DNA from: Candidatus Margulisiibacteriota bacterium
GTDB lineage: Bacteria; Margulisbacteria; Marinamargulisbacteria; JBFWNS01
Assembly: GCA_050250935.1 (NCBI GenBank)
Contig: JBFWNS010000001.1
Span: forward strand, 480,001 to 544,000
Reading direction: 5' to 3'
Length of the DNA stretch: 64,000 nucleotides
Of the stretch, positions 1-64,000 are shown one piece after another. Each line of letters opens with the position of its first letter. Position 1 is the first letter of the stretch. The position numbers were made by a program, and so were the translations under genes. Below the pieces are notes generated by a model. That model was not told the DNA's origin and made no database searches. It was given only the letters and a program-made list of their open reading frames with translations.

Positions 1-2
1 CA

Positions 3-278
3 TCCACAGGCCTAACTGACCTTGATAGTCAACGCCTTTCTTCTGCCTTGGACCGCATCAAGGAGCTTAATATTAATACTCTACTGGGGCAAGCTATTGG
101 GGCCACGGTATCCGTTATTAATGATTTAACACGAAGTTACCTGTCAAAAAAAGTCAATGCCACAGATAGTCCTACAAAGACACTGGTTGCAGAGTGTTGC
201 GAAGACTGGATTGCTTCCAATTTAGCCTGGTCTCGTGCAACTTTTAGGTATGTCAGTGAAAGCATTCAAACAAGTTGA
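3..278 (+). CDS. 3' end of a hypothetical protein, truncated by the window edge
   Basis: Frame 3 is open from position 3 (STGLTDLDSQRLSSALDRIKEL...) to TGA at 278; no recognisable motif. Confidence 0.5.
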   Translation, partial: STGLTDLDSQRLSSALDRIKELNINTLLGQAIGATVSVINDLTRSYLSKKVNATDSPTKTLVAECCEDWIASNLAWSRATFRYVSESIQTS

Positions 279-1602
279 GCACCTTTTTCAAACTTTAACG
301 CAAGCGGGTGTCTCAAAATCTGATTCTTTAGAAGACTCTAGCAAAATTATTTTAACCAATCAGTTGGGGCTGATTTTAATCTTTGTGGCTACTCCGTACT
401 TTTTTATTTTTAAGTATTTTGGAGCCCCATTGTTAGGCCAAATGATTTTGCCAATTGTACTACTCCTGCTCCTAACGTTCTATTGTAATGGAAAGGGGTG
501 GTTTTTGGCAGCCAAACTACTGATTATTGGGGTTCCTAGTTTTGGAGCGGTTATTTATTCATGCATTTTAGGAGTCAGTGCAGGCATTCAGCATTTATTT
601 GTTGCCATTCTTACCATTCCATTTGTTGTTTTTGACTTTAAAAAACCTGTTCAGCTTACCCTAGGCATGATTATTCCTGTGGGCAGCTACTTTATCTTGG
701 AGTTTTTGGGTTACGGTCTTTTTCCACGCCATATCTTGGAGCCCCTGTTTTTAACCATTATCAGGATAACCCTGACAACAGTCACCTTCTTTATTGCGTT
801 GGCTACTATTGGATTTTACTTTTTCCAAAATAGACGAAGCAAACTCCAACTGGAACAAACAAATCGAGATTTAAAGAGTGCCTATACACTTCTCAAATCT
901 CAATCAACCCAACTGGCCCAAGTCGAGCAATACAGGGCCTATATGGTGCTAACCCAACAGGTCGCGCACGAACTCAAAAATCCACTACACCTTTTAGGGC
1001 TTACGACCTATGGTATGAAGAAAATTATGCAAAATACTGATCAACTAGAGCAGGCTATCGAAATGGTGGATCAAACCGTGAAGAATATGCAGCAGGTTTT
1101 GTCGGCTATGCTGAGTGCCGGGCAGGGCGGCGCCCAAATTGAGCCGGTTTCTGTTCAAAGTTCCTTGGAAAAGATTGTTTTACTCATTCGGGCTCGATGT
1201 CAGAACAAAGGCATTACCATTCAAGATCATTTTGAAAAAGTTCCACTGGTATCTGCTAGCCAACAAGGTCTTTTTCAAATTTTTACCAACCTGGTCACTA
1301 ACGCTCTGAATGCTATGCCAGATGGGGGAATCCTAAGTTTGCATATTCGTGGAGCCTCCCAAAACGATCAAGAGGGCGTTTTAATTGGCATTCAAGACAC
1401 AGGCCCCGGTATTCCTATCGATCAACAGGCTACATTTTTTACCCGAGATATCTACACCACCCCCGAAGGCGAAACGCATGGGTTTGGTCTAGGTATTGTA
1501 CGTAACTTGATAGAGAAATTTGATGGCCAAATAAGTTTAGACTCTAATCCAACGTATCTTCATGGAACCACCGTGTGGGTTTGGTTGAAAGTGTCAGATT
1601 AA
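250..1602 (+). CDS. Membrane-bound sensor histidine kinase (no response regulator in window)
   Basis: About 6 N-terminal TM helices, H-box AHELKNPL, N-box NLVTNALNAM, G1 DTGPGI, G2 GFGLGIV; ATG at 250 preferred as start. Confidence 0.9.
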   Translation: MSVKAFKQVEHLFQTLTQAGVSKSDSLEDSSKIILTNQLGLILIFVATPYFFIFKYFGAPLLGQMILPIVLLLLLTFYCNGKGWFLAAKLLIIGVPSFGAVIYSCILGVSAGIQHLFVAILTIPFVVFDFKKPVQLTLGMIIPVGSYFILEFLGYGLFPRHILEPLFLTIIRITLTTVTFFIALATIGFYFFQNRRSKLQLEQTNRDLKSAYTLLKSQSTQLAQVEQYRAYMVLTQQVAHELKNPLHLLGLTTYGMKKIMQNTDQLEQAIEMVDQTVKNMQQVLSAMLSAGQGGAQIEPVSVQSSLEKIVLLIRARCQNKGITIQDHFEKVPLVSASQQGLFQIFTNLVTNALNAMPDGGILSLHIRGASQNDQEGVLIGIQDTGPGIPIDQQATFFTRDIYTTPEGETHGFGLGIVRNLIEKFDGQISLDSNPTYLHGTTVWVWLKVSD

Positions 1603-1697
1603 ATTCTTTTTGAGAGTCTTCTGGCCTGTTTTTTGTACGGGTTCATTTAAGGCCGTGAATGCAAGCCAAAACACCTACCATTCCCAAACTTCAGCGA

Positions 1698-1747
1698 GGA
1701 ATTTGAATTCACTTCAAATTCCGACCCACAAAACCTGTGGTTTTGTG
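1698..1747. terminator. Two adjacent hairpins between the convergent kinase gene and tRNA
   Basis: ggaatttgaa-ttcac-ttcaaattcc (1698-1722) and cacaaaacc-tgt-ggttttgtg (1727-1747). Confidence 0.5.
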
Positions 1748-1755
1748 ATTACGAT

Positions 1756-1840
1756 TGGTACCGAGGACAGGACTTGAACCTGCACGGGTCTCCCCGCTAG
1801 CCCCTCAAGCTAGTGTGTCTACCAATTCCACCACCTCGGC
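1756..1840 (-). tRNA. tRNA-Leu(GAG)
   Basis: Reverse complement GCCGAGGTGGTGGAATTGGTAGACAC-ACTAGC-TTGAGGG-GCTAG...GGTTCAAGTCC...CTCGGTACCA; long variable arm, encoded CCA. Confidence 0.95.
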
Positions 1841-1890
1841 ATAGTGGGGCTACTATATCAGACTTGCCCCTTCTGGTACACTAAGAAGCC

Positions 1891-3525
1891 ATGAAAACCA
1901 CCTTAAACCCTCTTTCTCGTTTTAAAGGCCGGAAAGGCCCGTTGTTGCTGATTATTATGGACGGAATTGGCCTTGGAAAACCCGAACCAGACAACGCCGT
2001 TTATTCGGCCAAAATGCCGGTTTTAAATCGGTTGATGGCGCAACCCCTTTTTACCAAACTTAAAGCCCACGGCACAGCCGTTGGCATGCCTTCGGACGAA
2101 GACATGGGCAACAGCGAGGTTGGCCACAATGCCTTGGGTGCGGGTCGCATTTTTGCCCAAGGCGCTTCTTTGGTTAAAGATGCCATTGAATCGGGATCTT
2201 TATTCAAGGGTGAAACCTGGCAGGCCGCTGCGCATCAAGCCAAAGCCAACAAAAGCGTTTTGCATTTTATTGGATTGCTCTCGGATGGAAATGTCCATGC
2301 CCACATCGACCACCTGCTGGCCATGCTCAGCAAAGCGGCCGAGCAAGGGGTCCAAACGGCACGCATTCACACCCTCTTGGATGGCCGAGATGTTGCCGAA
2401 AAATCGGCCCTGCTTTATCTCAAAACCCTAGAAGATCATCTTGCCAAGCTCAACACCCAATTCGACTGCGATTATCGCGTGGCTTCTGGCGGCGGACGAA
2501 TGGTGATTACCATGGACCGCTACAATGCCGATTGGCCCATGGTCGCCCGGGGTTGGGACACCCATGTTCGGGGCCAAGGTCGGTTTTTTGCGTCTGCCAA
2601 AGAAGCCGTTGAAACCTTTTACCAAGAAGACCCGAAGGTTATTGATCAATATTTACCGCCCTTTGTGGTTGCACAAAACAACCAACCCGTTGGCCGTATC
2701 CAAGATGGCGACGCAGTGATTTTGTTTAATTTTAGGGGAGACCGGGCCATGGAATTGTCCATGGCGTTCGAAAACGAGGATTTTCATCATTTTGACCGAC
2801 ACGGCCGGCCCAAAGTCTTTTTTGCCGGCATGATGCAATACGACGGCGACCTTAAACTGCCCAAACACTTTTTGGTGGACCCGCCCCAAATCGAGCGCCC
2901 ACTGAGCCACTATTTTTGTGGCACCAACATTGCCTCTTTTGCCATTTCAGAAACCCAAAAATACGGCCATGTGACATATTTTTGGAACGGTAATTTGACT
3001 GGGTATGTGGATGAAACCCTAGAGACTTACGTTGAAATCCCTTCCGACAATGTGCCTTTTGATCAAAAACCAGATATGAAAGCCGTAGAAATCACCCAAA
3101 AAGTTACCGAACTGCTTCGGTCTGGACGCTATCACTTTGGACGCTTGAACTTTCCCAATGGGGATATGGTGGGCCATTCGGGCAACCTTGAGGCCACCAT
3201 TCGGTCCTGCGAAACCACCGATCGCTGCGTTGGCGAACTGATTAACGTCGTCAACGAACTTGGGGGCATTACCGTTGTGTTGGCCGACCACGGCAATGCC
3301 GACGAAATGGCCACCACCCAAAACGGCATTAGAACCCCGAAAACCGCCCATACCTTGAACCCTGTTCCCTTTGCCATTGTGGATTCCGGCTACGCCAACG
3401 AGTATGCCCTGAACCCCGATATTCCAACCCCGGGCTTGGCGAACGTGGCTGCAACCTTGTGCAACCTGTTGGGCTATCAAGCCCCCGACGACTATGAACC
3501 GTCTTTGATTCGGTTCGAGGACTAG
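1891..3525 (+). CDS. gpmI: 2,3-bisphosphoglycerate-independent phosphoglycerate mutase
   Basis: IMDGIG, MGNSEVGH, DGNVH, NFRGDR, DMVGH, ADHGNA, TAHTLNPVP. Confidence 0.95.
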   Translation: MKTTLNPLSRFKGRKGPLLLIIMDGIGLGKPEPDNAVYSAKMPVLNRLMAQPLFTKLKAHGTAVGMPSDEDMGNSEVGHNALGAGRIFAQGASLVKDAIESGSLFKGETWQAAAHQAKANKSVLHFIGLLSDGNVHAHIDHLLAMLSKAAEQGVQTARIHTLLDGRDVAEKSALLYLKTLEDHLAKLNTQFDCDYRVASGGGRMVITMDRYNADWPMVARGWDTHVRGQGRFFASAKEAVETFYQEDPKVIDQYLPPFVVAQNNQPVGRIQDGDAVILFNFRGDRAMELSMAFENEDFHHFDRHGRPKVFFAGMMQYDGDLKLPKHFLVDPPQIERPLSHYFCGTNIASFAISETQKYGHVTYFWNGNLTGYVDETLETYVEIPSDNVPFDQKPDMKAVEITQKVTELLRSGRYHFGRLNFPNGDMVGHSGNLEATIRSCETTDRCVGELINVVNELGGITVVLADHGNADEMATTQNGIRTPKTAHTLNPVPFAIVDSGYANEYALNPDIPTPGLANVAATLCNLLGYQAPDDYEPSLIRFED

Positions 3526-3528
3526 GCC

Positions 3529-4995
3529 ATGGGTGTTATTACGTTTGGAACCTCTGGCTATCGGGGCATTGTTGGCGAAACCTTCACCCAAAAAGAAGTA
3601 TTGGCCATCGGACATGGGGTCGGGCAATGGTTGAGCAGCCAAACCCCAAATCCCCATGTGGTGATCGCCTGCGACCCCAGAACCGGCAATGATCCAGGAT
3701 TGGGCGAGAATAGCTTTACCCGAGATGTGGTGATGGCCCTTTTGGAAGAAGGGGTCGATGTGGATGTTTTTGATCATTTTGCGCCCACGCCCATGGCAGC
3801 TTGGTACATCCAAGAACATGCTTTGTCTGGGGCCTTGATTTTGACCGCCTCCCACAATCCGCCAAGCTACAATGGCATCAAATTTAATCCCAGCAATGGG
3901 GCCCCTGCACCCACCTCAATTACAAGTGCTATCGAAGCCCTGGCCAACGCTTGGCTTCAACATCCCACACAAACCCCCAAGGCCGAAAAACCAGGTCACC
4001 TGCGAAAAGTCAGTGCCATCGGTGCTTTTGCCGAAGCCTTGATCGATCGGTTAAACGATCACTGCGACCTGGACTTGGATTTTCTGGGATTTCCTTTGGC
4101 CGGCGATGTTAAATACGGCACGGCAGGCCCCGTTTGGGATGCGCTGATTCGCTCGCTAGACATTCAACAAGCCTCGATTTTACACGAAGAACCCCGCGCC
4201 GATTTTGGCAATATCGACCCCAATCCCACCAAACTGGAGACCTTGGGCGATCTTAAATTGCACCAACACGCCCTCAAAGCCCCCCTTGCCTTTGCCAACG
4301 ATCCCGATGCCGACCGGCATGTGCTCTTGGACGAAAATGGCGAAGCCCTGACCCCCGAAGAAACCGCCGTCATTTTAATGGATTATTTTTTAAGCAAAAA
4401 CATTCCGGTTTCCGGCATGGTCACCACAGTGGCTTCCTCGGGCTTGGTTAAACGGGCTGCTGCAGCCAACAATCTGGCCTTTATCGAAACCCCCGTAGGG
4501 TTCAAATATTTTGCGCCCTATTTTGAGGCCGCCTCGAAAGCCGAGGAGGTTGTGATTGGGGTGGAATCGTCGGGTGGCATTTCTTTTTCGTTTCATATCC
4601 CCGAAAAATGCGGCTTTATGCCCGTTTTGGCGGCCCTGTTTTTGGTCAAAGAAACCGGGCATCCTTTGTCGTATTGGCGTCGCCGTATTCACAGCCAATA
4701 TGGCCATTCGATCTTTAAAGAAGTCTCCTTTCCTTTCAACCCCGATGCCCGACAAACCCTGGTTGATCGGTTCAATACCCCCGATACCCACGCGATTCAA
4801 ACCCACTTTTCTGAACCTCTTGCTGAAACCCAGACCCAAGACGGCTTAAAGCTGGTGTTTTCCTCTGGTGCTTGGGTGCTGTTTCGACTATCGGGTACAG
4901 AACCCATTGGCCGACTCTATGTCGAAGCCAGTACCGAAGCATTGACCGATGCCCTGCTTACCGAAGCCACACACTTTTTAGGAGCCCTACAATGA
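3529..4995 (+). CDS. Phosphoglucomutase/phosphomannomutase family protein
   Basis: FGTSGYRG, TASHNP, DPDADR, RLSGTEP. Confidence 0.92.
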   Translation: MGVITFGTSGYRGIVGETFTQKEVLAIGHGVGQWLSSQTPNPHVVIACDPRTGNDPGLGENSFTRDVVMALLEEGVDVDVFDHFAPTPMAAWYIQEHALSGALILTASHNPPSYNGIKFNPSNGAPAPTSITSAIEALANAWLQHPTQTPKAEKPGHLRKVSAIGAFAEALIDRLNDHCDLDLDFLGFPLAGDVKYGTAGPVWDALIRSLDIQQASILHEEPRADFGNIDPNPTKLETLGDLKLHQHALKAPLAFANDPDADRHVLLDENGEALTPEETAVILMDYFLSKNIPVSGMVTTVASSGLVKRAAAANNLAFIETPVGFKYFAPYFEAASKAEEVVIGVESSGGISFSFHIPEKCGFMPVLAALFLVKETGHPLSYWRRRIHSQYGHSIFKEVSFPFNPDARQTLVDRFNTPDTHAIQTHFSEPLAETQTQDGLKLVFSSGAWVLFRLSGTEPIGRLYVEASTEALTDALLTEATHFLGALQ

Positions 4996-5723
4996 TTACT
5001 GTTGCCATTATTGGTGCCAAAGGAAAAATGGGAACCGAGGCGGTTAAAGCCGTCAGTGCAGCCCCAAACATGGCGGTGGTTGCGCAAATTGGCCGTGGCG
5101 ATGCCGTCGCCGAGACCCTCAAAACCACCAAGCCCCAGGTTGTGGTCGAACTGACCCACCCCAGTTCGGTATTCGACCATTGCACCACCATTTTGGAATC
5201 GGGGGCCCATGCGGTAGTGGGCACCACTGGCCTGACCCAAGACCAATTAAAAACCTTGGACGCGCTGGCCAAAGAGCGTGGACTTGGCATTTTGGTTTGC
5301 CCCAATTTTGCCATCGGCGCAGTGTTGATGATGAAATTTGCAGCCGAAGCCGCCCGCTATATGCCCCGGGCCGAAATTATTGAATTTCATCACGACAAAA
5401 AGGCCGATGCCCCCTCTGGAACTGCGCTTAAAACTGCCGAACTCATGGCCAACGCAACCCCAAACCTCAATGACGTGGTGCTTGATGAAATTGAAAGTAT
5501 CCCCGGAGCCCGTGGCGGAATCCATCGCAACATTCCCATCCATTCGGTGCGACTGCCCGGATACATTGCCCACCAAGAGGTGCTGTTTGGCGGATTGGGA
5601 CAAACCTTGTCTCTGCGACACGACACAATTTCTCGGGAATCCTTCATGCCAGGCGTCCTGCTTTGCATCCAAAAAGTCAGCCAGATTAAGGGACTGGTTT
5701 ATGGAATGGAAAATATTTTGTAA
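4992..5723 (+). CDS. dapB: 4-hydroxy-tetrahydrodipicolinate reductase
   Basis: GAKGKMG, VGTTG, EFHHDKKADAPSGTA; ATG at 4992 overlaps the upstream stop. Confidence 0.95.
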   Translation: MITVAIIGAKGKMGTEAVKAVSAAPNMAVVAQIGRGDAVAETLKTTKPQVVVELTHPSSVFDHCTTILESGAHAVVGTTGLTQDQLKTLDALAKERGLGILVCPNFAIGAVLMMKFAAEAARYMPRAEIIEFHHDKKADAPSGTALKTAELMANATPNLNDVVLDEIESIPGARGGIHRNIPIHSVRLPGYIAHQEVLFGGLGQTLSLRHDTISRESFMPGVLLCIQKVSQIKGLVYGMENIL

Positions 5724-5781
5724 ACTAAACATCCTGGCTTTATCGCCATGTCACAGATTTTGAAAAGAGAGTTGAACGAAA

Positions 5782-6798
5782 ATGAAACAGTATACCGTTG
5801 CAGTTGTTGGGGCTACAGGCGTTGTTGGTAAAGAAATTTTATCGGTTTTGGAAGAACGACATTTCCCGGTTGGAAAGCTCGTTCCTTTGGCCTCTGCCAA
5901 ATCGGCGGGTACAACCGTTCAATTCAAAGGTGAACACATCGAAGTTCAAGAACTAAAAGAGACCTCGTTTGAAGGGGTCGATTTTGCTTTGTTTTCTGCG
6001 GGTGGCGCGATTTCGAAACTGTTTGTTCCCATCGCAGCCCAAAGTGGTGCCATTGCCATCGACAACACCTCGTATTTTCGCATGCACGCCGATATTCCTT
6101 TGGTGGTTCCCGAAGTCAATGGCGCTATTTTAAAAGACGGCAACCATTCCATTATTGCAAACCCCAACTGCTCTACGGCCCAAATGGTTGTTGCGCTAAA
6201 ACCGATTTACGACGCGGTTGGCATCGACCGGATTGTGGTTTCGACCTATCAATCGGTGTCTGGCGCTGGTAAAAAAGCCCTGGATGAACTGGAAAACCAT
6301 GCCCGACTCAGCTTGTCTGGCGGCAGCCCCGATCCCAGTGTTTTTTCCCACCCTATCGCCTTTAATGTGATTCCCCAAATCGATGTTTTTGTGGACAACG
6401 GCTATACCAAAGAAGAAATGAAGCTGATCGAAGAAACCAAAAAAATCATGGGCGACGACAGCATTGCCGTGACGGCCACTGCGGTTCGGGTTCCCGTGTT
6501 CATCAGCCATAGCGAAGCCGTGAATATTCAAACCAAACAAAAAATTAGCGCCAAACAAGTTCGAGAATTGCTTCAAAACGCCCCCGGCATTGAAGTGATG
6601 GATGATCCTGCAACCAACACCTATCCCACACCAAGACAGGCCTCTGGCAAAGATGATGTGTTGGTGGGTCGTATTCGGGAAGACCTCTCGATTCCCAATG
6701 GTATAGAGCTGTGGTGCGTGGGCGACAATTTGCGCAAAGGGGCAGCCTTGAACGCGGTTCAAATTGCTGAAACCCTTGTTCACTATGGCAAGCGATAA
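5782..6798 (+). CDS. asd: Aspartate-semialdehyde dehydrogenase
   Basis: GATGVVG, ANPNCST, STYQSVSGAG, DNLRKGAALN. Confidence 0.97.
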   Translation: MKQYTVAVVGATGVVGKEILSVLEERHFPVGKLVPLASAKSAGTTVQFKGEHIEVQELKETSFEGVDFALFSAGGAISKLFVPIAAQSGAIAIDNTSYFRMHADIPLVVPEVNGAILKDGNHSIIANPNCSTAQMVVALKPIYDAVGIDRIVVSTYQSVSGAGKKALDELENHARLSLSGGSPDPSVFSHPIAFNVIPQIDVFVDNGYTKEEMKLIEETKKIMGDDSIAVTATAVRVPVFISHSEAVNIQTKQKISAKQVRELLQNAPGIEVMDDPATNTYPTPRQASGKDDVLVGRIREDLSIPNGIELWCVGDNLRKGAALNAVQIAETLVHYGKR

Positions 6799-7396
6799 CC
6801 CTTTTTCAAACCAAGAAATCGCCGACTATTACAATGAAAGTTGTGATCATTTCGGGGCCTCTCATAAGGCCCTGGGATGGTCCAGTGCCTATACCCAAGA
6901 GCTTCGGTTTTTTGTCTTGTCTTTGTTGGGAAATTGGGAGGGCGAATCGGTTTTGGATGTCGGCTGTGGGCTTGGGGATTTTTATGCTTATTTGGTCAAA
7001 AATGAGCTTCGATTTACCTATGAAGGCATCGACATCAGCCCAAACATGATCGCATTGGCCCAAAAAACACAGCCTAAGGCCGATTTTAAGGTTTTGGATA
7101 TCTTGGATTCGGATTTTTATAAACACTACGATTATGTGGTGGCTTCTGGGGCTTTTACCGTTAGAGTCAACGATCAATACGCCTACTTAAAGCAAAACAT
7201 GCAGAAAATGTATTTGCTGTCTAAAAAGGCGATGGCTTTTAATTGCCTTTCCAATCGGGCAGAGCAGCAGGATCAGGATTTGTTGTTTTATTATGACCCG
7301 GTTCGGGTGTTGGAAATGGCGTTTGAGTTATCGCCATATGTGGAGATTCGGCATCATTATTTGCCGAATGATTTTACGGTTTTTGTTTATAAATAG
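6785..7396 (+). CDS. Class I SAM-dependent methyltransferase
   Basis: VLDVGCGLGD, GIDISPNMI, YDYVVASG; ATG at 6785. Confidence 0.88.
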   Translation: MASDNPFSNQEIADYYNESCDHFGASHKALGWSSAYTQELRFFVLSLLGNWEGESVLDVGCGLGDFYAYLVKNELRFTYEGIDISPNMIALAQKTQPKADFKVLDILDSDFYKHYDYVVASGAFTVRVNDQYAYLKQNMQKMYLLSKKAMAFNCLSNRAEQQDQDLLFYYDPVRVLEMAFELSPYVEIRHHYLPNDFTVFVYK

Positions 7397-7575
7397 GGGC
7401 TTGCGTCGCCCCCTCATCCGAAGCAAGTTCGGATGAGCCTCCCCCTCACGCTTCGCTGGGCCTGCGGCCTGTTTTGTCTTTTTGTACAGCGTCCTTTAGG
7501 GGCCTGCGGGGAGGGGTAACACTTAACGCTTAACACTTAACGCGTTTTGGGATTGCTTTGCTTCGCTGGCAATCT
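7396..7575. repeat. Intergenic REP-like palindromes and a short tandem repeat
   Basis: ctcatccgaa-gcaag-ttcggatgag (7413-7437); taacacttaacgc(t) twice (7517-7543); gattgc...gcaatc hairpin near 7551-7574. Confidence 0.5.
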
Positions 7576-7584
7576 TTTAATTTA

Positions 7585-8220
7585 TTATTTCAACATTATG
7601 CTACCGTAGAGCCTTTCGGTTGTGGCTTCTTTTCGATAGGAGAAGAAGCGGGTGTTTTGGCAGGCGGTGCAGAGGTTAGAATTTAAAATTTCGGCGTGGT
7701 GAGGAGCGGCGAAGCTGGATAGGATTTGTTCTGTGTTATTTTCTAGCAATCCATAGTGAATGTCTCGGTCTGCATCGATTTGGTAACAGGATTTGCAAAT
7801 GCAAGGGCCTAGCCAAAATTGGAAGCCAGATGCCAAACTTGAAGCCTGCATGAGGTCTTTAACAAAGGTTTTAGTAATGCCCAATTCTGTGCCTTTTCGG
7901 CCAGCATGTACCGCCCCAATCCATCCCCTGGGATGATAGGCCAAAATGGGGAGGCAGTCTGCGGTTTTAACGGTTAAAACGACGCCTTTTAGGGCCGTAA
8001 AACAGGCATCTGTTTTTTCTAGTACACTTTCGTTAAGACTGGGTTTGGTGTCGACATGTACCACGGTTTTTCCGTGAACTTGGTCCATTTTAACCATGGG
8101 TTTAAGGTTAAACGCTGGGTGGTTTTGGAGATCTTCTAGGTTTGAAAACCGATCAGAAAAAGCCGCAACCACCCCAGACGAAGGGTTGATCGTTTGAAAC
8201 GGCGGTGTTAAAAACCCCAC
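7585..8220 (-). CDS. pgeF: Polyphenol-oxidase/YfiH (PgeF) family protein
   Basis: DQVHG, TADCLPIL, VHAGRKG, LCTAC...FFSYR. Confidence 0.88.
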   Translation of the reverse strand: MGFLTPPFQTINPSSGVVAAFSDRFSNLEDLQNHPAFNLKPMVKMDQVHGKTVVHVDTKPSLNESVLEKTDACFTALKGVVLTVKTADCLPILAYHPRGWIGAVHAGRKGTELGITKTFVKDLMQASSLASGFQFWLGPCICKSCYQIDADRDIHYGLLENNTEQILSSFAAPHHAEILNSNLCTACQNTRFFSYRKEATTERLYGSIMLK

Positions 8221-8224
8221 CGGT

Positions 8225-8704
8225 TTACTGACGTCTGCCCAATTCTTTGTCCAACATCAACAGGGCCACTTTGCTGTCGCCTATCATGCCAAATTGAAAC
8301 AAAATATCGTTTAACTGTGCTTCTTCTTCTACTTGTTCGGTAATAAACCAGGTTAAAAAAGCATGGGCAGCATGGTCTTTGGCTTTAATGGCTTCATCCA
8401 CCAAATCTGTAATGTTTTGGGTGATGGCTTTTTCGTGTTTAAGGGCAGCTTTAAACACCTCTTCTGCGGTTTTCCATTTTCGAACTGGGGCTGCACACCC
8501 TTTTAGCGCAACAGAGCCGCCGCGTTCGTTGATGTAGGCATAAAATTTTTGAACATGGTCCATTTCTTCTTTGGATTGGGCTTTCATCCAAGCGGCAAAC
8601 CCTTTAAACCCTTGGGCATCGAAATAGGCGGCCATATCCAAATAGGCATAAGCTGAAAAAAACTCGCGATTCAGTTGGTCGTTCAGGTGTTTTTCGAGTG
8701 ACAT
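8225..8704 (-). CDS. ftnA: Non-haem ferritin
   Basis: LNDQLNREFFSAYAY, EEMDH, HEKAIT, WFITEQVEEE; AGGAG RBS before ATG 8704. Confidence 0.93.
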   Translation of the reverse strand: MSLEKHLNDQLNREFFSAYAYLDMAAYFDAQGFKGFAAWMKAQSKEEMDHVQKFYAYINERGGSVALKGCAAPVRKWKTAEEVFKAALKHEKAITQNITDLVDEAIKAKDHAAHAFLTWFITEQVEEEAQLNDILFQFGMIGDSKVALLMLDKELGRRQ

Positions 8705-8768
8705 TTTGATTCTCCTTTTTAATAATTTGAGGTACGATAGATCTTTATACACTATCGTTATTTAAGGG

Positions 8769-8980
8769 TGTTGAAAAGCGTGTGAATTTCTTGCGGATAA
8801 CTTCTGGACAACTGTGGGTAACTTTTCTTTTCTCCCAATTCTCTCACAAACCACTCACAGATTAAAAAGTCCTGTTTTAAGTATGAAATTTGCAAGTTAT
8901 CAACATATCTACACCCTCTATGATGACGATGTTTATAAATATTAAAAGAGTAGTGTACTATTCTTCTTAAAATAAAAAGT
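8769..8980. promoter_or_regulatory. Probable replication origin (oriC): DnaA boxes, DnaA-trio-like run and AT-rich unwinding element
   Basis: tgcggataa 8792, tctggacaa 8803, tgtgggtaa 8813, ttatcaaca 8897, then cta-tga-tga-cga-tgt and tttataaatattaaaa, directly upstream of dnaN. Confidence 0.75.
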
Positions 8981-9000
8981 CCAAATTCGGAGGATTTTCC

Positions 9001-10155
9001 ATGAAAATGAGCTGTACCAGCAACCTGTTGCAAAAAAGTATTTCGATTGTTGAAAAAGCCGTGTCCCAACGCACCGCTTTACCTGTTCTTGAAAATATTT
9101 TGTTTAGGGTTAAAAACAACCAACTGGCTTTGGTGGGTAACGATTTGGAAATTGCCATCGAGCACCGAATTCCTATTCAAAGCGAAGGCGAAGGAACCTT
9201 TTTGGTTAAAGGAAAAACCATCAGCAGCATCGTTTCTAAGCTTCAAAATCAAGAATTGTTGGTGGATGTGGATAGTGCTTCAAAATGCACCATCAAATCA
9301 GATAACATCGACTTTGATATTTTGTGTGTGAACCCCGATGAATATCCCCAATTTCCGGTCATTGAAAACGGGGTCAAAATCAAATTAACCGTTGCTGAAC
9401 TTCGTCAGCTGATTAAATACACCTTGTTTGCGGTGTCCTTTGATGAAACCAAACAATTTTTAAATGGCATTTTAATGAAATACGAAGATGGCTTTTTGTA
9501 TTTTATTTCAACAGATGGGTATCGTTTGTCTTTAAAACGTCAAAAAATAGAAGTCCTTCAAGCTCCGACTTTGTCGGCCATTGTTCCGTTTAAAGCAGTT
9601 AATGAATTGAATAAAATTTTGCAATCTTATGCTGCAGATCAGGTTGTTGAATTGAATGTTTCTGAAAACCAAGTGTCGTTTTCAATGCAAGATTTTGTCT
9701 TGGTTTCTCGGGTGATTCAAGGTCAATTCCCCGATTACAAACATGTCTTGCCCAAAGAAAGCGAAAATCAGTTTTCTGTGGTTCGTCGGTTTTTGTTGGA
9801 TGCTTCCGAGCGGGCTAACATTATTGCTTCGGCGTCGAACAACGTGGTTCGTATGCAGTTTGGCCAGCAATTGGTGTTAAAAGCCAACGCTGCTTCTTTG
9901 GGGGATTTTAAAGAGCTGATCGAGATCATGCGCTTAAAAGGCGAGTCCGAAATCAAAATTGCTTTTAATATTCGTTTGGTTTTGGATGTGATTCGGGTGA
10001 TGGAGTCTGAGGACATCAAAATCGAATTTAACAGCGAGGTCAGTCCTTGCGTGATTCGACCCATGCAAGACGATGACTTTGCCTATATCATCATGCCAAT
10101 TCGCACCAGCGACTATGTCGAACAACCTCAGGCCACTGCTGCTGCGGTTGCCTAG
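9001..10155 (+). CDS. dnaN: DNA polymerase III beta clamp
   Basis: TALPVLENI, LNGIL, STDGYRL, GQFPDY, IIMPIR. Confidence 0.97.
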   Translation: MKMSCTSNLLQKSISIVEKAVSQRTALPVLENILFRVKNNQLALVGNDLEIAIEHRIPIQSEGEGTFLVKGKTISSIVSKLQNQELLVDVDSASKCTIKSDNIDFDILCVNPDEYPQFPVIENGVKIKLTVAELRQLIKYTLFAVSFDETKQFLNGILMKYEDGFLYFISTDGYRLSLKRQKIEVLQAPTLSAIVPFKAVNELNKILQSYAADQVVELNVSENQVSFSMQDFVLVSRVIQGQFPDYKHVLPKESENQFSVVRRFLLDASERANIIASASNNVVRMQFGQQLVLKANAASLGDFKELIEIMRLKGESEIKIAFNIRLVLDVIRVMESEDIKIEFNSEVSPCVIRPMQDDDFAYIIMPIRTSDYVEQPQATAAAVA

Positions 10156-10175
10156 GGTTTAATTTCTCCGATTTC

Positions 10176-11267
10176 ATGACCCCTTTTCCACACATTAAAA
10201 AACTTTGGATTAAGGGGTTTCGGAACATTGGTGAAATTTTATTGGACTTAACAGCCCATCGGCACTGTTTTGTTTATGGGAACAATAACCAAGGCAAAAC
10301 CAATTTTTTAGAAGCCATTTATGTGTTGGCCAACGGGGTTTCTCCAAAAGAAGCACATTTGGACTATTTGGTTGGGTTTGGCAAAGAAGCCGCCTACGTG
10401 GGGGCCGATGTTTCCAATGGCGACCAAGATGAGCGGTTGTATTTGAAATTAACCGCAGACAAAAAAAAGAGCTTGTTTTTGAATCAAAAACCCATTCGGT
10501 CTTTTCAAACTTTGCGATCGCTGTGGAGTGTTCAATATCTGAGTGCTGACGTGATTCAATTGTTTCAAGATCAACCCGATGGTCGCAGACAAGATCTTAA
10601 TCGATTCTGCAGTCTGTATTTTAAAGGGTATCCGTCTGTCTTAAAAAACTTCGAACGGGCCCTTAAACAGCGAAATTCGGCCCTTAAAGCACAAAATAAA
10701 GCTGAAGCTACTCTGTGGAATGAACCCTTTATTACCTATGCTTTGGAAATCATTCGATTTCGGCAAGAGGCCTGTACGGTGTTGGAAGGGATTTTAAAAC
10801 AGTTGATGCTCGAAGGGCAGTTTCCTTTTCAAGTGTTGTCTGTACGCTATTGGACAGCCAATCGGGATTCTTTTTTGGACTATCGACAATGGCTTGTGGA
10901 TAAATTAACCCAAAATATGCACAAAGAACTTCGGGCAGGGTATACGCTTTATGGCCCCCATCGAGACGATTTCGAGATTATGGTGGATGGTCATTCGTTG
11001 TATCATTTTTTTTCTCGGGGTATTAATCGGTCCTTTGCCATTTTGCTTAAGGTTGCCCAGTTGATGGCCCTGCAAAATCAGTATGGCGGATTCCCAATCT
11101 TGTTGTTGGACGATGTTTTTGCAGAGCTAGATCCCAATATGAAAGCTATTATGGTAAATGTGATTCAACACAAAACAGCTGTTTTTTATACCTCTGTAAT
11201 CCCCGAAGATGGTCTTTTTTTTGAAGATGTAAAAGGCTTTGAAATGGTTCAAGGGCAGTTAAATTAA
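10176..11267 (+). CDS. recF: DNA replication/repair protein RecF
   Basis: GFRN, GNNNQGKTNFLEAI, GPHRDD, LLLDDVFAELD. Confidence 0.93.
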   Translation: MTPFPHIKKLWIKGFRNIGEILLDLTAHRHCFVYGNNNQGKTNFLEAIYVLANGVSPKEAHLDYLVGFGKEAAYVGADVSNGDQDERLYLKLTADKKKSLFLNQKPIRSFQTLRSLWSVQYLSADVIQLFQDQPDGRRQDLNRFCSLYFKGYPSVLKNFERALKQRNSALKAQNKAEATLWNEPFITYALEIIRFRQEACTVLEGILKQLMLEGQFPFQVLSVRYWTANRDSFLDYRQWLVDKLTQNMHKELRAGYTLYGPHRDDFEIMVDGHSLYHFFSRGINRSFAILLKVAQLMALQNQYGGFPILLLDDVFAELDPNMKAIMVNVIQHKTAVFYTSVIPEDGLFFEDVKGFEMVQGQLN

Positions 11268-11740
11268 TGGAAAAAATAGGTGGTATTTTTCGGAAGGAAC
11301 GGGGGTTTAAGTCTTTGTTTAAAGACAAAGAAACGGCCTTAATTTTACGAAAAAATTGGCAATTATTGTTGGGAAAGTTGGCCGATCAGGTCCATTTTGG
11401 ATACCTTCGCAATGGGCAATTGGTGGTCTATGTTGAAAACCCGTTGTGGATCAAAGAAATTGACTATTATAAACAAGATCTTCTTTCGAAAATGAATGCT
11501 TTGTTTGATGAAAAGGCCGTTGAAAGTTTAAAAGTTCAAAAAGATAAACTGCGACAAGAACCCCCAGTTTTAAAATCCAAAAAATACCAAACGTTTTTGG
11601 AAAAAATTCAGGAAAGAAAAAAAGAACAAGCCGCTTTGGGTTTTTTCCCTTGTAAAACTTGCAGTGAAATGATGACCCAAGATGGGGTTTGTATTTTTTG
11701 TAAAAATACCCTGGGTTCTGGTGGGGCTAGCCCCATTTAA
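11267..11740 (+). CDS. DciA/DUF721 family protein with C-terminal Cys4 ribbon
   Basis: Follows recF; W..LLG.LA...GQLVVYVENPLW; CKTC...CIFC. Confidence 0.8.
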   Translation: MEKIGGIFRKERGFKSLFKDKETALILRKNWQLLLGKLADQVHFGYLRNGQLVVYVENPLWIKEIDYYKQDLLSKMNALFDEKAVESLKVQKDKLRQEPPVLKSKKYQTFLEKIQERKKEQAALGFFPCKTCSEMMTQDGVCIFCKNTLGSGGASPI

Positions 11741-11793
11741 AATTTCGAAAAATTGAGCTATTGTAAGGGCCGCATAATTTTGAAGGAGATACC

Positions 11794-11886
11794 ATGGGAA
11801 GTCTAATTAAAAAACGCCGCAAAAAAATGAGAAAGCATAAATACAAAAAGTACGGCAAAAAAATGAAGGCCAACAAACGCAAATAG
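11794..11886 (+). CDS. Small basic ribosomal protein, bS22/mS38 (AURKAIP1/COX24-like)
   Basis: MGSLIKKRRKKMRKHKYKKYGKKMKANKRK (30 aa), AAGGAG RBS; resembles the actinobacterial bS22 start MGSVIKKRRKRM. Confidence 0.85.
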   Translation: MGSLIKKRRKKMRKHKYKKYGKKMKANKRK

Positions 11887-11890
11887 CGCG

Positions 11891-12544
11891 TTAGTCTTGT
11901 AGCTTTCCGTCCAACAAGTGAAGGGTTCTTTTGGCTTGTTGGGCGAAGTAGCGATCGTGGGTTACCATCACAATCGTGGTGTTTAGGGTTTGATTAATTT
12001 CTTTAAAAATGGCCATGACACTGTCGCCGTTGGCCGAATCCAAATTACCCGTGGGTTCATCGGCGAAGACATACTTGGGTTTCATAATCAGGGCTCTGGC
12101 GATGGCCACCCGTTGTTGTTCGCCACCAGACAGTTGGCTGGGAAGACGGTCTATTTTGTGTTTTAAATCAAACGAGGCCAATAAGGCTTTGGCTTCTTCT
12201 GTTTTTTGTAAATAAAGTCCCCGTTTTCGGGTGGGCATTAATACATTTTCCAAAGCGGTTAGTTCGGGTAGCAGATAGTGAAACTGAAACACATAGCCCA
12301 TGTGGGTGTTTCTGAACGCATGGATGTCGGATTGGCTCATGGATTCTGTTTTTTTACCCTCGATTTCGAGGCTACCAGAGCTGGGTTCATCCAAGGTGCT
12401 TAAGACATAAAGCAGGGTGCTTTTTCCCGATCCCGATCGTCCAGTTAAAGAAATAAAATCCCCTTCCCGAACCTCTAGCGAAATATCGTGAAGGATGGTG
12501 TTATTTTCAAAGGTTTTAACAATGTTTTTTGCGATAATGCCCAT
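11891..12544 (-). CDS. ABC transporter ATP-binding protein (LolD/MacB-like)
   Basis: [33 protein letters not shown]. Confidence 0.95.
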
Positions 12545-13789
12545 TTAGGTTTCCGATCTGATAATGTCGATGGGGGTAAGGGTACTGGCCAATCGGGCAG
12601 GAAAAATGCTGGCTAAAGCCGAGGCGAAAAACGAAAATAAGAAGCCAAAGATGTAGATTTTACTCTCGAACGAAACCAACATATGCCCAGTACCGCTTCC
12701 CAAAGGACCCCCAACAAAAGGTAGGGTTTCCAAATAGAGCGAGGCTAAAAATCCAATAAAAAGTCCGATTAAACCACCCCAAAATCCCAAAATAACCCCT
12801 TGGATCAAAAACAGTTTTAAAATATCGTTTTTTTCAAATCCCATAGACCGTAAAATGGCAATGTCTTTTCGTTTTTGACTGACCACCATGTTTAAAATGT
12901 TGTAGATGCTGAATCCGGCCACAATCAGAATCGAAAGGGTCATTAAAAATCGGATGGCGTCTTGGATTTTAAAGACAGCAAGTAGGCTTTCGTTGAGTTG
13001 ATCCCAACTTTGGACTTTTTCTTCGGTGGTTTGAGACCAATGGGTTGCCACAGCGGCTGCTTGGGTTGGGTCTTTGATGCTGACGGCGATTTCATTGACT
13101 TGGCTGGGGGTGTGGTTGATTTTTTGAACGTCTGCCAAGGATCCAAATACAGTACCTTCGTCCAGGGGTTTAATCCCCACTTTAAACGTACAAACAACCC
13201 GAACAGGGGTGGGTTTACTTCGGCCATTGGAAACCAACACGGTATCTCCCATATGGGCCCCGATTTTTTTAAGCAAGTCGTCTCCTACGGCGATGCCACT
13301 GTTGCCAATGGAGTGGAAAGTCCCTTGGGTGACATAGCGACCAATGGTGGTGACTTTTTCGTGTTGACGGGGATGGGTCCCCAAAAGCTTGGCTGTGGTG
13401 CTGGATTGCCCTTTGCTGATTATAATTTGGGCGGATAGTTGTGGGGTATAAGCCACAACAGTCGGGTCTTGGTCGAGACGGTGATACCACCCCGCTGGGT
13501 GTTCGATTCTGGCGTTGTCTTTTCGACCCGAAGGAATAGAAATCCAAAAGACATGGGAGGCGGTTGGAAATAGGGTTCTATCCAGGGCGTGTTCTTCTAA
13601 AAAACTTTCTTTGGCCGAAATGCGAATGTGAGCGTCGTTGTTAATCAGTTGATCCAAAAAATAGGCGCGAAATCCCAACATGAACCCCGAAATCACTACA
13701 TACGCTGTGGTTCCCAAGGTAATGCCCAGTAAGGTTAAAAAAGTTTGTTTTTTTCGGGAAAAAAGATGTTTTAAAGCCAGAAAAAACAT
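12545..13789 (-). CDS. ABC transporter permease (LolC/E-MacB/FtsX-like)
   Basis: One TM, periplasmic domain, three TM; KDIAILRSMG. Confidence 0.9.
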   Translation of the reverse strand: MFFLALKHLFSRKKQTFLTLLGITLGTTAYVVISGFMLGFRAYFLDQLINNDAHIRISAKESFLEEHALDRTLFPTASHVFWISIPSGRKDNARIEHPAGWYHRLDQDPTVVAYTPQLSAQIIISKGQSSTTAKLLGTHPRQHEKVTTIGRYVTQGTFHSIGNSGIAVGDDLLKKIGAHMGDTVLVSNGRSKPTPVRVVCTFKVGIKPLDEGTVFGSLADVQKINHTPSQVNEIAVSIKDPTQAAAVATHWSQTTEEKVQSWDQLNESLLAVFKIQDAIRFLMTLSILIVAGFSIYNILNMVVSQKRKDIAILRSMGFEKNDILKLFLIQGVILGFWGGLIGLFIGFLASLYLETLPFVGGPLGSGTGHMLVSFESKIYIFGFLFSFFASALASIFPARLASTLTPIDIIRSET

Positions 13790-14562
13790 CAGTTGGGTAA
13801 AATAATCTGATCACCTTCGTGTAGCTGATCAGATTGAACGGCAGCTTGTTCGCTATCCACAACCCCAAGGGTGACAGGAATGGTTTCTTTTTTGCCCTTA
13901 TAAAGTCGAAGGACGGCGCCATTTTGAATGGCAGAAATAGGGACCAAAAGTACGTTGGTGTGATGCTTAATTTCGATGCCGACATCGGCTGTCATGTCCG
14001 GCAAAATGGATTGGGGTAAATCTTGGACTTGAATGTGAACCAAAAATTGCCCTTCGCTGGAAAATAAATGGGTTACTTTTCCCTTAAAAACTGTTTTTGG
14101 AAGGCTTTCGAATTGAATACGAACGGGTTGGCCTGGTCGAACATGGACCATGCCTTGCTGTTCCAGAGCCACCCGTAAATAGCGGCTTTTAAGGTTGGTT
14201 AAGGTTAAAATGGGGTTTTGAGCAAAAACCGTTTCGCCTTCTTTGTAAGATAGTTTTGTAACGGTTCCCGAAAAAGGAGCCTTTAAAACTGCGCCGCCAT
14301 CCAGTTTAAGCAGGGGTTTTCCTTTTTGAATAAAATCGCCTTCTTTGACAAAGACCTTGGCCAATGCGCTGGTAATGCCAACTTTAGCTTCAAATGTTTG
14401 GTCCGAGACGACGGTTCCAATGCCATAAACGGCCTCGGTAATGGATCCTTTTTTAAGGGCAATCGTGTGAACTTGGGTCGTTTTTTTAAACTGGGTCCAA
14501 CCGATGATACCCCCAACCAAACAAAGGCCAACCAAAAGGGCTACTACAGAACGAAGGCTCAT
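13789..14562 (-). CDS. Efflux periplasmic adaptor (MacA-like membrane fusion protein)
   Basis: N-terminal anchor, VKEGDFIQKGKPL, LKAPFSGTV, VPISAI. Confidence 0.85.
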   Translation of the reverse strand: MSLRSVVALLVGLCLVGGIIGWTQFKKTTQVHTIALKKGSITEAVYGIGTVVSDQTFEAKVGITSALAKVFVKEGDFIQKGKPLLKLDGGAVLKAPFSGTVTKLSYKEGETVFAQNPILTLTNLKSRYLRVALEQQGMVHVRPGQPVRIQFESLPKTVFKGKVTHLFSSEGQFLVHIQVQDLPQSILPDMTADVGIEIKHHTNVLLVPISAIQNGAVLRLYKGKKETIPVTLGVVDSEQAAVQSDQLHEGDQIILPN

Positions 14563-15221
14563 GGTTTTTGCTCCACAACAAAAAGGTGTTCGGCCGAAAA
14601 GTGGCTTAGACTAATCACTTTGTGGTCTAAGTTTATCACAATAGAATGGTCGAATCGGTGGGTGTGCTGAACTTTTAAGCGTGTGCCAAGGCCAATGCCC
14701 AAGTCTTGGATATAGGCTAAAAATTCTTCGTCAAAATCGCTAACACGGACCACTTCGACTTCCATGCCCTCTGTGCAGCTGGATAAAGGAAGCGCCGGTT
14801 TGGATTTGGGTATAGACCCGTCTTTGGCAGGAATGGGGTCGCCATGGGGATCGAATTCTGGAAATCCCAAGGCTTCTTCGAGGGCATTGATTAAGGCGTC
14901 GGAGGAGGCATGTTCGAGCATTTCTGCTTCTTCGTGAACCTTGTCCCAAGCAAAGCCCAATTTTTCGTGAAGGTATTGTTCCCAGAGTCTATGGCGTCGA
15001 ACCATGTTTTGCCCTTGGGCTAGGCCAGCGTCTGTTAGCGAAATACCTTGATAGGGAACATATAGAATCAAGCCTTGGTCTGATAGTTTTTTAAGCATCT
15101 CTGAAACCGCAGCTGCAGAGACATTAAATTTTTTCGAAAGAGAGGCTGGCTTGATGTAAGTTTCCCCTGCTTGTTGGCGAACAAACAGATACTTGAGGTA
15201 GTTTTCCGAAACTTCTTTCAT
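14559..15221 (-). CDS. DtxR/MntR-family metal-dependent transcriptional regulator
   Basis: ENYLK, RRHRLWE, HEEAEMLEH, DPHGDPIP, C-terminal FeoA/SH3-like domain. Confidence 0.93.
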   Translation of the reverse strand: MKEVSENYLKYLFVRQQAGETYIKPASLSKKFNVSAAAVSEMLKKLSDQGLILYVPYQGISLTDAGLAQGQNMVRRHRLWEQYLHEKLGFAWDKVHEEAEMLEHASSDALINALEEALGFPEFDPHGDPIPAKDGSIPKSKPALPLSSCTEGMEVEVVRVSDFDEEFLAYIQDLGIGLGTRLKVQHTHRFDHSIVINLDHKVISLSHFSAEHLFVVEQKP

Positions 15222-15456
15222 GGTAATTGTTACAATACTTAAAAAAAGGGCTAAAGACCATGAGAAAAAATTGAGCTGGTCAGTTCAAAAACTTCTTGTT
15301 AGAATGCGCAGCAATTCACATTATGGTTATATGGCCGTAAGATCTTCTTAACAGGGAGGTGGTTTTCAGCCGATTGTTGTTTGGATCTTCCAATTAAATT
15401 AATTCAGCCTGTACCCTTGGCAATTTTCCTTGGGGAACATGAAAGGTTTTAAAAAA

Positions 15457-15927
15457 ATGAAAAAGTCATTATTAACAGTTCTAGCCGCTTTGATCGCATT
15501 TTCTGGTTCAGTTTTCGCCGCTCCTTTGTTGCCAGCAACCAACTTGGCTGTAGGCTTCGCTGGCGCCACTGGTGCTAACACCCGCGTTTACTGGAACTTC
15601 GGTTCTTGGGATCTAATCACTGGTGTTGATGCTCAAGTTGCTAACAACGGTGAATCTGACTACGCTTTGAAACTTGGTGTTAACCCAGATCTTCCTTTGG
15701 TTGGTAAATATGAGTACGCTTTGAAAATTGCTCGTACCAGCTCAACTTCTTCTATGATCGATTTCAAAGACTTCACCATCGTGAAAAACTTTGAGCAAAA
15801 ATTGACTGACAAAATCAACGTTGGTGTTGCAGTTCAAGTGGTTCGCGTAGGGTTGACTTCTGCTGACAGAAAAATCGATTTGTTCAACTCTATTTACCCT
15901 TACATCTCAACAACTGTTCAATTCTAA
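15457..15927 (+). CDS. Secreted, probable small outer-membrane beta-barrel protein
   Basis: Signal peptide MKKSLLTVLAALIAFSGSVFA, alternating beta-strand pattern, C-terminal YISTTVQF; strongly biased codons. Confidence 0.7.
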   Translation: MKKSLLTVLAALIAFSGSVFAAPLLPATNLAVGFAGATGANTRVYWNFGSWDLITGVDAQVANNGESDYALKLGVNPDLPLVGKYEYALKIARTSSTSSMIDFKDFTIVKNFEQKLTDKINVGVAVQVVRVGLTSADRKIDLFNSIYPYISTTVQF

Positions 15928-15963
15928 TTTTTACTTAAAAACTTTAGAAACAGTTTGATGCTT

Positions 15964-15993
15964 AAAAGCCAGGGATTTTTCCCTGGCTTTTTT
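15964..15993 (+). terminator. Rho-independent terminator
   Basis: aaaagccaggga-tttt-tccctggctttt followed by a T tract. Confidence 0.85.
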
Positions 15994-16034
15994 GTTTTAT
16001 AGTCCCAATGGTTTTTTTTGCGGGGGGACACGAT

Positions 16035-16127
16035 AGCCCCAAAGGGATAGCCTTTTTGGGTTTTTGCCAGATGCCTACACAAATGCCCCCAGTTGCAAAA
16101 ACCCAAAAAGGCTATCCCTTTGGGGCT
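16035..16127. repeat. Perfect 33-bp inverted repeat with 27-nt spacer (MITE-like hairpin)
   Basis: agccccaaagggatagcctttttgggtttttgc (16035-16067) and its exact reverse complement (16095-16127). Confidence 0.85.
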
Positions 16128-16148
16128 GGGGCAAGACAGAAATGGGGA

Positions 16149-16646
16149 TTATTTTTCTAGGATGCAGAAGCGGTAGTGAAACCCGTTTTCGAGTTGCCAG
16201 TCTGTGGCGGAGATGGGTCTAAAATGGGGACCGGGATCTGGGAAAAAGGCGTCGCAGTTTACGGTTTCTTGAAGTTCTGTAATGTAGAGCCGGGTGCAGT
16301 GTGGGTGGCGAATCATTTCGTGGTACAGGGCGCTGCCGCCGATGACAAAAATGTGGTCGATGTCGGCTTCGTTGGCCCGGGCAAGGGCTTGATCGAGGCT
16401 GAAAAAACCAGCTTGTTTGGACCGACTTACAACCAAATTGAGGCGGTCGGGCAGGGGGCGAAATTTTTCGGGCAAAGACTCCCAGGTTTTTCGGCCCATG
16501 ATCACGGCATTTTGTTTGCCGGCAGCAGCAGTGGTTGTCAGGTGTTTAAAATAGGCCATATCGGCTTTTAAACGCCAAGGGAGGGTGTTCTGAATGCCAA
16601 TGCCTCGCTTGGCGTCGTGGGCTACGACGATGCTGAAAGGCTTCAT
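16149..16646 (-). CDS. folA: Dihydrofolate reductase
   Basis: [40 protein letters not shown]. Confidence 0.95.
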
Positions 16647-17452
16647 ACGGCTACAGGAAAACGAATGAAGGGGTCGGGGTCATAGCCTTCGATTACGATG
16701 TCTTCGGCTTTAAGGTTCCAAAACGGCTTTTGGGCCAAGACCAAGGTGGGTAGGGGTTTTGGGGTTCGGGTGAGTTGTTCTTTAACCCCATCCAGATGGT
16801 TTAAATACAAATGGGCATCGCCAAAGGTGTGGATAAAAAAGCCCGGTTTTAGCCCACATTCCTGGGCGACCATGTGGGTTAGAAGGGCATAGCTGGCAAT
16901 GTTAAAGGGAACACCCACCGCAATATCGGCCGACCGTTGATACAACTGGCAGTCCAATCGGCCATTGCAAACATAAAATTGGAAAAAAGTGTGGCAGGGG
17001 GGGAGGGCCATTTTCTCGATATCGGCGACGTTCCAAGCCGAAACCAGAAGGCGGCGAGAATCGGGGTTTTTTTGGATCATGTCGATCACTTGTGCCAATT
17101 GGTCGATGCGGGTTTTGTGATAGGCCTTAGTTTCGGGGTCGAGAGTGAATTTTTCCCAGTGGCGCCATTGATAGCCATAGATGGGGCCAAGGTTTCCGTT
17201 CGGGTCGGCCCAGGCATCCCAAATGCCGCAATCCAGACCGTCGTTAATGTTTGTTGCGCCGCGAATAAACCACAACAATTCTTTGACGACGCTTGAGAAA
17301 AACACTTTTTTGGTGGTGAGTAAGGGAAAGCCCTCTTGCAAATTGACCCGTAATTGATAGCCAAATACCGACAAGGTTCCAGTGCCGGTTCTGTCGTGTT
17401 TGGTTTCGCCGTGGTCGAGGACGTGTTGAACAAGGTCTAGATAGGCTTTCAT
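16643..17452 (-). CDS. thyA: Thymidylate synthase
   Basis: [41 protein letters not shown] at 17452. Confidence 0.96.
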
Positions 17453-17522
17453 GGTGTTCCTTGCAAGAAAATAAAGGTTTTTATCGATTAAAAGAAGTGT
17501 GTCATAATGATAGGACTTTTTT

Positions 17523-18455
17523 ATGAGAAAACCAAACCTTTTTCGAGCCATTCTTCAAACGGTTTTTCAGGTTCAAATTTTAGGGCTTCTGGTCTTGGTT
17601 TTGACCAGCTTTTTGTTTGCTGTGGAAGGGTTTGATGGGGACAACCTGGTGCTGAGCAACGGGGTAGGTTGGCGTGAAAGTTTGGTTAGTGCGACCTATT
17701 ATACTCGCCCCATGAGCGGCATTAAAATTCAGTTGCAAGATGGGACTCTATTGGATGGGGTTTTTACCGAGGCTGATTTACCATCGGCAACCCTTGCAAA
17801 TAGCCCGTATTTGGATCAGCAATTAACGGGGAGTGTTCATATTTTTTCAATTCCTACAGCCAACATTGATTCGATAGATAACGATAATGGTAATTTGGCA
17901 GGCTGGATTCCCTGCGATGGCCGTTCTTTGAGCCGAACAACGTTTGCGCGGCTTTATGAGCGTATTGGAACAACCTGGGGAGCTGTTGACGGGACCCATT
18001 TTAGCGTCCCGGATTTACGCGGATATTTTCTAAGGGGGTTGGATGCGATGGGGACACAAGGTGCTGCATCACGAGATACTGGCCGAACCATGTCTGCAAC
18101 CGTGCAAGCGTCTGCAACTGGGTATCCGGTTACCCCTATGAGCTTAAACTTGTCGTCTGTGGCGGGCCACATCCACTCGTATTGGGATTTTTTTTGGATT
18201 ACGCGCTCAGGCGCTGATGTTACCGTAGGAAACAGCTATGGGGTTTCCTATGCTGGGGAGCAAAATTTGGGAGAGAATTTTCATTTGAGTTATGACGCCA
18301 ATTTGCCTTGGTTTGATACCGATGATTATTTGTATCAGGCATGGCGGACAACGGGTTCTGATAGTCATACACACACCGTAACGTTGAGTAGTACCCATTT
18401 TGATTCGGAAACCCGACCGATTAACAAGGCATTTTTTTTCTTTATTAAGGATTAA
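17523..18455 (+). CDS. Secreted phage tail-collar-domain (tail-fibre-like) protein 1
   Basis: Hydrophobic N-terminus; [38 protein letters not shown]; two HxH motifs; ETRPINKA. Confidence 0.85.
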
Positions 18456-18458
18456 TCA

Positions 18459-19343
18459 ATGAAACTAAAATGGGTTGGATATGGGTTGGTTGCTTTGATT
18501 TTTCTGGGCATTAGAGCACAGTCGCCTTTATACGCTGCCGCTTATGTGAATCAAAGTGAGATTAAATTTAGAAATGGGAGTGGTTGGACGGTGGTGTCGG
18601 CCAATAGCCAAACCGTGCTTAAAGCAAAGTCTAAATTAATGTTGGATAATGGCCTTGTTGTGGATGATGCGGTTATTGAAGAGATTTCTCTTTTGGGGAC
18701 CATTCAGTCTTTTGCCTGTTCGGATAGTCAAGTTCCGGCCGGATGGTTGCCGTGTGATGGACGAGCAGTCAGTCGTGCAACATATGGCTCTCTTTATGCC
18801 AAAATTGGAACAACTTATGGCAGCGGGGATGGTACTTCAACTTTTAATTTGCCGGATTTGCGGGGTGTTTTTGTGAGGGGAAGGGATAATTTTGCGACGA
18901 GCACTGCGGGGCATGATCCGGGTGGAGATCGGGCTTTGGGGGTTACTCAAAATGGCGCAACCAAATATCCGGCCAGCACGGTTTCAAAAGTTACCGCTAC
19001 GGATACCCATACCCATCAATATCGGGATGCGTGGTTTTCAGAGGCTTATTTTAGCAGTAGCTATGGCGCTGGACCTGGTACCGATCATAGTGGCAGTGCA
19101 CCGAGTTTGGTTCGGAATACGGATTCAACCCTTGATACGGGTCCGGGATTTGGATCTCGGCATGGTGATGATTATGGTTCTCAAAACCGGAATGACCGTA
19201 CGGGTTGGTTTGGTTCGGCTGGGTCCGTTGGAATGAGTACGGTTGGCGCTCATACCCATACCATTGCGTCAAGTTCAGGCGTTACCGGGGATGCTGAGAC
19301 CCGCCCCCTTAATGCGGCGGTGAATTTTTACATTAGGTATTAA
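18459..19343 (+). CDS. Secreted phage tail-collar-domain protein 2
   Basis: Signal peptide; PAGWLPCDGRAVSRATYGSLYAKIGTTYGSGDGTSTFNLPDLRGVFVRG; HTH twice; ETRPLNAA. Confidence 0.88.
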   Translation: MKLKWVGYGLVALIFLGIRAQSPLYAAAYVNQSEIKFRNGSGWTVVSANSQTVLKAKSKLMLDNGLVVDDAVIEEISLLGTIQSFACSDSQVPAGWLPCDGRAVSRATYGSLYAKIGTTYGSGDGTSTFNLPDLRGVFVRGRDNFATSTAGHDPGGDRALGVTQNGATKYPASTVSKVTATDTHTHQYRDAWFSEAYFSSSYGAGPGTDHSGSAPSLVRNTDSTLDTGPGFGSRHGDDYGSQNRNDRTGWFGSAGSVGMSTVGAHTHTIASSSGVTGDAETRPLNAAVNFYIRY

Positions 19344-19344
19344 T

Positions 19345-20136
19345 ATGAACATGTTACAACGGGTTTTGTGTGTTGCGATTGTTTTGATGGTGGGCGCCTT
19401 GTGGGCTCAGCAAACCTATTTATCTAACGATAAAGTGCAGTTTAAAGCAGGTGCTTTTTGGTCAACGTCGGTCGACAATAATACGTATGTCAGGGCTTCG
19501 CATAAAATTCAGCTGGCCAATGGCATTATTGTTGACGATTTGGTGTCTTCGTCGAATTCCAATTTTGATGCGATTATGCTGGGGGCCATTGTTGCTTTTG
19601 CTTGTCCGGAAAATCAAATCCCAACGGGATGGATGGTTTGCGATGGCCGTGCGATCGACCGGGTTCAATATGCAAATTTGTTTACGGCTATTGGGACGAC
19701 ATGGGGCTCAGGTAATGGACACTCCAGTTTTAACATTCCTGATTTACGTGGGCGGTTTGTACGTGGCGCGGACAATATTGGTGGAACAGCAAAAGGAATT
19801 GATTCTGGCCGTGTTTTGGGGACTTATCAATCTTATTCAACCGCTTTGCCCAGTGTTGTGAATGGGGATTTTACCATTTCTAATTCATCGGATGGAACGC
19901 ATAGTCATTCCTTTAATGATTATCGTTGTTCTTACCAGGATGGATCGGATGCGGTTTGGGGCAATAGCCCTATTGATAGTTATCCGTATGATGAAGAGCT
20001 CCAACCGTATTCTAATCCCTTGGTTCGAACATCTTCGGCTAATCCTGCACACTCTCATAGCCTTACCATGGATTCTGGGTGGGATACTGAAACCCGACCC
20101 CTTAATATGGCGTTGGTGTATGCCATTAAATATTAA
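19345..20136 (+). CDS. Secreted phage tail-collar-domain protein 3
   Basis: Signal peptide ending ALWA; PTGWMVCDGRAIDRVQYANLFTAIGTTWG..FNIPDLRGRFVRG; HSH twice; ETRPLNMA. Confidence 0.88.
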   Translation: MNMLQRVLCVAIVLMVGALWAQQTYLSNDKVQFKAGAFWSTSVDNNTYVRASHKIQLANGIIVDDLVSSSNSNFDAIMLGAIVAFACPENQIPTGWMVCDGRAIDRVQYANLFTAIGTTWGSGNGHSSFNIPDLRGRFVRGADNIGGTAKGIDSGRVLGTYQSYSTALPSVVNGDFTISNSSDGTHSHSFNDYRCSYQDGSDAVWGNSPIDSYPYDEELQPYSNPLVRTSSANPAHSHSLTMDSGWDTETRPLNMALVYAIKY

Positions 20137-21316
20137 GGTTCCTGCCTTTGGCTTGGCCTGTTTGCGCTGGGCTTTTTTGGGACTTTTAGCGGGTTATGGG
20201 TTATTGGCGTGGGTGTCTGGGGGCTATCAGGCGTATTTAAGTCCTATTCACTTTCCCATGTGGATGGCGCTTCCGTTGTCTCGTGGGGGACTGGTTGGAT
20301 TAACCAGTTTAATGGTTCTTGGCCTTTTGGGCATGGTTTTTGGCCGTACCTACAAAGTTGGTGTGATGCTTGTTTTATTGGCGTGGACCTATTTGGGGTT
20401 GGTTGAAAAAACCCTTTACACCCATTTTCACTATTTGGTGGTTGTGGTTTTGACTTTATTTTTGTTAACCGATTTTCCGGTTTTACGCGGTCAAATTCCT
20501 GCATGGCAGCGGTTTGCTTGGCGGGTATTGGCGCTGCTTGTTTTTTTCTATTCTACCGTTCCTTTGCTTCAGCAAAGTTGGCTGTTGGGCACACCCTTGC
20601 GCATGATTTTATTCCCGATCCAGCACCATGGTTTTTTCCATGCATTGGCCCTTGGGATTGGGCCTCAACTGCTGGCCATTGGCCAGGTTGTTCTGGGGCT
20701 TTTTGGGGTTGCTTTTTTGGTGTGGCCCAAAACCCGGAAATGGGGTGTAATTTTATTATTGGCCCAGTGGTTGATGGATGTTGGGCTGCTGTTTTCGCCG
20801 TTAACACGGCAGTCGATGGGGCTATTGTTTGGGTTAAAGCCCTTGTTGTTGTTGGTTTTTTTGGAACAAGAAACCGCCCAAAGGGTTCTTGAGCGGATAA
20901 AAGGGTGTTGGAAGCCTTTGACAGAGGTTAAAACCCCAGTGGTTTTTGGGGTGGTGATGGTTTGTTTTGGCTTGGTTATTCAGGGCATGGGGCTGTTTTT
21001 ACAAGAGCCCTTGGCCAATTTGTGGCAACCCCGCCTAAGAACCCCTGTTCCCATGAGTTTTCTGTTAAGAAATCCCCAAACGGGGGCCTATTCCCGCCTT
21101 GGGCTAGAGGCGAATGCTTATCAACAAAGCGTGATTAGCGCCAACCCTGTGTTTGGACTGGCCTATGGCAAATTTATTCAAAAAACCTTGGCGCATGAAC
21201 ACTATTTCCCAGAAATTTATGCGGATTCTCCCCTGATGAAGCCAACCCTTAATTTAAGTCTTGTTACCGTGTCTATTTGGAGTTCCCCATGGATTTACCC
21301 TTCATTAAATCGTTAA
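20120..21316 (+). CDS. HTTM-domain / vitamin-K-dependent gamma-carboxylase-like membrane protein (degenerate)
   Basis: Multi-TM; YLGLVEKTLYTHFHYL and IPAWQ..VFFYSTVPLLQQSWL align by eye with the HTTM core; ATG 20120 overlaps the upstream gene. Confidence 0.65.
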   Translation: MPLNIKVPAFGLACLRWAFLGLLAGYGLLAWVSGGYQAYLSPIHFPMWMALPLSRGGLVGLTSLMVLGLLGMVFGRTYKVGVMLVLLAWTYLGLVEKTLYTHFHYLVVVVLTLFLLTDFPVLRGQIPAWQRFAWRVLALLVFFYSTVPLLQQSWLLGTPLRMILFPIQHHGFFHALALGIGPQLLAIGQVVLGLFGVAFLVWPKTRKWGVILLLAQWLMDVGLLFSPLTRQSMGLLFGLKPLLLLVFLEQETAQRVLERIKGCWKPLTEVKTPVVFGVVMVCFGLVIQGMGLFLQEPLANLWQPRLRTPVPMSFLLRNPQTGAYSRLGLEANAYQQSVISANPVFGLAYGKFIQKTLAHEHYFPEIYADSPLMKPTLNLSLVTVSIWSSPWIYPSLNR

Positions 21317-22383
21317 GTCGCTGTTGGGGTTGGTTTAAATCCCCTTGGGAGGCACAGGCCTGCTTTCGATGGGGGTTTTTGGGGGTTGTGGTTTGGCAAA
21401 TGGCCAGCTTTTTTTATTTGGATACCTTGCATGGGTTGTATTTAAACCAAGTCTTCCATTTGGCCTTGGGTGGCTTTAACTGGTTTTCGGATCCGATGTG
21501 GTTGTTTTTGTTTATCCTGGCTTTGGCAGGTGGGGTCTTGGGGGTTTTGGGGCGATATCCCCGGCTGGGGCTCTGGCTGTTTGTAGGGGCCTATGGCGCC
21601 ATTTTGGCGGGGGATGTGTTGTACTATACGCCTGGGCGAGGCTTGCTTTGGATAACGGGGTTTTGGTTGGCAGTTTTTTCTTTGTATCCCAGTCAAAATT
21701 GGCAAAGGCTGTGGCTGTTTGGGCAATGGTGTTTTGCCCAGGGGTGGTTGATGGCCGTGGTTGGCCCCACACAATTGTTTTTTAAGATGGTACCACTGTG
21801 GAGTTGGGGGTTTTTGCTCTTGGTTATGCCCGCTTCGTTTTGGGATTTTGGAAGACAGGTGATGTGCAGGCTTAGGGATCAAAAAGGGAAGGATCGTTCT
21901 GTAAGGCCTTTTCAATTCCTCCATGTGGCGGTGGTGCTGGTGTTTGTGGCTATACAATGTGTCTTGCCGCTTCGGCAAATCTGGCTTCGGGGAGATGTAA
22001 ATTGGACCGGAGAAGGGGACTATTTTTCTTGGCGGCCTTTTTTGTCGGTTAAACAAGGCGAAATTGTGTTTACCGTTATTAATGCGAAAACAGGGGAATA
22101 CGAGAAGCCCAAGTTGGATACCGCATTAACGGAAGCCCAACGATTTGCACTCAAAACCCAGCCCGATGTGGTTTGGCAAATGGCCCAGATGCTGCAGAAA
22201 AAATATCAGCAAAAAGGGTGGAAGCCGGTGGTAACAGTGACCCATCTTTTGTCTTTAAATGGACAGCCCTTGGGAACGGTTATTGATCCCACCTATAGCT
22301 TGGGTGAAGTTCCCTATTCTTGGGTGCGGCACAACCCTTGGATTTTGGATCAAAACACCTTCTCTGCCCCCCTTAAATTATAA
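21289..22383 (+). CDS. HTTM-domain / vitamin-K-dependent gamma-carboxylase-like membrane protein
   Basis: LPLRQ..GDVNWTGEGDYFSWR, TQPDVVWQMAQ, SLNGQP..IDP, HNPWIL, typical of the VKG carboxylase C-terminal domain. Confidence 0.8.
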   Translation: MDLPFIKSLSRCWGWFKSPWEAQACFRWGFLGVVVWQMASFFYLDTLHGLYLNQVFHLALGGFNWFSDPMWLFLFILALAGGVLGVLGRYPRLGLWLFVGAYGAILAGDVLYYTPGRGLLWITGFWLAVFSLYPSQNWQRLWLFGQWCFAQGWLMAVVGPTQLFFKMVPLWSWGFLLLVMPASFWDFGRQVMCRLRDQKGKDRSVRPFQFLHVAVVLVFVAIQCVLPLRQIWLRGDVNWTGEGDYFSWRPFLSVKQGEIVFTVINAKTGEYEKPKLDTALTEAQRFALKTQPDVVWQMAQMLQKKYQQKGWKPVVTVTHLLSLNGQPLGTVIDPTYSLGEVPYSWVRHNPWILDQNTFSAPLKL

Positions 22384-24480
22384 TTTTTTTTCGTAAAGCA
22401 GGCGGTACATCCAATAGCTTTTGAGTACCCGGGTGACGTAGTAATGGGTTTCTGAATAGGGGATGTTGGCCACAAAGGTGTCGATGTCTTCGTTTTGGGA
22501 CACGCTGGTCTCGGCCCATTTTTTGGTGATGTTGGGCCCGGCATTGTAGCCCGAGAGCATGTAAAACATGTTCCCGTCGAATCGTTTCTTAAGATAGGAC
22601 AAATAGAAAGTACCAAACCGAATGTTTACTTCGGGTCTGTACATCATGTCGTTGCCTTCCCAATTGGCGCTGACATTTTTGGCGATGCCCATGGCGGTTG
22701 ACGGCATGATTTGCATGAGTCCCAAGGCGCCGCTTCTGGATTTTGCGGTGGGTTTGAAGGAACTTTCCTCCCGCATTACCGCCAAGACAAAATAGGGATC
22801 GACCCCAAATTCTGCGGCGCTGCGTTGAACATCCTCCCAATAGGCTTTGGGATAGAGCAATTCGGCAATTTCTCGGCCAATGGAATTGCTGTTGGGGTCC
22901 AGGTTAAAGCCTCGACTCAACAGTACAGTAATGGCATTGGTGTAGTCGCCCATCTTGGCGTAGACGTAGGCCAGGGTATAAATCAGGGTTCTGGGTCGCC
23001 CAGAAGACACGGATAGTTTGTTTTGTAGCTCGTCGATGGCAAATTCCCCCAGGCCCATTTCAGTTAAAACAACATATTTGTCGATGGGCTTGAGCTGGGT
23101 CAGCTGAAACTTATCGGCTATTTGGTCGATTTGCTCTGGAAAATAGGTTTGTAAAACCCGAAACGAATAATAGGTTAGGGGATAGGCGTTTGCGCATTGT
23201 TTGAAAATTTCCAGGGCGGTTGCTTTGTTTTTTTCGCCGGTGAGTCGGGCCTGCCAAAACAGCAATTTGGATTTTAGGGCCGAATCGCCCGAGGCGGCTT
23301 GGGTGTTGAAGATGCTTTGGGCTTGATCGGAACGCCCGCCCTTGAAGGCTGTCCAGCCCATCTCCCAAACCAACTTGTTCACATTGGGGTCGTGGGGGTG
23401 TTGGGTTCTAAAAGTGGTGAAATAATCGTCGAATTCGGCTTGTTGATTCAAGGCCAACATGACCCAATAAAGGTTGTAATAGGCCCCGGAAATAAATTCT
23501 GAAGAAGGATTTTTGGAAATCAGGTTCAGATAATAATACTTGGCTTTGTCGAAGTCTTTTTTGCCTTGATAGGTTTTGGCCATGTAGTAGGTGGCTTTGG
23601 TGCTCCAGGTTGTGCTGGGGAAGGTTTTGATCACATATTGAAATGTTTCGATGGCCTCGTCGGCTTTGAAGAGCAGATAGGAACTCATGGCCTTGTGGGT
23701 CATTAATTCGGCGTTATTGCGAAGGTCTGGATAGCGCAGCAACAGCCACTGGGCTTGGGCTAGGGCGTCGTCGTAATCGCCTGCCGAATAAAGCGCTTGA
23801 AAATACCGGAAGGACTCGGACTTCGTGGTGAAAAAGGCATTGGCCGAGACGGGTTCTTCAGCAAGGGTGTTGCGTTGGTTCAGCAAGGATTTGTTGCTGT
23901 CGTAAAGCGGGAATTCCAGAGCCAGATTTTTGTAGTAGGTGTCGGTGGTTTGAAGGTCGCCAAGGGCAATGCTGGACCGAATGAGTTTGGCATAGAGGGT
24001 GGGTTTTAGGGCCGGATTGTCTTGGCTGCCCAACAGCTCTTGATAGAGTTTTCTGGCGGCTGCCCAGTTGTCTTGTTTGGCGTAGGTATCGGCCAGATTT
24101 AGGACCACGTTGGCATAGAATTTGCTTCTGGGAAATAACTGGCGCAGTTGTTTGAGGGTTTCGGAGGTTTTATTGGGGTCTTCATGCAGCAATAGCTCGA
24201 GCCGCAAAAAGGTTAGATAGACCCCAAAGGGTTTTTCGCTTAAATGAACCTGATCCAAGGCTGCTTTGGCCTCGGAAAAGTTGTTTTGCTTTAGTAAAAT
24301 AAGAGCTTGGAGCAGGTTTTTTTGGTTGGCGTCTTCCGAGGATTGGGCCAATTGTTCGAGTGCAGGGGTATACCGTCCGGCATAGTAGTGGGTTAGGGCT
24401 TTTTCAAAAAAGGGATCGGCAAAGATGGGGTAAACCAGTGCCCAACACAAGACCAGTGCGACGATTAAAATCCGTTTCAT
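22378..24480 (-). CDS. TPR-containing soluble lytic transglycosylase (Slt-like)
   Basis: Signal peptide, TPR helices, AVMREESSF, GALGLMQIMPST, YNAGP, IPYSET. Confidence 0.92.
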   Translation of the reverse strand: MKRILIVALVLCWALVYPIFADPFFEKALTHYYAGRYTPALEQLAQSSEDANQKNLLQALILLKQNNFSEAKAALDQVHLSEKPFGVYLTFLRLELLLHEDPNKTSETLKQLRQLFPRSKFYANVVLNLADTYAKQDNWAAARKLYQELLGSQDNPALKPTLYAKLIRSSIALGDLQTTDTYYKNLALEFPLYDSNKSLLNQRNTLAEEPVSANAFFTTKSESFRYFQALYSAGDYDDALAQAQWLLLRYPDLRNNAELMTHKAMSSYLLFKADEAIETFQYVIKTFPSTTWSTKATYYMAKTYQGKKDFDKAKYYYLNLISKNPSSEFISGAYYNLYWVMLALNQQAEFDDYFTTFRTQHPHDPNVNKLVWEMGWTAFKGGRSDQAQSIFNTQAASGDSALKSKLLFWQARLTGEKNKATALEIFKQCANAYPLTYYSFRVLQTYFPEQIDQIADKFQLTQLKPIDKYVVLTEMGLGEFAIDELQNKLSVSSGRPRTLIYTLAYVYAKMGDYTNAITVLLSRGFNLDPNSNSIGREIAELLYPKAYWEDVQRSAAEFGVDPYFVLAVMREESSFKPTAKSRSGALGLMQIMPSTAMGIAKNVSANWEGNDMMYRPEVNIRFGTFYLSYLKKRFDGNMFYMLSGYNAGPNITKKWAETSVSQNEDIDTFVANIPYSETHYYVTRVLKSYWMYRLLYEKKL

Positions 24481-24590
24481 TCTACTCAGTTTACCAAAGA
24501 AGCCAGAACTCCCATACCCTCGGGTTTCGGTTTGATCTTTAGGCAGTCCAATGGTAAGGTGGTTTCCCCCTTTTGAAGCGAAGTTTATCT

Positions 24591-24756
24591 TGTGGAAAAA
24601 GCTGTGGATAAATTGGGAGTAACTGGGTATCCTTTGGGGGTGCTCTTGTGGATAAGTCGTTTTTTTAGCCTTAACAGATCAACGGTTTTGGTTGGAAGGC
24701 GGGATTTGTAAAGTTTGTGGATAACCTGTGTATAAATTGAATAGAATTGGGGATAA
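24591..24756. promoter_or_regulatory. DnaA-box cluster upstream of dnaA
   Basis: tgtggataa at 24603, 24647 and 24716; tgtgtataa 24727; tgtggaaaa 24591; tggggataa 24748. Confidence 0.88.
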
Positions 24757-24761
24757 GTTGC

Positions 24762-26108
24762 GTGCCTGAATTGGAAGCTGTGTGGACAAAAATTAATACC
24801 TTTTTAAAAGAGGCCTTGTCGGTTCCGGGCTATCAAACCTTTTTGTCGTCGGCCAAGCCCTTGTCCTACGAGGATCAGGTGTTGTCTTTGGAAGTGCCCA
24901 ATACGTTTTCCAGGGCGTGGGTAAAGGAAAAATGCGAGCCGATTTTGCATCCTTTGTTGGAAGGGACGATGTATTATCCTTTGGTGTTTCGCTATGTGGT
25001 TCGGGAGGAAAAGCTTGAAACCGAGCAGTTGTCTATTTTTTCTGAGGCCAAAGAAGCCGAGGAAAAGCCAACTTTAACCCCCCATGGCTTTAACGCAAAA
25101 TACAGTTTCGAGCATTTTATTGTGGGGCACAACAACCGGTTTGCCCATGCGGCATCCGAAGCGGTGTCGAAAGCCCCAGCCAAGGCCTATAACCCGTTGT
25201 TTATTTATGGGTCCGTGGGATTGGGGAAAACCCATTTGCTGCATGCCATTGGGCTTAAAATTGCCGAAAAATTCCCAAAATCCAAAATCAAATTGTTGTC
25301 GTCCGAGGCCTTTACCAACGATTTGATCAACGCCATCAAAGACAAAAAAATGGAAGAGTTTCGGAAGCGCTACCGCAGTTTGGATGTGTTGTTGGTGGAC
25401 GATATTCAGTTTTTGGCCGGCAAAGAGCAGACCCAAGAAGAGTTTTTTCATACCTTTAACGAACTACACAGCCGAAACAAACAAATCGTGATTACCTCGG
25501 ACCGCCCGCCCAAAGAAATTCCAACCTTGGAAATTCGGTTGCGAACCCGATTCGAATGGGGTTTGATTGCCGATATTCAGCCGCCGGAATTCGAGACCCG
25601 AATTGCCATTTTACGCAAGAAAATCGAGATGAATCAGTTGGAGATTTCCGACGAAATCGCCCATTTTATTGCCACCCAAATTCCCACCAACGTCCGCGAA
25701 ATGGAAGGGGCCCTGACCCGAATTGCAGCGTATGCCGCCTTGTTGAATACCGAGGTAACCTTGTCCATGGCCAGCAACGTGATCCGGGATATGGTAGGGA
25801 TTAAACAAGAAAAACCTTTAACCATTGCGTTTATCAAGCGCAAGGTCTGCGACTATTTCAACATTACCAGTTCGGATTTAAACAGCAAAAACAGAACCAA
25901 AGAAGCGGCCTATTCCCGCCAAATTGCCATGTACTTGGCCCGGGAACTGACCAATGTTTCCTTGCCCAAAATTGGCGAAAACTTTGGCAACCGGGACCAC
26001 ACCACGGTGATGCATGCCTGCGATAAAATCAAAAGCCTTCTGGTTCATGATGCCGAAACCAAAAGCATTGTGAATGTCTTGATTTCGAATATTCGAAACG
26101 ACGAATAG
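24762..26108 (+). CDS. dnaA: Chromosomal replication initiator
   Basis: [42 protein letters not shown] 24762 is the probable start. Confidence 0.98.
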
Positions 26109-26110
26109 CG

Positions 26111-26707
26111 CTAGAGACCCAATCCTTTAAGAATATCTTCAAACACAGCCTGTGGGGTTTGGTTGCCGTTTACCAGCACAAACCGCTCGGCTTCGCGACT
26201 TGCCACGTCCAAATAGGCTTGGCGGACCCGGCGATGGAAGTCTAGGGCTTCCTGTTCGAAGCGGTCTAAAAGTGCCCGTTGTTTGGCCCGTTGAATGCCA
26301 TCTTCGGCAGGTAGGTCGAGCAAGATGGTTTTGTTGGGTTTGAAGACGAATCCGGCATCGATGGCGTGAATCCATTCGGCCGACAATCCCCGCCCCCCGA
26401 CCTGATAAGCATAGGTCGAGTCGCAGTAGCGGTCGCAGAGGACCACAGAGCCAGCTTCCAGTGCCGGTTTGACCACGGTTTGGAGGTGTTCAAACCGGTC
26501 GGCCAAAAACAAAAGCACTTCGGTGTTGGGGTGTTTAAACTGTACTTGGGGGTTCAAAATCATTTCCCGAAGCAGCTTGCCCATGGGGGTTCCACCCGGT
26601 TCTTTGGTGGTGACCACGGTTTTGCCCAGGGTTTCGAAATGGTGTTTTAAATAGTGAATCTGGGTGGTTTTGCCAGATCCTTCGATGCCTTCAAAGGTGA
26701 TAAACAT
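26111..26707 (-). CDS. tmk: Thymidylate kinase
   Basis: FITFEGIEGSGKTTQ, KEPGGT, CDRY. Confidence 0.95.
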   Translation of the reverse strand: MFITFEGIEGSGKTTQIHYLKHHFETLGKTVVTTKEPGGTPMGKLLREMILNPQVQFKHPNTEVLLFLADRFEHLQTVVKPALEAGSVVLCDRYCDSTYAYQVGGRGLSAEWIHAIDAGFVFKPNKTILLDLPAEDGIQRAKQRALLDRFEQEALDFHRRVRQAYLDVASREAERFVLVNGNQTPQAVFEDILKGLGL

Positions 26708-26712
26708 GGTTT

Positions 26713-28236
26713 TTAGCTCAATTTGGGGTAGATTCGCACCCGACGATTGGGTTCTTCGCCGATGCTCAGCGAGGTAAGGCCTTGTTTTTCAACTGCCTGA
26801 TGCTGGCGGCGACGCAGAAAAATGCCACGGGGGGCCAGATCGACGATGCGTTTTTGCGAAAGCACCAGTTTACAGGCATTTGCGACCTCCGTTAAGGCCT
26901 CGGTTTCGATGTCGTGGTCGGTATCGGAGAGTCCCAAATGGGTTTTGAGAAATTTGGTGATTTGATTTTCGGAGCTGTCTTTGAGGATGTGCAAAGGTAT
27001 GTTTCGGCCTTTCATGAGGGCCGAGAGTTTGGCGGGACGTTTGACATCGGTTTTAACGGTTAAAACCATATCGGCCTCGCCAATGGTTTGGGCCAACATG
27101 ATGGGGGCTTCCACGCTGTTGGCACAGGCCATGAGTCGGTTTTTGGGAAGGCCAAAGGGAAAAATTTTAAGCCAGGTGTGGGTGGGGGAGGGCAAAAAAT
27201 CGGTTCCGGTTTCGATGGGGGCAGAAGCAGGCAGAATGGGTTCTTCGGGCAGGGTATCCACAAAGCCCGAATCGGTTTGGGTGCGCAATTGGGGTGACAC
27301 CTGTTCGTGGCGAAGGTAGCGGTCCACGGCCGCAGCCACATCTTTGAAAATGGCAATGGTGGTGCGGGTTCGAAGCTCGATTAAGACATCGAAGGTTGGC
27401 AGGGATTTTCGCTCGAGTACGGTTTTTTGGGTGCCGCGAAATTTGGCTTCTTCGTCGCCCAAAATAACACTTTGAATGCCGCCTACCAAATCGGTGAGGG
27501 TGGGGTTTTTGAGGAGGTTTTCTAGTGTATGGCCATGGGCTGTGGCGATCAGTTGGACGCCCCGTTCGGCGATGGTTCTGGCGGCCAGGGCTTCGGCTTC
27601 GGTGCCGATTTCGTCGACGATAATCACTTCGGGCATGTGGTTTTCCACGGCTTCGATCATGATGGCGTGTTGGCGGTCTGGGGCTGGCACTTGCATGCGG
27701 CGGGCCGATCCAATAGCCGGGTGGGGAATGTCGCCATCGCCGCCAATTTCGTTCGAGGTATCCACCACAATGCAGCGTTTGGACAGGGTATCCGACAGCA
27801 ATCGGGCTGCTTCGCGCAGTTTCGTGGTTTTGCCAATGCCTGGGGGACCCACAAACAGAATGTTGGCCGTGCTTTCGATCAGATCTTTAATGCCATCAAT
27901 GGTGCCCACGATGGCCCGTCCCACCCGGCAGGTCAGGCCAATAACCACCCCTTGGCGATTGCGAATGGCCGAGATGCGGTGCAAGGTCCCTTCGAGCCCG
28001 GCGCGGTTATCGCTGGTAAAGGGGCTCAGGTTTTGGGTGACGGCTTCGATCTCCTTCAAGCCAACCTTGGGCAGATGGTCGAGGCGAACCGTGGTGGCGG
28101 CCAATCGAATTTCTGGGCAATAGCCCAGGTCTAGAATCACTTCTTGTAAGGTGTCCAGATCGGGTCTGGCTGTTAACGCTTTGGCCACCGCTGGGGGTAG
28201 CACTTGGATCAAACTCAATAATTCTTCAGAAATCAT
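26713..28236 (-). CDS. Ycf45/SpoIIIAA-like AAA ATPase with R3H-like C-terminus
   Basis: TLHRIS, GPPGIGKTTKLRE, DTSNEIGGDGD, EAVENHMPE, RRRQH..EPNRRV. Confidence 0.88.
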   Translation of the reverse strand: MISEELLSLIQVLPPAVAKALTARPDLDTLQEVILDLGYCPEIRLAATTVRLDHLPKVGLKEIEAVTQNLSPFTSDNRAGLEGTLHRISAIRNRQGVVIGLTCRVGRAIVGTIDGIKDLIESTANILFVGPPGIGKTTKLREAARLLSDTLSKRCIVVDTSNEIGGDGDIPHPAIGSARRMQVPAPDRQHAIMIEAVENHMPEVIIVDEIGTEAEALAARTIAERGVQLIATAHGHTLENLLKNPTLTDLVGGIQSVILGDEEAKFRGTQKTVLERKSLPTFDVLIELRTRTTIAIFKDVAAAVDRYLRHEQVSPQLRTQTDSGFVDTLPEEPILPASAPIETGTDFLPSPTHTWLKIFPFGLPKNRLMACANSVEAPIMLAQTIGEADMVLTVKTDVKRPAKLSALMKGRNIPLHILKDSSENQITKFLKTHLGLSDTDHDIETEALTEVANACKLVLSQKRIVDLAPRGIFLRRRQHQAVEKQGLTSLSIGEEPNRRVRIYPKLS

Positions 28237-28826
28237 AGACGGGTGCGTCCCATAAAGGCTTTTTGTAGGGTCATTTCGTCGGCATAGTCCAGATCGCCAC
28301 CCACAGGCAGGCCATAGGCCAGTTGGGAAATGGGCAGGTTATAGGGTTTAAGTAAGGCACTTAAATACAACACCGTGGCCTCGCCTTCGATGGTGGAGTT
28401 GATGGCCAAAATGATTTCTTTGGGCGGGGCTTCCCGAAGTCTTAAGAGCAATTCTTCGATTCGAAGGGTTTCGGGATGGATGCCGTCGATGGGGGAAATC
28501 AGTCCACCCAAAACGTGGTATAGGCCTTTGTGGGTTCCGGTGCGTTCCAAAGCAAAGATGTCTTTGGGATCGGCGACAATACACAGGCTTTGTTCGTCGC
28601 GTTTGGGGTCGGAACAGACGTGGCACACGGGGTTTAAGGAAATGTTAAAACAGGTTTGGCAATATCGAATGGCTTGCCGGGTGTCCACCATGGTTCTGGC
28701 CATGGTCGAGACCGTTTCTTTGGGCAGAGAAATTAAAAAAAAAGCCAGGCGTTGAGCCGATTTTGGCCCAATGCCTGGCAATTTTGCGAGTTGCTCTGTC
28801 AGACCAGCAAGGGGATTTTCGAGCAG
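28233..28826 (-). CDS. recR: Recombination mediator RecR (probable CTG start)
   Basis: KLPGIGPKSAQRLAF, Cys4 finger, YHVLGG, Toprim domain; frame extends 15 codons upstream of TTG 28781 to a CTG. Confidence 0.93.
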   Translation of the reverse strand: MLENPLAGLTEQLAKLPGIGPKSAQRLAFFLISLPKETVSTMARTMVDTRQAIRYCQTCFNISLNPVCHVCSDPKRDEQSLCIVADPKDIFALERTGTHKGLYHVLGGLISPIDGIHPETLRIEELLLRLREAPPKEIILAINSTIEGEATVLYLSALLKPYNLPISQLAYGLPVGGDLDYADEMTLQKAFMGRTRL

Positions 28827-28830
28827 AAAC

Positions 28831-29148
28831 TTACCCCAAACCAGGCAAGTTCAAGCCGTCCGAAACCACAGAGAGTTTAGACGCTGCGATGTCTTTGGCT
28901 TTTTTGGTGGCATCGTTAAAGGCTTTGATGAGCCCTTTGGAAAGTTTAGCAGGGTCGTTGGCCACCGATGGGTCGATGGTAATGCGCAGGGCTTCCATTT
29001 CGCCGTTTAAGACCACATCGACTTTGCCATCCAAGGCTTGGGCTGAAACTTCGATTTTTTTCAGCTCCTCTTGGATTTTTTTCATTTTGTCTTTCATTTC
29101 TTTGGCTTGCTTCAGCAGCTTGCCCATGTCTTTTAGACCTTCAAACAT
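28831..29148 (-). CDS. ybaB: YbaB/EbfC nucleoid-associated protein
   Basis: LLKQAKEMK..QEEL, lies between dnaX and recR. Confidence 0.9.
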   Translation of the reverse strand: MFEGLKDMGKLLKQAKEMKDKMKKIQEELKKIEVSAQALDGKVDVVLNGEMEALRITIDPSVANDPAKLSKGLIKAFNDATKKAKDIAASKLSVVSDGLNLPGLG

Positions 29149-29211
29149 TGGTGTGATTCCTTTCAGTTAAACTGGAAAATAGCAAAGTTTCGAACCCCAC
29201 AACGATAGCAC

Positions 29212-30957
29212 TTACAGCAGGGTTCCTTCAAATAGGGCAATGATGTCATTCAGCTTTTGTGGCGGGGTTTTGAAGGTTGGCGGTGGCGGTGGTGTTGGGG
29301 CTGCGGCTTGGGCCGTTTCTGGCGTGGCTTGGCTGGTTTGGGTTGTGCTTGGGGGATCGCCAATCACCCATTTGAGCGGAGAGCCAAAGGCCGCCGAAAG
29401 CCCTTCGCGAATGGCCGATTGGCTGGCGGGTTCTGCTAGTTTTTCTCGGTAGAATTTAAAGTCTTGTTTGAGTTTGATGTACAAGGTGTCGCCCAAATGG
29501 GCCAAGGGCATGGCGTTACTCGAGACGATGGTGTACAGCGCGCGGTTGTGGGTTTTAAGGTGATCCAAAAACGGTTTCCAAGCGCCTTCGATGCTGGGAG
29601 ATCCGCTGGGCATTGGGGGCAGGTCTTCTTTGGGTTCGGGTTCTGGCGTGGGTTGGGCTACCGGTTGTGGGGCTGGCGCAGGGGCTTGAACCTGGGGTTG
29701 AGGCGCAACCGGTGCCATGGGGGCGGGTTTGGCTTGGGCCGCCGGTGCTGTTGCAACGGGTTCTGGAGCCACTGGCGCAGGGGGTACAGGTTTGGGTGGC
29801 GGCGGGGGTGCAACAGGGGCCGGTCGGGGAGGTTCGGGTTGGGCTTGAACCGCTGCAACTTGTTGCACAGGCGGGGTGCTGGTGCCATGTAACAGGCTAA
29901 GGCATTTAATCTGAATTAACAGTTCGGGGTTGGGGAACCAGCGCAGGTCGGTTTCGAGTTTGGCGAAGGCTTCGAGTAGGGTTCGAATGTCCTCGAACGA
30001 GGCGGTTTTGGCCACAGTTTGGAGGGCTTGCAGTCGGGATTCATCCACATCCAACAGCTCGGACAGGGACAATTTTAAATAGAGCAATTGCTTAAAAATC
30101 AGGCAGATGTCGGCATTGAGTTGCAGCACATGGACCCCGCCGTTAATCATGCTCATCAGGGTGGTCATGGCCTCTGGGGCGTTTTTGCCCAGCATCTGTT
30201 GGGTAAACTGAATCAGTTGGTCGATGCTGGCCGAGCCCAGCAGAAACGACACGTCGTCGGTGTCGATGCTTGTGCCTTTAAACGAATACACTTGATTGAG
30301 CAGGGTTAAGGCGTCTCTCAAACTTCCCCCGGCGTTTTGGGCAATCAGGTGAAGGCCGGCTTCTGGAATGGCAATGCCTTCGTGGGCTGCGATGCTGCCC
30401 AAGTGGCCAATGACTTCGTTTAAGGTGAGCTTTTTAAAGTGCAATTGCTGACAGCGAGAATGAATGGTGATGGGCAATTTGTGGGGCTCTGTGGTGGCCA
30501 AAACAAACAGGGTGTTGGCTGGGGGTTCTTCCAGGGTTTTAAGCAAGGCATTAAAGGCCCCGGTGCTGAGCATATGGGCCTCGTCGATGATGTAGAGTTT
30601 GTACACACATTCAACCGGCGCAAAGTGAATTTGTTCGTTTAGAACGCGGATGTTGTCGACCCCGGTGTTGGAGGCCGCATCGATTTCGATGACGTCTACT
30701 GCCGAGCCGCGGGTGATTTTTTCGCAAAGGTCGCAAGTGAGGCAAGGGGTGGTGGTTTTGCCGTTACGGCAATTCAGCGACTTGGCCAAAATGCGGGCCA
30801 TCGAGGTTTTTCCGGTGCCCCGTGGACCCGAAAAAATATAGGCTTGGCTGAGGCGGTCGCCGGTGATGGCATTGCCAAGGGTGCGCACAATGTGTTGCTG
30901 GCCCACAATGTCGGCGAAAGATTGAGACCGGTATTTGCGATAAAATGTTTGGCTCAT
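29212..30957 (-). CDS. dnaX: DNA polymerase III gamma/tau subunit
   Basis: YRKYR, GPRGTGKT, EIDAASN, DEAHML, KTLEEPP; Pro/Ala-rich linker. Confidence 0.97.
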   Translation of the reverse strand: MSQTFYRKYRSQSFADIVGQQHIVRTLGNAITGDRLSQAYIFSGPRGTGKTSMARILAKSLNCRNGKTTTPCLTCDLCEKITRGSAVDVIEIDAASNTGVDNIRVLNEQIHFAPVECVYKLYIIDEAHMLSTGAFNALLKTLEEPPANTLFVLATTEPHKLPITIHSRCQQLHFKKLTLNEVIGHLGSIAAHEGIAIPEAGLHLIAQNAGGSLRDALTLLNQVYSFKGTSIDTDDVSFLLGSASIDQLIQFTQQMLGKNAPEAMTTLMSMINGGVHVLQLNADICLIFKQLLYLKLSLSELLDVDESRLQALQTVAKTASFEDIRTLLEAFAKLETDLRWFPNPELLIQIKCLSLLHGTSTPPVQQVAAVQAQPEPPRPAPVAPPPPPKPVPPAPVAPEPVATAPAAQAKPAPMAPVAPQPQVQAPAPAPQPVAQPTPEPEPKEDLPPMPSGSPSIEGAWKPFLDHLKTHNRALYTIVSSNAMPLAHLGDTLYIKLKQDFKFYREKLAEPASQSAIREGLSAAFGSPLKWVIGDPPSTTQTSQATPETAQAAAPTPPPPPTFKTPPQKLNDIIALFEGTLL

Positions 30958-30983
30958 GGGCGCACTAGTGTATCATGGCAGCT

Positions 30984-32054
30984 ATGATGCGCGCAGCCAT
31001 TTTTTTGTGGGTTTATCCCAAGATTCGCAGTACTGTCAAAGCCTGGACGCAGTTCGTACAACGCCTGCGTGGCGAGGTTCCCGATTTGGAAGCCACGTTG
31101 TTGGCTGGCCACTGGTTTTTGAAGCGGTTAAGCGGGTTGCGCCGCTGGTTGTTTGCCTTCGATATTCCCAAAGGCATTGGGGTCGAAGTGGGTGGTCTTT
31201 ATTTTCCCTCGCCCCTGATTTTGGCGGCCTTTGAAGGCGATATCGATGTGGTGGGTCTGTGGATGGGGTTTGGCTTGGGAGGCGGGACGCTTAAGACCAT
31301 CTTAAAAGACCCTCGTCCTGGAAATCCAAGGCCTCGGATTCAAGAAATTCGAACCCCAGCTGGGTTGGGATTGATCAATGCCATGGGCTTGCCTGGAAAA
31401 GGCGTGTCGGCGTTTTTAGCCTCCTTGGAAGTGGATCTGTTGGCCATCGAAGACGATAAACCCATTGGCCTTAGCATTGGCGGGCATTCGGTGGCCGAAT
31501 ATATCGAGAATTTGGTGGCCGTAGATGTGGCGGTAAACCGGTTTTCGGCGTCTTTGTCGAAACGGTTTTATTATGAGCTGAACATCAGTTGTCCGAATAC
31601 GCCGGATGGGCAAAATTTATTGAAACACCCCGAGTTGTTGGTTTCGATTTTGCAGGCTGCAAGGGCCCAAACCACCCGGCTTATTTCGGTGAAACTGTCT
31701 CCCGATCAATCCGATGCGGATTTGCTTCAGTTCGCTACTTTGATTCGGCCCTTTCCCAACCTTGCTTTAACCTTGGGAAACACCCAATACCGACGCTGTG
31801 CTGATCTGGGGTTGCCCGAATCGGCCATCAGTGTGGGTGGCGGGGGCTTAAGTGGTCCGGAGCTCTATGCCCGAACTTTGGCCATGGTTCAGTTGTTGGC
31901 GCCGTTTGGCCTGCCGATGATTGCCACGGGTGGGGTGTCTGGGGCCGAGCAAGTGAAGGCCTTACAGGCCGCAGGGGCGAGTTTGGTTGGGGTGGCCACG
32001 GCTGTGGTTCAAAATCCCTATCGCATTCCCATCATCAACGCTGCGCTTAAATAG
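30984..32054 (+). CDS. pyrD: Dihydroorotate dehydrogenase-like flavoprotein
   Basis: PGNPRPR, INAMGLPGKG, ELNISCPNT, VKLSPD, GGLSG, IATGGV. Confidence 0.8.
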   Translation: MMRAAIFLWVYPKIRSTVKAWTQFVQRLRGEVPDLEATLLAGHWFLKRLSGLRRWLFAFDIPKGIGVEVGGLYFPSPLILAAFEGDIDVVGLWMGFGLGGGTLKTILKDPRPGNPRPRIQEIRTPAGLGLINAMGLPGKGVSAFLASLEVDLLAIEDDKPIGLSIGGHSVAEYIENLVAVDVAVNRFSASLSKRFYYELNISCPNTPDGQNLLKHPELLVSILQAARAQTTRLISVKLSPDQSDADLLQFATLIRPFPNLALTLGNTQYRRCADLGLPESAISVGGGGLSGPELYARTLAMVQLLAPFGLPMIATGGVSGAEQVKALQAAGASLVGVATAVVQNPYRIPIINAALK

Positions 32055-33043
32055 GGTTTCAGGAACACAGCCCCGATCAGGACAGACAAAAACGCCATCA
32101 ATACCACCATCACCCAAAACTTGCCGGATTCGTAAAAAGGTTTGCGGTCTTGGTTGAAAATGTAGGACAGGGCAATGGCAAAAATCAGGATGATGTCCGC
32201 CATAGCGGTGCAGAGCACCAGGGCGTCTTTTAAGGAAAAATGCTGGGTGGTTTGAATCATAAAAAAGGCCAGCATTAAAAAGGCGCTAAACAGGCCAAAG
32301 ACCTCGATCAAGCGGCGGCGTTCGAGTTCTGATAGGGCTTTGAGGGCCGAGGCCGAGTTCATCAGTTGGTCTTGGATTTGCTGGTGGTCGTGGTGGCGGT
32401 CGACCAGCAATTGGAGGTGATGTTGAAGGGTGGCGTCCAGATAGTGGGGGTTGTGCTGCATGGCGTTCAAGAGGGTACTGGCTTCGGCCGTTTTTCGGTG
32501 TTTCCACAACCAGTGCAGGTAGCTTTTTTCAAATTCAAAAAGGGTTTGGATTAAAAAGGGGTTTTGAAGGTCCAATTTAAGGGTTTTGGTTATGGCCTCG
32601 TGGGCATCGGACCATTGGCCTTTGGCCTGCAAAAAATGCGCATGGTGCAGTTGAAATTCGGCGTTGGTGGGGTAGGTGGCCAACAAGCTTTCCAAATAGC
32701 GGCCCATGTAGTCGCTTTTGGTGGGAAACAGTTGGCAGAGCAAGGCCAATTCCAGAAACAAGAGGGGTTCTTTTTCGGTGTCGCCAAGGCCTTCCATGCG
32801 GTCTTTGAGCAGGCGTTGAAAGGGAACGGGGTCTGTGGCCACAGCCTGTTTGGCAAAGGTGCGAACATTTTGGCGCCAACGGGGCTGCCAGGTGGCCGGG
32901 TGAAACGATTTTTTTTGTTTGACCGTTTCCAAATAGGCTGAAAACCGACCCAAAACCCCCGTTTCGCCATCCCATTGACCATGAGACAGCAGGGTTAAAA
33001 TTTCGTTAAGGCCATCCAGGTGAATATCGGCTATGCCAGTCAT
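32018..33043 (-). CDS. Hypothetical protein: TPR-like helical domain plus 3 C-terminal TM helices
   Basis: YPTNAEFQLHHAHFL..GQWSDA TPR-like pattern; hydrophobic C-terminus. Confidence 0.65.
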   Translation of the reverse strand: MTGIADIHLDGLNEILTLLSHGQWDGETGVLGRFSAYLETVKQKKSFHPATWQPRWRQNVRTFAKQAVATDPVPFQRLLKDRMEGLGDTEKEPLLFLELALLCQLFPTKSDYMGRYLESLLATYPTNAEFQLHHAHFLQAKGQWSDAHEAITKTLKLDLQNPFLIQTLFEFEKSYLHWLWKHRKTAEASTLLNAMQHNPHYLDATLQHHLQLLVDRHHDHQQIQDQLMNSASALKALSELERRRLIEVFGLFSAFLMLAFFMIQTTQHFSLKDALVLCTAMADIILIFAIALSYIFNQDRKPFYESGKFWVMVVLMAFLSVLIGAVFLKPYLSAALMMGMR

Positions 33044-33053
33044 GACCCCATCA

Positions 33054-33090
33054 TACGTCAGTTGGGTCTAAACGAGAATGGGGTTTTTGT
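33054..33090. repeat. 37-bp direct repeat, copy 1
   Basis: tacgtcagttgggtctaaacgagaatggggtttttgt; 35/37 identical to 34674-34710. Confidence 0.9.
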
Positions 33091-33142
33091 GGGCTCTCCC
33101 AGACCCGGGTGTTGGCTTGGTTGGTCTGGGATGCTTGATTTA

Positions 33143-34525
33143 CTACTGTGTAATTTTTGCTTGAATTTGCGTGGCTAGGTCTACGCAATTCTGTGCGAAG
33201 AGAGCAGTTGCTGCTGGCGTAGTGCCTGCTGCCTTTGCAGCCTCAACGATAGCGCTGCTGGCAGCCCTCATTTTGGTTGCGCCAATCCAATCTCTCATAT
33301 AAGCGATGTCGCTTAAGCGCCTTCCAAGGCTTGTTCGCTGTGGCATGACCGTTACAGGGAAGTTGGGTTGTAAAAATCGTAATACCTCGGTGAACACAGT
33401 GTGTAGATAGCTTACAACGTCTTGGCTGGACGTTGCCGCTAATAAGCAAGTGTCCAATGACTCGCCCTTAAGTTTTGTTTGTAAGACATTGGGTTGGTTG
33501 AGGGTGTCAAAAACAAATCTTGCCAAAGCAGACCGATTTTCCACAAGCCTAAATGATTCTTTTTGGGGTACTTGGGTACCATACAAGACGGTGCAAATAG
33601 ACGCTTGTGGGCCTTTTGTCCACCAGTCTAAGATGATGTCAACAACCAGTTTTTTTAGGAAAAAGCTTTGTTCGGTTCTTTGATTTGGGGGTAAATTTAT
33701 TAGCCTATTTATTTCATCATCAATGTTATCCATTGATGTGGGTTTGCCCTTCTGCCATGCGGCGGGGACCCCAGTGCCGTTGGTTTTGGTTTTGGAGGAA
33801 AAGTGACTTGTAACCAAGCTGTTTATCCCGTTTACGGCCGGGGTTGCGGGTATAGTTGTGGGTACGCCATGCTTAATGGCGAGAAAATTGGCAATGGGTG
33901 CGTTTCCACGTGCCGTAACATCTTGAACCTGTCGGTTGAGTTGGCCTAGGGTATCGGCTAAAAGTAATTGAGAATCATTTGTTAAATGGCGAGCGGCCCC
34001 TCTTTTAGAACTTATGCGTCCTATCAGAGCAAGAAATGCCGTGACAGCTGCTCCAACGCCTAGGGCTATGATTGCGCTTGTCGACGTTCTAGCGTTGTTT
34101 TCGGTTATTTGGCCGGTTTCTTGATTAATACACAATGCGTGATCGAGATCGGTACCTCCAGGAAGTTTTTCAATACAGTTTTGTTGTATTAGTGTGATGT
34201 TGAAACCGGCCACTTTTTTGGCCATCATGGCAAGCAAACCCAGTACTAAAAGGGGTTTTGAAGGCCTGCTATTTAAGCTTGTTGCAAGAGGTGCTTTTGA
34301 GGCGCTTTGGGGGGCTGGTGTTGGCTGTTTTTTCGGAGGATTTTGGGTTACAATCCGCGCCTGTGCTGAGGCCAAGGTGCTTGCAGTGTCGGGGGTTGAT
34401 TTTGGTGCAACAGGGGCTGCTGGGACCTTGACCTTGGGACTATTGAGGAGTCTAACTGGAGTGCGTTCGCCTTCGCGTGGAAGGCCGGTAAATTGGTTGG
34501 AGACACTAATGGGGGCAATAGACAT
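33143..34525 (-). CDS. Hypothetical two-TM effector-like protein A
   Basis: S/P/T-rich N-terminus, two hydrophobic segments, C-terminal domain homologous to 35269..37116; GAGG RBS. Confidence 0.8.
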   Translation of the reverse strand: MSIAPISVSNQFTGLPREGERTPVRLLNSPKVKVPAAPVAPKSTPDTASTLASAQARIVTQNPPKKQPTPAPQSASKAPLATSLNSRPSKPLLVLGLLAMMAKKVAGFNITLIQQNCIEKLPGGTDLDHALCINQETGQITENNARTSTSAIIALGVGAAVTAFLALIGRISSKRGAARHLTNDSQLLLADTLGQLNRQVQDVTARGNAPIANFLAIKHGVPTTIPATPAVNGINSLVTSHFSSKTKTNGTGVPAAWQKGKPTSMDNIDDEINRLINLPPNQRTEQSFFLKKLVVDIILDWWTKGPQASICTVLYGTQVPQKESFRLVENRSALARFVFDTLNQPNVLQTKLKGESLDTCLLAATSSQDVVSYLHTVFTEVLRFLQPNFPVTVMPQRTSLGRRLSDIAYMRDWIGATKMRAASSAIVEAAKAAGTTPAATALFAQNCVDLATQIQAKITQ

Positions 34526-34584
34526 TTTTTTCCTCTCTTTAGGGCAGGTTTAATTTTTCGATGTAATTTTAAATCGATACAATG

Positions 34585-34615
34585 GTTATCGAATAGGGTT
34601 TATGTGAAATTTCAA
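34585..34615 (-). promoter_or_regulatory. Sigma28 (FliA)-like promoter of protein A gene
   Basis: Minus strand TTGAAATTT-N13-TTCGATAAC, same as upstream of 37116. Confidence 0.6.
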
Positions 34616-34673
34616 TTTTTTTTCGCCCTTGTACAATTTTGACAATAATTCCATCAGAAAACGACCAATAGTT

Positions 34674-34710
34674 TACGTTAGTTGGGTCTAAACGAGAATG
34701 GGATTTTTGT
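34674..34710. repeat. 37-bp direct repeat, copy 2 (spans the 3' end of the HAD gene)
   Basis: tacgttagttgggtctaaacgagaatgggatttttgt. Confidence 0.9.
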
Positions 34711-35260
34711 AAAAGGTGGGGAGCACCCAGGTGGTGTTGGCGGGGAGGTCGAAGGGTGGTTTTTGATCGTCCACCCAGACCAAGCTGTCGTGTTGGTTGG
34801 CCAGGGTCCAAATGGCCTCTTGTTTGAAGGCCCACAAGGGACGATAGTCCCCATTTTTTCGCATTTGCAAGCCTTGGTAGGGAATCGCAAATTTGGACAA
34901 GAACGCCTCGGTTTTGGGGCGGCAGGCTTCGTTTCGGTTGGTTAAAAAAATTACCGAAGGCGAGGCTTCTTGAAGGGCGCCAATGGCTTCGGGGAAGGGG
35001 CAGTCGTTTTCCAGGTCCAAGCTGGCCAGCCAGGCATAAAATTCGGGGGAGAAGGCATCGCGGTGGGGGCAATCCATGGACAGGTGGAAATGGTCGGTTT
35101 GCTGGGGTTTACACAGGTCTCCGTCTTGAATAAAGGTCCCATCGTGCGCCACTACTGGGCAATGATGCGGCCCTGTTGCCAAGCACGCGACCCAGTAGGG
35201 GTCGCGGCCAGGCTTGGGGGCGCAGATGGTAAAGTCGATGTCGGAGACCAGTTGGGGCAT
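34688..35260 (-). CDS. HAD-superfamily phosphatase (polynucleotide 3'-phosphatase-like)
   Basis: SDIDFT (motif I), FLTNR (II), MRKNGDYRP..K (III), VDD (IV). Confidence 0.75.
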   Translation of the reverse strand: MPQLVSDIDFTICAPKPGRDPYWVACLATGPHHCPVVAHDGTFIQDGDLCKPQQTDHFHLSMDCPHRDAFSPEFYAWLASLDLENDCPFPEAIGALQEASPSVIFLTNRNEACRPKTEAFLSKFAIPYQGLQMRKNGDYRPLWAFKQEAIWTLANQHDSLVWVDDQKPPFDLPANTTWVLPTFYKNPILV

Positions 35261-35268
35261 GGGTCTTA

Positions 35269-37116
35269 TTATTGTTTGGTGATTTTTGCTTCGATTTGGG
35301 CTGCAAGATTGCTTGCTTGTGGTTTGTTTGTATTTATACCAGTGGCTTCTCTTGTTAAGCGTTCACACTCCGCTGTCATAGCGTTTTTACCTACTTTGCT
35401 TCTCATTGCAGACAGATCGTCTGCCTTCTGTCTAAACCACCCTGTTTTTTCTGGAGTGGCTGTTCCAACAAAATGGGTCAGTAAATGTGTTTGAACAACG
35501 TCTGCCACTTTATTGATATGAGTGACAACCGCTTGGTCTGTGGCCCCGCTCCTGCACAATACTGTGTCCAGTGTTTCCCCTTTAAGTTCTGGTTGTGTTG
35601 GGAAATCCAGTGTTGATCTTACGTACCGGGCAATGGCGGATCGGGTTTCTGCAAACAATCGATCTTTCAATGGCTCAGTAATTTCTAGTACGCTGCATAG
35701 TGAAGCTTCGGGGCCATCTATCCACCACTGTAAGACAGCATCGATAATTAGGTTTTTCAAAAAGCTACTTTGTGTTGTGATAGTAGTTTTATTCTGCAAT
35801 AGATTTGAGATTTCGGTGCTGATGTGGGCCATTGTTACTGGGATTATTGTTCCAGTAGTGCCTGTCCAGGTTGGGAGTTGTTGTGGCTGTTGTTGCTGTT
35901 GTGGTTGTAGTGCAGTAAATTTGATTATCAGACTATCGATGCCTTCTCTTGCTACTTGAGCCCCTACACCTGTGGTGCCGGTGGCGCTCCCGTGTCGGAT
36001 AGCGTTAAAGTTTGGTTGGGTCGCATTAATATTCATGTTGGTGGCTACAGCGTTTTGAGCCTTACGGTTGAGATGATGAAGATTTCTTGCGACAAGTTCA
36101 TCTGTGTGGCGCATTAAATGTTTTGCCGCTCCCCAACGCCAACCGAGAAGTGCTGCAAGTGATACAACAACTCCTGTCGCAGCGGCGGTACCCAAAACGC
36201 CAGATACGGTTGTGGCTGTGCTGGCTGCGCCCGAGGCAGTACTTGCTGCGCCCGAGGCAGTACTTGCTGCGCTGGCGGCTGTGTTGGCAGCTGTTGATGC
36301 TGCGCTGGCGGCTGTGGTTGCAGAACTGGATGCTGCAACTGTGGCGTTTCTTAATTCGACAAGCGAAAATCGGTTGGCTGCAAGTTCTGTCAGGGCCGTA
36401 GCGAGGCTGCTTTGAGCTTGGTCAATGGCTATTGAACTGTTACCTAGCTCAGCAAAGAGCTCCCCTGCGACGCAGTAGAATGTTTGGGCAACTTGATCGG
36501 TGTCCGGCAGATTTAAAAATTGCTCTTTGCAGGTTGCTACAATGGCAGTAACGTTGGTGGCAGCTGCAGCGGCTCCAAATTGGGAAGCGAAAAGGCCGAG
36601 TGCAGAGACCGTCAAAGCCATCAAGTTTGAAATTGCAGTCTCCCTTGAAGACCCACTAGTAGATTTTAATGTTTGTGCTTCAGGGGTCTGTTTAAGTTGT
36701 TCAATAACATCCTGGGCTTGTTCTCTGGAAAGATTTTGGAACGGTACCACTTTGTCTTGGGTAACCAAATACAACGACGTTGTTTTTCCAGAGTTGCTTG
36801 GAACCTGAATAATTTGAACCCCTGGAAAAGAGGCGGCAAGCGAGAGTTCTGGCTTTTTTCTGCCAGTAGCTTTTTGGTCTGCGAAAATGGCGCGAACAGC
36901 GGAAGGGCTGATGTTTAATTCCTGGGCTAGTTTTGGAAGACTTTGATCGACCACCTGAGCTTGCATGGCGGCCAAAGATTGGGCAGAAACGGTTGAGGGC
37001 AGGGTTGAAGCGGGTGTAGGGCGGTGGCTTTTGGGTGTAGCATCCGCTTCTGGACCTGCAACATTGACTTGGAGGACACTAAACGGATTAACACGGGGTG
37101 TAGCTGCAACAGACAT
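35269..37116 (-). CDS. Hypothetical two-TM effector-like protein B
   Basis: Paralogue of A; Ala/Ser/Thr repeat tract, polyQ; GGAGG RBS. Confidence 0.8.
   Translation of the reverse strand: MSVAATPRVNPFSVLQVNVAGPEADATPKSHRPTPASTLPSTVSAQSLAAMQAQVVDQSLPKLAQELNISPSAVRAIFADQKATGRKKPELSLAASFPGVQIIQVPSNSGKTTSLYLVTQDKVVPFQNLSREQAQDVIEQLKQTPEAQTLKSTSGSSRETAISNLMALTVSALGLFASQFGAAAAATNVTAIVATCKEQFLNLPDTDQVAQTFYCVAGELFAELGNSSIAIDQAQSSLATALTELAANRFSLVELRNATVAASSSATTAASAASTAANTAASAASTASGAASTASGAASTATTVSGVLGTAAATGVVVSLAALLGWRWGAAKHLMRHTDELVARNLHHLNRKAQNAVATNMNINATQPNFNAIRHGSATGTTGVGAQVAREGIDSLIIKFTALQPQQQQQPQQLPTWTGTTGTIIPVTMAHISTEISNLLQNKTTITTQSSFLKNLIIDAVLQWWIDGPEASLCSVLEITEPLKDRLFAETRSAIARYVRSTLDFPTQPELKGETLDTVLCRSGATDQAVVTHINKVADVVQTHLLTHFVGTATPEKTGWFRQKADDLSAMRSKVGKNAMTAECERLTREATGINTNKPQASNLAAQIEAKITKQ
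36224..36272. repeat. In-frame 21-bp tandem repeat (ASTASGA) in protein B
   Basis: gctgcgcccgaggcagtactt twice plus a partial copy. Confidence 0.85.
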
Positions 37117-37175
37117 AATTTTCCTCCCTAAAAAACAACTTTAAATTTTGGACAAACCTAAAAGTCTGTCAAACA

Positions 37176-37206
37176 GTTATCGAAGACTGCCCTGCCAAAA
37201 TTTCAA
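37176..37206 (-). promoter_or_regulatory. Sigma28 (FliA)-like promoter of protein B gene
   Basis: Minus strand TTGAAATTT-N13-TTCGATAAC. Confidence 0.6.
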
Positions 37207-37214
37207 AAACTTTT

Positions 37215-38321
37215 TTACAGGTGTGGTTGTCGTTGATAGTTGGACCCGCCTTGGTCTTGGATTAACCCTTGAAGTTCTAGCCCCGAAAGCAGCGGCAGCA
37301 ACAGGCCAATGGCCAGGCCGGTTTTGACTGCGAGGGCGTCCAAAGAGTGTGGGGTATCCAGATGGGACAGGATGGTTTTTTCGTCTGCAGATAGGGTGTT
37401 GGGCAGTGGGGGGAGGGCTTGGGGTTGTGTGGGAGTGGCTTTGGCCGTGGGTTCAAGGGGGCGGCCCAGTTCGTCGGCAATGTCGTTGGGGGTTTGGACC
37501 AGCTTGGCCCCGTCTTGGATCAGTCGATGAACCCCGGCGGCATGGGGGGAAAAAATCGAGTTTGGAACGGCGAAAACCTCTCGGCCTTGTTCCAGGGCAT
37601 GGCGGGCCGTAATCAGAGAGCCGCTTTTGTCCCCAGCCTCGCAGACCACCACCCCCAAAGACAACCCACTGATGATGCGGTTGCGCTGGGGAAATCGAAA
37701 GGCCAAAGACGGGGTTCCAGGTGGAAATTCCGAAACCATGGCCCCGGTTTGGACCAGGGTTTCGGCCAAGCGTCGGTTTTGGGTGGGATAGACGATGTCT
37801 AGCCCTGTGGCCACCACGGCCACGGTGATAAACCCTTCTTCCAGGGCGGCTTGGTGGGCGGCCGTGTCCACGCCTTCGGCCAGCCCAGATACCGTCGAAA
37901 ATTGGCTTCCCAGCGCCTTAACCAAGGTTTTGGCCACCTGAATGCCATAGGCCGAGGCTTTTCTGGGGCCGACAAACCCAAGGCCAGGCAAGGACAAAAC
38001 CTGGGCATTCCCTTTCAAATAGAGAATGGCTGGGGGATCGGGAATTTCAGAGAGCAGACTGGGGTAGTCTGGGTCTCCCAAACCCAGCATCCGAATGCCT
38101 TGGTTCTCGACCCAGGCACGGTATCGGGTGGGGTTAAACCCGCTGCGCCATTGTAGAAATTTGGTTTTGGTTTCGGCTCGTAGGGCCAAGGGGTCGAACC
38201 AGTCGTCGGGTTTTTGGCGCAGGTCTTCCCAGGTTTCGACGGCTTGTAACAGGGCATGAATGCGGCCAGGGGAATCGGCAAAAATCGAGCTTAAGAACAG
38301 CAGTAAATCGGGATCATGCAT
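37215..38321 (-). CDS. dprA: DNA-processing protein DprA
   Basis: DYPSLLSEIPDPP, VGPRKAS, SGLAEGVD, FPQRNRIISGLS, SGSLITA. Confidence 0.95.
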   Translation of the reverse strand: MHDPDLLLFLSSIFADSPGRIHALLQAVETWEDLRQKPDDWFDPLALRAETKTKFLQWRSGFNPTRYRAWVENQGIRMLGLGDPDYPSLLSEIPDPPAILYLKGNAQVLSLPGLGFVGPRKASAYGIQVAKTLVKALGSQFSTVSGLAEGVDTAAHQAALEEGFITVAVVATGLDIVYPTQNRRLAETLVQTGAMVSEFPPGTPSLAFRFPQRNRIISGLSLGVVVCEAGDKSGSLITARHALEQGREVFAVPNSIFSPHAAGVHRLIQDGAKLVQTPNDIADELGRPLEPTAKATPTQPQALPPLPNTLSADEKTILSHLDTPHSLDALAVKTGLAIGLLLPLLSGLELQGLIQDQGGSNYQRQPHL

Positions 38322-39474
38322 GGGCGAGCAGTGTTTTTTCCTTGGTTTCGGCATCCAGGGCCACCAGGGTTTCGATGTCCGGTTCTGGAAGGGCAATATG
38401 GGTTTCGACCGCTTTGGCCACGCAGCGGTGGATGTCGGTATAGCCAATTTTTCCCTCCAAAAACAAGTGAACAGCGGCTTCGTTTGCGGCGTTCATGACA
38501 GCCGGTAGGCTGCCCCCGGCTTTGCCACAGTCGAAGGCCAATTGCAGCAAGGGAAATTTGGAAACATCGGGTTCAAAAAAGGTTAATTCTCCCAATTCCC
38601 ACAGCGGTTTTTTGGGCCAGGGGTTGGGCCATTTTTCGGGATAGGTTAGGGCATATTGAATGGGAAATCTCATGTCGGGAAGCCCCAGTTGGGCCAAATG
38701 GGTTCCGTCTGTAAATTCGACCAAGGCGTGGACGATGCTTTGGGGGTGAATCACCGCTTGGATACTGTCGTAGCCAATGCCAAACAGCTGGTGGGCTTCG
38801 ATAATTTCCAGCCCTTTGTTCATTAAGGTGGACGAGTCGATGGTGATTTTCGAGCCCATGGTCCATTTGGGATGTCGAAGGGCTTCTTCCCGGGTGATGG
38901 TTGAAAATTTGGTGGCAGGGCGGTTCCAAAAGGGGCCGCCAGAAGCTGTTAAAATCAGGGTGTCGACCTGGTTGGGGTCTTCTTGGATGCCGGCCAAACA
39001 TTGTTTAAGGGCAGCATGTTCCGAATCGATGGGCAAAATGGGTACGTTTTTGGTTTTCGCCAAGGCCATAATACGGTCGCCGGCGGCCACCAGCACCTCT
39101 TTACAGGCCAACCCAATGGGAATCCCAGCCTCGATGGCCCGATAGGTTGGCATTAACGATGCCGTTCCCACAATGGCCACCACCAGCAAATCGTTGTCGG
39201 GGGCTGCGGCAATGTCGATCAGGCCTTGTGGGCCCACCAGGACTTCGCAGTGTAGGGCGTTGTCCGCCACAAAAGCACGCAGCGTTTGTTGGGCGGCTTC
39301 TGTTAAAACCCCGATGCGCTTGGGTTTAAATTCCAAAATTTGTTGCTTGAACAGGTCGATGTTGTTGCCGGCCGTTAGCCCTGCAATGGCAAATTGATGG
39401 GGAAATTCTCGGACAATGTCCAGGGTTTGACGCCCAATCGAGCCGGTAGATCCCAAAATAGAAAGGGTTTTCAT
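38314..39474 (-). CDS. dxr: 1-deoxy-D-xylulose-5-phosphate reductoisomerase
   Basis: LGSTGSIG, LPIDSEH, TASGGPF, KITIDS, NKGLEIIEA. Confidence 0.97.
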   Translation of the reverse strand: MKTLSILGSTGSIGRQTLDIVREFPHQFAIAGLTAGNNIDLFKQQILEFKPKRIGVLTEAAQQTLRAFVADNALHCEVLVGPQGLIDIAAAPDNDLLVVAIVGTASLMPTYRAIEAGIPIGLACKEVLVAAGDRIMALAKTKNVPILPIDSEHAALKQCLAGIQEDPNQVDTLILTASGGPFWNRPATKFSTITREEALRHPKWTMGSKITIDSSTLMNKGLEIIEAHQLFGIGYDSIQAVIHPQSIVHALVEFTDGTHLAQLGLPDMRFPIQYALTYPEKWPNPWPKKPLWELGELTFFEPDVSKFPLLQLAFDCGKAGGSLPAVMNAANEAAVHLFLEGKIGYTDIHRCVAKAVETHIALPEPDIETLVALDAETKEKTLLAHA

Positions 39475-39477
39475 GGT

Positions 39478-40257
39478 CTAGTTAAACAGGTAAAACACGG
39501 CAGGGATCACGAACAAGGTGCTGTCGGCTCGGTCGTAAATGCCGCCATGGCCTGGCAAAATGTTGGACGAATCTTTGGTTCTAAACGTTCGCTTAACCAG
39601 CGATTCGTGTAAATCCCCGCATTGGGCCACCACACAAATGCCGACAGCCAAGGGCAGATACAGCAGATAGGCCAAGTGAAAATAATGGCAAAACCCGGCT
39701 GCCCATACCAGGGTCAACAAGGTGCCAATCACCGACCCTTCGATGGTTTTTTTGGGGCTTAAGTTCGACAAGGGGGTTTTTCCTAAAAAACGGCCTCCAA
39801 ACAAAGCTGCGATGTCGAGCATCCAAATGCAAGAACACACAAAGGCCATTAACAACAGCCCATGGTTGCCGTTCCTCAGCAAGAAAATAAAGGGAAAGGT
39901 TCCCGAAATAAACAGGGCGATTTTTAAGGTGGCCAACAGTGGGGTTTTGAACAATAAAACTTTTTTCGAAAACAGCTCGACCAGGTATCCCGCAATCAGG
40001 CCCAAACAAAGAATGGCAATCAAGGGATGTTCCCAAGCCGAGTTCCAATAGAAGCAAGAGCCCAGAGCCAGGCCCACCAGCACATAGGCCAGCCATCCTT
40101 GAACGCGAACTTGGTTTTTTCGGTGCATCTCGATCAGTTCGTAGGTGCTTAGCAGCGAAATGATGGCCACCCAAATAAAGAGCAAGAGACCCCCGTAATA
40201 GGTGGTTGCGACCCCAACCCCAATCAAGGCCAATCCGGTGATGATGCGTTTAGTCAT
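39478..40257 (-). CDS. cdsA: Phosphatidate cytidylyltransferase
   Basis: SPKKTIEG, GDLHES..KR, KDSSNILPGHGGIYDR. Confidence 0.93.
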   Translation of the reverse strand: MTKRIITGLALIGVGVATTYYGGLLLFIWVAIISLLSTYELIEMHRKNQVRVQGWLAYVLVGLALGSCFYWNSAWEHPLIAILCLGLIAGYLVELFSKKVLLFKTPLLATLKIALFISGTFPFIFLLRNGNHGLLLMAFVCSCIWMLDIAALFGGRFLGKTPLSNLSPKKTIEGSVIGTLLTLVWAAGFCHYFHLAYLLYLPLAVGICVVAQCGDLHESLVKRTFRTKDSSNILPGHGGIYDRADSTLFVIPAVFYLFN

Positions 40258-41035
40258 TCAATCCTCCATAGCGACGGTCTCGGGTTTGGAATTGCCGAAT
40301 AATGGTGGTTAAAGCGGTTTCATTGAAGTCTGGCCATAGCAGGTCTTCCAGCACAAAAAACTCGCTGTAGGCACATTGCCAGAGCATAAAATTGCTGATG
40401 CGATGGTCGCCACCGGTTCGGATTAGGATATCGGGATCGGGACTGTTCTGGGTATACAGATAGGTGTTAAACAACGCTTCGGTTAAATCGGCTTCGGTGT
40501 GTTTGCCGGATTGAACATCGGTTGCCCAACGCTGGGCTGCATGAACCAGCTCGAGGCGACTGCCATAGTTCATCATCAGATTGAGTTGTAGGGTTTGGTT
40601 GTTTTGGGTTTGGGCTTCGGCGTCCCGAATGCCTTTTTGAAGTTTGGGATCCAGCGCTTCCAGATGGCCCAGGCAGTTGATGCGAACCCCTTCTTTGTGC
40701 AGGGCTTTGGTTTCTTGGCGAAGCATTTCGGCAAAAAATCCCATTAAAAACGAGACCTCGCCTTCGGGACGTTTCCAGTTTTCGGTGGAAAAGGTGTAGA
40801 CGCTTAAATGATGAATGCCCAGTCGCACACAGGCCTTGATGGTTTTGCGCAAAGCTTCTGCGCCCTGTTTGTGGCCAAAATTGCGGGGCATGTGTCGTTG
40901 TTTGGCCCATCGACCGTTGCCGTCCATAATTACGGCCACATGGGCAGGCATTTTGGATGAATCCAGGTTCAGGGATTGGCAGATGCTGTCTAGGGATTCG
41001 GTGCGGTTTTGAAGGCCAATAATGGGCGTTGGCAT
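40250..41035 (-). CDS. uppS: Undecaprenyl diphosphate synthase
   Basis: HVAVIMDGNGRWA, FSTENWKRP, RISNFMLWQ. Confidence 0.96.
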   Translation of the reverse strand: MPTPIIGLQNRTESLDSICQSLNLDSSKMPAHVAVIMDGNGRWAKQRHMPRNFGHKQGAEALRKTIKACVRLGIHHLSVYTFSTENWKRPEGEVSFLMGFFAEMLRQETKALHKEGVRINCLGHLEALDPKLQKGIRDAEAQTQNNQTLQLNLMMNYGSRLELVHAAQRWATDVQSGKHTEADLTEALFNTYLYTQNSPDPDILIRTGGDHRISNFMLWQCAYSEFFVLEDLLWPDFNETALTTIIRQFQTRDRRYGGLND

Positions 41036-41039
41036 GCGA

Positions 41040-41582
41040 CTAGATGGTCATGATTTCGGCTTCTTTGTCCTTGCCCAATTGGTCCAGAATGCCGATGAAT
41101 TTATCCGTTGTTTTTTGGGTGCTGTCTTGTTGGGTTTTGCTTTCGTCTTCGGAAATGGTTTTGGCTTTTTCTTGGGCTTTCAGGCTGTCCACTTCGTCTC
41201 GGCGAATGTTGCGCAGCGAAACCTTGCCATCTTCGATGTGTTTTTTAACCAATTTGACCAATTCTTTGCGGCGTTCTTCGGTAAGATCGGGCAATTTAAG
41301 CCGAATAATCGAGCCATCGGTGTTGGGGTTGAAGCCCAAATTGGCGCTTTGAATGGCCTTTTCAACGGCTTTTGTAGCCCCTTTGTCGAAGATATTTAGC
41401 ATCAACATGGTCGATTCGGGTACGGTAATGGCTGCCACTTGTTGCAAGGGGACCAACGACCCATAGTATTCCACCATAATTTTGGACAAAATCTCGGGGT
41501 TGGCGCGACCCGTGCGAAGGGTTCCCAAATGGCCTTTAACGACATCCACAGTTTTTTGCATTTTGTCTGTAAGTTGTGACAT
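41040..41582 (-). CDS. frr: Ribosome recycling factor
   Basis: LRTGRANP, LTEERRKELVK, RNIRRD. Confidence 0.96.
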   Translation of the reverse strand: MSQLTDKMQKTVDVVKGHLGTLRTGRANPEILSKIMVEYYGSLVPLQQVAAITVPESTMLMLNIFDKGATKAVEKAIQSANLGFNPNTDGSIIRLKLPDLTEERRKELVKLVKKHIEDGKVSLRNIRRDEVDSLKAQEKAKTISEDESKTQQDSTQKTTDKFIGILDQLGKDKEAEIMTI

Positions 41583-41611
41583 GGTTTTCTCCTGAATTCA
41601 AAAATGAGGGG

Positions 41612-42325
41612 CTAGCGAATGGTGGTTCCGATGATTTCGCCGGCCAAAATGCGGCGAATGTTTCCGGGTTGGGTCATGTTGAACACGACGATGGGGATGT
41701 CGTTGTCCATGCTTAAAGACAAGGCCGTGTTGTCCATGATTTTTAAGCGGTCTTTGATGAGGTCCATATAGGCCAAATCGTCGAACTTAATGGCGTTGGT
41801 GTTCAGCACAGGATCCGAGTCGTAAACCCCGTCTACTTTGGTGGCTTTAAACAAGGCATCGGCCCGAATTTCGGCGGCCCGCAACGCGGCTGTGGTGTCG
41901 GTGGTAAAATAGGGGTTTCCGGTTCCACCGGCAAAAATCACGATGCGGCCTTTTTCGAGGTGACGCAAGGCCCGACGCAAAATATAGGGCTCTGCGATTT
42001 GTTTCATTTCGATAGAGGTTTGGACCCGGCTTTCCACGCCCACTTTAATGAGGGCATCTTGCAAGGCCAAGGCATTCATAATGGTGGCCAACATGCCAGT
42101 ATAGTCGGCGGTGACCCGGTCCATGCCATTGGCGGCTGCGGCAACGCCGCGGAAAATGTTCCCGCCACCAATCACGATGCCCAGCTGAACGCCGGCTTCG
42201 TAGCCTTCTTTAATTTCGTTGGCCATGTACACCAAAAATTTGGGATCAATGCCATACTCGCGATCGCCTTTAAAAGCCTCGCCACTCAACTTCAACAAAA
42301 CGCGTTTATATTTGGGATGTGTCAT
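41612..42325 (-). CDS. pyrH: UMP kinase
   Basis: [23 protein letters not shown]. Confidence 0.97.
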
Positions 42326-42407
42326 GGGAGTTCATACTAGCAAATATAGGCACAACTGCACAGCATTAGTAGCTTTTCGGGTATTGCTTTAAGGGCCCCT
42401 TTGTTTC

Positions 42408-43298
42408 TTAGGGCGCTACACCGTTGTCTTCGGCGGTTTTCCATTTGAAAATTTCTTTGGAGAGGGTTCGCAGCAGCAATTTGGCTTGCTCGTCGGATCT
42501 CATGTTCGTGAAGATGCTGAGTACATAGGGTTCGTCGTTGTAGTAGACAATGCCCACGTCGTTTTTAATGCCCGTTAAGGAGCCTGTTTTGTTGGCAATA
42601 CGGATGTTGGACGGCAAAAATCGGGGAATGCCCCATTTGTGGGTTTGGCGGGTCATGATCTGGATCATTTCTTGGCTGAATCGGGGCGAGAAAATTTCTC
42701 CGGCATAGAGTTTTCGCATTAATAGGGCCATGTCGGCAGGGGTCGAAAAATTTAACCCGTCGGCGTTTAATAAGTCGCTGTTGCCAATAATGGTGTTGCG
42801 AAGGCCTAGGGACCTCATGGTTTGGTTAATGTTGCGGGGGCCGAGGTAGTCGATCAGCATTTTTGTGGCGGTGTTGTCGCTATGCGTAATCATAACTTCC
42901 ACCAATTGGCGGATGGTATAGGTTTTACCAAGCGGTTCGTAATACAACTGGCCAGATCCCCAAATGCGGTCTTTTTTCTTGATGGAGAGGCGGGTATTGT
43001 CCAACGACAATTGCCCCAGGGCCACCCGTTTGTAGACCTCGACCATCACGGGAACTTTGATGACCGAGGCAGGATTAAACAACAATCCCCCATGAACCGA
43101 AATGCTTTCGCCGGTGGTTAGGTCGTAGTACACCACGCCAATTTGGCCATGGTTTTGGGCCACCAAGGTCTCGATTTTGGATTCGAGTTCTTGGTAGCCG
43201 CTGGGATCGACTTTAACCGTAGCGTCGGCCGGAGACGTTGCTATCTGCAAAGCCATAACGGTTATGATTGCCCAGATTCCAGCCTGAACCCGCCACAT
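42408..43298 (-). CDS. Secreted class-A beta-lactamase-like serine hydrolase / penicillin-binding protein
   Basis: Signal peptide; ASVIK, SDN, KTG. Confidence 0.85.
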   Translation of the reverse strand: MWRVQAGIWAIITVMALQIATSPADATVKVDPSGYQELESKIETLVAQNHGQIGVVYYDLTTGESISVHGGLLFNPASVIKVPVMVEVYKRVALGQLSLDNTRLSIKKKDRIWGSGQLYYEPLGKTYTIRQLVEVMITHSDNTATKMLIDYLGPRNINQTMRSLGLRNTIIGNSDLLNADGLNFSTPADMALLMRKLYAGEIFSPRFSQEMIQIMTRQTHKWGIPRFLPSNIRIANKTGSLTGIKNDVGIVYYNDEPYVLSIFTNMRSDEQAKLLLRTLSKEIFKWKTAEDNGVAP

Positions 43299-43311
43299 GG
43301 TGGTTTGGATT

Positions 43312-45402
43312 TTAGATTTCGAAGGGGGTTACGGGTACGATATTGATGCGGTTTTGGGCATCAATTTCTTTGACCCGAACTTTAACCACTTGGCCCAAGC
43401 TCAGCACATCTTCTACTTTTTCGACCCGTTTTTTGGACAGAGAAGAAATGTGCATGAGACCATCTTTGCCAGGCAGTAATTCAACGAAGGCTCCGAAATG
43501 GGTGATGCGATTGACTTTGCCATCAAATTCATCCCCAACTTCGACATCGCGAACCAAGTTCAAAATGGTGCGTTTGGCGGCTTCCAAGGCTTCGGTGTTT
43601 TTAGCCGAAACCGAAACCAGCCCAGTAGACCCATCGGTGACGATGACGGTGGCTTTGGTGTCTTCTTCGATTTTGCGAATCATTTTTCCGCCGGGACCAA
43701 TCAACAATCCGACTTTTTCGGGGTTGATGGTTAGGGTTTCAATTTTGGGGGCATTGGCGGACAACACGCCGCGGGGCGTATCCAACACTTGGTTCATTTC
43801 GTGCAAAATGTGGAAACGGCCATCTCGGGCTTGGAACAGGGCATTTTTCAGGATTTCTTCGGAAAGGCCAGATACTTTAATGTCGAGCTGAAGGGCCGTG
43901 ATGCCGTTTTGGGTGCCGGCGACTTTAAAGTCCATGTCGCCATAATGGTCTTCCAGACCTTGAATGTCGGATAAAATCACATAGCCGTCTTCGCTGATCA
44001 GCAAGCCCATGGCGATGCCAGAAACGGCGGCTTTAATGGGAACGCCGCAGTCCATCAAGGCCAAAGACCCGGAACACACAGAGGCCATGGACGAAGACCC
44101 ATTGGACTCGAAAATTTCAGAAACAATCCGCAAGGTGTAAGGAAACGCTTGGGCATCGGGCAAAATGGGTTTAAGGGCCCGTTCTGCCAAGGCGCCATGG
44201 CCTTGTTCCCGGCGACCTGTTCCCATACGGCCCACTTCGCCCACCGAAAAGGGTGGGAAATTGTAGTGGAAATAATAGGTTTTGTTGGGGGTGTCGTGTT
44301 GCATGCCGTCTTCGATTTGCTCGTCGTCGGCAGTTCCCAGGGTGACCACGCCCAAACTTTGGGTTTCGCCTCGGGTAAAGAGGGCAGAGCCGTGGGTAGA
44401 CGGCAAAAGACCGGCTTGAATTTCGATGGGGCGAATTTCGGTTAAAGCACGGCCATCGGGGCGAACTTTTTTGGTGATAATAACTTTGCGGATTTTTTCT
44501 TTTTTGATTTTGGAAATCAGGCTCGCTACTTCGGCTTTATTGGATTCGTCTTCAGCAACAAAGGCTTCCAAGGCGCGTTTTTCGATAGTGTCTAACGCAT
44601 CGCTGATTTGCTGTTTGTTGCCCGATTGGAATTGGGTTTCGATTTCAGACAAAAAGGCATCCAATTTCGAGAAAAGCTCGGTGTTAACAACCTTTTCTGG
44701 CAACACAACCTTGGTTTTCCCGGCTTGAGCAGCCAAGCTTTCTTGAAGGGCCACAAAGGCTTTGATGTGTTCATGGCCAAAAGTAATCCCTTTGAGCATG
44801 ATATCTTCGGAAACCTCTTTGGCGCCGGCTTCGACCATCAAAATGGCGTCTTTGGTTCCGGCAACCACCAAATGCAATTCGCTGCGTTCCATATCGGCAT
44901 AAGAAGGGTTGATTTGGTACTGACCATCGATATAGCCAACCAAGACCCCACCCACCGGTCCGGCAAAAGGAATGTCGGATACCGACAAGGCTGCCGATGC
45001 TGCCACAATGCCAAAGGCTTCGGGCGACAGGGTTTCGTCGTAAGACAGGGTGGTGATAACCACTTGAACTTCGTGGTGGAAGCCTTTGGGGAACAAAGGT
45101 CGCAAGGGGCGGTCAATTAAGCGTGAGGTTAAAACGGCGGTGGTAGAAGGGCGGGCTTCCCGTTTGAAAAAGCCGCCAGGAATTTTGCCGGAGGCGTACA
45201 TTTTTTCGGCGTATTCAATGGTTAAGGGGAAAAAGTCGATGCCTTCTTTGGGGTTTTTGGACATCGTGGCCGTGGCCAGCAGGACCAAGTCCCCGCATTG
45301 TAAGACCACAGACCCATTGGCTTGTTTGGCCATGACGCCGGTGGTTAGGGTAACGTCTCGGTTAAAAATCGTTTGTTTTGAAGTTTTTGGATTGTTTAGC
45401 AT
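43312..45402 (-). CDS. pnp: Polyribonucleotide nucleotidyltransferase
   Basis: [34 protein letters not shown] and S1 domains. Confidence 0.97.
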
Positions 45403-45430
45403 GATAGATAGGTGTCCTTAATAGTAAATG

Positions 45431-45458
45431 AAAAAAGACCCGGAAGGTCCGGGTCTTT
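45431..45458 (-). terminator. Terminator between rpsO and pnp
   Basis: aaagacccgga-agg-tccgggtcttt with a U tract on the minus strand. Confidence 0.8.
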
Positions 45459-45469
45459 GAGAGGGGCGT

Positions 45470-45748
45470 TTAGTCTTTAACTTTTAAGCCCAGTTTTTGG
45501 ACCAATTGTTGAAACGCTTCGGGTTTGTGGCGTTGAAGGTATTTAAGAAGTCGGCGACGGCGGCCTACCATAATCAAGAGTCCGCGGCGGGTGTGGTGGT
45601 CTTTTTTGTGGAGTTTCAAATGTTCAACCAGGTGGTTGATTCTTTCGGTTAATACCGCGACTTGAACTTCTGCAGAACCGGTGTCTTTTTTGTGAAGTTG
45701 ATGAGAATCGATGATGTCCTTTTTGTTTTTATCGCCAATAGCAGCCAT
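45470..45748 (-). CDS. rpsO: 30S ribosomal protein S15
   Basis: [32 protein letters not shown]. Confidence 0.97.
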
Positions 45749-45834
45749 GAATGTCCTCCGTGTTACGCCCTCTGTCTTGAGGGTCAAAACGTTTTATTTT
45801 TTAGTATGGGCCCAGTGTAATTCATCATGGCTTT

Positions 45835-48585
45835 TCAAGCAAGGCGGCGGTTTCGGTGTAGGGGGCAGATGCGTTTGAAGGCACAAAGCTCGCAGTGTTT
45901 GAGCTGGGTTGTGGCAGAAAATGCGCCGGCCCGCAGTTGGGTTACCAGCGACGCAATATGGGGGCCTAGGGTTTGCTTAAGATCGTCTTTGAGTTCTGCG
46001 GGGCGGTTTCGGCCGATGCCCAACATCTGTTTGGCGTCGGGATGAACAAGTTGCCAGCGTAGTTCGGTGCCTTTGGTCCGGTTGACTTGCAGATAGCATC
46101 CCCCAATCCAGGTTCTGTCTGGATGCTGGGCTTGAAGGGCTGCCAGATAGATAGGAAGCTGAAGGCTTTCCAAGGCTGTAATTTGACTGGGTGTGGGCAG
46201 GGTTTTGCCGGTTTTATAGTCGAGGACTCCCCAAAAGGTTTGGGTGTCGGATTCGATGGCCACGATGGCGTCAATTTTTCCGCGCAGGGTTAGGCTGTTT
46301 AGGGAAAAGGTGAAGGCTTGTTCCAACGCCAAGGGTTTAAGGGTGGGGTTTTCACAAAAAATGCGGACCCAGTTTAACAACAGGTTGTCCTCGGTTTCTT
46401 CGAAAAGGGTTTCTTCTTTGGCAAGCCAAGCCAGAGTGTCGAGGCGATAGTCTGGCAGAAGGCGTCGGGCCAGGGTTTGAAGGTGGAGAAGGGCTTGGGC
46501 TTCGCCCAGGCTATCCATAGGGGTTGATTGTGCATTGAGGGTTTCGAAAAACCGTTGAAATAAGGCATGTAAAAAAGACCCCCAGGCGGCGCCCAATCCC
46601 AACGTTTCCTCTTCTTCGACAGGAATTTTGAGGATCGATTTTAAAAAATACTGATATCCACAAGTTCCATAAGCTTCCAATTGGGTGGCCGAAAAGGCGG
46701 TGTCTCGAAATCGGTCTGCGATGGCGGCTTGGTTTTCGGGTTGGGTCAATCCAAATTTTGGTTCGGGTAGCCCAGGTGTTGTCGTCTCGGGTGGGGATGA
46801 GGATGGACTTGGGGTTAAGCTCAGGGTATGGCTGGGCGCTAGTTTTTCGATCAACAAACTGGGCAGTTGGATGCTGTTGCGATGCTTTGCCAAAGACAAG
46901 TAACAGATTCCTGGCCCGGACAGCAGCTGATCCAAAACCAAGGTGTCCCACTGGTCGCAGCGCGTGGCCGAAGGCAGGGTGGGATATCGGGTGTAAAAGG
47001 GATCCAAAAACACGTTGTTGGGCAAGGATCTTGGCCACTGCGATTGGTCGAAATGGGGGATAAAATAACGGCTCGCAGGCAGGCAATAGGCTTCGTAGGG
47101 ATCACAAATGCGAACCCCCACTTTTACGGCTTCTTTGACGCTGGGGCCTTGGGTTCCCAATTCGCTTAACCGGTCTTTAAACCAGGCCATCCACTGGGTG
47201 GGTGGGGTCAAGGGAAGACTGGCAACCAAATAGTCCCACAACGCTTGCCACAAGGGGTCGGATTCGCTGGCACCCAGTACACTAAAAGGTGCTATAAAGG
47301 TTTTAAGCACGGTTTCTAGCTCCGACAGCGAGCGAATGGCTTTGGCCTTTTCGCAAAAACGCAGCAGGGTTTCCAAAATCGGTTTTTGGGTTTGAAAGCC
47401 CTCGAGAAACCAGAGGGCGGTTTGTTGAAGGTCTTCGTTTGAGGACGTGTTAGCGAAGTGGGACCAGGTGGCTTGGAGGGTGTCCAGCTGCTGAATTTTT
47501 TGGCTGGGCCAATCGGGGTTTTCGGTGGATAAAAACCGAACCCAAGTGGTGTTGGCCCGAACCCCAGGCAAGTGCAAAAACGAGACAAAAGACTCGGTTC
47601 GTCTGGGCCATTCGCAGAGGCTGGCGGCATGGTAAAGCAGGATGCCCAAAGCCGATTTGGACAAGGGAATTTCGGGTCGGTGCCACACAGGAATGCCGGC
47701 GGTTTTTAGTTTTTTGTGCCAATGAATTTGCAAGGTTTTGTCGGCCACAACCACGGCCAAATGTTTGGGGTCTGTTCCGTTTGTCAGTTCGGCCAGAATG
47801 GCTTGGCAAACTCCCTCGTCTTCGGCATATCCGTTCTCGAAACAGATGACGGGGGTGTTTTTGGGGCTGGTGTTGTTTTCTGGTAATTCGATGTGTTTGA
47901 TGTCTCCGGGTTGGGTTATCAGCCACCGAAACAGGCGATCGTTTTGGGTTGGATCCACCAAAAAGGAGGTGGATTGGGCGAGCCTCAGAATGGCCGAGGC
48001 CAGTGCTTGTTGTTGAAACGACAGATCCCAAAATCCCACAAAAAAAATGGTGGTGTTTTCCAGGGTTTTTTCGAGGGCTTTGAAATCTTCTTGTTGGGCC
48101 TCTCGCCAGACCTGGGCTTTAAACCGAAGGCCGTTTGGTGGGGATTTTAGTTTGGCATAGATGGGTTCCCACCCTGGGGGGAAAGCTCGGAATTCTCGCT
48201 GAATGTCGGCTGGGGTTGCCCCGATTTCTTCGAGGGCGTCGAGGGCCAGAATCAGTTGTCGCAAAACGCCGGGCTTTGAATACCAACTGGGTTTTTGAGG
48301 GTCTAGGGCCGACAAGGCCACTTGTTCTTTAAGGCGGTGTTCGAAGGCCGAAGAGGGTCCATAATGTTCGGTCAGTAGCTCGTCCAAGGTTTGAACGATG
48401 AGGTCTTCTTGGCTAAACAACAGGGTTTTGGCAAGGTCTTTGTAAGCCCTGCTGGGCACAAGAATCCGACAGGTTTTGGGCGATTTTTCGGCCAGGGTTT
48501 TGGCATTGGTCCAAAACGGGCTTTCAAAAAACCGGTTAAAGGGAGCGGTATAAACAAACAAAAAAGGTGATATGATCTTGCCCAT
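45835..48585 (-). CDS. AddB/RexB-like PD-(D/E)XK nuclease (start uncertain)
   Basis: FSATQLEAYGTCGYQYF, GSFLH, LRGKID, LDYKTG, LQLPIY, CELCAFKRIC Fe-S staple. Confidence 0.85.
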   Translation of the reverse strand: MGKIISPFLFVYTAPFNRFFESPFWTNAKTLAEKSPKTCRILVPSRAYKDLAKTLLFSQEDLIVQTLDELLTEHYGPSSAFEHRLKEQVALSALDPQKPSWYSKPGVLRQLILALDALEEIGATPADIQREFRAFPPGWEPIYAKLKSPPNGLRFKAQVWREAQQEDFKALEKTLENTTIFFVGFWDLSFQQQALASAILRLAQSTSFLVDPTQNDRLFRWLITQPGDIKHIELPENNTSPKNTPVICFENGYAEDEGVCQAILAELTNGTDPKHLAVVVADKTLQIHWHKKLKTAGIPVWHRPEIPLSKSALGILLYHAASLCEWPRRTESFVSFLHLPGVRANTTWVRFLSTENPDWPSQKIQQLDTLQATWSHFANTSSNEDLQQTALWFLEGFQTQKPILETLLRFCEKAKAIRSLSELETVLKTFIAPFSVLGASESDPLWQALWDYLVASLPLTPPTQWMAWFKDRLSELGTQGPSVKEAVKVGVRICDPYEAYCLPASRYFIPHFDQSQWPRSLPNNVFLDPFYTRYPTLPSATRCDQWDTLVLDQLLSGPGICYLSLAKHRNSIQLPSLLIEKLAPSHTLSLTPSPSSSPPETTTPGLPEPKFGLTQPENQAAIADRFRDTAFSATQLEAYGTCGYQYFLKSILKIPVEEEETLGLGAAWGSFLHALFQRFFETLNAQSTPMDSLGEAQALLHLQTLARRLLPDYRLDTLAWLAKEETLFEETEDNLLLNWVRIFCENPTLKPLALEQAFTFSLNSLTLRGKIDAIVAIESDTQTFWGVLDYKTGKTLPTPSQITALESLQLPIYLAALQAQHPDRTWIGGCYLQVNRTKGTELRWQLVHPDAKQMLGIGRNRPAELKDDLKQTLGPHIASLVTQLRAGAFSATTQLKHCELCAFKRICPLHRNRRLA

Positions 48586-49024
48586 GACGTTTTTCATCCT
48601 CATCGTATCAGAAGAAGTGCTTCCCACCGAATCCAAAGCACTTAAACAGCATAAAAAGAACCAATTGGCCCAGGTGAGGCTGTGGAAAAAATGGGGGCTT
48701 CGGTTTGGCATTCCCCGGATTTTTGCAGCCGAACAAGGGCTGTCTTGGGCGAAATGTTGTCGGCTTAAGGGCATAACCAAACGCAAATGGGTGATGAATG
48801 TGGCGGAAAACCCAGATTTTCGGGCGGTTTTGTCCCAAACCCAAACTGGGGATTGTTGGGTGATTTCGAAAACACAAGTGGCCATGGCCTTTTCGGGCTT
48901 GGGTTTGGGTGATGGGTGTGCCCTGTTGAGCTTGGCGCCTGGGGTGTTGGTTCAGGTGTCTGGTAGCGACAAACCGGTGGTCCATGCCGTGTTTCCAACC
49001 TGCTTCGCAGAGCCTCAAAAATAG
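48584..49024 (+). CDS. Hypothetical protein
   Basis: Open frame filling the gap before def; no motif. Confidence 0.35.
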   Translation: MTFFILIVSEEVLPTESKALKQHKKNQLAQVRLWKKWGLRFGIPRIFAAEQGLSWAKCCRLKGITKRKWVMNVAENPDFRAVLSQTQTGDCWVISKTQVAMAFSGLGLGDGCALLSLAPGVLVQVSGSDKPVVHAVFPTCFAEPQK

Positions 49025-49046
49025 GATATACTAGACTTCTTTTGCC

Positions 49047-49520
49047 ATGTCAGTACTAGAGGTCCTTCAAATTCCCCATCCCGTCTTGCGCCAAAAATGT
49101 GTTCCCGTCACGGTTTTTGATGCTGGATTGGAAGCATTGGTTCGGGACATGTTTCCCACCATGTATCACCACAACGGCATCGGTTTGGCGGCCCCTCAGG
49201 TTGGGGTTTTGCAACGGGTGCTGATTGCCTGCTACAAGAAAAAAGAATGGGTCCTGATTAACCCCGAAATCGAAAGGGCAACCGGCTCGGAAATCATGGA
49301 TGAAGGGTGTTTAAGCATTCCACAGGCTCGGGTCTATGTCGAGCGCTATACCGATATCACCATTCGTTGCCAAGATTTAAAAGGTAATTTTCGAACAGTT
49401 CGTGCCAAGAACATTTTGGCCCGAATTTTTCAGCACGAATTGGATCACCTTGATGGGGTTCTGATTCTCGACAAAGCCATTCCAGAAGACCAACTTGAAT
49501 TTGAGGAAAAACGAAAATGA
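49047..49520 (+). CDS. def: Peptide deformylase
   Basis: GIGLAAPQVG, EGCLS, QHELDHLDG. Confidence 0.97.
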   Translation: MSVLEVLQIPHPVLRQKCVPVTVFDAGLEALVRDMFPTMYHHNGIGLAAPQVGVLQRVLIACYKKKEWVLINPEIERATGSEIMDEGCLSIPQARVYVERYTDITIRCQDLKGNFRTVRAKNILARIFQHELDHLDGVLILDKAIPEDQLEFEEKRK

Positions 49521-49861
49521 TCACTGTTTTAAAAGCCAAAATCTCGTATGGGAAATTAACCCACACCGAATTGTTGTACGAAGGGAGCATTACCCTGGAT
49601 GAAGATGTGATGGATGCTGTTGGCATTCGCGACAACGAACAGGTTCATGTTGTGAATCTGAACAATGGCGAACGCCTGATTACCTATGCCATTGCCGGTG
49701 CCAGAGGCTCTGGGGTTTTTGGATTAAACGGCCCAGCTGCTCGGTTGGGCATGGTGGGGGACGAAATTCATGTTCTGGCCTATGCCACCCAGCCCGATAC
49801 CGATCCGATTGCCCCTAAAATTGTGGATTTTCGATTTTTCAAAAAGGAAGTGACCCGATGA
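49517..49861 (+). CDS. panD: Aspartate 1-decarboxylase
   Basis: YEGSITLD, NGERLITY, LNGPAAR. Confidence 0.93.
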   Translation: MITVLKAKISYGKLTHTELLYEGSITLDEDVMDAVGIRDNEQVHVVNLNNGERLITYAIAGARGSGVFGLNGPAARLGMVGDEIHVLAYATQPDTDPIAPKIVDFRFFKKEVTR

Positions 49862-51147
49862 TTTATCCCGAAAGCACGTCGATGGATGCCCAAGGTGGCC
49901 TTAGCTTGGGTGGGGTTTCTGTTACCGAACTGGTACGCACCCATGGATCGCCTCTTTATATTATGGACGAAGCAACCGTTCGCCGAAATTGTCGCGCCTA
50001 TACCGAAACTTTGGCCAAGACCTATCCCAATGCCACGGTGGTGTTTGCGGGAAAAGCCTGTTTAAATTTGGGGCTTTTGAACCTGATGGCCCAAGAAAAA
50101 TTGGGGGTGGATGTGGTGTCGGCTGGGGAATTGTTTACAGCCCTTCGGTCTCAGATCAATCCCGAAACCATCGTGTTTCATGGCAACAACAAGTCCCTCG
50201 AAGAACTGGAAATGGCCATTCAACATCGCATTCGAATTGTCATTGATAACGTCCAGGAATTGGACAATATTAAAGCCCTGACCGAAACTTTGTCCCAATC
50301 TGCCCGGGTGATGATCCGCTTGAAGCCCGAAATCGAAGCTCACACCCACGACTACATCAAAACCGGTCAAATTGACTCTAAATTTGGCATTGATAAAGAC
50401 CAAATGCTGGCCGTTGTGGAGGCTATTTTGGCCCATTCACAGTTGGAATTTTTGGGGATTCACAGCCACATTGGCTCCCAAATTTTTGATGTGATTCCTT
50501 TTCAAGATTTGGCGCAGTTGATGGCTGCCCACATGGCCGAAATTAAGGCTAAATTTGGCATCGATATCCCCGAATTGAATTTGGGCGGTGGGGTTGGCAT
50601 TCGCTATACCACCGAAGACGATCCCCCCCTTATCGAAACATTTGTTGAAACCCTAACCCAAACCCTGAAAGCGGCTTTGGATCAACGGGGTCTTCCCCAT
50701 CCCCGATTGTTGCTAGAACCTGGGCGGTCCTTGGTGGCCAATGCTGGGGTGACGGCCTATTCTGTTGGGGCCATCAAAGACATTCCTGGCGTCAAAACCT
50801 ATCTGTTTATTGATGGGGGCATGGCCGACAATCCGCGGCCGATGTTGTATCAATCCAAATATACGTTTGCTTTGGCCAATAAATTTAAATCGCCTTCTGA
50901 AAAACACTATGCTGTGGCCGGAAAATATTGCGAATCTGGTGATGTGCTGACCCACGACGTGGTTTTGCCCGAAGCCAGCAAAGGCGACACCCTGGTGGTG
51001 TTTGGTACAGGGGCCTACAACTATACAATGGCCTCGAACTACAACCGGGCTGCAAGACCAGCCATGGTTTGCGTGGGGCAGGGTCAATCGAAGGTTTGGG
51101 TTCGACGCGAGACGCTGGACGATTTGCTGCGGTTGGACAATCCCTAG
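49858..51147 (+). CDS. lysA: Diaminopimelate decarboxylase
   Basis: FHGNNKS, HSHIGSQ, EPGRS, CESGD, GAY..MASNYN. Confidence 0.96.
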   Translation: MIYPESTSMDAQGGLSLGGVSVTELVRTHGSPLYIMDEATVRRNCRAYTETLAKTYPNATVVFAGKACLNLGLLNLMAQEKLGVDVVSAGELFTALRSQINPETIVFHGNNKSLEELEMAIQHRIRIVIDNVQELDNIKALTETLSQSARVMIRLKPEIEAHTHDYIKTGQIDSKFGIDKDQMLAVVEAILAHSQLEFLGIHSHIGSQIFDVIPFQDLAQLMAAHMAEIKAKFGIDIPELNLGGGVGIRYTTEDDPPLIETFVETLTQTLKAALDQRGLPHPRLLLEPGRSLVANAGVTAYSVGAIKDIPGVKTYLFIDGGMADNPRPMLYQSKYTFALANKFKSPSEKHYAVAGKYCESGDVLTHDVVLPEASKGDTLVVFGTGAYNYTMASNYNRAARPAMVCVGQGQSKVWVRRETLDDLLRLDNP

Positions 51148-51159
51148 GAGAAGCGGCTG

Positions 51160-51924
51160 TTGAATACCCTTCATCTGATGCGGTCTGGCTTGGATGTGTT
51201 CCTGGTTTTTTTGCTGATCTACACCCTGTTGTTGTGGATCAAAAATACCCAGGCCTTCAGTTTGGTCAAAGGCCTGTTGATGGTGTTGATTGTGTATTTT
51301 TTAAGCTATCAGATGGGACTTGAAACCCTGAACTGGGTTTTGGGCAAATTCACCACGGTTCTGATTTTTCTGATTATTATTGTGTTTCAACCCGAATTGA
51401 GACGGTTTTTAGACCGGTTGGGAACAGGGCAATTGTTTAACCCCATGTTGTTGCAAGGCGAAGGTCAAAGTACTTCGGCCATCAAGCAAATTTTGAAGGC
51501 TGTGGATTTTTTATCCAAACAAAAAGTGGGGGCGTTGATCGCCATTGAATTGTCCAGTTTGTCCGAATACATCGAGTCTGGGGTTCGGATTCAGGCCACC
51601 TTGTCCTTTGAATTGTTGTCCACTTTATTTTGGAAAAATTCACCCACCCACGATGGGGCGGTTATCATTCGGGAAAATCGCATTGAAGCGGCCGGTTGTT
51701 TGTTGCCTTTAACCGATACCCCCATGCGGGACCATCGGTTGGGAACCCGGCACCGGGCGGCCATTGGGTTGTCCGAATTGACCGATGCGCTGGTGATCGT
51801 GGTGTCGGAAGAAACGGGTATAGTGTCCTTGGCCGAAAATGGGAATTTAACCCGCTATCTGACCAAAGAAGCCTTGGAAACCCGGTTGTTTAATTTATAC
51901 AAAGAGGAAAAAATGGGATCATGA
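51160..51924 (+). CDS. cdaA: Diadenylate cyclase
   Basis: Three TM, VFQPELRR, HDGA, GTRHRAA, VSEETG. Confidence 0.95.
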   Translation: MNTLHLMRSGLDVFLVFLLIYTLLLWIKNTQAFSLVKGLLMVLIVYFLSYQMGLETLNWVLGKFTTVLIFLIIIVFQPELRRFLDRLGTGQLFNPMLLQGEGQSTSAIKQILKAVDFLSKQKVGALIAIELSSLSEYIESGVRIQATLSFELLSTLFWKNSPTHDGAVIIRENRIEAAGCLLPLTDTPMRDHRLGTRHRAAIGLSELTDALVIVVSEETGIVSLAENGNLTRYLTKEALETRLFNLYKEEKMGS

Positions 51925-52688
51925 GCCGCGTTTACCCCCCGTCCTTACTGGAAAAGAAAAAAAATAAACAAGGCATTTCGGTGCTGACCGCCTACGATTG
52001 TTTAACCGCTGGGCTTTTGGATGAAGCGGGCATCGACGTCGTGTTGGTGGGCGATTCCTTGGGCAATACCTTTGCTGGCCACGCCTCGACCTTGCCTGTC
52101 ACCATGGATCAGATGATCTATCACACCCAAGCGGTTGCCCGTGGGGTATCTCGGGCCATGGTGTTGGGGGACATGCCCTTTTTAAGTTATCAACTGAGTG
52201 CCGAAGAGGCCAAAAAAAATGCAGGTCGTTTTCTAAAAGAAGCGGGTGCCCATGCTGTAAAACTAGAAGTGGGTGTTGAAGCCGATTTTGCCGCAGTTCA
52301 AGCGGTGTTGGATTTGGGTGTTCCTGTGATGGGACATTTGGGACTGACCCCCCAACATGTTTATCGCTTGGGTGGATACAAACGGCAAGGCAAATCCGCC
52401 GAAGAAGCCCAGCGCTTGTTAACCTGGGCCCAGCGCCTGGAAGCCATGGGGTGTTTTTCGGTTTTGGTGGAATGTATTCCCGATGCCCTTGCCGGTGATA
52501 TTCGAAACGCCTTGTCCGTGCCGCTGATTGGCATTGGCTCCGGTCCCGATTGCGATGGACAGGTTTTGGTGACAGCCGATTTATTGGGATTGAATGCCAA
52601 TGCCCCAGCCTTTGTGAAACCCAAGGCCAACCTTCGGAGCACTGCCCTGGAGGCGCTTCGCCACTTTCATGGCGATCTTCAATCTTGA
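51921..52688 (+). CDS. panB: 3-methyl-2-oxobutanoate hydroxymethyltransferase
   Basis: LTAYD, LVGDSLG, DMPFLSY, GHLGLTPQ. Confidence 0.96.
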   Translation: MSRVYPPSLLEKKKNKQGISVLTAYDCLTAGLLDEAGIDVVLVGDSLGNTFAGHASTLPVTMDQMIYHTQAVARGVSRAMVLGDMPFLSYQLSAEEAKKNAGRFLKEAGAHAVKLEVGVEADFAAVQAVLDLGVPVMGHLGLTPQHVYRLGGYKRQGKSAEEAQRLLTWAQRLEAMGCFSVLVECIPDALAGDIRNALSVPLIGIGSGPDCDGQVLVTADLLGLNANAPAFVKPKANLRSTALEALRHFHGDLQS

Positions 52689-52715
52689 TAGAACCATCCG
52701 TATACAGGAGTTGAT

Positions 52716-54092
52716 ATGAACGTTCGTGTTCTGCCCTCAGTGTTGAAAACCGAAGCCACCATTGCCACCATTCCTGGGGACAAATCCATGTCTCACCGGG
52801 CGATTTTGTTGGGCTCTTTGGCCCAGGGTACCAGCACGTTTACCAATTTTTTAATGTCCGAAGATTGTTTACACACCATGGCCATTTTTCGTCACCTGGG
52901 GGTGATGATTGAGCATACCCCGGGCGTTGGCTCCTTGGCCAAGGTCAAGATTCACGGTAAAGGAATTGGGGGGCTTAAGGCCTATTCTGGGGTCTTGGAT
53001 GCGGGTAATTCTGGTACCGGAATCCGTCTCATAACTGGGGTTTTGGCGGGATTGCCCTTTACTTCTCGTATTGCGGGAGATGCTTCGATTGCCAAGCGCC
53101 CCATGATGCGGGTTATCGACCCCTTGTCCCAGATGGGGGCCACCATCACTGGGGTTTCCTCGGATGCAAAACTCGGTGAACTGTTTCCCCCGCTCACGAT
53201 TGCAGGCACCCAAAAGAGTGGGCCGCTGAAGCCCATTTTTTATCGCTTGCCAGTGGCCAGTGCCCAGGTAAAGTCTGCGGTTTTATTTGCTGCTCTGTTT
53301 TGCCAAGAACCCACCACCATCGAAGAGCCCAAACCGACCCGGGATCACACCGAAAAAATGATGCGCTTGTTTGGTGCGGACATCACCGTTACCCCTGGAG
53401 CCACCGGAAAACAGATTACCTGTTCAGGCAAAAACCCTCTTCATGCCCCGCTTCAACCTTGGCGAATTCCCTCCGACATTTCTTCTGCGGCGTTTTTAAT
53501 GGTTCTGGCCATGATTCGTCCCGATACCGTGGCCTGGCAGTTGAATCATGTGGGTCTTAATCCCACCCGATCGGCTATTTTGGGGGTTCTGGAAGCCATG
53601 TGTGGCGAACTGGAAACCAAGGCTGTGGCCAATGCGGCTGGGACAGAGCCTGCCGACACTGTAATAGCCCGGGGGTCCGAATTGTTTAATATTGTGGTCC
53701 CAGAACACCTCATGCCCAACCTCATCGACGAAATCCCTATTTTGGCTGTGGCCGCTATGTTTGCCAAAGACACCTTGGTGGTGCGGGGCGCCAAAGAGTT
53801 GCGGGTTAAAGAATCCGATCGCATTGCCACCATCGTGGCCATGGTTCGTGCTTTTGGCGGCGAGATTACCGAATTTGAAGATGGCTTCGAACTCAAAGGC
53901 GAAACGGAGTTTAAATCGGGTGCGGTGATCGAGTCTTTTGGCGACCACCGTATTGCCATGTCGGCCATCGTGGCGGCTTTGGGTGCAGGGGTCGAGGTCA
54001 CGGTTCGGGATTGCGATTGTATTGCCACCTCTTTTCCTAATTTTTTTGAAGTGATTGCTGCTGTTGGAGCTCGGGTTGAGCAACTCCCCTAG
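52716..54092 (+). CDS. aroA: EPSP synthase
   Basis: PGDKSMSHR, GNSGT, SAQVKS, ELRVKESDR, DHRIAM. Confidence 0.97.
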   Translation: MNVRVLPSVLKTEATIATIPGDKSMSHRAILLGSLAQGTSTFTNFLMSEDCLHTMAIFRHLGVMIEHTPGVGSLAKVKIHGKGIGGLKAYSGVLDAGNSGTGIRLITGVLAGLPFTSRIAGDASIAKRPMMRVIDPLSQMGATITGVSSDAKLGELFPPLTIAGTQKSGPLKPIFYRLPVASAQVKSAVLFAALFCQEPTTIEEPKPTRDHTEKMMRLFGADITVTPGATGKQITCSGKNPLHAPLQPWRIPSDISSAAFLMVLAMIRPDTVAWQLNHVGLNPTRSAILGVLEAMCGELETKAVANAAGTEPADTVIARGSELFNIVVPEHLMPNLIDEIPILAVAAMFAKDTLVVRGAKELRVKESDRIATIVAMVRAFGGEITEFEDGFELKGETEFKSGAVIESFGDHRIAMSAIVAALGAGVEVTVRDCDCIATSFPNFFEVIAAVGARVEQLP

Positions 54093-54738
54093 TCTCTATT
54101 TAACCCTTAATACCGCCATTGCGCCCTATGGTTTGGGCGTGGTTCGGGTGGAAGCGGGGACCCTAACCCTGCTTCAAGAACACCGCTTCCAAGCCGATCG
54201 TTTGGAACACAGCGATCTGTTGGTCCATTTGGAATCGGTGTTGGCTGCGGCAGGGGCAACCTTGGCAGATGTGGCCAAGATAGGGGTCACCACTGGGCCT
54301 GGTGGTTACACCGGGTTGCGGTTGGGGGCTACTGTAGCCAACATGCTGGCCTTGGTTCAGGGCATACCCGTTGTGGGCTGCGACACCCTGGCGGCTTTGG
54401 CCCAAACCCTAGCCGACGATACCTTGATCTTTGCGGTTGCCCCAGGTCGCAAAAACGAAATCTGCGCGGCTGTTTTTGGCAGTCAAAATGGCAAAAAAAC
54501 CCGACAAACGCCCACTTTTATTTGGCCCATAGAAACCGCTCTAGAAAAAATCGCGGCCATCAAAACCCCGGTCACGGTGGTGGGCGGCTTTCCAGCTGGG
54601 GTGGCGGATCGGTTTTTGGCTCTTTCTGGCCCACGGGTGGTCACGACGGCTGTTTCTGCTTTGGCCTTGGCCGAATTGGCCCAGCCCGAAGCTGGTTCGG
54701 GTCAGGTTCGTCCGGTTTACGCGTATCAGGCAGTATAA
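54076..54738 (+). CDS. tsaB: tRNA threonylcarbamoyladenosine biosynthesis protein TsaB
   Basis: HSDLL, GPGGYTGLRLG; TTG 54076 is the probable start. Confidence 0.85.
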   Translation: MSNSPSLYLTLNTAIAPYGLGVVRVEAGTLTLLQEHRFQADRLEHSDLLVHLESVLAAAGATLADVAKIGVTTGPGGYTGLRLGATVANMLALVQGIPVVGCDTLAALAQTLADDTLIFAVAPGRKNEICAAVFGSQNGKKTRQTPTFIWPIETALEKIAAIKTPVTVVGGFPAGVADRFLALSGPRVVTTAVSALALAELAQPEAGSGQVRPVYAYQAV

Positions 54739-54795
54739 GCGACGCCTTTTTTATGCTAGACTAAGACCCTTCATTTTTTCTAAAAGGATTTTCCC

Positions 54796-55668
54796 ATTTC
54801 TAGATTTTTTCCCCAGTTACGCCGGCAACGGTTCAAGCGGCTTGTTTTTAACTATCTGACCATTGCGGTTGGTGTGGTCTTGGCGGCCATTGGATTGAAG
54901 GGGTTTTTAATTCCCAATGGGTTTATTGATGGTGGGGTTACAGGGGTTTCGATGTTGGTGTCCGAAACCACACATTTCCCTCTTTATTACGTGATTTTTG
55001 CCATTAATCTGCCCTTTATTTTGTTGGGGTATACCCAAATTCGAAAACAGGTGGCCCTAAAAGGATTTGTGGCCATAGTGGGGTTGTCGCTGTGTTTAGC
55101 GTTGCTACCCATAGTGCCAATCACCTTGGATAAATTATTGGCGGCTGTTTTTGGCGGAATGTTGCTTGGTGCTGGCATTGGCCTGACTCTGCGGGGTGGT
55201 GGGGTGTTGGACGGCACCGAAATTTTGGCGATTTTATTGGATAAAAAATGGCAGATCAGTGTGGGCGATGCCATTTTGGCATTTAACGTCGTGATTTTTT
55301 CCTTAAGTGCGTGGTTGTTGGGCCTAGAAGCCGCTTTGTATTCGGTTTTAACCTATATGGCGGCTTCTAAAACCATCGATTTTTTGGTCTATGGTTTGGA
55401 AGAACACTTGGGGATTTTTATTATCTCGTCCAAAGGGCCAGTCATCAAAGAATTGGTTCTGAAGCAAATGGGCCGTGGTGCGACCATTTTGGATGGAAAA
55501 CGGGGATTTTCTGGTGAAGCCCAGGAGATTTTATATTGTGTCATTACCCGATTCGAAGTGGCCAAGCTCAAATTAATTGTTGAACGGGTGGATCCAACAG
55601 CCTTTGTTACGATGCATAAAATCACGCATACAGTGGGTGGTATGGTTAAAAAAGGACCACTTCATTAG
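54796..55668 (+). CDS. YitT-family membrane protein (probable ATT start)
   Basis: DGGVTG, NLPF, DGTEILA, C-terminal RGAT..DPTAF; first TM begins upstream of GTG 54874. Confidence 0.88.
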   Translation: MSRFFPQLRRQRFKRLVFNYLTIAVGVVLAAIGLKGFLIPNGFIDGGVTGVSMLVSETTHFPLYYVIFAINLPFILLGYTQIRKQVALKGFVAIVGLSLCLALLPIVPITLDKLLAAVFGGMLLGAGIGLTLRGGGVLDGTEILAILLDKKWQISVGDAILAFNVVIFSLSAWLLGLEAALYSVLTYMAASKTIDFLVYGLEEHLGIFIISSKGPVIKELVLKQMGRGATILDGKRGFSGEAQEILYCVITRFEVAKLKLIVERVDPTAFVTMHKITHTVGGMVKKGPLH

Positions 55669-55680
55669 AATGAGACAATC

Positions 55681-57042
55681 ATGAATACAAAAATACAACC
55701 GCAGGATCTAGACGCCGAACAATCGGTGCTGGGGTCCATGCTTATTTCCAAAGAGGCCATTGCCATTGTTATTGGCAAGGTTAAACAGGAACATTTTTAT
55801 CGGCAGGCCAATGCCAATATTTTTCAGGCCATGTGTCAGTTGTATCAAAAAAGCGAGCCTGTGGATTTGATCACCGTTGGGGCACAGCTGAAAAAGAACA
55901 ATGCTTTCGAAGAAAGTGGTGGCAGTGTCTACCTGGCCCAAGTCATCGATTCAGTCCCCACCGCTTCCAACGCCGAACATTATGCCGAAATTGTGGTGGA
56001 AAAGGCCATGCTCCGAAAGCTCATCCATGTGGGCTCGGATATTGTTAATGATGCCTTCCAAGACGATCAAGATGTGGACGATGTGCTGAATATCGCCCAA
56101 AAGAACATCATGGACATTTCCAAAGAACGGGTCAGCGATGATTTTGTTAAACTCGATTCAGTTCTCAAACAAGTGTTTGACGACATTCAAGCCGCCTACG
56201 ACAGCGAAGATAAAATTTTGGGTGTTCCCACTGGGTATATCGATTTGGATACCATGACCTCTGGTTTTCAAAAAGCCGATTTGGTCATTTTGGCGGCCCG
56301 GCCTTCGATGGGAAAAACCACTTTGGCCTTGAACTTTGCGGTTCATGCTGCCCTTAAAAAATTCCCCGTCGCCATTTTTAGTTTGGAAACGCCCAAAGAA
56401 CAGATGGCGCTTCGGATGTTGTCCTCGGAAGCCAAAATCGACTCGAAACGGATGCGAACTTCCAACCTTCATGAACACGAATATCGGGGGTTGATGCATG
56501 CGATGGGGGCCTTGTCCGATTCCCCGATCTTTATCGACGATACCCCAGGGATTACCCCCATGGATCTGCGGGCCAAAACCCGTCGGTTGCAAATGGAGGC
56601 CGATATCAAGCTGATTGTGATCGACTATTTGCAATTGATGCGCTCCTCTAAAAAGAAAGTCGAGAGCCGTTTTCAAGAGGTTTCGGACATTGTTCGCGAA
56701 GTCAAAGCCTTTGCCAAAGAATCCAAAATTCCCATCATTGCCTTGTCCCAGCTTTCTCGGGAAGTTGAAAAAAGGGGGGACAAAAAGCCCCAACTCAGCG
56801 ACCTTCGGGAATCGGGGGAAATCGAACAAACCGCCGATTTGGTGATGTTTATTCACCGCGACGACTATTACGGTGCTGGTGGCGAAGGCCAAGCCCCTGT
56901 GGTTCCCGGTAAGGCCGAACTGATTATTTCCAAGCAACGTAACGGCCCGACGGGCAAGGTGGATTTGGTCTTTAAAAAAGACATTTCGAAATTCTTATCA
57001 GCAGAAAAAACAGCGGTGTCTTTGCCGCCGTCGTTTCAATAG
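55681..57042 (+). CDS. dnaB: Replicative DNA helicase
   Basis: AEQSVLG, AARPSMGKT, IDYLQLM, SQLSR, DLRESG, KQRNGP. Confidence 0.97.
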   Translation: MNTKIQPQDLDAEQSVLGSMLISKEAIAIVIGKVKQEHFYRQANANIFQAMCQLYQKSEPVDLITVGAQLKKNNAFEESGGSVYLAQVIDSVPTASNAEHYAEIVVEKAMLRKLIHVGSDIVNDAFQDDQDVDDVLNIAQKNIMDISKERVSDDFVKLDSVLKQVFDDIQAAYDSEDKILGVPTGYIDLDTMTSGFQKADLVILAARPSMGKTTLALNFAVHAALKKFPVAIFSLETPKEQMALRMLSSEAKIDSKRMRTSNLHEHEYRGLMHAMGALSDSPIFIDDTPGITPMDLRAKTRRLQMEADIKLIVIDYLQLMRSSKKKVESRFQEVSDIVREVKAFAKESKIPIIALSQLSREVEKRGDKKPQLSDLRESGEIEQTADLVMFIHRDDYYGAGGEGQAPVVPGKAELIISKQRNGPTGKVDLVFKKDISKFLSAEKTAVSLPPSFQ

Positions 57043-57052
57043 GGGAAGCTCT

Positions 57053-58573
57053 TTGAACAAGCGGTTTTGGGCGGTTGTGCTGATGGTGTTGGGGATGATG
57101 GGTCCCTTGGTTGCTCAAATGGATGCCCCCCTGACGATTGAAGCCGATACCATTGTCTATGACCGGTCAGAGCACCTTCTGACGGCCTCGGACAATGTTC
57201 AGGTGTTTTACGACGACAATCAGGTATTTGGGGATGCCTTCCAATTCGACTATGAAAACGAGTTGTTGTGGTTTCCCAAAACCATGACGATCTCCCAACA
57301 AAACAGCCGGGTCCAAGTGACGAATTTAAGTTATTCCATGAAGACCTACGAAGGCGCAGCCGATAGCATCGAGGGCAAATTAGATCGGCTCATCATCAAA
57401 GGGGGGGCGATTGCCTTTACCCCCGAATTTATCACCATTGCCAGTCCTTCTTTTACCACCTGCGATTTGCCAGACAACAAACACTATTATTTGGAATCCC
57501 GAAAAATGATTTTGTACCCCCAATGGGGGTTTATGGTGGCTTTTGACAATACCTTGCATACCCCAGTTCTTCCCTTTCCTTTCTGGGTTCCGACCTATAT
57601 CTATGGGTCCAAGCGCTATAGTTTGTTGGCGTCTGCCAGCCCGATTCCCGATGTGGGCTCCAATGCCAGAGAAGGGGGGTATGTTAAACAAAAAATAGCC
57701 TATTTCTTTGACAACCGCTCCAATGGGACTTTGGATCTGGGCTATACCCAAAATCAGACCTGGTATTTTGGGTTTAATCATGGCCAGTTGTTAACCGAAA
57801 ACCAGGCGCTTAATCTTCGCTGGCACTATTTGGGCTACGATGGAACTGAAGGTGCTTTGGTGTATTCCATCAATTTAAATACAGTGCCAACGACAGGCAA
57901 AAAAAACCTGTTTGGTTCCCTGTTTTCGTCGTTAAACGAAGACGCTTTTCGCCTATCACGCTTAAGCTTGCAGGCCATTTATCGGGAATTGAATAACGAT
58001 TCTCGTGTCAGCTATTGGCCTCAAGCCCAGTTGGATTTGAACCGGGTCGAATTGGGCAATTCTGAGATTTTTTGGACCAATACCTTTTTGGTTGGCCAGT
58101 TGCAAGAAGAAACCCCTCAAAGAGCCATTATTCGATCGTCACGCAAGGGTTCCGATACCAATTTCCACAAACAGTTGTTCAAAGATGCAACTTGGGGCGC
58201 TACGGCCGATCTGAATTATTATGGGTATTGGTACGATGCCTCCGATTGGCAGCGACTGTTTGGTCGGGTGGGCTTTGATTGGTATTGGCCGGTTCTGAAT
58301 CCCAGGGTGTCCTATTCCAAGCGTTTGGGGTTGGGGGGAATGTCTCCGTTTGAATTCGAGAATAAATATGCCCAAGTGGGGGATGAAATTGGGTTTGGTG
58401 TGTCCCACGATTTTGGGACTATTGGGGTTTTTTCAGAAGGCGACTACAGTTTGGATGACAAGGTTTTTCGAAATTTTGATGTCGGGGTCAAATTGACCGA
58501 TCATTGTTGGCGGACCATTGTGCGCTGGAAGATGCAGCAAGCGCAGTTTCAATTTGGGGTAGAGCTGTTTTGA
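57053..58573 (+). CDS. lptD: LptD-like LPS-assembly outer-membrane protein
   Basis: Signal peptide, IEADTIVYD jelly-roll, FTTCD, beta-barrel ending FGVELF. Confidence 0.7.
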   Translation: MNKRFWAVVLMVLGMMGPLVAQMDAPLTIEADTIVYDRSEHLLTASDNVQVFYDDNQVFGDAFQFDYENELLWFPKTMTISQQNSRVQVTNLSYSMKTYEGAADSIEGKLDRLIIKGGAIAFTPEFITIASPSFTTCDLPDNKHYYLESRKMILYPQWGFMVAFDNTLHTPVLPFPFWVPTYIYGSKRYSLLASASPIPDVGSNAREGGYVKQKIAYFFDNRSNGTLDLGYTQNQTWYFGFNHGQLLTENQALNLRWHYLGYDGTEGALVYSINLNTVPTTGKKNLFGSLFSSLNEDAFRLSRLSLQAIYRELNNDSRVSYWPQAQLDLNRVELGNSEIFWTNTFLVGQLQEETPQRAIIRSSRKGSDTNFHKQLFKDATWGATADLNYYGYWYDASDWQRLFGRVGFDWYWPVLNPRVSYSKRLGLGGMSPFEFENKYAQVGDEIGFGVSHDFGTIGVFSEGDYSLDDKVFRNFDVGVKLTDHCWRTIVRWKMQQAQFQFGVELF

Positions 58574-59967
58574 ACCGGTTTTATCAGACCCTCATTCATC
58601 CCAATCCCACCGAAGCCGACCTTCAAGCGGTTTGGGATGCTTTGGGTGTTGCTGGCGATTTGGCCCTTTTTGCCGAGCTTCGCCGCCATATTTTTGCCCT
58701 TATCGATGCCAGCCGCGACTTGATGTTTACCGAGGCTTTTGGGTTTGGCCCTTTTGCCTTGACCGATATTTTGGATTTCCTCTTTACCGAATCGGTGTTT
58801 GAATTTAGTCTAAACCGCCGCAAACAGGCGCATGTTCTCTATGGTTTGGCCCATGCCAAACTTCGGCGCTCCTTGCTGAATGGGTTGCCGAAACCTGTTC
58901 GCCGGGCGGTGATGTTTCAAAAATGTGCCCATTTTGGGTTGTTTAAAAAAATCGCCGATTATTTGGTGGATTCTGGGGTCATTCCAGACCCGTCTCTGTT
59001 TCAAGTTGATTGGGTGACAGACCTGACCGATGTGGGCATGGGGCATTCCGTATACCGGGTTTCTTTGGCTGTTGGCGAGGTTCAGACCGATATTATTGTA
59101 AAGCGCGAAAATCTGGTGAATCAGACCTTTTTTTGTGAGTTGTTGCCTCAATTGGGATTGCCCAGTTTTTTTGCCAAACATGTCCACGATGCCCAAGGCC
59201 AAATGTGGGAACTCACAGAATGTCTCGGCGATTGCCTTCTGACCAGCCTGATCGACGAACAAGGCCTTTTGCCGGGTGTTCTCGAGCAATTGGCCAACCA
59301 TGCGGCCTTGGGCGATGTCTTTGGCCGCGGCGATCGCCATGGCGAAAACTATATGGTTCGAAACGACCAGATTTTGCCCATTGATATTTCGTTTTTATTC
59401 GCAGACGACAATGAATTTTGGACCGAAAAATACATTCAAGGCGGGGTTTATGAGTTCAGTTGTATTCCTTTTGGGTCTTTTGAAACGGTTTTGGCCCAAA
59501 TGACCACGTTTTTTAGGGGTTACGATGCCTTTTTTGCGAAGCTTCAGTCCCAGCAATCCCACTTAATTACAGCCATCAATGCCTTTTATGGCAACAATTC
59601 CCACACCCACCACAAGCGGGCTTTTCTTAAAGAGCGCCTCGTGGCCTCCTTTCCCATTGAACAACGGCGTCGTTATATTCGCGCTTGGGGCGAGTTGTGT
59701 GAACGGCGTTTTTACAAAGCTGCGCTTAAAACCCTGGCGTCGTTATGGCCCGATTCGGTTTGGCAAGAGCCATGGCTTAAGATGTATTATTTGGCCGACG
59801 ATCAACGTCCTTCCGCGTTTTTTCTGATTGAAGATCAACAAGAACCCATTTTTGAAAAGATCCGAGCGCAGATGACCCTTTATGGGTTGGATATCACCGC
59901 TTTGGATGCCCAGTTGGCCGAAGCCAAGGTCCTAACCCAAGCACTGCAGGATGCTTTATCGGCCTAG
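58570..59967 (+). CDS. Atypical kinase, PI3/PI4-kinase- or HipA-like fold
   Basis: VGMGHSVY, IVKRE, LTEC hinge, GDRHGENY, ILPIDISF; TTG overlaps the lptD stop. Confidence 0.65.
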   Translation: MNRFYQTLIHPNPTEADLQAVWDALGVAGDLALFAELRRHIFALIDASRDLMFTEAFGFGPFALTDILDFLFTESVFEFSLNRRKQAHVLYGLAHAKLRRSLLNGLPKPVRRAVMFQKCAHFGLFKKIADYLVDSGVIPDPSLFQVDWVTDLTDVGMGHSVYRVSLAVGEVQTDIIVKRENLVNQTFFCELLPQLGLPSFFAKHVHDAQGQMWELTECLGDCLLTSLIDEQGLLPGVLEQLANHAALGDVFGRGDRHGENYMVRNDQILPIDISFLFADDNEFWTEKYIQGGVYEFSCIPFGSFETVLAQMTTFFRGYDAFFAKLQSQQSHLITAINAFYGNNSHTHHKRAFLKERLVASFPIEQRRRYIRAWGELCERRFYKAALKTLASLWPDSVWQEPWLKMYYLADDQRPSAFFLIEDQQEPIFEKIRAQMTLYGLDITALDAQLAEAKVLTQALQDALSA

Positions 59968-60384
59968 CTGAACGGTTTGCCCGACCTGAAGGTGAAGCTG
60001 TTTGGCCAATCCCCCTTGGATCTCGAGTACATAGCGGGCATTGGCCGACGGAAAAATAGGGGTTTCATCCAGGGGTTTTGCCCCGTGTTTAATACTGACA
60101 ATCTTGGACTGATCGTCGATCCAAAGCATGTCCAAGGAAATCAGGGTGTCTTTCATCCAAAAGGGATAAAACCCAGGGGCCTCAAAAACAAAGAGCATGC
60201 CCTTGTTTTTGGCTAAAGATTTTCGATTCATCAGGCCTTGGGCCCGTTCGGCACTCGTTTGGGCCAATTCGACAGCAAAGACCTGGCGGCCTACCGTCAC
60301 TGTTTTGATGTCGCTGGCCTTGACCAGGGTTCCCCAGGCCAAGACCCCCATCAAAACAAGGGCGACAACATGCTTTTTGAACAA
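59956..60384 (-). CDS. DUF192-family exported protein
   Basis: VELAQT..RAQGLM, GMLFVF, FWMKDT, YVLE. Confidence 0.9.
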   Translation of the reverse strand: MFKKHVVALVLMGVLAWGTLVKASDIKTVTVGRQVFAVELAQTSAERAQGLMNRKSLAKNKGMLFVFEAPGFYPFWMKDTLISLDMLWIDDQSKIVSIKHGAKPLDETPIFPSANARYVLEIQGGLAKQLHLQVGQTVQLGR

Positions 60385-60390
60385 CGCTAT

Positions 60391-60783
60391 TTAGGCTGTT
60401 TTTTTACGGGTAGAAGCGGCTTTAGCAGCTGGTTTTTTGGCGGCTGTTTTGGCTGCAGGTTTTGCGGCAGCTTTGGGCTTGGCAGCAGCTTTTGCAGGTT
60501 TTGCTTCAGCAGTTGCGGGGGCAGCGGCGGTGGTGTTCAATTTTTTAGCCAGGCGAGATTTTTTTCTGGCTGCGGTGTTTTTGTGAATAACCCCTTTTGC
60601 AGCTGTTTTATCGATGGTTTTCAAGGCGGCTTTGGTTAATTCTGCTTTGGTTTCTGCATCGGTTTCGATGGCAGAGGCTGCTTTTTTAACAACGGTTTTC
60701 ATTTTGCTTTTCAAAGCGACGTTGCGGTCGTGGTTGCGCTTTGTTCTTAAAATGTCTTTTTTTGAAGATTTAATATTGGCCAA
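60391..60783 (-). CDS. rpsT: 30S ribosomal protein S20 with Lys/Ala-rich C-terminal extension
   Basis: TTG start after GGGAG; ANIKSSKK, KGVIHKNTAARKKSRL. Confidence 0.93.
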   Translation of the reverse strand: MANIKSSKKDILRTKRNHDRNVALKSKMKTVVKKAASAIETDAETKAELTKAALKTIDKTAAKGVIHKNTAARKKSRLAKKLNTTAAAPATAEAKPAKAAAKPKAAAKPAAKTAAKKPAAKAASTRKKTA

Positions 60784-60875
60784 GGTAAAACTCCCATGTT
60801 GGTCGTGATTTGACACCCTACCTGCGTCTAAGCTAGGATGATGCGAACTCAAATCTTAGCTCACCCTTAAAAACG

Positions 60876-61748
60876 ATGTCAATCTCTGATTGGTTCGCCA
60901 AGCGCGAAAAAACGAACGAAGCGAGCGAAAAGCTCAACATACCTGGAAATCTTTGGATCAAATGTGATGGTTGTTCCGAGGTCTTGTATACCAAAGATCT
61001 CGAGGAAAATGCCAAAACATGTCCCAAATGTAACCACCATTTCCGCATCTCCCCCGATGAGCGGATTGCGGCAATCTTCGACCCAGACTCTTTTACCGAA
61101 GTGGCCAGCCACATTCGGCCGGTCGACTTTTTATTGTTTGAAGATACCGAACCTTATAGTGTTCGAATTAAAAAAGCTCAGAAAAAAACCAACCGCAACG
61201 ATGCCGTTATCATCGGCCAAGCCGCGCTTAAAAAAAGACCGGTTAACGTTGGGGTGATGGATTTTGGCTATATGGGTGGGTCCATGGGCTCTGTGGTTGG
61301 GGAAAAATTAACCCAACTGATCGAAATGGGGGTTGAAAATCAAAACCCGGTTATCATCTTCACGTCTTCGGGCGGTGCACGGATGCAAGAGAGTATTTTA
61401 AGTTTGATGCAAATGGCCAAAACCAGCGGGGCCCTTTATAAATTGGGCCAAGCACGGGTTCCCTATATTTCGGTTCTGTGCGATCCCACAACGGGTGGAA
61501 CTTCGGCCAGCTTTGCCATGTTGGGCGACATTAATTTGGCCGAACCGGGTGCCCTGATCTCTTTTGCAGGCCCCCGTGTTATTGAGCAAACCATTCGTCA
61601 AAAACTTCCCGATGGCTTTCAGCGCAGTGAATTTTTGCTCGAGCATGGCATGGTGGACCGAGTGGTGCATCGAAAAGAGCTTCGTCAAACCCTATACACC
61701 CTTATTTCTATTCTAGATCCCAGAGAATCAGGCACAAAAGACCTATGA
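60876..61748 (+). CDS. accD: Acetyl-CoA carboxylase carboxyltransferase beta
   Basis: CDGC..CPKC, MGGSMG, SGGARMQE, FAGPRVIEQT. Confidence 0.97.
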   Translation: MSISDWFAKREKTNEASEKLNIPGNLWIKCDGCSEVLYTKDLEENAKTCPKCNHHFRISPDERIAAIFDPDSFTEVASHIRPVDFLLFEDTEPYSVRIKKAQKKTNRNDAVIIGQAALKKRPVNVGVMDFGYMGGSMGSVVGEKLTQLIEMGVENQNPVIIFTSSGGARMQESILSLMQMAKTSGALYKLGQARVPYISVLCDPTTGGTSASFAMLGDINLAEPGALISFAGPRVIEQTIRQKLPDGFQRSEFLLEHGMVDRVVHRKELRQTLYTLISILDPRESGTKDL

Positions 61749-62713
61749 AAATGCAGCGAGCGTTGGACTTCGAAAAACCTTTGGTTGAGTTGTGCGATAA
61801 AATCGATCAGCTTAAAAAATTATCCATCGAGGGGGACATCGATTTGTCTGCTGAAATTGAAAAAATCGAAAAGCGTGCCGAAAAAGTCAAAAAAGACATT
61901 TACGCCAATTTGTCTCCCAATCAGGTGGTTCAAATTGCCCGTCATCCCAACAGACCCGATGCCATCAGTTTGGCCAAGTTGATTTTTGACCCTTTTATGG
62001 AGATTCATGGGGATCGCCAATTTCGGGATGATCCGTCCATGGTGGGTGGGATTGCCACCCTTAAAAAGCACCGCGTCATGGTCATTGGTCACCAAAAAGG
62101 CCACGATACCAAAGAAAATATCTACCGCAACTTTGGCATGCCCCATCCAGAAGGCTACCGAAAAGCCCTTCGCCTCATGCAAATGGCCGATAAATTTAGA
62201 ATGCCCATCGTCACCTTCGTTGATACGCCTGGTGCTTATCCTGGTATCGGTGCCGAAGAGCGGGGGCAGGCCGAAGCCATCGCCCGTAACCTTCGGGATA
62301 TGATGGGGTTAACGGTGCCCATTATCACGTTTGTGATTGGCGAAGGTGGGTCTGGCGGTGCTTTGGGCATTGCGGTTTCCAATAAAGTCTACATGCTCGA
62401 ATTTTCGGTTTATTCGGTCATCTCGCCCGAAGGCTGTGCATCGATCTTGTTTCGGGACGCCAAGAAAGCCGATATCGCCGCGGAGAAACTTAAAATGACA
62501 GCGTCAGATATTTGCCAATTGGGAGTTGCTGACGATCTGATTAAAGAACCCTTTGGCGGGGCGCACACCAATTGGAAAGACACCGCAGAAGCCATCAAAA
62601 AGGTGCTGACGCGGGATCTGTTGGCCTATCAAAAAGTCTCGGTCCAAGAACTTTTGGACGAACGTTACGCCAAATTCCGGGCCATGGGCCAGTTTGACGC
62701 TTCTCCAGAATAG
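61745..62713 (+). CDS. accA: Acetyl-CoA carboxylase carboxyltransferase alpha
   Basis: LDFEKP, ARHPNRP, PEGYRKA, DTPGAYPG, GEGGSGGA. Confidence 0.97.
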   Translation: MKMQRALDFEKPLVELCDKIDQLKKLSIEGDIDLSAEIEKIEKRAEKVKKDIYANLSPNQVVQIARHPNRPDAISLAKLIFDPFMEIHGDRQFRDDPSMVGGIATLKKHRVMVIGHQKGHDTKENIYRNFGMPHPEGYRKALRLMQMADKFRMPIVTFVDTPGAYPGIGAEERGQAEAIARNLRDMMGLTVPIITFVIGEGGSGGALGIAVSNKVYMLEFSVYSVISPEGCASILFRDAKKADIAAEKLKMTASDICQLGVADDLIKEPFGGAHTNWKDTAEAIKKVLTRDLLAYQKVSVQELLDERYAKFRAMGQFDASPE

Positions 62714-62782
62714 AAATCCAACCTCTCTTTCCACATAGGGGGATTTCAATTTTGGGTTTTTTTGGGAGTTTATTTAATGCGC

Positions 62783-63757
62783 TTAAGCTTTTGGGGCTGA
62801 AGAAGTTACTTTCTTTTCTGTGGTCGAAGGTTTTAGGCTCACCAAGGTTGGGCTGGCAATAAAGATGGTGGAATAGGCGCCAGAGACCACCCCTGCAAAC
62901 AGAATCACGGCAAAGGGTTTAATGGTGGTGCCGCCCAAGACAATCAGGCACAAGACCACCAGCAAAACGGTGGCTGTGGTGTTAATGGTCCTACTCATGG
63001 TTTGGGTGATGGATAGGTTGGCAATGAAGGTGAGGGAATGGTCGTTTTTCCGAAGCAATTTAATGTTTTCTCGGATTCGGTCAAACAATACGATGGTGTC
63101 GTTCAGCGAATAGCCCAAGACTGTTAAAATCGCAGCCACAAAGGCCGAGTTGATTTCCAAATTAAACATCGAAGCAAAAGCCAGGGTGGTGAGGGCGTCG
63201 TGAAGCAAAGAAATAAGGGCCGCAATGCCAAAGGTCCATTCGAACCGCCAGGCGATGTACAGCATTAGCGCCACAAACACGATCAAAAGAATCCAGATGG
63301 AACGTTGGCGCAGTTCTGAGCCCATTGAAGGGCCAATGGCGTCTATTTCCAGGGTTTCCATGTTCCCCAATTTTTGAAATAGGGCTTCGCGAATTTGAAT
63401 GGTTTTCGCTTGGTTAATGTTGACGGTTTTAATAATCACTTCTTGGTCTTGAGAGATTTGGATGTCGCTGTTTTCAAGCCCAAAGGGGGTTAGGGCTTCG
63501 CGAATGTCGTTTAAAAAGGCCGTGTTGACCTCTTTGAGGGTTTGATTTTTTTGCTTGGCAATTAAGTGGCGGTTGTTGAGCTCGTCAAATTTGAAGGTCA
63601 TGGTGGTGCCGCCAACAAAATCGATGCCATAGTTCAACATGGGTTTGGATTGGAAAGCGCGAATGGGCATCAGTGCGAGGCCAATCAGGGTAAAGAGCAT
63701 GGAAATGGAAAACCAAAGGTTGCGTTTCTCGATGATTTTAAAAATGCGTTTTGACAT
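62783..63757 (-). CDS. secF: Protein translocase subunit SecF
   Basis: GIDFVGG, IGPSMG, GYSLNDTIVLFDRIREN, RTINT. Confidence 0.95.
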   Translation of the reverse strand: MSKRIFKIIEKRNLWFSISMLFTLIGLALMPIRAFQSKPMLNYGIDFVGGTTMTFKFDELNNRHLIAKQKNQTLKEVNTAFLNDIREALTPFGLENSDIQISQDQEVIIKTVNINQAKTIQIREALFQKLGNMETLEIDAIGPSMGSELRQRSIWILLIVFVALMLYIAWRFEWTFGIAALISLLHDALTTLAFASMFNLEINSAFVAAILTVLGYSLNDTIVLFDRIRENIKLLRKNDHSLTFIANLSITQTMSRTINTTATVLLVVLCLIVLGGTTIKPFAVILFAGVVSGAYSTIFIASPTLVSLKPSTTEKKVTSSAPKA

Positions 63758-63770
63758 GGGGGTCTCCGTT

Positions 63771-64000
63771 TTAGGTTCTAAATAGAATGCCGTCTTTGGG
63801 CAAAGCGAATCGGGCAATCATTTCCAGCATCAGTTTGGTCAGGGTAATGGCGGTGAACATGCTGACAATCACCCCAATGCTGAGGGTGACAGCAAAGCCT
63901 TTAACGGTGCCAGATCCCAGCCAAAACAGAACCGCCGCGGCAATCAGGGTGCTGATGTTGGAGTCCAAGATGGTAATAAAAGCTCGGTTAAAGCCATTTT
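63771..64000 (-). CDS. secD: Protein translocase subunit SecD, 3' part
   Basis: [22 protein letters not shown]; upstream of secF. Confidence 0.9.

Follow-up and report, generated by a model that had tools for sequence, protein, structure and literature searches.

The Collar domain and an out-and-back needle are common to the T4 short fiber gp12 (1ocy), the T4 long fiber gp37 (2xgf), the fiber of cyanophage A-1(L) (8kec) and the three collar proteins described here, in which, judging from sequence and fold matches, the N and C termini likewise meet at the knob. Unlike the T4 and cyanophage fibers, our proteins have a signal-peptide-like start and a lineage-restricted N-terminal domain, come as three tandem paralogues, and are encoded without virion genes. 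Labels of the type MdpB ("microcystin-dependent protein") were also seen in the database results for collar proteins. The tandem MdpB collar triplets of other bacteria presumably have the three tandem collar paralogues in common with ours, but we take them to be shorter, devoid of signal peptides and neighbored by acetyltransferases.

The mosaic adhesive trimers (MATs) of Bdellovibrio are secreted, chromosomally encoded, phage-fiber-like adhesins with a beta-rich conserved domain behind the signal peptide and variable tips, an arrangement that the signal-like start and the beta domain of about 45 aa in our proteins may parallel. The solved tip of the MAT Bd3182 is a symmetric homotrimer, and 13 of the 21 MATs carry an S74 end; the word "collar" is absent from the main text of that paper (PMC10769870). 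The proteins described here differ in their size of about 290 aa, the collar/HxH needle, the lack of an S74 chaperone end (Pfam up to E 0.1), their occurrence in triplets and the linked GGCX-like pair. Because eight MATs also lack S74, its absence alone leaves kinship with MATs possible.

The other half of the locus resembles animal GGCX with its Gla-protein substrates: a profile match extends over GGCX residues 54-504, the candidate substrates are secreted, and catalytic residues are found in one of the copies in relatives. Unlike the animal system, there are two complementary copies, no recognisable propeptide and no C-terminal domains, and in the present genome the catalytic residues are absent; the PBD-2 lobe (D508-V604 of GGCX, 10.1101/2025.02.09.637231) is missing too, since the match ends at about residue 504. 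Bacterial vitamin-K-dependent carboxylase homologues, as httm1 and httm2 are, include MloH of malonomycin biosynthesis, which alpha-carboxylates Asp (PMC12186529), and a split HTTM + DUF5819 pair modeled as a two-chain GGCX-like complex (10.64898/2026.08.19.745780). However, MloH acts on an NRPS/PKS intermediate and not on a ribosomal secreted protein as considered here, and HTTM + DUF5819 is a domain split without fibers, unlike a duplicated active/dead pair.

A packed five-gene cluster in Marinamargulisbacteria

The window, i.e. the whole stretch of 64,000 nucleotides that was analyzed, belongs to a Marinamargulisbacteria genome. Five ORFs, all on the plus strand, lie between a divergent thyA, whose name we base on presumed motifs, and a convergent slt (Table 1). 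The packed cluster pointed out in the earlier note is real and conserved in relatives, as seen from the ORF list, Pfam and the relatives' loci. Its flanks are not: the upstream side differs in relatives, with no shared thyA neighbor, and slt, which overlaps httm2 by 6 bp here, was not seen adjoining the cluster in the relatives' ORF lists and lies outside the conserved unit. In the gap upstream of colA, inspection by eye showed a weak extended -10-like element (TG-t-CATAAT) and, ahead of the colA ATG, an AGGA, the probable thyA start being the ATG at 17452 on the minus strand; the element is absent from the consensus-scan output, and the promoter/terminator scan gave a result no better than chance. 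Contigs from one run, possibly the source of the DNA, cover the stretch without gaps and with one variant, too few for dN/dS.

Table 1. Features of the cluster and its flanks, in window positions
Feature	Position	Strand	Description and basis
thyA	16643..17452	-	Divergent flank, outside the system; sequence
thyA–colA gap	17453..17522		70 bp, AT-rich; by eye
colA	17523-18455	+	310 aa; Pfam Collar, E 4.6e-13, at 17898-18029
colB	18459-19343	+	294 aa; Pfam Collar, E 1.5e-21, at 18696-18875
colC	19345-20136	+	263 aa; Pfam Collar, E 9.5e-21, at 19582-19761
httm1 (gene 4)	20120..21316	+	398 aa; GGCX-like membrane protein; Pfam HTTM, E 8.6e-11
httm2 (gene 5)	21289..22383	+	364 aa; GGCX-like partner; Pfam VKGC_lumenal_dom, E 1.6e-31; lumenal domain at 21919-22356
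slt	22378..24480	-	TPR + SLT lytic transglycosylase, convergent flank; Pfam

Neither the ORFs at 12-28 kb nor the relatives' loci contain recognised genes for a sheath, tube, baseplate, capsid or integrase, in line with what had been said of all of these but the tube, and the neighbors in the region's ORF list are of housekeeping type only; this is read from ORF lists, the Pfam scan having covered four flanking window ORFs. The same genome has, at a distance of about 435 kb, a P2-like prophage that was recognised from sequence and not by family search and that has no Collar match in the genome Pfam scan. NCBIfam gave no match for seven proteins.

Collar proteins and their linkage to HTTM genes

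All three of the first genes encode a Collar domain above the Pfam cut-off, as had been claimed, and these are the only Collar matches in the whole genome; no other Pfam domain was found in the fiber proteins up to E 0.1. They share one architecture, namely a signal-peptide-like start (in colA with a predicted cleavage after LFA), an N-terminal beta domain of about 45 residues, the Collar, a needle, a variable tip (acidic in colC) and a closing ETRP strand. The needle is of the HxH...HxH type known from gp12 and gp37, with HxH at 216 and 282 in colA, 184 and 265 in colB, and 186 and 236 in colC; at least two HxH occur in 33 of 34 family members. By analogy with T4 fibers, these motifs would bind metal. 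ColB matches gp12, the cyanophage fiber and the gp37 needle (E 3e-3 for the last). In a predicted collar-protein monomer the C-terminal return strand is well modeled (pLDDT 92), while the needle is modeled poorly (pLDDT < 50 over 160-281).

Signal peptides, judged by a hydropathy/charge heuristic and not by SignalP, are predicted in 3/3 window proteins, as the earlier note proposed, and in 31/34 family members, vs 16/125 other collar proteins. The accompanying statement that collar proteins normally lack Sec signals thus held for the most part, the exception being those 16 top hits, about ten of which look truly secreted by eye. Sec export of the three proteins is therefore predicted.

GGCX-like genes immediately behind collar genes, on the same contig, were found in this genome (G000) and in five others (G009, G024, G036, G052 and G023), as well as in a metagenome locus with three collar and four HTTM genes (L161), while in G018 the unit is apparently divided between two contig ends. 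GGCX-like genes occur in 13 of 146 genomes of the phylum, all 13 within the class, where they are present in 7/8 genomes with this fiber type vs 6/47 others (naive Fisher p 6e-5, a value overstated because only three families are involved). Two controls were negative, with an HTTM gene in 0/158 other collar loci and a collar gene in 0/80 GGCX-like loci of other phyla. The view of domesticated, secreted fiber-tip proteins with a conserved link to an HTTM pair is thereby supported, and it withstood the refuting condition set in the earlier note, a lack of collar-HTTM co-occurrence in other genomes; the combination was not found in the literature searched (few subscription journals).

Much the same evidence bears on whether a prophage or eCIS tail-fiber remnant came to adjoin HTTM genes by chance. 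Collar and PHROG tail-fiber matches would fit this, as would T-rich third codon positions (98th-99.9th percentile of the genome), but the signal-like starts throughout the family, the intact frames, the N-terminal beta domain found in 0/80 viral loci and the lack of recognised structural phage genes in neighboring ORFs do not; the linkage conserved across three families, together with the two controls, largely refutes such an origin, which we regard as highly improbable.

The linkage has exceptions. G036 has a second collar triplet without an adjoining HTTM gene, no GGCX-like gene was found in G010 (89% complete; its contig ends past collar 2), whose collar tips are very acidic, and class genomes in which an HTTM gene was not detected also have similar secreted triplets, with heads of another kind. 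The HTTM link tracks the collar/HxH head and not the triplet format, and since similar triplets do without a detected HTTM gene, the suggestion that the pair anchors the fibers is unsupported.

The Atlas assigns no family to the N-terminal beta domain. It was considered as an HTTM-specific propeptide, which is not supported because the domain likewise occurs in the unlinked triplet of G036 and in G010. That one N-terminal domain is common to collar and non-collar triplets was left unproven: a regex hit 6/11 but was circular, having been fitted after both sets were seen, an independent PSSM ranked colA, colC and colB at 14, 34 and 220 of 468, and hhalign gave a probability of 1.5%.

Whether the triplet is held at the surface at all may be questioned. 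The proteins are short, no C-terminal membrane anchor was seen, and the same genome encodes two secreted fibers of about 2,900 aa and a second small triplet, so that release as a lectin-like or antagonistic particle could be envisaged, as could a detachable tip for the giant fibers or for a pilus. We consider this quite improbable, as neither Pfam nor PHROG revealed a toxin domain in the fiber proteins, and needle tips are the receptor-binding parts in T4 (PMC9603124).

As to assembly, the collar tree shows recurring position-specific subunit clades in family f20, which would suit a heterotrimer. Three subunit clades spanning the class are not resolved in it, and three homotrimers are therefore also conceivable.

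Catalytic residues and a probable division of labor in the GGCX-like pair

The assignment of the last two genes as HTTM/vitamin-K-carboxylase-like is borne out by Pfam and by a profile of ten such HTTM proteins, which matches human GGCX at E 1.6e-54; the membrane (HTTM) and lumenal domains are present jointly, the former in httm1 and the latter in httm2. According to alignments, httm1 most likely starts at the ATG at 20120, overlapping colC by 17 bp, and not at the longest-ORF start 19862, and httm2 at the ATG at 21289.

Httm1 is of the copy type that is catalytic in relatives, but carries N159->H, H160->F, K218->L, H287->W, N290->D and F299->L, and its periplasmic domain is degenerate (8 bits). 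In httm2 the catalytic residues are absent or replaced, the K218 region is missing and the membrane core is about 85 aa shorter, while the periplasmic domain is well kept. Residues N159/H160/K218/F299, which are among those required for GGCX activity (PMC12647623; 10.1101/2025.02.09.637231), are retained in 120/120 outside homologues, 117 of which were picked by a profile built from intact copies. Since both copies have lost these residues, carboxylation is unlikely in this genome, and the proposal that the pair modifies the fibers is, as carboxylation, not supported here; with no intact GGCX copy anywhere in the genome, this arm fails. The loss in both copies had escaped the earlier note.

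Loss of menaquinone or of O2 use was rejected as the cause, as menA, menB, a split menD (probably coupled) and COX1 are present; VKOR was not found in G000. Among relatives, menA and menB are above cut-off in G009, G024 and G008 as they are in G000, neither was found in G036 (84% complete), and a cytochrome oxidase occurs in 45/55 class genomes.

In 8/8 complete pairs a higher membrane-domain score goes with a lower periplasmic score. The HTTM pair is thus complementary, the membrane domain being better kept in one copy and the periplasmic, substrate-binding domain in the other; in GGCX it is the lumenal PBD that binds the propeptide. This is new here; no repeated split between membrane-catalytic and periplasmic-binding paralogues was found in the literature searched. 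The catalytic copy of G036 is entirely without a periplasmic domain. The scores measured for G023 (166/55 vs 88/42 bits) do not show complementarity, its second copy being cut by a contig end. The full set of residues needed for GGCX activity, N159/H160/K218/W223/H287/N290/F299, is kept in one copy in G009, G018, G024, G036 and G052 and in two copies in L161, and in most relatives it is the first copy that retains N159/H160/K218/F299. G027 keeps N159/H160 in neither copy, and the better copy of G023 is partial only (N159->D, H287->S). Whether there was a single duplication is not settled by the HTTM tree, a quick one that came with long-branch warnings.

The two genes might also be decaying relics of a formerly active pair, with fibers that function without them. 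In that quick tree httm1 has the longest terminal branch of 48 rows (3.4; httm2 2.49), all catalytic residues are gone, about 85 aa are deleted, and triplets without HTTM exist. Yet both frames are open and overlapping although identity with relatives is about 20%, the deletion keeps the reading frame, and the periplasmic domain of httm2 scores 119 bits, above 19/19 other class proteins tested, which points to purifying selection. We consider decay improbable.

A possible surface adhesin with a GGCX-like partner pair

At a probability of about 45%, we favor the following reading. The products of the three collar genes would be tail-needle proteins of phage type, carrying predicted signals for export, which likely assemble as one heterotrimeric surface adhesin, perhaps with metal bound by the HxH motifs. 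This adhesin may attach to host or prey cells, and Ca2+ may aid the binding of its tips. The two GGCX-like membrane proteins likely form a divided-labor pair, possibly a heterodimer, that contacts and binds the exported subunits in the periplasm. In relatives with catalytic residues this pair likely carboxylates acidic residues of the fibers, whereas in this genome, both copies having lost them, it is likely a holder or chaperone only.

Carboxylation of the fibers in relatives with an intact copy is plausible from the residues retained. Acidic residues are somewhat enriched in the needle segments relative to controls (median D+E 0.096 vs 0.069, with family segments longer, 87.5 vs 52 aa, and G052_2 mis-parsed as 0.0), an excess that is small, several HTTM-linked subunits being low (0.05-0.06). 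Within G036, the HTTM-linked triplet has values of 0.10/0.15/0.13 and the unlinked one 0.04/0.02/0.07.

Alternatively, the pair may serve the fibers without carboxylation, the intact copy's quinol/O2 chemistry acting as an uncoupled epoxidase or a strong base for another task, e.g. to control redox state while metal is loaded into the HxH needle, to epimerise or to cleave. Leptospira homologues carry out epoxidation with no need of substrate activation (10.1101/2025.02.09.637231), and the modeled bacterial HTTM complex seemed functionally distinct from GGCX (10.64898/2026.08.19.745780). In the linked copies the K217 position is hydrophobic or polar (A, Q and N among others) and not Lys, and that of Y395 is not kept; the association with the collar/HxH head, and not with the triplet format, would fit as well. 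Against this, the carboxylate-binding N159/H160, the CO2-pocket F299 and K218 are co-retained in seven intact collar-linked copies, and MloH is a bacterial homologue that does carboxylate Asp (PMC12186529, PMC12647623). On balance we find a role without carboxylation unlikely.

A fuller form of the favored reading, which we hold only tentatively, would make this a bacterial counterpart, in Marinamargulisbacteria, of the vitamin-K system of animals. In it GGCX would have been duplicated into one subunit that catalyzes and a pseudo-subunit that binds the substrate, and the two would carboxylate Asp/Glu in the tips of secreted, phage-derived heterotrimeric needles. The products would be Gla-like, Ca2+-chelating adhesins with which host or prey surfaces are gripped, and this genome would have kept the complex as an assembly chaperone.

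GGCX homologues are widespread in bacteria, and the malonomycin intermediate of MloH was the only substrate of such a homologue found in the literature searched. In this operon a small candidate protein substrate is encoded alongside the enzyme, which relatives keep intact and which has a dead partner, and a naturally dead pair is at hand as control, so that a 5-kb cassette is enough to test the question in E. coli. The cluster also hints at a means by which an uncultured neighbor lineage of Cyanobacteria may hold on to other cells. Should carboxylation prove true, the collar proteins would be the first ribosomal protein substrates for a bacterial vitamin-K-dependent carboxylase, and their modification would be of a kind new to bacterial proteins; if it is false, the pair would still be an accessory system of a new type, serving a phage-derived adhesin that is secreted.

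Gene cluster and its fibre proteins

The cluster consists of five co-oriented open reading frames (see the table), separated by gaps of 3 and 1 bp or joined by overlaps of 17 and 28 bp. Pfam places Collar domains in genes 1-3 (colA, colB and colC), HTTM in gene 4 (httm1) and the VKGC lumenal domain in gene 5 (httm2), the latter two encoding GGCX-like membrane proteins. The three collar genes are the only ones in the whole genome (1.95-Mb, 95.85% complete). DnaA is 69-79% identical to its top three matches (two titled Marinamargulisbacteria, one UBP8) and about 50% identical to the remainder of 80 loci, and the host is therefore a member of the class Marinamargulisbacteria.

Features in the window and elsewhere in the compared genomes (window positions unless prefixed genome:contig)
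Feature	Position	Remarks
Five-gene cluster	17523-22383	flanked by divergent thyA and convergent TPR-SLT gene
Collar genes	17523-20136	third codon positions T-rich (98th-99.9th percentile), GC3 low; HTTM genes nearer average
Gene 4 start	20120	ATG favoured by homologue alignment; longest-ORF start 19862 would overlap colC by 275 bp
Gene 5 start	21289	ATG favoured by homologue alignment
DtxR/MntR-type metal-dependent repressor	14559-15221	~2.3 kb from operon; a role in loading metal into the HxH needles is purely putative
dnaA	24747-26108	cumulative GC skew: small local dip only
P2-like prophage	G000:C1:34000-62000	terminase, portal, baseplate, sheath and tape-measure-like ORFs, identified by sequence alone; no Collar match
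Giant secreted fibre 1	G000:C1:111850-120429	2859 aa, repeated GIGT-x-P motifs; small Cys-rich gene follows
Giant secreted fibre 2	G000:C1:123925-132822	2965 aa, repeated GIGT-x-P motifs
Second secreted-paralogue triplet (L320)	G000:C3:224228-226119	outside window; 203/213/212 aa
Split menD (L155)	G000:C4:175462-176989	overlapping ORFs, 175 + 336 aa; GTG-ATG-ATT-AA overlap, SD-like GAGG
Fibre-like neighbours of GGCX-like genes	L063, L065, L069, L070 (G027, G042, G008, G051)	2556, 3738, 804+386, 717+810 aa

Each fibre comprises, in order, a basic/hydrophobic N-terminus, a beta-rich domain of ~45 residues, the collar, an HxH motif, a variable tip, a second HxH motif and an ETRP strand. HxH motifs bind metal in the T4-type needle. 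ColB matches T4 gp12 and the cyanophage fibre 8kec in sequence and, weakly, the gp37 needle in fold; its structure model (21 sequences, mean pLDDT 57.5) shows the collar and return strand with confidence and three N-terminal strands with moderate confidence, but does not resolve the needle. In T4 the needle is trimeric and contacts the receptor with its tip (PMC9603124). Among the best 150 matches of a profile search against 1.84 billion representatives, 25 were full-length family members, 12 of them new, so the family looks small. By a hydropathy/charge heuristic, a signal-peptide-like start was found in 31/34 family members vs 16/125 other collar proteins. Since the collar genes stand out in composition and the upstream flanks vary between lineages, the cassette, or its fibre part, may be movable or exchangeable.

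Linkage of collar and HTTM genes

A colB search returned tandem collars in several of 61 genomes. This fibre type occurs in eight of the 55 genomes of the class, the profile having been built from those same eight. GGCX-like genes come immediately after the collars, on the same contig, in G000 (the window's own genome), G009, G024, G036, G052 and G023. The unit is apparently divided over two contig ends in G018, with flanks matching those of G009. The G010 contig stops after the second collar, and a search of that genome found no GGCX-like gene. Three collars and four HTTM genes lie together at the metagenome locus L161. GGCX-like genes were identified in 13 of 146 phylum genomes, every one within the class: 7/8 fibre-type genomes vs 6/47 others (naive p 6e-5, overstated because the seven belong to three families). 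As controls, 158 further collar loci (from metagenomes, viruses and one genome) contained no HTTM gene, and 80 loci with GGCX-like genes in other phyla had no collar gene within 5 kb; the same collar HMM detected 156/160 collar loci as positive control. A second collar triplet in G036, lacking an adjoining HTTM gene, counts against obligate linkage. The cluster is a real, lineage-specific, conserved system; a phage remnant is highly improbable given this conservation.

Complementary loss in the HTTM pair

Human GGCX residues 54-504 align with a 10-sequence profile (E 1.6e-54). In GGCX, K218 serves as catalytic base, the carboxylate of the substrate is held by N159/H160 and CO2 is trapped by F299, while the propeptide docks in the lumenal PBD-1/PBD-2 clamp (PMC12647623; 10.1101/2025.02.09.637231). 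N159, H160, K218, W223 and F299 are kept in 120/120 outside homologues, 117 of which had been selected by a profile built from intact copies. At collar-linked loci, one copy has the full residue set and the other has lost it (G009, G018, G024, G036, G052 and, twice, L161); the better copy in G023 keeps it only partially. Membrane and periplasmic domains were scored per copy with HMMs from 118 outside homologues, and in 8/8 complete pairs one copy scores better in the membrane domain and the other in the periplasmic domain; G023, as measured a misfit to this pattern, and the second L161 pair were excluded as truncated. Both domains are well kept in 3/4 single-copy genes. Such complementarity would be expected if the copies had subfunctionalised into a putative heterodimer.

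The window's HTTM proteins fail the catalytic-residue test set by GGCX: httm1 has H/F/L/W/D/L at N159/H160/K218/H287/N290/F299, and httm2 misses ~85 residues of the membrane core. Judged from these sequences both copies are dead, and no third was found in the genome. That they are decaying relics, as the losses could suggest, is unlikely; the httm2 periplasmic domain has the top score (119 bits) among 20 class proteins. Missing cofactor does not explain the residue loss, as the genome carries genes for menaquinone and for cytochrome oxidase. Quinol chemistry other than carboxylation is a doubtful alternative for what HTTM pairs do, though a somewhat more probable one than decay in this genome. 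The split menD looks like a natural gene fission, the gene being whole in three relatives and split in 0/65 other tested loci.

Proposed function and related fibres in the class

Our preferred reading, to which we give a probability of roughly 0.45, is that the three subunits would be exported by Sec and caught on the periplasmic side of the inner membrane, where the pseudo-subunit would hold them with its periplasmic domain and the catalytic subunit, if intact, would carboxylate them. They would then assemble into a heterotrimeric, metal-stapled needle whose three different tip loops may bind a host or prey surface; in the window's genome, only the holding/assembly role would be left. As regards carboxylation, Asp is alpha-carboxylated by MloH in malonomycin (PMC12186529; 10.64898/2026.08.19.745780). 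Needle segments of the family show a modest excess of acidity (median 0.096 vs 0.069 for 131 control units from 69 proteins) and more often an acidic dipeptide (25/34 vs 28/131), family segments being longer than controls and mutually related. In G036 the HTTM-linked triplet exceeds the unlinked one in acidity by a factor of two to six. Acidity as a sign of a carboxylation substrate is a lead only; the N-terminal domain as an HTTM-specific leader was not supported. In its working the triplet is like the Bdellovibrio MAT fibres (PMC10769870), a likeness that does not establish family membership. That the triplet is released, or acts as an accessory tip, instead of forming an anchored adhesin, seems rather improbable.

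Other fibres also occur in the class. The L320 triplet combines a fibre-type neck with a head of beta-sandwich type, for which the Atlas leads, all scoring below 0.9, are C1q and PTL_trimer. G012, G030, G033 and G039 carry comparable cassettes of 2-3 genes; a search for GGCX-like genes found none in G012, G030 and G039. In 4/6 other GGCX-bearing class genomes, the GGCX-like gene lies beside or <=~1.2 kb from other secreted fibre-like genes; of the remaining two, G053 has none nearby and G033 has its copy cut by a contig end. Chance adjacency is possible, long fibres being common in the class (32/55 genomes matched). The Cys-rich gene after the first giant fibre resembles the CxxCxxCC gene after that of G042.

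The openly accessible literature searched gave no description of the collar and HTTM combination, and the words 'adhes', 'tail' and 'carboxylase' are absent from the text of a paper on this lineage (PMC6349859). With its accessory HTTM pair, likewise undescribed there, the window's system joins the secreted phage-fibre adhesins. The L320-like cassettes suggest that small heterotrimeric fibres whose heads can be exchanged form a family spread across the class.
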